Below, piece by piece: positions 1-25,396 of a DNA stretch of 25,396 nucleotides (positions are counted from its first letter, which is position 1; each line of letters opens with the position of its first letter). The notes beneath the pieces are model-generated. The model had not been told where the DNA came from and made no database searches. It worked only from the letters and a program-made list of their open reading frames with translations. The DNA comes from an uncultured Bacteroidota bacterium (GTDB taxonomy: Bacteria > CLD3 > SB21), in assembly GCA_964535295.1 (NCBI GenBank), contig CAZHUW010000004.1:1-25396 (forward strand). Direction: 5' to 3'. A program made the translations under genes and the position numbers.

Positions 1-1161
1 GCACTCCTGGAAAAAGACGATCAGTTGGGTCTCTCGAAAATGTTGTGCCTTCTTTTAAAAGCGGGTACGCCGACCCGTTCGGCAGTTGCGATTGCGGATG
101 AGTTGGATTTTATGGGAACGTCGCTTCAGTTCAGCCCGCATTACGACGCCGTATTTTTTTCATTGTCTTGTTTAAGTAAATATTTCGAACAAAGCTTGGA
201 TACGGCCGCCGATCTGCTATTTCATTCTGATTTTCCAGAAAATGAGATCGCACGGGTTCGCCGTACGGCTTTAGCCGCGCTAAGACGTAAGGCCGATCAG
301 CCGGCTCAGGTTGCAGCGGATAAATTCAATGAGACCGTTTATCAAAACCACCCGTATCGATTTTCCCTGGACGGGTATGAGCACACGTTGGCAGGTTTGA
401 CACGTGATGACTTATTATCGCAGCATAAGAACATCATGGTTTCGCAAAACATCATTTTAACGGCTGTCGGAGATATTGATACCGAAAAACTTTTGAAACT
501 CATACAAAGTTATTTTGATCTTCCGGCAACGAAAATCGAGCGTGCCCAATGCACCGAAGTAATGAAAAAAAGCCTCAACGAATTGCATTTTATTCCACGT
601 GATATTACACAAGCGAATATATGTATGGGTAACATTGCCTCAAAACGTAAATCGGATGACCATTATGCCTCCCTGATTATGAATTATATTCTAGGCGGTT
701 CAGGACTCACTTCGCGGTTGACCCATCGTATCCGGACGCAGTACGGACTGGCATACTCCGTATATTCTTCGATGTCCCATCGGTTGTTAGGAGGTACTTT
801 TTCGGTCCGAATGCAGACCAAAACAGAAAATGCAGGATTGGCGGTCCAAACGATTCGAGACGAATTGCGCAGAATGCAGGATTCGCAAATTACGGATGAA
901 GAAATCCAGGACGCTAAGAATTTTTTTAAGGGGCATTTCCCGTTCCGCATTGAAACCATTGAGAACGAAGCGGCTTATCTTGAAATGTCTGAATTCTACG
1001 GACTGGGACTCGATTACCTGGACTATGAAACAGAGTTTATCGAAAAGGTGACCAAAACGGATATTCAATTAGTCGCCCAAAAATATCTTAGTCCGGATTC
1101 ATTCGTACTGTCGGTTGCAGGCAAAGAGGCGGAATTAAAAAATCAATTTAAAGACAGGTAA
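1..1161 (+). CDS. M16-family (insulinase-like) zinc peptidase, C-terminal portion. The reading frame is open to the window edge, so the gene is 5'-truncated.
   Basis: Frame 1 has no stop from nt 1. The domain architecture looks like the non-catalytic C-terminal half of M16 peptidases. The stop TAA at 1159-1161 is immediately followed by the ABC gene. Confidence 0.75.
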   Translation, partial: ALLEKDDQLGLSKMLCLLLKAGTPTRSAVAIADELDFMGTSLQFSPHYDAVFFSLSCLSKYFEQSLDTAADLLFHSDFPENEIARVRRTALAALRRKADQPAQVAADKFNETVYQNHPYRFSLDGYEHTLAGLTRDDLLSQHKNIMVSQNIILTAVGDIDTEKLLKLIQSYFDLPATKIERAQCTEVMKKSLNELHFIPRDITQANICMGNIASKRKSDDHYASLIMNYILGGSGLTSRLTHRIRTQYGLAYSVYSSMSHRLLGGTFSVRMQTKTENAGLAVQTIRDELRRMQDSQITDEEIQDAKNFFKGHFPFRIETIENEAAYLEMSEFYGLGLDYLDYETEFIEKVTKTDIQLVAQKYLSPDSFVLSVAGKEAELKNQFKDR

Positions 1162-1163
1162 GT

Positions 1164-2975
1164 ATGCAGGAAGATGAGGTCATGGGTAAAGCTTACGATG
1201 GACGCCTGATGCGGCGTTTGTTGAAGTTTGCCCTGCCTTATAAATATATGTTACTAGGCTCTATCCTGCTACTGATCGCGGCACAAGCTTTCAGCGCCTA
1301 CCGGCCCAAGATCATCCAGGAAGCCATCGACAACGCAATTGTTACGGGTGACCTGAACCGATTGCATCTCTATGCTTTGTATTTTGTGGGTCTGCTGATC
1401 GGCGAATTCATTCTACAATACAGTGTGATCTATCTTACTCAACTGATGGGGCAGAGGATCATATTCGATCTGCGAATGAAATTGTATGCACATTTGGAAG
1501 GGCTGCATCTGCAATTTTTCGACCGTAATCCAGTTGGACGCCTTATCACGCGTGTCACTTCGGATATCGAGTCGCTGAATGAGATGTTTACATCGGGGCT
1601 CGTGTACCTTTTCGGCGATCTTTTTCTACTGTTAGGCATCATCGTATTCATGTTTACGCTCAGCACAAAACTTACAATAGTCACGCTCATCGTCCTTCCT
1701 TTTATTTTCTACATCTCCGTAGTATTTAAAACAAAAGTCAGGGTCAGCTACCGGGAAGTTCGCCTCAAGATATCGGCGCTCAATTCATACATTCAGGAAA
1801 ACATCACCGGCGTGAGTACCGTTCAGATCTTCAACAGAGAAAAGAAGAATTTTGGACGATTTGACGAACTGAACCAAAGCCTCACCCGGTCGCACGTGGA
1901 TTCCATATTCCATTATGCCTGGTTCTATCCGGCAATCAATTTTGCCAGTTCATCAGCCATCGGTCTGCTTTTGTGGTACGGCGGCGGTGAGATCGTGAGT
2001 CAAAACATCACAAAAGGCGAATTGATCGCTTTCATTTTTTACGCGCAATTGTTTTTCAGGCCGATACAGGATCTGAGCGACAAGTATAATATACTCCAGA
2101 CGGCTATGGCGTCGTCCGAGCGCGTTTTCAAATTGATCGATACGCCGAGCCAGATCGTCAATGAAGGCCAACCGGAAGTCTTAGGCGAACTCAACGGCCG
2201 GATCGAATTCAAAAGTGTATATTTTGCATACGATACAAAGCATGTAAAATCCGAGTCGGATTATATACTCAAAGATGTGAGTTTTATTGTCGAACCGGGA
2301 CAGAGTATTGCGCTGGTAGGTGCGACCGGGGCGGGAAAAAGTACCATTATCAATTTAGTTTCCAGGTTCTATGACATTAACCAGGGGCAAATACTGATTG
2401 ATGGAAAAGATATCCGAAAACTGGAAGAACTCGAGCTTCGCAGGAACATTGCAGTCGTTCTCCAGGATGTGTTTCTGTTCTCGGGGAACATCCTGGATAA
2501 TATCCGTCTGGGGCGAACGGATATTTCTCGTGAACAGGTTATTGCGGCGTCCAGAATGGTCGGTGCGGATTCTTTTATAACGGCACTTCCTGGCGGTTAT
2601 GATGAGCCGGTCCAGGAAAGAGGTAGTACCTTATCCGTTGGTCAACGGCAGTTGATCTCTCTGGCCCGCGCACTGGTGATCGATCCCAAAATTCTGGTTT
2701 TGGATGAAGCTACGTCCAGTATTGATACCGAAACGGAGCAACTGATTCAAGCCGCTATTGGTAAATTGATGGCGGGACGGACATCCATTATCATTGCCCA
2801 CCGGCTTTCCACAATACGGCACGTGGATCAGATTATGGTAATGCATAAAGGCCGGATTCGCGAACGGGGGACGCATGAGGAATTATTGGCACAAGGGGGG
2901 ATCTATTACAAATTATATCAACTTCAATATAAGGACCAGGAAATTCCAATTCGCACACAAGGCGTCAGCCTGTAA
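1164..2975 (+). CDS. Fused ABC exporter (6-TM permease plus ATPase), MsbA/lipid-A-exporter-like
   Basis: Hydrophobic N-terminal half. Walker A GATGAGKST, ABC signature LSVGQRQ, Walker B ILVLDEATS and H-loop IAHRLST are all present. The start lies 2 nt after the M16 peptidase stop. Confidence 0.9.
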   Translation: MQEDEVMGKAYDGRLMRRLLKFALPYKYMLLGSILLLIAAQAFSAYRPKIIQEAIDNAIVTGDLNRLHLYALYFVGLLIGEFILQYSVIYLTQLMGQRIIFDLRMKLYAHLEGLHLQFFDRNPVGRLITRVTSDIESLNEMFTSGLVYLFGDLFLLLGIIVFMFTLSTKLTIVTLIVLPFIFYISVVFKTKVRVSYREVRLKISALNSYIQENITGVSTVQIFNREKKNFGRFDELNQSLTRSHVDSIFHYAWFYPAINFASSSAIGLLLWYGGGEIVSQNITKGELIAFIFYAQLFFRPIQDLSDKYNILQTAMASSERVFKLIDTPSQIVNEGQPEVLGELNGRIEFKSVYFAYDTKHVKSESDYILKDVSFIVEPGQSIALVGATGAGKSTIINLVSRFYDINQGQILIDGKDIRKLEELELRRNIAVVLQDVFLFSGNILDNIRLGRTDISREQVIAASRMVGADSFITALPGGYDEPVQERGSTLSVGQRQLISLARALVIDPKILVLDEATSSIDTETEQLIQAAIGKLMAGRTSIIIAHRLSTIRHVDQIMVMHKGRIRERGTHEELLAQGGIYYKLYQLQYKDQEIPIRTQGVSL

Positions 2976-4503
2976 CACGCTCTGGAACGTTTTCCGAAAG
3001 AGTTTGTTGATCTGCGGGCTGGTAACATGGTAGGGAGAATGAAAATAAAGAACCTTTTCCTAATTCACTTTCGACATTAATCTTCCCCTCATGCTGCTGA
3101 ATGATCTCTTTTACAAAAGCCAGTCCTAATCCCGTCCCTTCAATATCTTTTAAATTCTTGTCTTCTTTTGCCCTGAAGAACTTCTGAAAGAGATAATTCA
3201 TGTTTTCTTTTGAAATACCGAAACCGGTATCGCGTACCTCAACGAGTACCGATTTCTTTTGGCTTTTAACCGTGATTGAGATCTCGGAATTTTCAGGGCT
3301 GTATTTGACCGCGTTGGAGAACAAATTCAGTGCTACCTGTCCGATCAGATCCGGGTCAACTAAAACGAGGGGAACAGATTCGAAAGACGTATGTACACGT
3401 ATGTTCCTTTTGTATGCCAAATGGGAGTTGACGGTGAGCATATTGGAAATAACGGTTACTATGTCCACGGGTATCTTTGTTAGCGGGGTTTGTCCGCTTT
3501 CGATGCGGCTGATATCAAGGAATTTATTGATTAGATCGGCCAGCCTCCCCGATTCGTAATGAATGATGTCGACGTATTCTTTTTTTGTGGCGGCCGGCAA
3601 TTCAGGGTCTTTCAAAATCTCGCTGAAACCGGCAATGGAAGTGAGCGGCGATCGCAGTTCATGCGCAACGACATGAACCAGTTCGGTTTTTAACTTATCC
3701 ACTTCCTTTTCTTTGGTGATATTGCGCAAAACGATCACGATGGCGATCAAATCAAAATTATCCATGACCTTTGACGCATGCGCAGCCAAAACGATATTCG
3801 CAGCGCCATGATCGGGATGTATCTCGACCTCCTCTTTGAAGATCTCGTTGGAATTACTTTGTTTGGTCTTGGCGGTCAAAAATTTAAGTTCCGGAAAGAA
3901 GAAGGAAAGGGAACAGCCGTGCACATCCTTTTCCTTGATATTGAACCAGTCTTCAATAACGTCATTAAGCAACAGGATCTCATCCAGTTCGCTGACCACG
4001 ATCACGCCGTCGGCAATATTCCTGAGAATCGCCTCGGTTTTTATCTTCTCACGAATGATTTCATTGATATTGATCTGGTATATACGTTTCAGTTCGAGCG
4101 TCATATAGTTAAATATGCGCGACAATTGAATGATCTCTTCGCTGCTCTGCACATTGACCTTGTGATCAAAATTACCACGCGCGATCTCTTTGGCGCTTTC
4201 GATGAACTGACGTATCGGCGTGGCGATCTCTTGTGCCGTAAACTTGGCGGTGAGATAGGAAAAGATCAGGGCAAAACAGACGGGAATCACCAGTATCCAA
4301 AACAAACGGTATGGGAGATCCTGGAGATCCATCCAGCGCATGATCAGTTCAATAACACCTAAGGTGGCGAGCATAACGGGAAAAATGATCGCAAAAATGC
4401 GGTTGAAAACACTGGACCTCCGCATTTTCCCGCGAACTTTTTTAAACGGATTAGGCATGTATAACCGTACAAAAAATACCCCGGTAAATCCGAGGTCATT
4501 CAT
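2965..4503 (-). CDS. Membrane-anchored sensor histidine kinase (2 TM, HAMP, PAS-like, HisKA, HATPase_c). No cognate response regulator is in the window.
   Basis: H-box HELRSPLTSI, N-box LFSNAVKYS, G1 DTGFGI and G2 GTGLGLAFV are present. There are two N-terminal hydrophobic helices with almost no periplasmic loop, then a HAMP-like segment. The start ATG is revcomp of 4501-4503 and overlaps the stop of the upstream 74-aa ORF (TAATG). Confidence 0.9.
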   Translation of the reverse strand: MNDLGFTGVFFVRLYMPNPFKKVRGKMRRSSVFNRIFAIIFPVMLATLGVIELIMRWMDLQDLPYRLFWILVIPVCFALIFSYLTAKFTAQEIATPIRQFIESAKEIARGNFDHKVNVQSSEEIIQLSRIFNYMTLELKRIYQININEIIREKIKTEAILRNIADGVIVVSELDEILLLNDVIEDWFNIKEKDVHGCSLSFFFPELKFLTAKTKQSNSNEIFKEEVEIHPDHGAANIVLAAHASKVMDNFDLIAIVIVLRNITKEKEVDKLKTELVHVVAHELRSPLTSIAGFSEILKDPELPAATKKEYVDIIHYESGRLADLINKFLDISRIESGQTPLTKIPVDIVTVISNMLTVNSHLAYKRNIRVHTSFESVPLVLVDPDLIGQVALNLFSNAVKYSPENSEISITVKSQKKSVLVEVRDTGFGISKENMNYLFQKFFRAKEDKNLKDIEGTGLGLAFVKEIIQQHEGKINVESELGKGSLFSFSLPCYQPADQQTLSENVPERVTG

Positions 4504-4727
4504 TATTCTTTGAATATTTTTTCTAGTTCCGTGATTAGTTCGTCCCGGTTGGCTTTGGATATTTCACGGCCTTTTAGAGGGAAGTTTGGAATCGTTCGGG
4601 CGAGTTTCCGTAAATTTATGACATTGAAGGAGTGATAATCCTCGTCAGGTTTGGTTAATTTCTTTTTCTTGAGTATAGATTCGTCTTTTTGAACCGATCG
4701 AAATAGCTCCTGTTGAGCTAAGGTCAT
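4503..4727 (-). CDS. Hypothetical 74-aa Lys/Glu-rich protein with no recognisable domain. It is translationally coupled on both sides (BMC-H upstream, histidine kinase downstream).
   Basis: ORF with ATG (revcomp of 4725-4727) overlapping the BMC-H stop as TAATG. Its own stop overlaps the kinase ATG as TAATG. No motif recognised. Confidence 0.5.
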   Translation of the reverse strand: MTLAQQELFRSVQKDESILKKKKLTKPDEDYHSFNVINLRKLARTIPNFPLKGREISKANRDELITELEKIFKE

Positions 4728-5056
4728 TAATTCAGTTTTTTTTTTACGCCGCTACTGTTTTCATAGGGCATTGGCGGGGGCGCGTCTTCATAAACGATTG
4801 ACTCGGTCATTTCATCGGGCCTTGGGATGATATGTACCGAAACGACCTGTCCCACACGCCTTGCTGCTGCTTCACCTGCGGCAACGGAAGCCTGGACGGC
4901 GCCGACTTCACCAACCACTTTGATCGTAACCATGGCTCCGTCTGTAAGTTCTTTGCCGATCAACTTGACATTGGACGCCTTTATCATCGCATCGGCAGCT
5001 TCGATTGCGCCAACAAGACCGAGCGTTTCTACCATTCCTAATGCACGTTCTTCCAT
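4727..5056 (-). CDS. BMC-H shell protein (PduA/EutM/CcmK family, PF00936-type) with a ~30-aa Pro-rich C-terminal extension
   Basis: Canonical motif [26 protein letters not shown]...VHIIPRP. ATG at revcomp 5054-5056 is preceded by an AAGGAAA ribosome-binding site. C-terminal tail ...YEDAPPPMPYENSSGVKKKLN. Confidence 0.9.
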   Translation of the reverse strand: MEERALGMVETLGLVGAIEAADAMIKASNVKLIGKELTDGAMVTIKVVGEVGAVQASVAAGEAAARRVGQVVSVHIIPRPDEMTESIVYEDAPPPMPYENSSGVKKKLN

Positions 5057-5078
5057 CCGTGGCTTTCCTTAAATTAAA

Positions 5079-5360
5079 TTACGCGCCTTTTTTGGGAAGA
5101 ATAATTTCCACTTCAGGGTGCGGTCTCGGAATGACATGCACCGATACCAATTCACCCACTTTTTCAGCGGCTGCAGCACCGGCGTCCGTCGCGGCCTTCA
5201 CAGCACCGACGTCTCCGCGGACCATCACGGTTACATATCCGCCGCCAATCTTCTCTTTGCCGATCAGTTCTACTTTGGCGGCCTTTACCATGGCATCCGC
5301 CGCTTCGATTGCGCCGACCAGGCCCTTTGTTTCAACCATTCCAAGTGCATCAAGTGCCAT
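5079..5360 (-). CDS. BMC-H shell protein, very PduA-like
   Basis: [81 protein letters not shown] is near-identical in pattern to PduA/EutM. ATG at revcomp 5358-5360 sits 7 nt after a GGAGG ribosome-binding site. The ORF track's TTG at 5366 is less likely. Confidence 0.92.
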
Positions 5361-5591
5361 TGTCAATCCTCCTAAAGAAAAATTAAGTTATATGTGTTGG
5401 GTATAGAAAACGTAAGTTGAGTAAATGTTAATTTCGAAAGGTTCTTATTAACAAAAAAGGTTAATCAAATCTCCCGTGAAAGTCAATTAGATTTTTGCAA
5501 CCTTTCAAGCTATTGATTTTCACTTTCTTTTCGCACGCCAAACACATAATAGAGCGCGGCGAATTGACCCAAATATTATTCAACAATTTTC

Positions 5592-5620
5592 TTGCATTCT
5601 GAAAGTGTGTTTATTATATT
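5592..5620 (+). promoter_or_regulatory. Candidate sigma-70-type promoter for rplM (TTGCAT, 17 nt spacer, TATATT)
   Basis: Read directly at 5592-5597 and 5615-5620, about 60 nt upstream of the rplM start. If the organism uses a Bacteroidetes-type promoter consensus this call is moot. Confidence 0.3.
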
Positions 5621-5680
5621 GGTCGCCCAAAATGCTGATAAGTTTAATATTTTTATAGATAATGCATAAGGAGTACAAGC

Positions 5681-6121
5681 GTGAAAATCTCATTTAAAAC
5701 AGCGATGCCGAAAGCGGAAACGATTGAACGCAAGTGGTATATCGTGGATGCAGCAGACCAAACCCTGGGCCGGTTTGCCACCCGGGTTGCCACCATATTG
5801 AATGGAAAAAACAAGTCCTACTTTGCGCCCCATGTCGATTGCGGAGATCATGTGATCATTCTGAACGCGTCCAAGATCCGGTTGACCGGCAAAAAAGCTA
5901 AACTGAAAGAATACGTACGCAATACGATGTATCCGGGCGGTAATCGTGTCGAGAAATTCGAAGATCTGATCCGTACCAATCCGGAAAAGATCCTGTATGC
6001 CGCCATTCACGGTATGCTTCCGAAGAATCGGCTCGGCAGCGAAATGATCAAGAAACTCAAGGTCTATGCGGATGACAAACATCCCCATTCCGCACAGAAT
6101 CCTGAACCGTTGAAATTTTAA
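5681..6121 (+). CDS. rplM: 50S ribosomal protein L13
   Basis: KWYIVDAADQTLGRFATRVATILNGK... is typical of L13. GTG start with an AAGGAG ribosome-binding site. Confidence 0.95.
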   Translation: MKISFKTAMPKAETIERKWYIVDAADQTLGRFATRVATILNGKNKSYFAPHVDCGDHVIILNASKIRLTGKKAKLKEYVRNTMYPGGNRVEKFEDLIRTNPEKILYAAIHGMLPKNRLGSEMIKKLKVYADDKHPHSAQNPEPLKF

Positions 6122-6152
6122 GTTTAATATATAAATCACACGAGGAGCTTAT

Positions 6153-6542
6153 ATGAGTACGACCATCGTTGCAATCGGTCGAAGAAAGACATCCAATGCG
6201 CGCGTCATGCTGGTTTCCGGTAACGGCAAGATCACAGTGAACCGCAAGGACATCAAGGTTTTTTTTCCGCGCGAATCCCATCAATTACACGTAGAAGAGC
6301 CTTTGAAAGCGGTGGAAGTGGGTGCTAAGTATGATGTGATCGCGAATGTACGCGGCGGCGGCCAAACCGGTCAAGCCGGCGCGATCCGATTGGGTATTGC
6401 GCGCGCCCTGGTAAAAGTGGATGAGGAGTTAAAGAAAGCACTAAAACCGCTGGGTGTGATGAGCCGCGATCCCCGTATGAAAGAACGTCGTAAATACGGT
6501 CTTGCGAAGGCCCGTAAACGTTACCAGTTCTCGAAACGTTAA
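6153..6542 (+). CDS. rpsI: 30S ribosomal protein S9
   Basis: Typical S9 C-terminus ...GLAKARKRYQFSKR. GAGGAG ribosome-binding site. Confidence 0.95.
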   Translation: MSTTIVAIGRRKTSNARVMLVSGNGKITVNRKDIKVFFPRESHQLHVEEPLKAVEVGAKYDVIANVRGGGQTGQAGAIRLGIARALVKVDEELKKALKPLGVMSRDPRMKERRKYGLAKARKRYQFSKR

Positions 6543-6586
6543 TCGTTTATTTATTATTTATCTTAACACTAATCACACTTTTTGAT

Positions 6587-6624
6587 TTGACTGGGGGTGT
6601 ACGCTTCCGGCGTATTCCAGTCAA
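6587..6624 (+). promoter_or_regulatory. Compound stem-loop in the rpsB 5' leader. It is not followed by a U-tract, so it is a candidate autoregulatory leader structure rather than a terminator.
   Basis: TTGACTGG (6587-6594) pairs with CCAGTCAA (6617-6624). Inner TACGC (6599-6603) pairs with GCGTA (6611-6615). Confidence 0.3.
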
Positions 6625-6666
6625 AGAAGATAAAAGTGGTAGGTTAACCCATTAAGGAGTAGAACC

Positions 6667-7518
6667 ATGTCTCAGGAAAAAGCCCTTTTCGATCCGAAAC
6701 AGAAGCTGGAAGAACTGCTCACTGCAGGCGTCCACTTCGGTCATTTGACCCGCCGTTGGAACCCAAAGATGAAACCGTTCATTTTTATGGAAAAGAACGG
6801 TATTCACATCATGGACCTCAAGAAGACCGTTTCCTCTCTTGAAGATGCCTGCAAGGCGATCAGCAAGATCGTGGCGAACGGCGAAAAGGTTCTTTTCGTA
6901 GGAACTAAGAAACAAGCCAAAGAGATCGTCAAAGCCGAATCCGTGCGCGCGGGCGTATTTTATGTGACGGAACGTTGGTTAGGCGGTATGCTTACCAATT
7001 TCTCCACGATCCGCAAGAGCATCAAGCACATGAAGAATATTGAAAAGAAGGAGAGCGACGGTACTTTTGAGAAGATCACCAAAAAAGAACGCCTCATGCT
7101 GGAACGCGCCAAACTAAAGCTCAAAGCTGTTCTGGAAGGTATCGAAGATATGCGTCAGTTACCTGGCGCCGTTTTTGTAGTGGATACGAAGAAAGAACAC
7201 ATTGCCGTCAAAGAAGCGAATATTCTCGGTATTCCCGTATTTGCCATTGTTGATACTAATTGCGATCCGGACCAAGTGCAGTTCGTAATTCCTGGTAACG
7301 ATGATGCCGCAAAATCTATACAGGTTATAACCAAGACGATCGCAGATGCGGTTGTCGATGCCAGCCAGCATGTAGTGGCTGTTGCCAAAGATGCCCCGGC
7401 TGAGGTAGATGAAGAAAGACTCAAAGACGAGACCCGTATGAAATATGAAGAAGACGCTCGATTTGAGAAGTTGAAAGCTCAGGCCGAAAAAGATGCTTTG
7501 GGCAAAGACGTACAATAA
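6667..7518 (+). CDS. rpsB: 30S ribosomal protein S2
   Basis: [24 protein letters not shown]... is characteristic of S2. AAGGAG ribosome-binding site. Confidence 0.95.
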
Positions 7519-7560
7519 TTGATCATCAAGAATTAAATTTGTTTGTAAAGGAGTCATTGG

Positions 7561-8442
7561 ATGAGTACGGAAATTAGCGCCTCAGTTGTGATGCAACTCA
7601 GGGAAAAGACCGGCGCAGGAATGATGGATTGTAAAAAAGCCCTGACCGAGGCGGGCGGCGATCCTGAAAAAGCGATCGAGATACTTCGTCAAAAAGGTTT
7701 GAAAAAAAGCGCGGAAAAAGCATCGCGCGTGGCCAAAGAAGGTACCATCCTTGCGAAAGTTAACGGCGACCTCAATTTCGGCGCGATGGTGGAGATCAAT
7801 TGCGAAACCGATTTTGTGGCCAAAAATGATGATTTCGTCAAATTCACAAAGAATGTATTAGAACAGGTTTATCAGACAAAACCCGCTGATCTCGACGCGT
7901 TCCTGAACGCGCAGGCAACGTACGATGCCGGACACACGGTGGCCGATACATCAGGCGCGCTGACAGGCAAGATTGGCGAGAAAATCGCAATCAAACGGTT
8001 TGCCTGTCTCGAAACAAAAAGCGGCGTTATTGCGGAATATATTCACCCGGGGAATAAACTCGGCGTATTGGTTCAAATGGAAGTAGAGGGTTATGCTGCT
8101 GCCATGAAGGAAGAAACACATCGCCTGGCGCACGATATCGCGATGCAGGCGGCGGCCATGAATCCGGCTTACGTCAATCGTACGGAAGTTCCTCAGGACG
8201 TAATAGAAAAAGAGATGGCGATCTTGCGCGAACAGGGCAAGACCGAAGGCAAACCTGAAAAAGTGATGGAGAACATTATCAAAGGACGGATGGAGAAATT
8301 CTATCAGGAAGTCTGTTTGAACGAACAGATCTTTGTGAAGGACTCTGCCAAAACGATCAAAGAACTGGTCGCCGATTATTCCAAGAAACTCGGCAAGCCG
8401 GTGACCATACACAAATTTGAGCGCTTTCGATTAGGCGAATAG
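7561..8442 (+). CDS. tsf: Elongation factor Ts
   Basis: LREKTGAGMMDCKKAL is the EF-Ts signature. Conserved position downstream of rpsB. Confidence 0.95.
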   Translation: MSTEISASVVMQLREKTGAGMMDCKKALTEAGGDPEKAIEILRQKGLKKSAEKASRVAKEGTILAKVNGDLNFGAMVEINCETDFVAKNDDFVKFTKNVLEQVYQTKPADLDAFLNAQATYDAGHTVADTSGALTGKIGEKIAIKRFACLETKSGVIAEYIHPGNKLGVLVQMEVEGYAAAMKEETHRLAHDIAMQAAAMNPAYVNRTEVPQDVIEKEMAILREQGKTEGKPEKVMENIIKGRMEKFYQEVCLNEQIFVKDSAKTIKELVADYSKKLGKPVTIHKFERFRLGE

Positions 8443-8451
8443 TTAAAACAG

Positions 8452-8482
8452 AAACCACGGATTTTTATTCGTGGTTTTTTTA
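8452..8482 (+). terminator. Rho-independent terminator after tsf
   Basis: AAACCACG, 10-nt loop, CGTGGTTT, then TTTTT. Confidence 0.7.
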
Positions 8483-8515
8483 TATCCCAACTTTTTAGAA
8501 CAAGGAAATGACCCT

Positions 8516-9229
8516 ATGCCGATGCCTGTATTTAAACGGATTTTGCTGAAACTCAGCGGTGAAGCATTGATGGGAGACCAGTCGTACGGGATCGATACAA
8601 AAATGCTTTCGCAGGTTGCCGAAGAGATCAAATCCGTGAAGGCTTTGGGCGTTGAAATTGCAGTGGTCATCGGAGGAGGTAATATTTTTCGAGGTTTGGC
8701 CGCAAGTGCGAAAGGGATGGATCGCGTGTCGGCCGATCATATGGGCATGCTCGCTACGGTGATCAATTCGCTGGCTCTGCAGGACGCTATAGAAAAAGTT
8801 GGGCTGTTCACCAGAGTGCTGAGCGCGATCAAGATGGAACAGATCGCGGAACCTTTTATCCGCCGCCGCGCTATACGCCATCTTGAAAAAGGACGCATCG
8901 TGATCTTCGCCGGAGGAACGGGCAATCCGTATTTTACCACCGATACCGCGGCTTCGCTGCGCGCAATCGAAGTGGAAGCAGACGTCATTCTTAAAGGCAC
9001 GCGCGTGGACGGCGTTTACGACTCCGATCCGGAAACCAACAAAGAAGCGTTCAAGTTTGATTCGATTTCTTATATGGAAGTGGTCAAAAAAGGCCTCAAT
9101 GTTATGGATGCCACGGCGGTGACCTTATGTATGGAAAATAAGCTACCCATCATCGTATTCAACCTAAAGACGACCGGCAATCTCAAACGTATCATTCTCG
9201 GTGAGAACGTCGGATCGAGAGTGCAATAA
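8516..9229 (+). CDS. pyrH: UMP kinase
   Basis: [12 protein letters not shown]... with glycine-rich [11 protein letters not shown] at 8516 has an AGGAA ribosome-binding site. The track's GTG at 8471 lies inside the tsf terminator. Confidence 0.93.
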
Positions 9230-9339
9230 GTATACGTTGGAAATCCTGTGTAGCCGGCTCGATCAGGAAACAATTTACTTGAATAGAATCGGTATGTATC
9301 ATAAATTTCTGAGCAGGAACTAAACGCAAAAGGTGATGT

Positions 9340-9903
9340 ATGTTTGATCTGAATAAACAATATCATGATACCGAAGAAAAGATGAAAAAATCCTTGGAAG
9401 CGGTTCGTCACGAATTATCCAAAGTTCGCAGCGGACGCGCAACCACCACTCTGCTGGACGGAATAAAAGTCGATTATTACGGTACTCCTACACCGCTCAA
9501 TCAGGTGGGTAATGTTTCCGCACCGGAGGCGCGCTTATTGACCGTTCAGCCTTGGGACAAAAATATGATCCAGCCGATCGAAAAAGCTATTCAGATGGCG
9601 GACCTGGGTCTCAATCCGGCCAATGACGGTACGATGATACGTATTCCGATTCCGGCCTTAAATGAAGAGCGCCGAAAAGAATTGGTGAAGCTGACCAAGA
9701 AATATGCCGAGGACGGACGAGTAGCGATCCGTAATGTACGACGCGATGCGAACGAACACATTAAGAAAGCAGAAAAGGGTCATGAGGTATCGGAAGACGA
9801 TTCGAAACAGGCGCACGACAAGATACAAAAAATGACCGATGCGTATATCAAAAAGATCGATGACATGGTCGCTATGAAAGAAAAAGAGATTATGGAAGTG
9901 TAG
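9340..9903 (+). CDS. frr: Ribosome recycling factor
   Basis: Length and pattern typical of RRF. Conserved position after pyrH. Confidence 0.93.
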   Translation: MFDLNKQYHDTEEKMKKSLEAVRHELSKVRSGRATTTLLDGIKVDYYGTPTPLNQVGNVSAPEARLLTVQPWDKNMIQPIEKAIQMADLGLNPANDGTMIRIPIPALNEERRKELVKLTKKYAEDGRVAIRNVRRDANEHIKKAEKGHEVSEDDSKQAHDKIQKMTDAYIKKIDDMVAMKEKEIMEV

Positions 9904-9933
9904 CCGGTTTTGTAAATAAGAAATAGCGAATAA

Positions 9934-9970
9934 AAAGCCTGTAGGGGAACCGCTCTTACAGGCTTTTGCT
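9934..9970 (+). terminator. Rho-independent terminator after frr
   Basis: GCCTGTA ... TACAGGC stem followed by TTTTGCTTGT. Confidence 0.65.
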
Positions 9971-10065
9971 TGTACCGGCGAAACCGCGCCTTGACTTTAT
10001 GTTTGAATCTTTATAAGTTTGCGGCAGTGCTAGTTCACAGAGATATCCCATCTATTGTCTATCAC

Positions 10066-11820
10066 ATGATGCATCAATTATTTTCTTCGAAAAACGATCT
10101 GAAAAAAATCATTCTGATAGGCCTGTTATTCCTCCTTATTCTGCTGTCCATCATAAGTTTTTTATTTTTTAAGGGCCTTCTGATCGTGTCGTTGCCCGCG
10201 TTGGGAGTTTGTGTCATTTATCTTATTTTTGAATATTTGCAGGGGGACCGCGGACGAAAAAATCAACGAATAACGCCGTTCGGTAAAAGAAACGCTCCGA
10301 TGCCCCAGACTCCGTTGACCAATTATTTTGCGAAACAAAAAGTTCAGCCGGATGAGAAGAATGAGAACTCAATGGATATGCTTGATGATACGCAGGCGTC
10401 GGTCTTTTTTAACCAGACATCGGACGCAATCATTCAGCTTGTTCACCAGACATTTGCGGCGAATACTACATTCTTATATCTTTACAGCGAGGAAGAAAAC
10501 GAACTTGTTCTCCAAAGTTTTCGAACCGAGAGTTCTTTTTTCTCTGCCACAACCCGGAATCCTCTTTCTCAATCCGGTATGAAGCTTTTTGCGGAAGTTG
10601 TAAAGAAACGCGAAAATAAATTATTTGCAGCTCTTGGGCCAGATGAAAGAGGTCTTTTTTACTACGACCAGTATCAGGACGTACACACTTTGATGATCGT
10701 GCCGCTTTTGAGGCGTGGTACTTTACTGGGTGTGGTAGGTGTTGACCACCTTAAAGCTGAACGTTATTCGGATCATCATACTACGTTGCTTGAACAATAC
10801 GGGCATTTGCTGATACAGACGATCCAGAATATCGACGGCGTGTATGTGAAAAATAAGCTTCGCCGGATGTTCCAATCATTGAAAGAATATAATGAGATCG
10901 TAAAAACTGAAGACAGTGAAGAAGCCATATTCAAATATCTGAAAGAGGCTTTGAGTCATAATCTTGAATGGGATACTTTACTGGTTTGGATGCGGGCCGG
11001 ATCGGATATCGAATGGGTGGTAGCGGACGCAGACGGCGCAAAAATTTTGCCGATTGGAACTGCGCATTCACTTGAGGAGAGGCCGGAATGGTCTGCCATT
11101 CAAAATCAAAAAAGATCCTATCGTCCGGATACGGAAGAAAACGGGTCGAAGAAAACTCAGCTTTCCGTTCCATTCGTGGATCACGGACATTGTTTTGGGG
11201 TTTTACACCTGGCATCCGATCAAACGGATGCGTGGGATATGTATGAAGTACAATTTGTGGAGAATCTATGCCACAGCGTCAGTCTTGCATTGGCTCGGGC
11301 GCAGTTGGACAAACACTTGTTTTCCGAAATGTCGCACGATCCGCTGACGGGATTGGATAATTTACAGGCGTTCAACCGCAAGGTTGCCGCGGAGATCCAC
11401 CGTGCGAAGCGCTTTGGTACAACTTTCTCATTGTTGATTTTTTATGTTGATTATATCAGAAATATATATGAAAATTTTGGCGTATCGGCCGGTGATTTTG
11501 TAATCGAGAAAATCGCTGAAATTTTGAAAAGCAGCAAACGGCAGATCGACAGCGCCGCACGTATCAGCAACGACCAGTTCGGACTGATCGTGCTCGAAAG
11601 CAAAAGGGAAGAAGCGCGCGACTGTGCTCAACGGGTACTGCGCAATATCGAAGTCTCGGAGATCGACTTCAACGGCGAATCGATCCCGTTGTCAGCTGTT
11701 ATCGGCATCGCTACTTTCGGCGTCGACGGCGAGGACCAAGCCCAATTGATGTTGTCTGCCGACAAAGCGGTCCAGATCGCCAGAAAAATGAAGGAAATAA
11801 AAATTGGGTTTGTCAGTTGA
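10066..11820 (+). CDS. Membrane protein with 2 TM helices, tandem GAF-like domains and a C-terminal degenerate GGDEF domain (active site SNDQF, I-site RQID retained). Likely a c-di-GMP receptor-type signalling protein.
   Basis: DPLTGLDN ... RQID-SAARI-SNDQF-GLIVL aligns to the GGDEF fold, with RxxD five residues before the degenerate GG(D/E)EF position. GAF-like ...GVLHLASDQ... The start is most plausibly ATG 10066 (MMHQLF...), since the track's 9970 start lies in the frr terminator. No strong ribosome-binding site, so the start is uncertain. Confidence 0.78.
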   Translation: MMHQLFSSKNDLKKIILIGLLFLLILLSIISFLFFKGLLIVSLPALGVCVIYLIFEYLQGDRGRKNQRITPFGKRNAPMPQTPLTNYFAKQKVQPDEKNENSMDMLDDTQASVFFNQTSDAIIQLVHQTFAANTTFLYLYSEEENELVLQSFRTESSFFSATTRNPLSQSGMKLFAEVVKKRENKLFAALGPDERGLFYYDQYQDVHTLMIVPLLRRGTLLGVVGVDHLKAERYSDHHTTLLEQYGHLLIQTIQNIDGVYVKNKLRRMFQSLKEYNEIVKTEDSEEAIFKYLKEALSHNLEWDTLLVWMRAGSDIEWVVADADGAKILPIGTAHSLEERPEWSAIQNQKRSYRPDTEENGSKKTQLSVPFVDHGHCFGVLHLASDQTDAWDMYEVQFVENLCHSVSLALARAQLDKHLFSEMSHDPLTGLDNLQAFNRKVAAEIHRAKRFGTTFSLLIFYVDYIRNIYENFGVSAGDFVIEKIAEILKSSKRQIDSAARISNDQFGLIVLESKREEARDCAQRVLRNIEVSEIDFNGESIPLSAVIGIATFGVDGEDQAQLMLSADKAVQIARKMKEIKIGFVS

Positions 11821-11832
11821 TCAGGAGGAGAC

Positions 11833-12105
11833 GTGGTTCTAGGAAAAGTCATCGGGAATGTCTGGGCAACGCGAAAAGATGAAAAACTAACGGGCGTCAA
11901 ATTGATGATCGTCCGGAGCGTGGATCTGGATTATAAAGAGAAAGAAACCTTTGTGGTTGCCGCGGACTCGGTTGGTGCGGGTGTGGGGGAGATAGTACTG
12001 TATTGTACCGGGAGTTCGGCGCGGCAAACTGAGATATCACAGGACAGGCCGGTGGATGCCGTGATTATGGCCATCGTGGACAAATTAGAATTTGATAAAA
12101 AATAA
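11833..12105 (+). CDS. BMC-P vertex (pentamer) shell protein, EutN/CcmL/PduN family (PF03319-type)
   Basis: VLGKVIGNVWATRKDEKLTGVKLMIV...ADSVGAGVGEIVLYCTGSSAR...PVDAVIMAIVDKL. GTG start 12 nt after the GGDEF-like gene stop, with an AGGAGGA ribosome-binding site. Confidence 0.88.
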   Translation: MVLGKVIGNVWATRKDEKLTGVKLMIVRSVDLDYKEKETFVVAADSVGAGVGEIVLYCTGSSARQTEISQDRPVDAVIMAIVDKLEFDKK

Positions 12106-12123
12106 ATTACCGTATAACTGTTC

Positions 12124-12387
12124 ATGAACTTAGCGCGTATAATAGGTACTGTGTGGGCGACGAAAAAACACCCCAGTCTGGAGGGGTTTTCCCTAAAGAT
12201 CATACAACCGCTGACATCCGGTATGGAAAAGATCGGAAGCCCAATTGTTGCAACGGATTCAGTAGGCACAGGACAACCCGATGAGTTGGTGTATTATGTG
12301 ACCTCCGGAGAAGCACCTATTCCGCTGGATAAGAAAATGCCGACAGATGCGACGATCATCGGCATTGCAGAACGGATCGATCGCTAG
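12124..12387 (+). CDS. BMC-P vertex shell protein, second paralog
   Basis: MNLARIIGTVWATKKHPSLEGFSLKIIQPL...ATDSVGTGQPDELVYYVTSGEA...DATIIGIAERI matches the EutN/CcmL pattern. Confidence 0.85.
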   Translation: MNLARIIGTVWATKKHPSLEGFSLKIIQPLTSGMEKIGSPIVATDSVGTGQPDELVYYVTSGEAPIPLDKKMPTDATIIGIAERIDR

Positions 12388-12456
12388 TGTCGGATCCCGC
12401 AGGGTTTGTCTTGAGTAACGAAAAAAATTCTATTCATCTCATCCAAAGTGGGTTTT

Positions 12457-13299
12457 ATGAACTTTGCAGAAAAAAGCAATGATCTCATAGATAAATATCT
12501 TCAGGAGATCGGCAGTGTTCCGCTTCTGAATCCCGAAGAAGAAATTGAGCTGGCCAAGAAGGTAAAAGACGGGGACGAATTGGCTCTTGAAAAACTGACG
12601 AAAGCAAATCTGCGTTTCGTTGTCAGCGTTGCCAAACAATATCAAAACCAAGGATTGTCGCTTAACGATTTGATCAACGAAGGAAATATTGGATTGATCA
12701 AGGCGGCGAAACGGTTTGACGTAACACGCGGATTTAAATTCATTTCCTATGCCGTATGGTGGATTCGGCAATCGATCCTGCAGGCTTTGGCGGAACAATC
12801 CCGTGTAGTAAGGCTCCCGCTCAATAAGATCGGAACACTGAATAAGATCGGTAAAGTTTTCAGCGATCTCGAACAGGAATTTGAACGCGAACCGAGTTCG
12901 GATGAAATTGCCGACATGTTGGATATGTCCTCGTTTGAGGTGACAAACACTATGCAGATGTCGGGACGGCATGTATCGATGGATGAGCCGATCCACGATT
13001 CAGAAAACAACACGCTGATGGATGTGATCGAAAACGAACAGCAGGAGCCTCCCGATCAGGACCTGCTGACGGAGTCGTTGCGAATAGAAATCCAACGCGC
13101 GCTGGAAACCCTTTCGGCGCGCGAGGCCGAGGTTGTTAAATTATATTTTGGGCTTGACACGGACCATCCGCTAACCCTCGAAGAGATCGGCGAACGTTTT
13201 GACCTTACGCGTGAACGCGTGCGCCAGATCAAAGAAAAAGCTATACGCCGCCTGCGCCACGCTTCCCGCAGCAACGTGCTTCGGCATTACCTTGGCTGA
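12457..13299 (+). CDS. RNA polymerase sigma-70 family factor. It is primary-like (RpoD/SigA) but short (about 280 aa, no region 1.1 or non-conserved insertion), as in Bacteroidetes/FCB SigA.
   Basis: Region 2: [29 protein letters not shown]. Region 4.2: [33 protein letters not shown] at 12457 is preferred over the GTG at 12448. Confidence 0.88.
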
Positions 13300-13424
13300 C
13301 ATCCTGCTTCGTTCCAAAAATTAAAAAAACGTTTGATACCTATATTTTTTTTTGCTACTTTCTCGCCCGTTAAAATTGTCGGATTCGGACGAGTTATATG
13401 TTGTCATTCTACAGGAGATTCTAA

Positions 13425-14174
13425 ATGAATATTATTGTGTGCATGAAGCAGGTGCCGGATAGTGAGACGCGCGTCAAGGTTAATCCGGACGGCAGATCAC
13501 TGGATCTTTCGGCAGTAAATTTTGTGATCAATCCCCATGACGAATTTGCGATCGAAGAAGCGATTCGCCTGAAGGAAAAATTCGGCGGCGAAGTGACGGT
13601 TCTTACTTTAGGTCCAGAACGCGCAGAAAATGATATACGGAAAGCGCTCGCGATGGGAGCTGACAAAGCCGTCTTGCTCAAAACGGACGCCGGTTTTAAC
13701 GGCGATGTTGCGCTAGCCCTTTCGGAACAGATCAAATCAATGTCGCACGATCTTGTTCTCTTCGGGAAACAGGCTATCGACGAGGACAGCTCGCAGATGC
13801 CGCAAATGGTGGCCGAAATGCTCGATCTTCCCTGTGTTACCGTGGTAGTTAAACTGGACGTGAATCCGGAGTCTAAGAGCGGCACTGCCGAACGTGAGAT
13901 CGAGGGCGGAAAAGAGATCGTCGAATTTTCATTACCGGCGGTCATTGGAACTCAAAAAGGGCTTAATGAACCTAGATTACCGAACTTAAAAGGTATTATG
14001 GCGGCAAAGAAAAAACCTCTCGAGAAGAAAGATCCGATTGGTACTACTGCGATGACAGAAGTGGTTGGATTGGAATTACCCCCGCCAAGGCCGGCCGGAA
14101 AGATCGTGGGAAAAGGCACCGAAGCGGTTCCCGAATTGCTTCGTTTACTTCACGAAGAAGCCAAAGTCATTTAA
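13425..14174 (+). CDS. etfB: Electron transfer flavoprotein beta subunit
   Basis: N-terminus MNIIVCMKQVPD is typical of EtfB. AGGAG ribosome-binding site. Confidence 0.92.
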   Translation: MNIIVCMKQVPDSETRVKVNPDGRSLDLSAVNFVINPHDEFAIEEAIRLKEKFGGEVTVLTLGPERAENDIRKALAMGADKAVLLKTDAGFNGDVALALSEQIKSMSHDLVLFGKQAIDEDSSQMPQMVAEMLDLPCVTVVVKLDVNPESKSGTAEREIEGGKEIVEFSLPAVIGTQKGLNEPRLPNLKGIMAAKKKPLEKKDPIGTTAMTEVVGLELPPPRPAGKIVGKGTEAVPELLRLLHEEAKVI

Positions 14175-14206
14175 GTTCGAGTCATAAAAATATTTGGAGA
14201 TATTAT

Positions 14207-15175
14207 ATGTCAATATTAGCATTTGCAGAACAACGCAACGGCGCCTTTCGTAAATCAGGATTTGAAGTAGCCAGCGAAGCCAAAAGGCTTGCGGATAAGC
14301 TTGGAACAACTGTTTCAGCACTTGTTGTTGGTTCCGGCGTAGAAAAAATAGCATCGGAGTTAGGGAAATACGGTATTTCAAAAGTATATGTTATCGATGA
14401 TGCCGGGCTTGAAAAATATTCCACGGAAGGATATACGCAGGCAATCGAAGAAACGGTGAAAAAGGCATCCGCCAGCATCGTTTTATTGCCCGCATCATCA
14501 ATGGGAAGAGATCTTGCTCCGCGTATTGCCGGAAGGCTTAAAGCGGGGTTGGCCAGCGACGTGACCCATTTCGACATTGATAATGGAAAACTCGTTATTA
14601 CGCGTCCGATTATGGCCGGAAAAGTGTTTCAGAAATTGGTCATCAAAACAGCCTGTCAGGTCATTAGCTTGCGCCCCAATGTATTTCGTCCCCAGGAGAG
14701 TGCTGTTCAGGCCGCCGTTGAAAAACTTTCTGTTTCGATCAAACCTTCGCGTGTAAAAGTCAAAGAGATGGTGGTCGAATCCGGTAAAAGAATCGAATTG
14801 ACTGAAGCCGATATCATTGTTTCCGGCGGGCGTGGATTAAAAGCCCCTGAAAACTGGGAAATGATTGTCAAACTGTCAGAAGCTTTGGGTGCGGCACACG
14901 GCGCCTCGCGTGCGGTTGTAGATGCCGGATGGCGCTCGCATGAGGAACAGGTGGGCCAAACGGGCAAAACAGTCAGTCCTCAACTGTACATTGCGGTCGG
15001 CATTTCCGGTGCGATCCAGCATTTGGCCGGTATGTCCAGTTCAAAGTACATCGTGGCCATTAATAGCGATGCTGAAGCGCCGATCTTTAAAATATCCGAT
15101 TATGGCATTGTCGGAGACCTGTTCGAAATTCTTCCGGAATTGACGAAACAGGTGACTCAAATGAAAGGTAAATAA
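14207..15175 (+). CDS. etfA: Electron transfer flavoprotein alpha subunit
   Basis: C-terminal FAD-binding signature [19 protein letters not shown]. It follows etfB after a 32-nt gap. Confidence 0.92.
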
Positions 15176-15186
15176 GAACTTGACGA

Positions 15187-15226
15187 GGGGCTCAAAATGT
15201 TCTTGACAATTTTGAGCCTTTCGTTT
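15187..15226 (+). terminator. Rho-independent terminator after etfA. It closes the co-directional block that begins at about 10066.
   Basis: GGCTCAAAAT (15189-15198), 10-nt loop, ATTTTGAGCC (15209-15218), then TTTCGTTT. Confidence 0.75.
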
Positions 15227-15421
15227 ACCTTACTGTGAGTTGCTGCAATATCTACAGCTGCAAGTTAGGTTCACGTCTTACAATCAATCCTGTTAATTAC
15301 TAAGAACAAAAGCCTGAGAAAAATCTTCTCGTATTTCCTTATTCATCAAAATTGTTCGTTTAAAAATATCTTATCGCGATTTCATAGTTGAATCAATTTC
15401 ATTCACCAAAAAAATAAAGTC

Positions 15422-16702
15422 ATGGCAGAAAAAAAAGAAGAAGCGGTTTCGTTTAATCTCGCAAACTTAAAAGATCTCAAGATATCCGAACTAAACGAGA
15501 TCGCAAAAAATCTGAATATTGCCGGCGTCAGCGGCATGAAAAAACAGGAACTGATATTCACTATTCTTGAAGAACAGACCAAACAGGACGGATTCATCTT
15601 CAGTGAAGGTGTATTGGAGATCTTACCGGACGGTTACGGTTTTTTGAGATCGTCGCATTACAATTATCTGCCCAGTCCGGATGATATCTATATTTCTCCC
15701 TCGCAGATAAAAAAATTCGGCCTTCGAACCGGAGATGTTGTTAGCGGCCAGATACGCCCTCCCAAAGAAAGCGAACGTTTTTTTGCTCTGTTACGCGTTG
15801 AAGCGGTTAATTTTGAGAATCCTGAAGAAGCAAAAAACAAGATATTGTTCGATAATCTGACCCCGATCTATCCGAAAGAACGTCTTGATACGGAAACCAA
15901 AGATCCGAATAATTTCTCCATGAGGGTTATGAACCTGATGACGCCGATAGGAAAGGGACAGCGCGGATTGATCGTTGCTCCTCCACGTACAGGGAAAACG
16001 GTTCTGCTGAAAAACATTGCCAACAGTATCACGGAAAATAATCCGGAAGTCAGGATGATCGTGTTACTTATTGATGAACGCCCGGAGGAAGTGACGGATA
16101 TGGAACGATCGGTAAAGGCCGAAGTACTGAGTTCCACGTTTGACGAACCGCCTGAAAGACACGTTCAGGTCGCGGATATCGTGCTTGAAAAAGCAAAACG
16201 CATGGTCGAATGCGGTCATGATGTCGTTATCCTTTTGGATTCGATCACTCGTCTGGCCCGTGCGCACAACACCGTTGTACCGCACAGCGGAAAGATCCTC
16301 TCCGGCGGCGTGGATTCCAACGCCCTGCATCGCCCCAAGCGCTTCTTTGGTGCGGCGCGAAAAGTAGAAGAAGGCGGAAGTTTGACCATTATTGCGACCG
16401 CGTTGATCGAAACGGGTAGCCGTATGGACGAAGTGATCTTCGAAGAATTTAAAGGAACCGGCAATATGGAGATCATTTTAGATCGCCGATTATCCGATCG
16501 CCGTATCTATCCTGCGATCGATATCAATCGATCGGGAACACGTAAGGAAGAGTTGCTGTTGTCTCAGTTTGAACTTGGACGCGTATGGATTCTGCGTAAA
16601 CTCATTAATGACAAGACACCTGTCGAAGCCATGGAATTCATCCTCGATAAGATGCGCGGCACCCGTTCCAACAAACATTTCCTTGAGTCGATGAACGGTT
16701 AA
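15422..16702 (+). CDS. rho: Transcription termination factor Rho
   Basis: N-terminal ...[14 protein letters not shown]-binding GYGFLRS, Walker [18 protein letters not shown]. Long 246-nt leader. Confidence 0.95.
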
Positions 16703-16728
16703 CGGATAAGCGGATAGTTTAAAAAAAA

Positions 16729-16758
16729 ACCGTTGGTTCGCCGCCAACGGTTTTTTTG
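16729..16758. terminator. Bidirectional intrinsic terminator between convergent rho (+) and the alpha-oxoamine synthase gene (-)
   Basis: A-tract, ACCGTTGG, 7-nt loop, CCAACGGT, T-tract. Symmetric A/T tracts allow function on both strands. Confidence 0.75.
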
Positions 16759-16776
16759 TCTAATCTTTGAACCGGG

Positions 16777-18027
16777 TTAAATGACCCCGATCTTCCGGCC
16801 TTCTGATTCCAATACTTCCAGCGCCTTATCGAGATCTGCTTTCGTATGTTTCGCGCTGATCGTGCAGCGTAGTCTTTCTTCGCCTTTGGCGACGGCAGGA
16901 TATACCATCGGGAGCATCAGCACGCCGTTGGCAAAAAGTTTCTTCGACAGATACATGGTTTTCTCGCTGTCGCCGAAGATGATGGGTACGATCGGCGTAG
17001 CGCTGTCACCGTAATTAAAACCTAACCGTTTAAGGTGGGATTTAAAGTAGGCTTCGTTTTCGCGCAAATTCTGAAGATGCTGCGGTTCCGTCTGAATGAT
17101 ATCAATTATTTTTGAAACCGAAACAATGTTAGAAACTGGAGGTGCCGCAGAGAACATAAAACTGCGGGCTTTGTGTTTAATGTGTGAAATAACGTCCTTT
17201 TGCCCGGTGACAAAGCCGCCGACGCAGCCCAGGGCTTTGCTGAACGTGCCCATCAAAAGATCAATATGCTCTTCCAATCCGTAATGTTCGGCCGTTCCTC
17301 GACCGGTTTTCCCGAGTACGCCGGTACCGTGCGCATCATCAATGGCGACACAGGCATCGTATTTTTCCGCAATCTTTACAAAGGCCGGAAGATTACAAAT
17401 ATCGCCGTCCATGCTGTATACGCCTTCAACGATAATAATAACCTTTTTTCCTTTATTAGTGCTTGACTCGACAATCGATTCAAGACTGACCGGGTCGTTA
17501 TGACGAAAATATCTTATCTGCCCGTCCAGCATTTTGGAGGAACCCCGTGTCATGGGTGTTCCAACCGATAACGCACATCCGTCAAGAATGCACGCATGAC
17601 TTAGCTTATCGATAGCTAAGACGATATCATCTTCAACCGAATCGTCTGCTTTAACCAATAAGGAAGAAACGGTTCCGAGCAAGGTCTGGTAACCGGTGGT
17701 AAATACGATACAGGATTCTTTCCCTTTCCATGCGGCGATCTTCTCTTCCAGCTTGACATGTTCGACCGTTGTGCCCACGACGTACCGTGAGCCGCATAAA
17801 CCGGAACCGTAAGTATCTAATGCCTTTTTTGCTTCGGCAATCACGCGGGGGTCGTGTGTCAGACCCAAATAATCATTGGAAGAGAAATTGACAAGGCTTT
17901 TACCATCAACCTTGATGTAAGTTCCGGTTTGTTCTAATTCAGTAAAGTAACTATAAAGTCCTTTAGCTTTTATGTCATCAACAAAATTTGAAAACGGCTG
18001 GCATTTTTCAACGAGCCACGAACTCAT
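16777..18027 (-). CDS. PLP-dependent alpha-oxoamine synthase family enzyme (BioF/Kbl/serine palmitoyltransferase-like class-II aminotransferase)
   Basis: DDAHGTGVLG and the PLP-lysine motif GTFSKALG. 416 aa. The subfamily cannot be assigned by eye. Confidence 0.85.
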   Translation of the reverse strand: MSSWLVEKCQPFSNFVDDIKAKGLYSYFTELEQTGTYIKVDGKSLVNFSSNDYLGLTHDPRVIAEAKKALDTYGSGLCGSRYVVGTTVEHVKLEEKIAAWKGKESCIVFTTGYQTLLGTVSSLLVKADDSVEDDIVLAIDKLSHACILDGCALSVGTPMTRGSSKMLDGQIRYFRHNDPVSLESIVESSTNKGKKVIIIVEGVYSMDGDICNLPAFVKIAEKYDACVAIDDAHGTGVLGKTGRGTAEHYGLEEHIDLLMGTFSKALGCVGGFVTGQKDVISHIKHKARSFMFSAAPPVSNIVSVSKIIDIIQTEPQHLQNLRENEAYFKSHLKRLGFNYGDSATPIVPIIFGDSEKTMYLSKKLFANGVLMLPMVYPAVAKGEERLRCTISAKHTKADLDKALEVLESEGRKIGVI

Positions 18028-18171
18028 ACGAATCTCCGGTTAAATAGTCACAAAAATCACAAGACTGAACAATTAACGTATTTTCATTGAAAAAGTAAAG
18101 TAATTTTTGTACGGCACTTAGAGCCATAGACGATGTTTTACAGCGGATAATTCTGCCGTTTAGGTATGTAA

Positions 18172-18214
18172 GAAATAAAAAAGCAGCCGTGGATTTCTCC
18201 TCGACTGCTTTACC
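18172..18214 (-). terminator. Candidate intrinsic terminator downstream of ftsZ (minus strand)
   Basis: Minus strand reads AAGCAGTCG ... CGGCTGCTT followed by TTTTTTATTT. The stem has one G-U pair. Confidence 0.4.
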
Positions 18215-18259
18215 CTGTCTTTTCAGCCCTAATAGGCTGGAGAGAGAAAGACAATATTT

Positions 18260-19495
18260 TTATTTTTTCAGCTTAGTATGATTGCGTATGAAAGTTGGTA
18301 TATTCCGGTCCTCGAGCGAATCCGTACCGGTCATTTTTAACTGTTCCTGTTCATCCTGTATACCCGTCTCTTCTTCAACTTCTTCGATCCGCTGAATAGC
18401 CGGAACATCGAGTCCCTTATAACGATTGGATCGTATGTCCTTGAGGTGTTCGGTATATTTGATGGTCCTCTTCGTAATCGACAATGGGGATGATGAGTCA
18501 TCGGCGGAATGGACGGTACCCGGGTTTTTAGCATAACGGTGGCGATTCAATCCCGCCGCAATAACGGTGACGTGCACTTCATTCTTGAGTGTTTCGTCGA
18601 CGCCGTAACCCCAGATAACGTCCGCATCTTCACCTGCCACGCCGGTGATCAGGTTGGATATCTGATCTACTTCTTCGGTCGTAAAATCCATCGGACAGGT
18701 CAGATTGAGCAGAACACCCGTCGCGCCTTCAATGCTTGTTTCTTCCAGAAGCGGGCTGTTGATCGCCTGTTTGACGGCTTCTTCGCCACGTCTTTCGCCG
18801 GTTCCGATTCCCATGCCCATGATCGCATCGCCCGCGCCGCTCATGATCTTTTTCACATCGGCGAAATCCACATTGACATAACCGGTATTGGAGATCAGAT
18901 CCGCGATGCCTTTGGTTGCGCGATAGAGTACATCATCTGCAGCTTTGAAAGCCTGTATAAAAGGCGTATTCTTCGGCATGACCATGAGAAGCTTTTCGTT
19001 AGGTATGACGATCAACGTATCCACCATGCCGCGTAATTCCTCCACGCCGATCATGGCCTGTTTCATACGTTTCCCTTTTTCAAAATTGAACGGTTTTGTC
19101 ACGATCCCTATGGTCAATGCACCCATACTTTTTGCGACTTCTGCAATGATCGGCGCGGCACCCGTCCCGGTGCCTCCGCCCATACCGCACGTGATAAAAA
19201 CCAGATCGGAGCCTTCCAGAACGCTTTTAACCTGATCTATGTCCTCTTCTGCTGCACGTTTACCGATCTCCGGATTGGCGCCTGCGCCCAATCCTCGTGT
19301 CAGGGTTCGGCCAATCTGGATTTTGTGCTGCGCTTTGTTTGAGTCAAGCGCCTGCAAGTCCGTATTGATGGCAATGAATTCCACGCCGTTGAGGCTGGAA
19401 CTGATCATGGTATTTACCGCGTTGCATCCGCCGCCGCCAATACCTACGATGCGCATCTTGGCACCGTATTCTCTCGCTTCATCGTAAGTGATCAT
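18260..19495 (-). CDS. ftsZ: Cell division GTPase FtsZ
   Basis: [10 protein letters not shown] tubulin signature and [17 protein letters not shown] ribosome-binding site. Confidence 0.97.
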
Positions 19496-19550
19496 AACTC
19501 CTCCGAGTTTTATTAAAGAACGGTTTCATTTCTACATTTTCTTAAAATTG

Positions 19551-20870
19551 CTAAAAGAATTCATCCAGCCATTTTTTCATACGGTCGGTGATCTTTCCGT
19601 ACAGTTTTCCCTGGTATTCTCCGGTCAGAGATTGTTCATTGAGCGCATCCGTATGCGACGCGCGCTGCTCCGACGTATCGTCGTCCGCCGGTTCATCCAC
19701 ATTTTCAAAATCCTCATGGACCTGAAGTTTATTCTTCTGAATACCGTAATGGATAAGGCCTATTCCGGTCGCATAAATAGGATTGCTTGCGGCATCCATG
19801 AGACCGCCGAAACCCCGCGGATAACCGATGCGCACTGGCATTTTAAAGATATCCATAGCGAGTTCGACCGAACCCTGGAGCAGGGACCCGCCGCCGGTCA
19901 GCACCACGCCTGCATTCATTAGGTTACTCATTTTGTTGTTCTGCATGCTGTAAAGTACCAGATTAAATATTTCACCCATGCGGGCCTCAATGATCTTTGC
20001 CAGGAATTTCTTCTGGATCTGACGGGGTGCACGTCCGCCGACAACCGGGATCTCGATCATCTCGGACTCATCGACCAGCGAGCCCATCGCACAACCGTAA
20101 GATTTCTTGAGTTCTTCGGCTTTATCGTACGGCGTTTTCAGAACAATTGAAATATCATTACTGACCTGTTGACCAGCGAGTCCGAGCATATCGGTTGCGC
20201 GAATGCTGCCGTCAAAAAACATCGCAATATCCGTGGTGCCGCCTCCTATGTCGATGAGCGTTACACCAAGCTCCTGTTCCTCGCGATCCAGTACGGCATA
20301 ACTGGAAGCCAGCGGTTCTAGCACAAGGTCTTTTACTTTGTACCCTGCGCGGGTAACGCAACGAAAAATATTTTGCGCGGATGCTACCGCTCCGGTAACA
20401 ACATGCGCTTCGACCTCCAGACGGGTTCCGGTCAAACCGATCGGGTTGCGAATACCTTCCTGCGTATCGACGATGAATTCCTGGGGAATCACATGTATGA
20501 TCTCGCGGTCCATCGGCATCGTAATGGCCTTGGCGGCATCAATGGCGCGGCGGACATCGTCTTCCGTGATCTCATGATCGTCGCGTCCAACGGCAACAAC
20601 GGCGTGGCTGTTGATACCGCGTACATGATCGCCTGCGATCCCAACATATACCGAATCTACCGTGACCCCGGCCATGAGTTCGGCCTGATTGATGGCTTTT
20701 CTGATGGACTCCACGGTATGTTCGATATTGACCACCATGCCGCGTTTCAAACCGACGGACGGGTAATTTCCGACGCCGATCAGTTTGATCTCCTTACCGC
20801 TCAGCACGGCGATCAGAGCGGCGATCTTTGTGGTTCCTATATCCAAACCAACCACAATATTATTTTCCAT
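19551..20870 (-). CDS. ftsA: Cell division protein FtsA (actin-like ATPase)
   Basis: VGLDIGTTKIAALIA phosphate-1 motif, and DIGGGTTD. Confidence 0.95.
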   Translation of the reverse strand: MENNIVVGLDIGTTKIAALIAVLSGKEIKLIGVGNYPSVGLKRGMVVNIEHTVESIRKAINQAELMAGVTVDSVYVGIAGDHVRGINSHAVVAVGRDDHEITEDDVRRAIDAAKAITMPMDREIIHVIPQEFIVDTQEGIRNPIGLTGTRLEVEAHVVTGAVASAQNIFRCVTRAGYKVKDLVLEPLASSYAVLDREEQELGVTLIDIGGGTTDIAMFFDGSIRATDMLGLAGQQVSNDISIVLKTPYDKAEELKKSYGCAMGSLVDESEMIEIPVVGGRAPRQIQKKFLAKIIEARMGEIFNLVLYSMQNNKMSNLMNAGVVLTGGGSLLQGSVELAMDIFKMPVRIGYPRGFGGLMDAASNPIYATGIGLIHYGIQKNKLQVHEDFENVDEPADDDTSEQRASHTDALNEQSLTGEYQGKLYGKITDRMKKWLDEFF

Positions 20871-20895
20871 GAGGCACCTTTAACAATAAGTTGAA

Positions 20896-22062
20896 TTAAT
20901 TTTTAACTAAAATTTGACCTTCGTATCGCAGGTCGATCTCTTTGATCTTATCGGTATTTTCGTTTTGTTTGAAATACGGCAGCGCTGTGCCCAGATAAAT
21001 AACGGAACGATCCGGATTTTCTTCGTCAATTTTGACGGTTGCATGCATAGAATTAAGATACACGTTCATGTCCTCTTTTTTAATGTTGATCTCGGATATC
21101 TCATAATACACCGCTTCGTCAAGCAGTTTGGCCTTTTCCAGGAACTGCAGGGCAAGCATCAGCTTTGGAGAACTTAATCTCTTTCCGGGCGTAGCAACGG
21201 CATTGATCCCGGATATAATCGGCAGATTATAGATCATTTTCGCTTTAAGTTTCGGGAGAACGAACCCGTTATTGTCGACAGCATAAAGTTCATCCAGTAG
21301 AACAAAGGCGAACGGCTGACGTTCTGTGACATGGATGACGATGCTGGAAGGATAGTTTCGACTGACCGTAACGGTTTTGAATATGGGATTCATCTTGATT
21401 CTTTCGGCCGTTTTCGCCACGTTTACTTCTGCCAAACGAACGCCCATATCCAGGTCTGCGGCTTTAAGGATTTCGTCTTTATTGCTCATAAGGCTGCCCT
21501 GAACGGAGACATTTTTTAGTGTGAACAAAGAGGAATTGATAACCCAATCCTGCCAGTTCCATAACAACAGAACAGCAAATGACAACATAACAACCGTAAG
21601 AACCTTCAGGTTACGTTTATGGCGGATATTCCTTTGTATAACCAGTTCCTCCTGCAGGATTCTTTCTTCATAGGTTTTTTTCTGCGCTTCATTCAAATAG
21701 AATCCGTCGGAGAAATCACGGTTGATGATCAGGTTTTCCCTGTCAGTCTTCAGAACTGGTTTTGGTTCGGGCTCTGCTTCCGGTTGCTTCTCCGACAATC
21801 CGATCTCTTCACGCTCCGTTGTATCATTAGAAAGAGAGGGAATGACCAGTTCTTTTACCTGATTCCCGGTCGTATCTTCCTGAAGGGTTTCAATCTCATC
21901 CATGGACCTCATCAGGATCGGGTTTTCGAAACCGCGCGTGACCGTGATCTTTTCGAATGAAAATGGAACGTCCGAAGACGGCGTGTTATTCGGGTCGGGC
22001 GTCAAAATCTCTTCCTGCACAAAAAGATCGACTTGTGTTGTTATTCTTTTTTTTCGGATCAT
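20896..22062 (-). CDS. ftsQ: Cell division protein FtsQ/DivIB-like, with an unusually long (about 150 aa) Glu/Pro-rich cytoplasmic N-terminal extension before the single TM helix
   Basis: Single TM LKVLTVVMLSFAVLLLW followed by a POTRA-like region. Conserved position between murB and ftsA. Confidence 0.7.
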   Translation of the reverse strand: MIRKKRITTQVDLFVQEEILTPDPNNTPSSDVPFSFEKITVTRGFENPILMRSMDEIETLQEDTTGNQVKELVIPSLSNDTTEREEIGLSEKQPEAEPEPKPVLKTDRENLIINRDFSDGFYLNEAQKKTYEERILQEELVIQRNIRHKRNLKVLTVVMLSFAVLLLWNWQDWVINSSLFTLKNVSVQGSLMSNKDEILKAADLDMGVRLAEVNVAKTAERIKMNPIFKTVTVSRNYPSSIVIHVTERQPFAFVLLDELYAVDNNGFVLPKLKAKMIYNLPIISGINAVATPGKRLSSPKLMLALQFLEKAKLLDEAVYYEISEINIKKEDMNVYLNSMHATVKIDEENPDRSVIYLGTALPYFKQNENTDKIKEIDLRYEGQILVKN

Positions 22063-22064
22063 AG

Positions 22065-22991
22065 TTATATCAGATTGCTTAATTCGTTCTGTGTAAAGCC
22101 GACGAGTTTGACCTCTAATTCCAAAGCAATACCGAATTTATTGTATACGGCGTTCTTAATATGTTTCATGACTGCCAATACATCCGATGCCTTTGCTCCG
22201 CCTTCATTGACGATAAAATTTGCATGTTTATCCGATACAGATGCTTGCCCGATCCGATAGCCTTTGAGTCCGCATTGATCAATAAGGCGCGCCGCGTGAT
22301 CGTTCTTGGGGTTCTTGAACACGCTGCCGGAACTGGGCAAATTGATCGGCTGTGTTTGTTGGCGTTTTTTCATAAATTCTTTTCTGCGTTCAGCTAACAA
22401 ATGGGTATCGGTTCTTTCCAATTTCATCATGCCTGACAATATGACCATTGACGGATCGTCAAAAGTTTTCACATGCCTGTACCCGAATTCGATCTGTTCT
22501 TTCGTCAAAGTGTTGATCCGGCCGTGATGCGATACGGTTACTTCGGTCAACACATCGAAAATTTCTTTTCCGTGACAACCTGCGTTCATCTTAATCGCTC
22601 CGCCAACGGAACCGGGGATTCCAGCGAACATCTCGATCCCGCCGAGTCCTGATTTTTCACATTCCAAAACAAGTTTAGGCATATAAAAACCGGCGCCAAC
22701 GCTCACGTTTAAGCCATCCATCTTTATTAAAGAACACGCTTGAGATAAATCGATCACAAATCCTTTGATGCCGTTATCGCTGATCAGGAGATTACTGCCT
22801 TTCCCATGAATGAAATAAGGCCGTTGAGTCTGCTCACAATGGGCAATGAGTTTCGTGAGTTCTTCAACATCATTGGGCACGCAGTAATGATCGCAAGTTC
22901 CTCCGATCTGATACCATGTATGTTTCGATAACAATTCGTTTTCAAATATTGAGCCTCTAAAAAAAGTCCTTATTTGTCCGGTTTCCGACAC
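22065..22991 (-). CDS. murB: UDP-N-acetylenolpyruvoylglucosamine reductase
   Basis: MurB motif GIPGSVGGAIKMNAG. GTG start. The stop is 2 nt before the ftsQ start. Confidence 0.9.
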   Translation of the reverse strand: MSETGQIRTFFRGSIFENELLSKHTWYQIGGTCDHYCVPNDVEELTKLIAHCEQTQRPYFIHGKGSNLLISDNGIKGFVIDLSQACSLIKMDGLNVSVGAGFYMPKLVLECEKSGLGGIEMFAGIPGSVGGAIKMNAGCHGKEIFDVLTEVTVSHHGRINTLTKEQIEFGYRHVKTFDDPSMVILSGMMKLERTDTHLLAERRKEFMKKRQQTQPINLPSSGSVFKNPKNDHAARLIDQCGLKGYRIGQASVSDKHANFIVNEGGAKASDVLAVMKHIKNAVYNKFGIALELEVKLVGFTQNELSNLI

Positions 22992-22997
22992 GTTTTC

Positions 22998-24362
22998 TTA
23001 CGCTGTTTTTTTTGTGAACAGGGAGCGCCCAACGTGCGTGATGTCGCCGGCGCCCATCGTAATGACGAGATCACCGCTTCGCGCTTCCTTCATGATCTCT
23101 TTGGTCAGGCCGTTCTTATCGGGCACGTAAACAACGTGTTCATGGTGTTTTTTGGTTTCATCAAATAACCGTTTTCCGTCAATACCTTGGATCGGTTTCT
23201 CGCGCGCCGCATATATATCGGTCAATATCACCGCATCCGCATCGGCAAACGATAGGGCAAAATCATTGAGATAATCGCGGGTGCGGGAATAGAGATGCGG
23301 CTGGAACACAGCGATAATACGATGTTCCGGCCATCCTTGTCGCGCTCCTCTAAGTGTGGCGCGGATCTCCGTCGGATGATGGGCGTAATCATCGATCCAG
23401 GTGACAGAGTTGAGTGTTCCCAGAATTTCGAAACGCCGTGCCGTGCCTTCAAATTTTGCTAAACTTTCAACAATCTTATTGAATGGGATATTCAGTTCCA
23501 TGCCGATCCCGATACAAGCCAATGCATTTCGGACATTATGTTCGCCGCTCAAATGGAGTTGAATGGTTCCCATCGGATTACGGTCATAAACAACGTCAAA
23601 GGTCATATGGTCGTGAGTTTGTTTTATGTTTGCCGCACGCAGGTTTGCCCGTTCCGATAAGCCGAACGTCATCACCCGTCTTGTGATGGCCTGCATCAGT
23701 TTTTGTGAATGTGAATCGTCGATATTGATCCAAACACTTCCAAACATAGACGTTTGATTTGCAAATTTTTCAAAGGTTTGTTTTATATCTTCCAGATCGC
23801 GGTAACAATCCAGATGATCCGATTCGATATTATTGATCACCGAAATGAATGGGTGCAATTCAAGGAGCGACCGATCGTATTCGTCAGCTTCAACTACGAC
23901 ATGTTCTCCTGTGCCCCATTTTGCATTGGTTTTTAATCCTTTCAGAATCCCCCCGACAAACATGGTCGGTTGCAATCCGGCATATTCAAGCATCATGCCG
24001 ATCATGGCCGTGGTGGTTGTTTTGCCATGCGTTCCGCTTACCGCGATGCCTTTTTTGATTCGGACAAATTCACCTAACAGTGCCGCCCGTTTGATCGTCG
24101 GGATATTTCTCCGCTTTGCTTCCATAATCTCCGGATTGTCCGTCGAGGCGGCGGAGGTGTATACCAGCAGGTCGCAATCAACATGTTTTGTGTCGTGACC
24201 TTGATAGCATACAATACCCAGTGAAGAAAGATGCTCCGTGATCTCGCTCAATGCGCGGTCCGATCCGGTTACGGTGTAACCTTGTCGGTGCATGATCTCG
24301 GCCAATCCGCTCATGCCGATCCCGCCAATACCGACGAAATGTATTTTTTTGATCTTAGTCAT
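22998..24362 (-). CDS. murC: UDP-N-acetylmuramate--L-alanine ligase
   Basis: N-terminal HFVGIGGIGMSGLAEI and P-loop GTHGKTTTT. The start overlaps the murG stop by 4 nt. Confidence 0.95.
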   Translation of the reverse strand: MTKIKKIHFVGIGGIGMSGLAEIMHRQGYTVTGSDRALSEITEHLSSLGIVCYQGHDTKHVDCDLLVYTSAASTDNPEIMEAKRRNIPTIKRAALLGEFVRIKKGIAVSGTHGKTTTTAMIGMMLEYAGLQPTMFVGGILKGLKTNAKWGTGEHVVVEADEYDRSLLELHPFISVINNIESDHLDCYRDLEDIKQTFEKFANQTSMFGSVWINIDDSHSQKLMQAITRRVMTFGLSERANLRAANIKQTHDHMTFDVVYDRNPMGTIQLHLSGEHNVRNALACIGIGMELNIPFNKIVESLAKFEGTARRFEILGTLNSVTWIDDYAHHPTEIRATLRGARQGWPEHRIIAVFQPHLYSRTRDYLNDFALSFADADAVILTDIYAAREKPIQGIDGKRLFDETKKHHEHVVYVPDKNGLTKEIMKEARSGDLVITMGAGDITHVGRSLFTKKTA

Positions 24363-25396
24363 TCTATTTTTAAAAGAGCCTTCATATTATCTACAATCTT
24401 TTTTGCGGCGTCCGGTTGACGCAAAGCAAAGCTGTTTTGTTTCATCTTTCTCAGCTTCTCCGGGTTTTTCATCAGATCAAATAACACCGGTCTGAGCTCT
24501 TTCCCCAGGTCCGAATTTTTTATCATCACTGCGGCGTTCCGTTCGGTTAAGGAGTTGGCATTGAATTCCTGATGATTATCCGCCGCGTAAGGATAGGGGA
24601 CCAAAACGGCCGGAAGCCCTAACATCGTTATCTCGGAAAGCGTCATTGCTCCGGCGCGGCATAACACGAGATCGGCACAGGAATAAGCCGCGGACATGTT
24701 GTCTATGAATTTGTGGATCTTAACCTGTTCGTGCTTCACTTTTGCCGCGATCCCTTCGTGATCATTTTTTCCTGTTTGCCAAAGAACATTGATATCGCCG
24801 AGTCCAACCAGCTCATCGACTATTTCCAATAAAGCCATGTTGACCGCATGTGCGCCGAGACTTCCTCCGACAACCAATAACGTTTTGTTATTGGTATGCA
24901 AGCCGAAGAACCGGGATGCTTCCTGACGATCAATCTTTTGTAATCCCTTGCGTAACGGGTTGCCGCTGACCAGTAACTTGTTCTGCTCCTTAAAAAATCT
25001 TTTGGCGTCCTCATACGTCAGGTGAACAGAGTCAACGTATTTTGAAAGGAACAGGGTCGTTCTGCCCGGCCGGCTGTTTTGCTCCTGTATCAGCGTCAGA
25101 ATCTTCAACTTTGCCGCCAACCAGATAACGGGCCCGGTTACGTAACCGCCGCAACCGATCGCCACATCCGGTTTGAAACGGCGAACGATCATCCATGATT
25201 GAATCATGCCAAAGAACAATTTAAAAGGCATCCAAAGGTTTCTAAGCACATCCATCGGAGCAAAACTTCTGGCCAAACCGCTCATCACCACCGTTTTCAG
25301 CTGAAATCCTGCTTGCGGTATGACCCGGTCCTCAAGCCCGCGATTGGTGCCAATGAACAGAATATCAGCATCCGGGAATTGTTCCCGAATTTCCTC
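24359..25396 (-). CDS. murG: Undecaprenyl-PP-MurNAc-pentapeptide GlcNAc transferase MurG. The N-terminal part runs beyond the window, so the gene is truncated at the window end.
   Basis: VVGGSLGAHAVN motif. The reading frame stays open to nt 25396 (EEIREQFPDADILFIGTNRG...), which is the typical MurG N-terminus. Confidence 0.9.
   Translation of the reverse strand, partial: EEIREQFPDADILFIGTNRGLEDRVIPQAGFQLKTVVMSGLARSFAPMDVLRNLWMPFKLFFGMIQSWMIVRRFKPDVAIGCGGYVTGPVIWLAAKLKILTLIQEQNSRPGRTTLFLSKYVDSVHLTYEDAKRFFKEQNKLLVSGNPLRKGLQKIDRQEASRFFGLHTNNKTLLVVGGSLGAHAVNMALLEIVDELVGLGDINVLWQTGKNDHEGIAAKVKHEQVKIHKFIDNMSAAYSCADLVLCRAGAMTLSEITMLGLPAVLVPYPYAADNHQEFNANSLTERNAAVMIKNSDLGKELRPVLFDLMKNPEKLRKMKQNSFALRQPDAAKKIVDNMKALLKIE

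Follow-up and report, generated by a model that had tools for sequence, protein, structure and literature searches.

What does the gene cluster next to the shell protein genes in this genome encode? The contig of an uncultured Bacteroidota bacterium analyzed here, a window of 25,396 nucleotides, contains two BMC-H shell protein genes, a frame of 74 codons and a membrane histidine kinase gene. In the first-pass annotation, these were described as four separate cistrons coupled through TAATG overlaps, whose products would be kept at a fixed stoichiometry and would include the kinase as a shell partner. All four open reading frames are present on the minus strand, and both BMC-H genes match PF00936 (Table 1). 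The observation was partly confirmed and its interpretation partly supported, but most of the interpretation fails, including its central claim of translational coupling. The model that we consider reasonably probable is instead a shell unit in which BMC-H2 is split by an A run and would be rejoined by slippage or frameshifting, followed by a terminator and then by a separate kinase gene.

Table 1. Coordinates of the features of the shell gene cluster and of the BMC-P genes in the window
Feature	Position	Strand	Basis
Promoter-like element for transcription of the shell unit	5458..5486	-	Sequence conservation (putative function)
BMC-H1, 93 aa, standard PduA/EutM-like hexamer protein	5079..5360	-	PF00936, E 4.4e-30
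BMC-H2, zero frame, 109 aa	4727..5056	-	PF00936, E 1.3e-24
-1 frame ORF, predicted C-terminal part of BMC-H2	4503..4751	-	Natural fusions, profile matches, selection
A10 tract (T10 on the plus strand), proposed slippage/frameshift site	4736..4745	-	Conserved length
Intrinsic terminator, predicted end of the shell transcription unit	4468..4496	-	Terminator scan
Sensor histidine kinase, 497 aa from the ATG at 4458	2965..4458	-	Pfam and NCBIfam matches
Two BMC-P (EutN/CcmL) pentamer genes	11833-12105, 12124-12387	+	PF03319, E 2e-31 and 5.6e-22

The shell genes and their genomic context

The promoter-like element consists of a -35 box, TTGACT (5486-5481), which is preceded by an A-rich stretch, a spacer of 17 nt and a -10 box, TAACCT (5463-5458). 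The sequence AATTGACTTT, located within the best-conserved stretch upstream of BMC-H1, is invariant in eight lineages with differing upstream genes, while the -10 box is TAACCT, TAAAAT, TACAAT, TAAGTT or TAACAT. BMC-H1 has a Shine-Dalgarno sequence, AGGAGG (5373-5368), and scores 130.9 bits against the EutM model (cut-off 133). In most outgroup loci its identity is 87-93%, and it invariably lies directly upstream of BMC-H2.

The two BMC-P genes (11833-12387), which were missed in the first-pass annotation, are flanked by a GAF-GGDEF gene and a sigma-70 family gene, and this arrangement recurs in lineages L006 and L007. Their presence means that the BMC-H genes are not isolated and that all belong to a fragmented set of microcompartment genes. 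The BMC-H1/BMC-H2 unit is laid out like a fragmented (FRAG-type) bacterial microcompartment. FRAG loci, found in Ignavibacteria, Bacteroidota, Calditrichota and neighbours, include a “BMC-H with C-terminal extension” (Sutter et al. 2021, PMC8217296, Supplementary Data 2). As in FRAG1 and FRAG3, unrelated genes surround the dispersed shell genes, and neither AldDH nor a signature enzyme is encoded nearby. Unlike in the FRAG loci, the extension is not fused but lies in the -1 frame behind the A10 tract, a histidine kinase gene follows the pair, and the window shows only two BMC-P genes where a triplet has been described (PMC8217296).

The 74-residue frame is predicted to be the C-terminal domain of BMC-H2

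The zero frame of BMC-H2 encodes the BMC domain and a linker of about 25 residues, and it stops two codons past the A run. Short forms of 106-117 aa make up about 29 protein clusters in the clade, some of them represented on 13-16 independent contigs. The 74-aa ORF (4727-4503) is contained in the longer -1 frame ORF, for which fold and family evidence suggests a SAP/Rho_N-like helix-extension-helix domain preceded by a short helix and a KKKK linker. The 74-aa ORF had been considered a gene for an unknown protein and has indeed no match in Pfam or NCBIfam, but it is not a gene of its own. When positions 5056-4736 are joined to 4736-4503, the predicted fusion is 184 aa long and contains the junction peptide ...SSGVKKKTELMTLAQQ.... 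A search with this virtual -1 fusion retrieved the full-length proteins P0004, P0005 and P0006 and more than 80 BMC-H-linker-CTD proteins of 150-280 aa. P0004 is a natural in-frame fusion of 184 aa (89% identity, 100% coverage), and P0005 and P0006 are natural in-frame fusions too. A profile of the 74-aa ORF matches 372 protein clusters, and among the matches listed, most are located within about 10 residues of the C-terminus. A BMC domain is carried by 105 of the 146 clusters checked, and the C-terminal domain (CTD) is in frame with the BMC domain in 68 of 80 outgroup metagenome loci, in agreement with the extended BMC-H known from FRAG loci. These comparisons indicate that the 74-aa ORF is the C-terminal SAP/Rho_N-like domain of BMC-H2 rather than an independent cistron, and that BMC-H2 ancestrally consisted of a BMC domain, a flexible linker and this small CTD.

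Across the 72-74 codons of the CTD in 12 lineages, there is no stop codon and no internal indel, and the only length change is a difference of two codons at the C-terminal end in two lineages. The domain motif contains invariant residues, and dN is 0.05-0.38 at saturated dS, which shows strong purifying selection.

A conserved terminator separates the shell unit from the kinase gene

The predicted terminator consists of a stem-loop (4496-4478) followed by a T run, with a folding energy of -13.8 kcal/mol. A hairpin and a T run are found at the same place, with differing stems, in L001, L005, L007, L044, L126, L128, L133, L137 and L139. Among the clade lineages compared, a terminator after the CTD stop is absent in L127 and L129, where the kinase begins 5-14 nt past this stop. 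In the outgroup, a terminator is located directly downstream of the CTD stop in 40 of 78 loci. The shell unit thus appears to be composed of the promoter, BMC-H1, BMC-H2 and the intrinsic terminator, with the kinase as a separate gene. The second TAATG string occurs at 4505-4501, but this junction is an artefact of ORF calling across the conserved terminator.

The kinase had been described as a HAMP-PAS protein of 512 aa with a minimal loop, and its domains agree with this description. Two hydrophobic transmembrane segments, about 11 residues apart as read directly from the sequence, are followed by HAMP, PAS, HisKA and HATPase_c domains, and the H, N, G1, F and G2 boxes are present. The PAS match is 22.1 bits, just under the cut-off of 22.6, and the matches to the WalK, PnpS and PhoR models are all below their respective cut-offs. 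The start at 4503 was rejected, since the extension runs through the terminator hairpin and the relatives start at the position equivalent to 4458, as conserved in L005, L007 and L044. Gaps of 5-60 nt separate the CTD stop from the kinase start in the relatives. The distance of 0-25 nt between the terminator and the kinase ATG leaves almost no room for a kinase promoter, which makes some co-transcription by read-through plausible, and the kinase would probably be expressed at a low level in this way.

Kinase orthologs with 54-83% identity follow BMC-H2 throughout the clade, and at least 8-12 species-level lineages, with five different upstream contexts, keep BMC-H1, BMC-H2/CTD and the kinase next to one another. 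The arrangement is thus conserved within the clade, but the kinase is unlinked in the outgroup, where none of 80 loci (818 kb) contained a HisKA kinase, suggesting that the linkage arose solely in this clade. It is possible, though we regard it as doubtful, that the kinase has a functional tie to the microcompartment without translational coupling, either because read-through links its level to shell expression or because its cue controls the shell promoter via an unlinked response regulator. Such a tie would be compatible with the main explanation, and it agrees with the short distance to the terminator, with the loss of the terminator in L127 and L129, and with the persistence of the block despite at least five rearrangements upstream and two downstream. 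Against it stand the lack of linkage in the outgroup and the kinase homologs (45-49% identity) that are located elsewhere in ordinary two-component clusters without BMC genes. Moreover, the synteny of the kinase with downstream ABC and LytR_C genes is kept in four of the five contexts examined (the exception being L133), so that a pre-existing kinase may merely have acquired the shell pair as upstream neighbours. No receiver-domain gene was found in the window, in agreement with the first-pass annotation, nor any target regulated by the kinase.

A conserved A tract and the expression of the CTD

The first TAATG string (4729-4725) marks a frame change inside a single gene, at a conserved run of 10 or 11 A. 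Among the homopolymers of the window, the A10 tract, read in the zero frame as GTA AAA AAA AAA CTG with the heptamer A AAA AAA inside, is the longest, and it is the sole run of at least 9 nt inside any gene there. The tract is uninterrupted in 12 species-level lineages. In eight, the tract is A10 and the CTD lies in the -1 frame (the window, L005, L007, L045, L129, L133, L137 and L139), and in four it is A11 and the CTD is in frame (L044, L126, L127 and L128). The codon phase of the run varies among the lineages while its length is kept, and the zero-frame stop of BMC-H2 is located 2-4 codons past the run in every case. Within the CTD, the lysine run (KKKK) includes an AAG codon in every case, and no other A run exceeds 6 nt. 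The codon-usage probability is 2e-5, with the lineages treated as independent.

Identical short proteins on up to 16 independent contigs indicate that A10 is not a sequencing error. Each of the A11 contigs is only 77-84% identical in DNA sequence to the nearest A10 lineage, and the two states thus alternate between species. All four A11 contigs are singletons (one has 1.4x coverage), and assembly errors could account for some of them, which would leave the case for A10 unaffected.

Standard decoding of the A10 gene would yield the short BMC-H2. The best reading of the sequence data is that the CTD is expressed by transcriptional slippage or by -1 frameshifting. By the first route, RNA polymerase would add one A while transcribing the run, giving the 184-aa BMC-H2-CTD fusion; both tract lengths equal or exceed that of the RNA-DNA hybrid. 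Runs of 9 A or T cause efficient RNA polymerase slippage, which is used productively in dnaX of Thermus (PMC5009743). By the second route, the ribosome would slip by -1 on A AAA AAA and produce the same fusion. No conserved RNA structure was found downstream of the tract, which favours length-dependent slippage over classical stimulated frameshifting. The A11 lineages would make the same two products in a reversed ratio.

Another explanation is that replication slippage switches the DNA from A10, with the CTD off, to A11, with the CTD on, and back, without recoding by RNA polymerase or the ribosome, so that selection acts on the CTD during the A11 state alone. Both lengths do occur in neighbouring species, and homopolymers this long mutate fast. 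However, the assemblies of 8 of the 12 lineages have A10 as their consensus, one lineage in up to 16 independent samples. The A10 lineages are separated by saturated dS, yet their CTDs have no stop or frame-disrupting indel, and RNA polymerase is expected to slip on any run of A10 or A11 as well. We consider phase variation unlikely as a substitute for recoding, but the two processes are compatible and not mutually exclusive.

The four-cistron model is supported by the presence of both TAATG strings and by the same-strand adjacency kept in the clade. It is nevertheless largely refuted by the comparative data, and we regard it as very unlikely. The first-pass annotation had itself named a terminator ahead of the kinase and unlinked genes in relatives as findings that would speak against it, and both were observed, the latter in the more distant relatives. 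A start codon for the CTD (ATG, GTG or TTG) is absent in six of the eight A10 lineages, which have ATT, GTC, ACG or CTG at the position of the ATG of the 74-aa ORF. This ATG is present only in the window and L045, without a Shine-Dalgarno sequence; independent initiation of a free 74-aa protein may be possible in these two. Furthermore, the proposed kinase start crosses the conserved terminator, and nearly all other occurrences of the 74-aa sequence are fusions to BMC-H. Least probable of all is gene decay, in which a 1-nt deletion would have left the short protein as the sole functional product and the 74-codon ORF as a remnant: in most lineages the short form is the only one that gene callers annotate, but the selection analysis already contradicts decay, with dN/dS far below 1, intact ORFs in all 12 lineages, invariant motif residues and a tract that is never interrupted.

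Comparison with known systems

A sensor kinase translationally fused into a shell-protein operon had been called an undescribed architecture. For sensor kinases within BMC loci, PDU1D loci, which carry a PocR-domain kinase, provide a precedent (PMC4207490). In these loci, as here, the kinase adjoins the shell genes. The same holds for EutW/EutV, a second two-component system encoded in a BMC locus. Both systems also include the cognate response regulator and the controlled enzymes, neither of which is present in the window, and they differ from the present locus in its terminator between the shell genes and the kinase and in a linkage confined to one clade.

In alpha-carboxysomes, CsoS2 is expressed by -1 programmed ribosomal frameshifting at a heptamer with a 3' stem-loop (PMC5009743). 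As proposed for BMC-H2, recoding of one gene results in two isoforms of a microcompartment structural protein. However, CsoS2 is a scaffold protein with a shorter shifted product, while BMC-H2 is a shell protein with a longer one, and no stimulatory structure was found at its tract. Transcriptional slippage is known from dnaX of Thermus thermophilus (a 9-nt run) and the mxiE/spa genes of Shigella (PMC5009743). In these genes, an intragenic A or T run of at least 9 nt leads to mRNAs with extra bases and to two proteins, as we propose here, and the extended product of mxiE requires slippage, as would that of the A10 BMC-H2. Unlike in these genes, out-of-frame (A10) and in-frame (A11) states are found among sister species. 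We found no description of transcriptional slippage in BMC shell genes in the literature.

EutK is a BMC-H protein with a C-terminal helix-turn-helix domain that binds nucleic acid. BMC-H2 resembles it in combining a hexamer shell protein with a small, probably nucleic-acid-binding, C-terminal domain. The BMC-H2 CTD differs in its SAP/Rho_N-like helix-extension-helix fold and has no detectable homology to EutK in the extension, and EutK is a plain fusion whereas this CTD is out of frame behind the A10 tract. By recoding, a single gene would supply one hexamer protein in two subunit forms, plain and CTD-tagged. The CTD probably faces the cytosol, where it probably interacts with nucleic acid or with a partner protein.

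Shell protein genes of the window

The two BMC-H genes, the short ORF and the kinase ORF that the first-pass annotation had placed on the minus strand were recovered at the same positions by ORF prediction and Pfam searches, whereas the two BMC-P genes had been missed (see the table). BMC-H1 and BMC-H2 each contain one BMC domain (PF00936), with scores of 103.9 bits (E 4e-30) and 86.3 bits (E 1e-24), respectively, which pass the gathering cut-off of 24.5 bits. As read from the sequence, the hexamer edge motifs D-A-M-x-K and PRPH take the form DAMVKAA and IPRPHPE in BMC-H1, and DAMIKAS and IPRPDEM in BMC-H2, where Asp replaces the His of PRPH, as it also does in the extended BMC-H proteins of the outgroups.

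FRAG microcompartments are defined by shell genes that are spread among housekeeping genes and are not accompanied by an aldehyde dehydrogenase or a signature enzyme (Sutter et al. 2021, PMC8217296). In the window, the stretch from the BMC-H to the BMC-P genes contains rplM, rpsI, rpsB, tsf, pyrH, frr and a GGDEF gene, so that the shell genes are dispersed among unrelated genes, and no AldDH, PTAC, signature or other metabolosome enzyme was found among the window's genes in the ORF and Pfam searches. The combination of a standard BMC-H with a BMC-H that carries an ordered C-terminal domain is also present, once the -1 frame is joined to BMC-H2. The FRAG type of Sutter et al. (2021) has a BMC-P triplet (green, grey and orange clades). 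The window has two BMC-P genes, and any third one would lie beyond it. A TM-GAF-GAF-GGDEF gene ends 12 nt upstream of these two genes, and the gene for a 283-aa RpoD/RpoS-like sigma factor starts 60 nt downstream of them (9970-13299, plus strand). Judged by their spacing, the GGDEF gene, the two BMC-P genes and the sigma factor gene look like a single operon, and the arrangement is kept in the related loci L006 and L007. It is an oddity in its own right that shell vertex genes are flanked by a c-di-GMP cyclase on one side and a sigma factor on the other.

Features of the window and homopolymer runs in the linkers of outgroup loci
Feature	Position	Strand	Description
BMC-H1	5360-5079	-	93 aa from ATG; Shine-Dalgarno AGGAGG 5373-5368
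BMC-H2 zero-frame ORF	5056-4727	-	109 aa; BMC domain
74-aa ORF (CTD)	4727-4503	-	ORF, -1 frame to BMC-H2
512-aa ORF (kinase and upstream extension)	4503-2965	-	HAMP, PAS, HisKA, HATPase_c
BMC-P (EutN/CcmL) pentamer genes	11833-12105, 12124-12387	+	Pfam
In-frame A8-A10 linker runs	L056/L059 about 9844-9868; L074 9689; L078 1251; L089 542		

The 74-aa ORF and the C-terminal domain of BMC-H2

The 74-aa ORF had been described as an unknown protein, and it gave no match in Pfam or NCBIfam. Used on its own in a word-indexed homolog search, the ORF retrieved only three near-identical proteins, one of which (P0003) starts with MTESIVYED..., that is, with the linker of BMC-H2, and continues in frame into the 74-aa sequence. 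Joining BMC-H2 and the ORF by a -1 shift yields a 184-aa protein, and the database protein P0004, which is also 184 aa long, is 89% identical to this virtual fusion at 100% coverage; P0005 and P0006 are likewise full-length natural homologs. More than 80 proteins of 150-280 aa that consist of a BMC-H domain, a linker and the C-terminal domain (CTD) were identified in Ignavibacteria, Melioribacteraceae and unnamed bacteria. When the 74-aa ORF served as the profile in an exhaustive search, 372 protein clusters matched. Among the matches listed, most lie no more than about 10 residues from the C-terminus, and a recognisable BMC domain is present in 105 of the 146 matched clusters examined, the remainder being mostly fragments.

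A metagenome scan with a seven-sequence alignment of the CTD returned 80 loci, in which in-frame fusion was scored by frame comparison. The CTD is in frame with the BMC domain in 68 of these loci, while no BMC domain was detected upstream of the CTD match in another 11, about eight of which are contigs cut at the 5' side; in the one that remains, L099, the CTD is again split from the BMC domain. A BMC-H1 ortholog is located directly upstream in the metagenome loci and is 87-93% identical in most of them, and the CTD has the conserved core LNVxxLRxLARxxxNFPxxGRxISKAxRxxL. The fusions to BMC-H argue against a separate protein and indicate that the 74-aa ORF encodes the CTD of BMC-H2. The profile also matched 17 stretches of P0124, a database protein of 5143 aa (E 1e-17). 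The best of these corresponds to positions 21-51 of the profile, a region that contains the Lys-rich linker, and the match probably reflects low-complexity or repeat similarity.

An AlphaFold model based on 73 sequences reached a pLDDT of about 80 for CTD residues 31-70; an earlier AF2 model from four sequences was of low confidence. The structural matches to the model are rich in helix-extension-helix domains (1.4-2.0 Å rmsd) and include the Rho N-terminal domain, the SAP domains of Hcc-1, MKL1, Ku70, SF3B2, PIAS1 and THO1, and LEM domains. Below-threshold Pfam matches to Rho_N and SAP were obtained for six and four, respectively, of 24 members of the CTD family, and a sequence search of the PDB with the CTD profile gave nothing significant, with the Ku70 SAP domain at E 0.28. 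With moderate confidence, the CTD is predicted to be a SAP/Rho_N-like helix-extension-helix domain.

A conserved A run between the BMC domain and the CTD

The BMC domain and the CTD of the window meet at the junction GGC GTA AAA AAA AAA CTG AAT TAA, where a run of ten A (4745-4736, minus strand) contains the heptamer A AAA AAA in the zero frame and the downstream CTD is in the -1 frame. The run was compared across 12 lineages of the clade; L006, which has a run of N at the junction, was left out. Eight lineages, the window and the loci L005, L007, L045, L129, L133, L137 and L139, have A10 followed by a CTD in the -1 frame, and all fused relatives within the clade (L044, L126, L127 and L128) have A11. 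The codon phase at which the run begins is 2 in some lineages and 0 in others, but its length is kept. Since synonymous sites are saturated between the A10 lineages, and the A11 contigs are each only 77-84% identical in DNA to the nearest A10 lineage, the A10 and A11 contigs represent different species, and the two states alternate along the tree.

The first-pass annotation took two TAATG overlaps as signs of translational coupling. Both strings are present, but the coupling does not hold up, as no ATG, GTG or TTG start for the CTD is available in six of the eight A10 lineages. The ATG occurs only in the window and L045, and the equivalent codon in the other A10 lineages is ATT, GTC, ACG or CTG. 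Without a start codon, gene callers leave a "gap" of 230-330 nt at this place. The CTD has nonetheless evolved as a coding sequence: across the 12 lineages dN is 0.05-0.38, far below a saturated dS, and there are no stops or internal indels, apart from two lineages that differ by two codons at the C-terminal end, which argues that the CTD is translated.

All 36 Lys codons in the run are AAA, while the KKKK stretch inside the CTD always has AAG and the other A runs of the CTD are at most 6 nt long. The probability of this codon usage is 2e-5 if the lineages are treated as independent, which overstates its significance. Every other homopolymer in the window is shorter than this run, and none of the others that lie inside genes reaches 9 nt. 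Identical short BMC-H2 proteins are encoded on up to 16 independent contigs from differing samples and assemblers, and A10 is thus real. The junction has the features of a slippery sequence, namely a homopolymer of at least 9 nt or an X XXY YYZ heptamer that is conserved in nucleotides across species, and a selected alternative-frame ORF, mostly without a start of its own, with a zero-frame stop soon after the site, always 2-4 codons past the run. From this strong comparative evidence we infer that the CTD is reached only via the conserved slippery A run.

In the distant outgroup locus L099 (7290-7965), the sequence CGA AAA AAA CTC, with an A7 run that forms a perfect A AAA AAA heptamer, precedes a CTD in the -1 frame, and the zero-frame stop follows 6 codons past the run. 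The BMC domain of this locus is only about 66% identical to BMC-H1 of the window, and the split could represent either another case of recoding that arose independently or an error in a single contig. In-frame A8-A10 runs are also found in the Lys-rich linkers of several outgroup fused BMC-H genes, and the BMC-H linker may in general have slippage-prone tracts, beyond the clade of the window.

Proposed mechanism of recoding

The two frames would be joined if one A was added to the mRNA, or if the ribosome slipped by -1 on A AAA AAA, and the predicted trans-frame junction peptide of the long BMC-H2 is ...SSGVKKKTELMTLAQQ.... Efficient ribosomal -1 frameshifting requires a 3' structure, which polymerase slippage does not. 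No 3' stimulatory RNA structure was found past the run: the RNAalifold consensus is -0.5 kcal/mol, with three pairs and no covariation. A 6-bp hairpin after the run in the window (UAGCUC...GAGCUA) lacks conservation. Runs of at least 9 A/T cause efficient slippage of RNA polymerase, which is productive in Thermus dnaX and Shigella mxiE (PMC5009743). Because of this known behaviour and the lack of a conserved RNA structure, we favour transcriptional slippage as the mechanism, possibly aided by ribosome sliding on poly(A). A10 genomes would then make mainly the short BMC-H2 and less of the long form, with the ratio reversed in A11 genomes. Production of both isoforms from either length would explain why the length toggles while the run is never interrupted.

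On balance, we lean towards the run being a programmed recoding site, at which slippage of RNA polymerase or the ribosome would set the ratio of plain to SAP-tagged subunits. This reading concerns one shell hexamer of an enzyme-less FRAG microcompartment, in which evolution would toggle the DNA between the in-frame and -1 states around an unbroken run. Phase variation at the DNA level is a live alternative for the same run, or an additional layer of it. Termination and reinitiation at near-cognate codons is rejected, as L007 has GTC and the codon varies (M/I/V/T/L). In a search of the BMC literature, frameshifting in CsoS2 was the sole recoding found reported, and FRAG1 was found only in the catalogue paper (Sutter et al. 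2021). CsoS2 is a recoded BMC gene already reported, whereas BMC-H2 would be a shell protein. Both extended BMC-H proteins and homopolymer recoding are known, and the proposed case would be a variant of the two.

Putative promoter and terminator of the shell genes

A promoter-like element, AATTGACTTTCA with a 17-nt spacer and TAnnnT, is located about 100 nt upstream of BMC-H1 and is common to eight lineages with differing upstream genes in the alignment. In eight lineages, AATTGACTTT is invariant inside the conserved element AAAAT(C/A)TAATTGACTTTCA...TTTG.TTAA (5458-5500, minus strand). We read the element as a putative sigma-70-type promoter with an UP-like A tract, but the element could also hold an operator. 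A sigma-70 scan of the window missed this conserved putative promoter, the -10 of which matches at only three of six positions. That the element is kept despite differing upstream genes suggests that the shell pair is a self-contained unit.

Right after the CTD stop, the terminator scan and folding identified a hairpin and a T run (4496-4468, minus strand; -13.8 kcal/mol). Terminators with differing stem sequences are found in L001, L005, L007, L044, L126, L128, L133, L137 and L139 and are absent only in L127 and L129, and the BMC-H pair ends with a terminator in 40 of 78 outgroup loci. The stem in the window has a U-G pair (ACCTCGG...CCGGGGT, 4496-4478), while four otherwise identical contigs (L001-L004) have the perfect stem ACCCCGG (L001 6451+); this single-base polymorphism weakens the hairpin from -16.8 to -13.8 kcal/mol. 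Rfam, searched with the full window, returned no family.

Codons 1-15 of the 512-aa ORF are the translated terminator, and in the relatives the kinase begins at the ATG that corresponds to 4458, with the pattern M-x15-S-[VI]-F-N-R-I-F. The second TAATG "overlap" is therefore an artefact, and a conserved terminator precedes the kinase. The kinase ATG follows the terminator by only 0-25 nt, which suggests that the kinase is probably expressed by read-through, as co-transcription at a reduced level rather than by coupling. At its other end, the kinase gene overlaps convergently by 11 nt (2965-2975) with the 3' end of an ABC transporter gene (1164-2975, plus strand).

The kinase and its linkage to the shell genes

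In Pfam, the 512-aa ORF contains HAMP, PAS (just under the cut-off), HisKA (65.7 bits) and HATPase_c (93.7 bits) domains, and the phospho-acceptor His and the N, G1, F and G2 boxes are recognisable (HELRSP, NAVKYS, DTGFGI, GTGLGL). The scores for the named equivalogs WalK, PnpS, PhoR and NblS are all far below the NCBIfam cut-offs (277.7 versus 725 for WalK). As the annotation had stated, no response regulator is nearby: there is no receiver-domain ORF in the 25,396-nt window.

Within the clade, the block of BMC-H1, BMC-H2/CTD and kinase is kept, with kinase identities of 54-83%. The upstream neighbour varies (rplM, an aldo-keto reductase, hypD, a K+ transporter, an enoyl-CoA hydratase), except that L008, a contig that begins at the kinase, gives no upstream side. 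Downstream, the neighbour is usually ABC-LytR_C and once SpoIID, and the kinase-ABC-LytR_C order is kept in most members. Outside the clade the genes are unlinked. No HisKA kinase was found in 80 CTD-bearing outgroup loci (818 kb) with a validated pipeline, and the nearest homologs of the kinase beyond the clade are from KSB1, Calditrichota and Zhuqueibacterota. The next-closest, KSB1-like and with 45-49% identity, are located in clusters of REC-GGDEF, HK, REC, hybrid-HK and NtrC genes, where response regulators are adjacent and no BMC genes are present. The comparison points to a clade-specific neighbourhood of kinase and shell genes, and a functional tie between the kinase and the microcompartment seems unlikely.

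In L133, a locus of the clade, a REC-GGDEF gene and the gene for an NtrC-type response regulator are located within 8 kb of the kinase (2424-3368, 13524-14891). These are the gene types that flank the 45-49% homologs (L141-L143); the kinase could have originated in a multi-kinase cluster of this kind, with the NtrC-type regulator as a candidate partner.

EutW/EutV is the second of two precedents for a kinase in a BMC locus. The other is provided by the PDU1D BMC loci, which encode a kinase (PMC4207490). The claimed architecture of a kinase fused into a shell operon comes down to a neighbourhood specific to the clade; the gene content and adjacency described in the first-pass annotation stand, but not the coupling, the unknown protein or the novelty.

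Implications for FRAG microcompartments

FRAG microcompartments are widespread in uncultured bacteria of the FCB group, and their distinctive parts are shell proteins only. The notable result is a shell gene with a predicted SAP-like domain behind a putative slippery run, rather than the architecture of the kinase. Since gene callers split or drop the CTD in every A10 genome, shell protein catalogues under-count the extended form of BMC-H. If true, the proposed recoding would be the first in a BMC shell protein gene, and the list of recoded microcompartment genes, so far only CsoS2, would gain a shell protein. It would also mean that a nucleic-acid- or partner-binding domain is displayed in sub-stoichiometric amounts on the outside of the shell. 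The SAP/Rho_N-like CTD and the slippery run would thereby offer two testable handles on the biology of these compartments, the ligand of the CTD and the need for both tagged and untagged subunits.

Follow-up and report, generated by a model that had tools for sequence, protein, structure and literature searches.

Here we report that the window, by which we mean the whole 25,396-nt stretch of DNA analysed, from an uncultured Bacteroidota bacterium, carries a gene for a catalytically degenerate GGDEF protein (dGGDEF) directly ahead of two microcompartment vertex genes (BMC-P) and a sigma-70 gene. The four genes lie among housekeeping functions, with rplM-rpsI-rpsB-tsf-pyrH-frr upstream and etfBA, rho and ftsZ downstream. 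The features on which the argument rests are as follows.

4727..5366, minus strand: two BMC-H shell genes of 109 and 95 aa (PF00936, 86.3 and 103.8 bits)
9933..9967, plus strand: terminator-like hairpin after frr (folding: 15-bp stem, -23.9 kcal/mol)
9998-10005 and 10014-10021, plus strand: two matches to TAnnTTTG, the Bacteroidota-type -7 element, in the 160-nt leader; weak promoter candidate
10066..11820, plus strand: dGGDEF gene, encoding a 584-aa catalytically degenerate GGDEF protein (Pfam, AlphaFold2, Foldseek, orthologue alignment)
10096..10251, plus strand: codons of the N-terminal TM hairpin, residues 11-62 (AlphaFold2 helices, hydropathy)
10387..11235, plus strand: tandem GAF domains, residues 108-235 and 285-390, joined by helix 236-279 (Pfam, AlphaFold2, Foldseek)
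11332..11811, plus strand: GGDEF-fold domain with a dead active site, residues 423-582 (Pfam, 3ign alignment, Foldseek, PDB sequence search)
11539..11550, plus strand: RQID, the primary I-site RxxD (R492, D495; aligned to RQSD of 3ign)
11566..11580, plus strand: SNDQF in place of GG(D/E)EF (ungapped alignment to 3ign)
11632..11634, plus strand: R523, equivalent to PleD R390, the third I-site residue (clade alignment)
11823..11829, plus strand: AGGAGGA ribosome-binding site for EutN1 (read from the sequence)
11833..12105, plus strand: BMC-P vertex gene 1 (EutN1), EutN/CcmL family, 90 aa, GTG start (PF03319)
12124..12387, plus strand: BMC-P vertex gene 2 (EutN2), EutN/CcmL family, 87 aa (PF03319)
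12457..13299, plus strand: group 1/2 sigma-70 gene, last conserved member of the cassette (regions 1.2, 2, 3 and 4 in Pfam)

Counted with its stop, the dGGDEF reading frame runs to 585 codons, which makes a protein of 584 aa; the initial annotation, which gave 585 aa, had counted the stop codon. The start residues, MM or MI, are common to the orthologues in the alignment. From its N-terminus the protein comprises a TM hairpin, a GAF domain, a helix, a second GAF domain, a further helix and the degenerate domain (GGDEF*). The AlphaFold2 model (mean pLDDT 80.5) places the hairpin at residues 11-33/35-62, followed by a disordered linker (63-104), GAF1 (108-235), a helix (236-279), GAF2 (285-390), a helix (392-421) and the GGDEF domain (423-582), and Kyte-Doolittle hydropathy reaches a maximum of 3.2 across residues 10-60. 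Nearly all family members have a hydrophobic segment near the N-terminus, the Chloroherpeton type being without it. The original assignment of GGDEF and tandem GAF domains is borne out by Pfam, in which PF00990 scores 94.7 bits against a cut-off of 23.8 (residues 423-575, profile positions 2-157 of 161) and GAF, GAF_2 and GAF_3 all exceed their cut-offs in two stretches; failure of the C-terminal domain against the GGDEF HMM is thereby ruled out. TIGR00254 of NCBIfam likewise scores 95.4 bits (cut-off 37.4). Foldseek matches the model to the tandem-GAF protein CyaB2 (1ykd) and its GGDEF domain to 3ign (TM 0.89, rmsd 2.0 Å). Mean identity across the window clade is 0.71 in the linker helix and 0.67 in GGDEF*, the latter above both GAF domains (0.59 and 0.53), and the family numbers more than 1,100 sequences within one clade.

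Motifs were assigned from an ungapped alignment of the protein to 3ign, a c-di-GMP-bound GGDEF domain, and active-site and I-site positions follow the residue numbers of the PleD structure (D327, D329, N335, D344, E370, E371 and R390). SNDQF had been read as a replacement of GG(D/E)EF, and rightly: it aligns with GGEEF of 3ign, with both glycines gone and E371 changed to Gln. The losses extend further, to metal-binding D327 (Y460) and guanine-binding N335 (Y468). In a family alignment of 64 members, of which 50 are broader-family (metagenome or other-clade) homologues, the motif is degenerate throughout, GG(D/E)EF being intact in 0/64, and no member of any clade has Asp at the D327 position (0/64); the N335 and D344 positions are insert states in hmmalign, are read from the pairwise 3ign alignment only and carry no family-wide counts. 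Acidic residues are retained at D462 (PleD D329), D477 (D344) and D503 (the E370 position); D503 is invariant within the window clade; members of the Ignavibacteria clade have Lys or Arg at the E370 position. Judged by these residues, the protein is unable to make c-di-GMP, and the catalytic site is dead in every family member. A distant relative called active, P0014, has the architecture TM-GAF-GGDEF with GGEEF intact, and a canonical GGDEF gene was seen in a single distant locus (L087) only.

The tetrapeptide RQID (residues 492-495) aligns with RQSD of 3ign and is separated from SNDQF by five residues, which confirms its earlier reading as an I-site at canonical spacing and rules out a spurious alignment. 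R523 lies 18 residues after F505. All three residues (R492, D495 and R523) are invariant in 14/14 window-clade orthologues, which are 35-90% identical, and with the degenerate motif, RxxD and gene order conserved down to 35% identity the observation is not a product of chance. Clades other than that of the window have Lys at the R523 position. Among the 50 broader-family homologues, 21 have a conserved TPLN at the RxxD position (a large Ignavibacteria clade) and 13 align with other residues there. The BMC-P cassette is kept in dGGDEF clades without RxxD, and since the change from RxxD to TPLN leaves the cassette in place, binding of c-di-GMP at the I-site can be neither a mechanism common to the family nor its tie to BMC-P. 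The pattern of a c-di-GMP receptor, as first proposed, thus stands for the window clade, where a dead A-site accompanies the invariant I-site triad, and fails as a property of the family; a receptor role may be predicted for at most some clades, that of the window included. An Rfam scan of the whole window, aimed at riboswitches for c-di-GMP or another ligand in the 160-nt leader, gave no match.

The dGGDEF stop codon (TGA, 11818-11820) is followed after 12 nt by the GTG of EutN1 at 11833, and the EutN1 stop at 12105 after 18 nt by the ATG of EutN2 at 12124; the corresponding gaps in relatives are 6-12 nt. Both junctions, including the AGGAGGA, hold as originally described, and so does the EutN/CcmL assignment of the two genes: EutN1 scores 108.7 bits (1-83 of 83) and EutN2 78.5 bits (1-81 of 83) against EutN_CcmL (PF03319, cut-off 25). 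They are distinct paralogues, about 31-35% identical. No plus-strand terminator was found between 11820 and 12460 by consensus scan. The hairpin after frr (z = -3.9 versus shuffles), which is followed by UUUUGCUUG, was detected by folding only and missed by a simple consensus scan; being terminator-like, it suggests that dGGDEF is the first gene of a separate transcription unit. TAnnTTTG is unenriched in the window (20 found vs 15.9 expected), so the promoter reading of the leader is suggestive only. A scan of 9200-13500 for sigma-70 consensus promoters and terminators returned counts no higher than in shuffles and nothing useful within the operon.

The operon had been thought to end at 12387. 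It does not: a group 1/2 sigma-70 gene directly follows the BMC-P pair in the window, in all other window-clade loci and in 51/57 distant loci, often after a gap of a few to about 30 nt (L032, L114, L115). Depending on whether translation starts at the ATG at 12457 or at a GTG at 12448, the product has 280 or 283 aa; its best NCBIfam matches are RpoD models, and it is 77-98% identical across the window clade. A Rhodothermaceae locus (L033) retains the BMC-P pair with the sigma gene 3.4 kb off on the other strand, and in L070 the sigma gene is 5 kb away from the pair.

The conserved cassette is dGGDEF-(deoB)-BMC-P-BMC-P-sigma70, with dGGDEF as its first gene. The order dGGDEF-EutN-EutN-sigma70 is kept in all 14 window-clade loci with downstream sequence (14/14), and is retained even though the flanks differ at L007, L013, L014 and L016. 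Searching from EutN1, we found a dGGDEF-family homologue upstream on the same strand in 45/49 metagenome loci, usually with deoB (phosphopentomutase) between it and BMC-P, and detected none upstream in the other four (4/49). From the dGGDEF side, the cassette was recovered in 16/16 loci taken together, among them both Melioribacteraceae loci (2/2; L114 and L115). It is also present in Chloroherpeton thalassium CP001100 (L031) and in an Ignavibacteriae MAG (L032), and its taxa are Ignavibacteria, Chloroherpeton and related Bacteroidota. The suspicion that the BMC-P pair might never adjoin this gene in relatives fails, as dGGDEF is its neighbour in every relative with enough sequence.

The surroundings of the cassette vary widely. 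The flanks of L007, L031, L032, L033 and the window are entirely different, and the Ignavibacteria cassette sits after the rpoA-rplQ operon. The outer gene order survives the insertion of deoB, of a cupin gene (L007) and of a PIN toxin pair (L114). Relatives with a dGGDEF identity of 35-76% have an EutN1 identity of 81-93%. In two of the four loci with no homologue detected upstream of BMC-P, L033 and L070, an ORF of about 450 aa occupies the dGGDEF position and reaches 6-9% probability in hhalign against the family profile. A coiled-coil ORF found in relatives between EutN2 and the sigma gene was considered as a counterpart of the 74-aa ORF beside BMC-H; the two have no meaningful similarity, and the family models matched neither.

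The BMC-H pair on the opposite strand is separated from the BMC-P pair by six housekeeping genes (rplM through frr), and its position is kept in the closest relatives, L009 and L011, only. The two genes form another piece of the dispersed shell set to which the BMC-P pair belongs, and the 25-kb window holds no AldDh, PTAC or signature BMC enzyme. This context can be compared with FRAG1, a fragmented, shell-only BMC type described in Supplementary Data 2 of the BMC catalogue as having dispersed genes and no recognisable cargo enzymes (Sutter et al. 2021, PMC8217296). That entry gives its taxa as Ignavibacteria, Kryptonia, Bacteroidetes, Chlorobi and Rhodothermaeota, and its shell set as several BMC-P paralogues, a triplet of the green, grey and orange clades, with two BMC-H; it reports that no cargo and no encapsulation peptides were found, and it lists no enzymes and no phosphopentomutase (PMC8217296). 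The window resembles FRAG1 in its dispersed BMC-H and BMC-P pairs without cargo enzymes and in its taxonomy, its relatives being Bacteroidota, Ignavibacteriae or Chloroherpeton, and differs in that two BMC-P genes of the triplet lie within it; a third, if there is one, would be located elsewhere in the genome. Its context fits FRAG1, as assigned by the catalogue's description. The vertex gene pair of the initial annotation is real, and its shell context is no isolated oddity, being of a known type.

The view that a signalling protein beside BMC vertex genes had not been described is upheld, in that we found no paper with the association. Literature searches that paired GGDEF proteins, diguanylate cyclases or c-di-GMP with microcompartments or BMC-P returned only unrelated papers or cyanobacterial reviews. 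In the BMC catalogue the terms GGDEF, PF00990, diguanylate and sigma occur neither in the text nor in the 18 text supplements, although such genes might be depicted in the locus figures (PMC8217296).

Several known proteins share features with dGGDEF. PelD of Pseudomonas aeruginosa is anchored in the membrane, has a GAF domain and pairs a dead GGDEF active site with a retained RxxD; its gene sits in the operon for the structure under its control, and it acts as a c-di-GMP receptor through its I-site. By these likenesses PelD is the best functional analogy for the window-clade protein. PelD has four TM helices and a single GAF domain, whereas the window protein has a two-helix hairpin, two GAF domains and long signalling helices, and its GGDEF domain, unlike that of PelD, is near true cyclases (32% identical to 3ign). 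The window protein is not a member of the PelD family: there was no PelD model among the Pfam and NCBIfam matches, and no PelD chain appeared either in the best 60 of 82 PDB sequence matches or in the first 50 from Foldseek. The window holds no pel genes.

A dead A-site with an intact RxxD is also found in PopA (Caulobacter), SgmT (Myxococcus) and CdgA (Bdellovibrio), degenerate GGDEF proteins that sense c-di-GMP through the I-site in order to localise or recruit partners, so that their output is protein-protein contact or localisation and not catalysis. Their sensor modules are REC or histidine kinase, in contrast to TM-GAF-GAF in the window protein; they have no microcompartment link, and unlike them the dGGDEF family includes a large RxxD-less sister clade. 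The best whole-chain Foldseek matches are sensor diguanylate cyclases in which a GAF or phytochrome module is joined by a helical linker to GGDEF, such as Idiomarina PadC (5llw) and P. aeruginosa Dcsbis (4zmu). The order of sensor, coiled-coil and GGDEF common to dGGDEF and cyclases of this type suggests a parallel dimer. Those cyclases are active enzymes, whereas the window protein has lost its catalytic motif along with the residue that binds the metal and the Asn that binds the base.

Based on these observations, we tentatively favour, at somewhat less than an even chance, the view that dGGDEF is a pseudo-enzyme derived from a GAF-GAF-GGDEF sensor cyclase that serves a FRAG1 cassette by non-enzymatic signalling, with the vertex pentamers as a proposed target. 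A membrane-anchored sensor diguanylate cyclase of this architecture would have lost catalysis; like sensor cyclases, the protein would form dimers by way of its long helical linkers, and it would receive its signal through the GAF domains. In the window clade c-di-GMP could provide an additional input at the retained I-site (R492, D495 and R523). The output would be protein contact at the membrane, most economically with the predicted, co-translated vertex pentamers; these might, for example, be held or released, setting the timing of shell closure or its positioning. We infer control of shell capping or assembly solely from operon structure and gene order. Counting against this reading are the replacement of RxxD in clades that keep the cassette, the lack of the TM hairpin in the Chloroherpeton-type dGGDEF, a sigma factor in the cassette that could be the real partner, and the chance that FRAG1 genes build no compartment, the catalogue having found neither cargo nor encapsulation peptides.

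The sigma-70 protein might indeed be what dGGDEF modulates or is co-regulated with, for instance by ligand-dependent sequestration at the membrane, the BMC-P genes merely riding along. Its place directly downstream in all window-clade loci and in 51/57 distant loci, often after short gaps, speaks for this, as does the precedent of RsiG and sigma-WhiG in Streptomyces, a sigma/anti-sigma pair under c-di-GMP-dependent control. We consider it unlikely: the factor is housekeeping-like by its group, its 77-98% identity and its RpoD matches, and membrane anti-sigmas do not as a rule hold sigma factors of this sort; the BMC-P pair persists where the sigma gene lies 3.4 kb (L033) or 5 kb (L070) away; and Pfam and NCBIfam recognise no anti-sigma domain in dGGDEF. 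Rather doubtful, too, is the notion that the gene order is inherited or reflects expression only, with dGGDEF a general sensor or c-di-GMP receptor for other functions, such as envelope, motility or biofilm, and functionally unlinked to the BMC proteins. Such an origin would agree with the housekeeping surroundings of the cassette in both the window and Ignavibacteria, and with the much faster evolution of dGGDEF (35-76% identity) than of the BMC-P genes (69-93%). It accords poorly with a cassette order that persists amid wholly different flanks (L007, L031, L032, L033 and the window), with insertions (deoB, cupin, PIN toxin pair) that spare the outer order, with gaps of 6-12 nt and with class-level conservation, at 45/49 loci from the BMC-P side and 16/16 from the dGGDEF side.

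Some degenerate GGDEF domains are known to bind GTP allosterically, and dGGDEF could in principle be a GTP sensor of the PdeA (CC3396) kind or a weak non-canonical cyclase. D462, D477 and D503, the last invariant in the window clade, would suit nucleotide binding at the degenerate site. The replacement of both D327 and N335 by Tyr, the loss of both glycines and the change of E371 to Gln make this highly improbable, as do a D327 position that is never Asp and, in the Ignavibacteria clade, the presence of Lys or Arg at the E370 position. A more elaborate form of the pseudo-enzyme reading, itself possible though rather unlikely, makes dGGDEF a ligand-gated membrane switch that binds vertex pentamers and so controls the closure, number or membrane positioning of putative FRAG1 compartments, with deoB hinting at the substrate and the sigma gene at a link to growth. 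The ligand would be c-di-GMP in RxxD clades and a GAF ligand in all clades. If true, it would mark the first case in which a second messenger or sensor controls the assembly of microcompartments at the level of proteins; from the neighbouring deoB one would suppose the hidden substrate to be (deoxy)ribose-phosphate, and a transcript shared with a primary-type sigma factor would couple the organelle to the core control of growth.

FRAG-type microcompartments of abundant environmental lineages have been catalogued as shell genes without known cargo, regulator or function. The cassette offers the first regulatory lead for FRAG1, in the form of a candidate regulator or anchor. The presence of deoB within it in most lineages suggests (deoxy)ribose phosphates as a candidate substrate class, echoing the DeoC-based SPU microcompartments. 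Chloroherpeton thalassium, in which the cassette is seen, and Melioribacteraceae such as Melioribacter roseus, a candidate host, are cultivable organisms in which these leads could be tested. Sister clades that kept or replaced the I-site provide a natural experiment on gain or loss of receptor function.

Housekeeping genes are abundant in the window, which comes from an uncultured member of the Bacteroidota group, as judged by gene calls and Pfam over its 25 kb, and the genes are arranged in the following order.

M16 peptidase and ABC exporter, first genes in window order
2965-5366, minus strand: HAMP-PAS histidine kinase, 74-aa ORF and two BMC-H shell genes (BMC-H at 4727-5366)
rplM, rpsI, rpsB, tsf, pyrH and frr, between the BMC-H pair and the dGGDEF gene
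10066-11820, plus strand: gene of the degenerate-GGDEF protein (dGGDEF)
11833-12105: EutN1, BMC-P vertex gene, full-length PF03319 match
12124-12387: EutN2, BMC-P vertex gene, full-length PF03319 match
12457-15175: stretch from the sigma-70 gene through etfB and etfA, followed by rho
after rho, minus strand: aminotransferase, then ftsZ-ftsA-ftsQ-murB-murC-murG

Because a strong hairpin lies 3' of frr (9933-9967; -23.9 kcal/mol, z = -3.9), the dGGDEF gene opens a new transcription unit. The tight spacing described in the initial annotation, with gaps of 12 and 18 nt, an AGGAGGA motif and a GTG start, is directly visible in the sequence, and the two downstream genes are EutN/CcmL pentamer genes as it proposed. 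Its 585-aa protein is a real ORF of 584 aa, 585 being the number of codons with the stop included.

Both domain types named for this protein were recovered by Pfam: the GGDEF match scores 94.7 bits, and the models GAF, GAF_2 and GAF_3 all exceed their cut-offs. Structure prediction with AlphaFold2, based on 14 orthologues (mean pLDDT 80.5), gives a transmembrane hairpin (residues 11-62) and a disordered linker, followed by GAF1, a helix of 44 residues, GAF2, a helix of 30 residues and the GGDEF fold. In Foldseek searches the matches to the whole chain are tandem-GAF proteins and diguanylate cyclases of the sensor type, and the C-terminal domain superposes on 3ign (TM 0.89, rmsd 2.0 Å); by predicted structure, the protein is a decayed sensor cyclase. 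The reference 3ign is a GGDEF domain crystallised with c-di-GMP, and its ungapped alignment pairs GGEEF with SNDQF, in agreement with the reported loss of the catalytic motif, and RQSD with RQID, five residues before SNDQF and thus at the canonical spacing. With PleD numbering transferred through this alignment, D327 is replaced by Y460 and N335 by Y468, so that the catalytic site (A-site) is deader than initially noted, while D329 (D462), D344 (D477) and R390 (R523) are kept. Residual nucleotide binding at the A-site is therefore a weakened explanation, as D327, N335 and both glycines are gone.

The c-di-GMP site (I-site) triad is complete in the window protein, and R492, D495 and R523 are retained in 13 of 13 window-clade orthologues at 35-90% identity, all 13 of which also carry a degenerate motif of the form xxD[QRK]F. 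No sequence aligned from the wider family has an intact catalytic motif. RxxD is retained in the window clade (14/14) and as R-x-Y-D in 16 other sequences, Chloroherpeton among them; 21 Ignavibacteria-type sequences have a conserved T-P-L-N instead, another 13 hold other residues, and in clades other than the window's R390 is replaced by Lys. Since RxxD is not uniform across the family, canonical I-site binding of c-di-GMP cannot be what ties the family to BMC-P genes. The c-di-GMP receptor pattern proposed earlier, a dead A-site with an intact I-site, thus holds for the window clade and not family-wide; in that clade the full triad never varies, and the I-site may still play a part. The Ignavibacteria-clade loop is still constrained yet chemically changed and may therefore serve another ligand or partner. 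The T-P-L-N column (L032, L036, L045, L055 and others) corresponds to window nt 11539-11550, and the E370 position in this clade is Lys or Arg, alongside the change of R390 to Lys. On a Chloroherpeton-like metagenome contig, a canonical diguanylate cyclase fragment (RSVD...GGDEF; L087:11589-12257, minus strand) is located some 5 kb away from the cassette, indicating c-di-GMP signalling or production in at least some carriers.

Mean identity within the window clade is higher in the degenerate GGDEF domain (0.67) and the linker helices (0.71 and 0.74) than in the GAF domains (0.59 and 0.53) and the transmembrane hairpin (0.35), so the dead domain is under selection. Nine orthologous loci came from a scan of GTDB species genomes, all uncultured Bacteroidota or unclassified 'bacterium' MAGs. 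By tblastn mapping, the order dGGDEF-EutN1-EutN2-sigma was found in 14 of 14 window-clade loci reaching downstream; relatives without an adjacent BMC-P pair were looked for among these loci, and the pair clearly stays with the sensor gene. EutN1 is 81-93% identical across them, on par with ribosomal proteins, the sensor just 35-76%. The most distant window-clade relatives, L007 and L008, have wholly different flanks (ptsH-ptsI upstream, clpB-dnaJ downstream) around an intact cassette. Both carry a 120-aa Cupin_2 gene between the two BMC-P genes (L007:12028-12390 and L008:12028-12390); EutQ-type cupins are known microcompartment accessories. Between EutN2 and sigma, several relatives hold a helical ORF (L001:12333-12626, L002:12543-12824, L005:12232-12507) that is conserved, encodes 91-97 aa and has no family match; it is absent from L004 and from the window, where the gap is 60-69 nt.

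Proteins about 70% identical to EutN1 are encoded in Ignavibacteriae, in Rhodothermaceae and in Chloroherpeton thalassium. For C. thalassium, a complete genome shows the order GAF-GGDEF, EutN, EutN, sigma70, and an Ignavibacteriae MAG (L032) has GAF-GAF-GGDEF, a PF01676 gene, EutN, EutN, sigma70, the PF01676 gene being phosphopentomutase DeoB (NF003766, 524 bits vs a cut-off of 256). A metagenome scan with the EutN1 alignment as query gave 80 loci (L034-L113) for profile searches. In 45 of the 49 whose upstream sequence exceeds 3.5 kb, a family homologue matched by both N- and C-terminal profiles precedes BMC-P on the same strand, seven directly adjacent to it and 38 with one gene between. Sigma70 follows at a distance of at most 1.5 kb in 51 of 57 distant loci. 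Searching from the sensor side retrieved 1,142 proteins at E <= 1e-20, most annotated Ignavibacteria or Melioribacteraceae, and both loci examined (L114, L115) read dGGDEF-deoB-(two small ORFs)-EutN-EutN-sigma70. Nearly all family members begin with a hydrophobic N-terminal segment, the exception being the Chloroherpeton type. In L114, a Melioribacteraceae contig, the insert (L114:9077-9651) is a small ORF and a PIN-domain gene that look like a toxin-antitoxin pair; L115 has two unannotated small ORFs there. The position preceding the BMC-P pair or deoB is filled in a Rhodothermaceae MAG (L033:6588-7964) and a metagenome contig (L070:3457-4797) by proteins of about 450 aa with no Pfam hit and marginal resemblance to the family (hhalign probability 6-9%), which may be far-diverged homologues.

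In loci of the Ignavibacteria type, deoB, matching NF003766, separates the dead cyclase gene from the BMC-P genes, at L032:6757-7914, L114:7890-9056, L115:7873-9036 and in 52 of the 80 metagenome loci, where it is just upstream of EutN1; it is absent from the window and L001-L017. DeoC is the signature enzyme of SPU microcompartments, and the position of deoB points, by analogy, to putative chemistry of (deoxy)ribose phosphates in the FRAG1 compartment, which lacks recognisable cargo.

Synteny inherited without a functional link is weakened as an explanation, because the flanks vary and the cassette order survives insertions. The sigma factor as the real partner of dGGDEF is likewise weakened, given its housekeeping character and the existence of loci from which it has moved away. 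With 77-98% identity across the clade and RpoD models as its best matches, the sigma-70 gene next to the BMC-P pair (in the window and also in L004, L005, L013 and L017) probably encodes the primary sigma; etfB-etfA follows it in the window clade. Sharing an operon with a housekeeping sigma is in itself unusual for vertex genes. The best-supported reading is that dGGDEF is a signal-receiving pseudo-enzyme acting by protein contact. The data directly show the architecture, the dead A-site, the I-site intact in this clade, the close gene spacing and the deep synteny. From these we infer that it binds a ligand, dimerises and contacts BMC-P; the vertex pentamers, as products of the same mRNA, would be the most economical targets, and the effect could be on the timing of shell capping or on membrane tethering. 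Its closest functional analogues are PelD, PopA, SgmT and CdgA, in which dead GGDEF domains serve as I-site receptors. Membership of the PelD family itself was rejected (Pfam/NCBIfam, the Foldseek top 50 and the best 60 of 82 PDB sequence matches). The initial annotation is confirmed in every element and strengthened, and its interpretation is partly supported.

In the catalogue text of Sutter et al. 2021 (PMC8217296), FRAG1 is a shell-only BMC type, most prominent in Ignavibacteria and found also in Kryptonia, Bacteroidetes, Chlorobi and Rhodothermaeota. It comprises three BMC-P genes as a triplet and a further two for BMC-H, while enzymes and encapsulation peptides are lacking; the FRAG1 entry names no phosphopentomutase or other enzyme. 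The window and its relatives match FRAG1 in taxa, scattered shell genes and lack of recognisable cargo. GGDEF, diguanylate cyclase and sigma do not occur in the catalogue text or its 18 text supplements (PMC8217296), and a literature search brought up no relevant paper linking microcompartments or BMC-P to GGDEF, diguanylate cyclases or c-di-GMP, so the association appears undescribed, as initially suggested. Degenerate-GGDEF receptors or pseudo-enzymes thereby gain a new structural context, and the cassette gives the first regulatory and, through deoB, metabolic leads for this enigmatic microcompartment type.

The window's BMC-H pair is followed on the same strand by the 74-aa ORF, which has no family match, and the overlapping HAMP-PAS histidine kinase; this other piece of the shell gene set thus has a signalling gene attached as well. 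Among the closest relatives, this arrangement is kept in full in L011 and without a detectable 74-aa ORF in L009; L001 differs in having a 1563-aa protein without Pfam hit after BMC-H.
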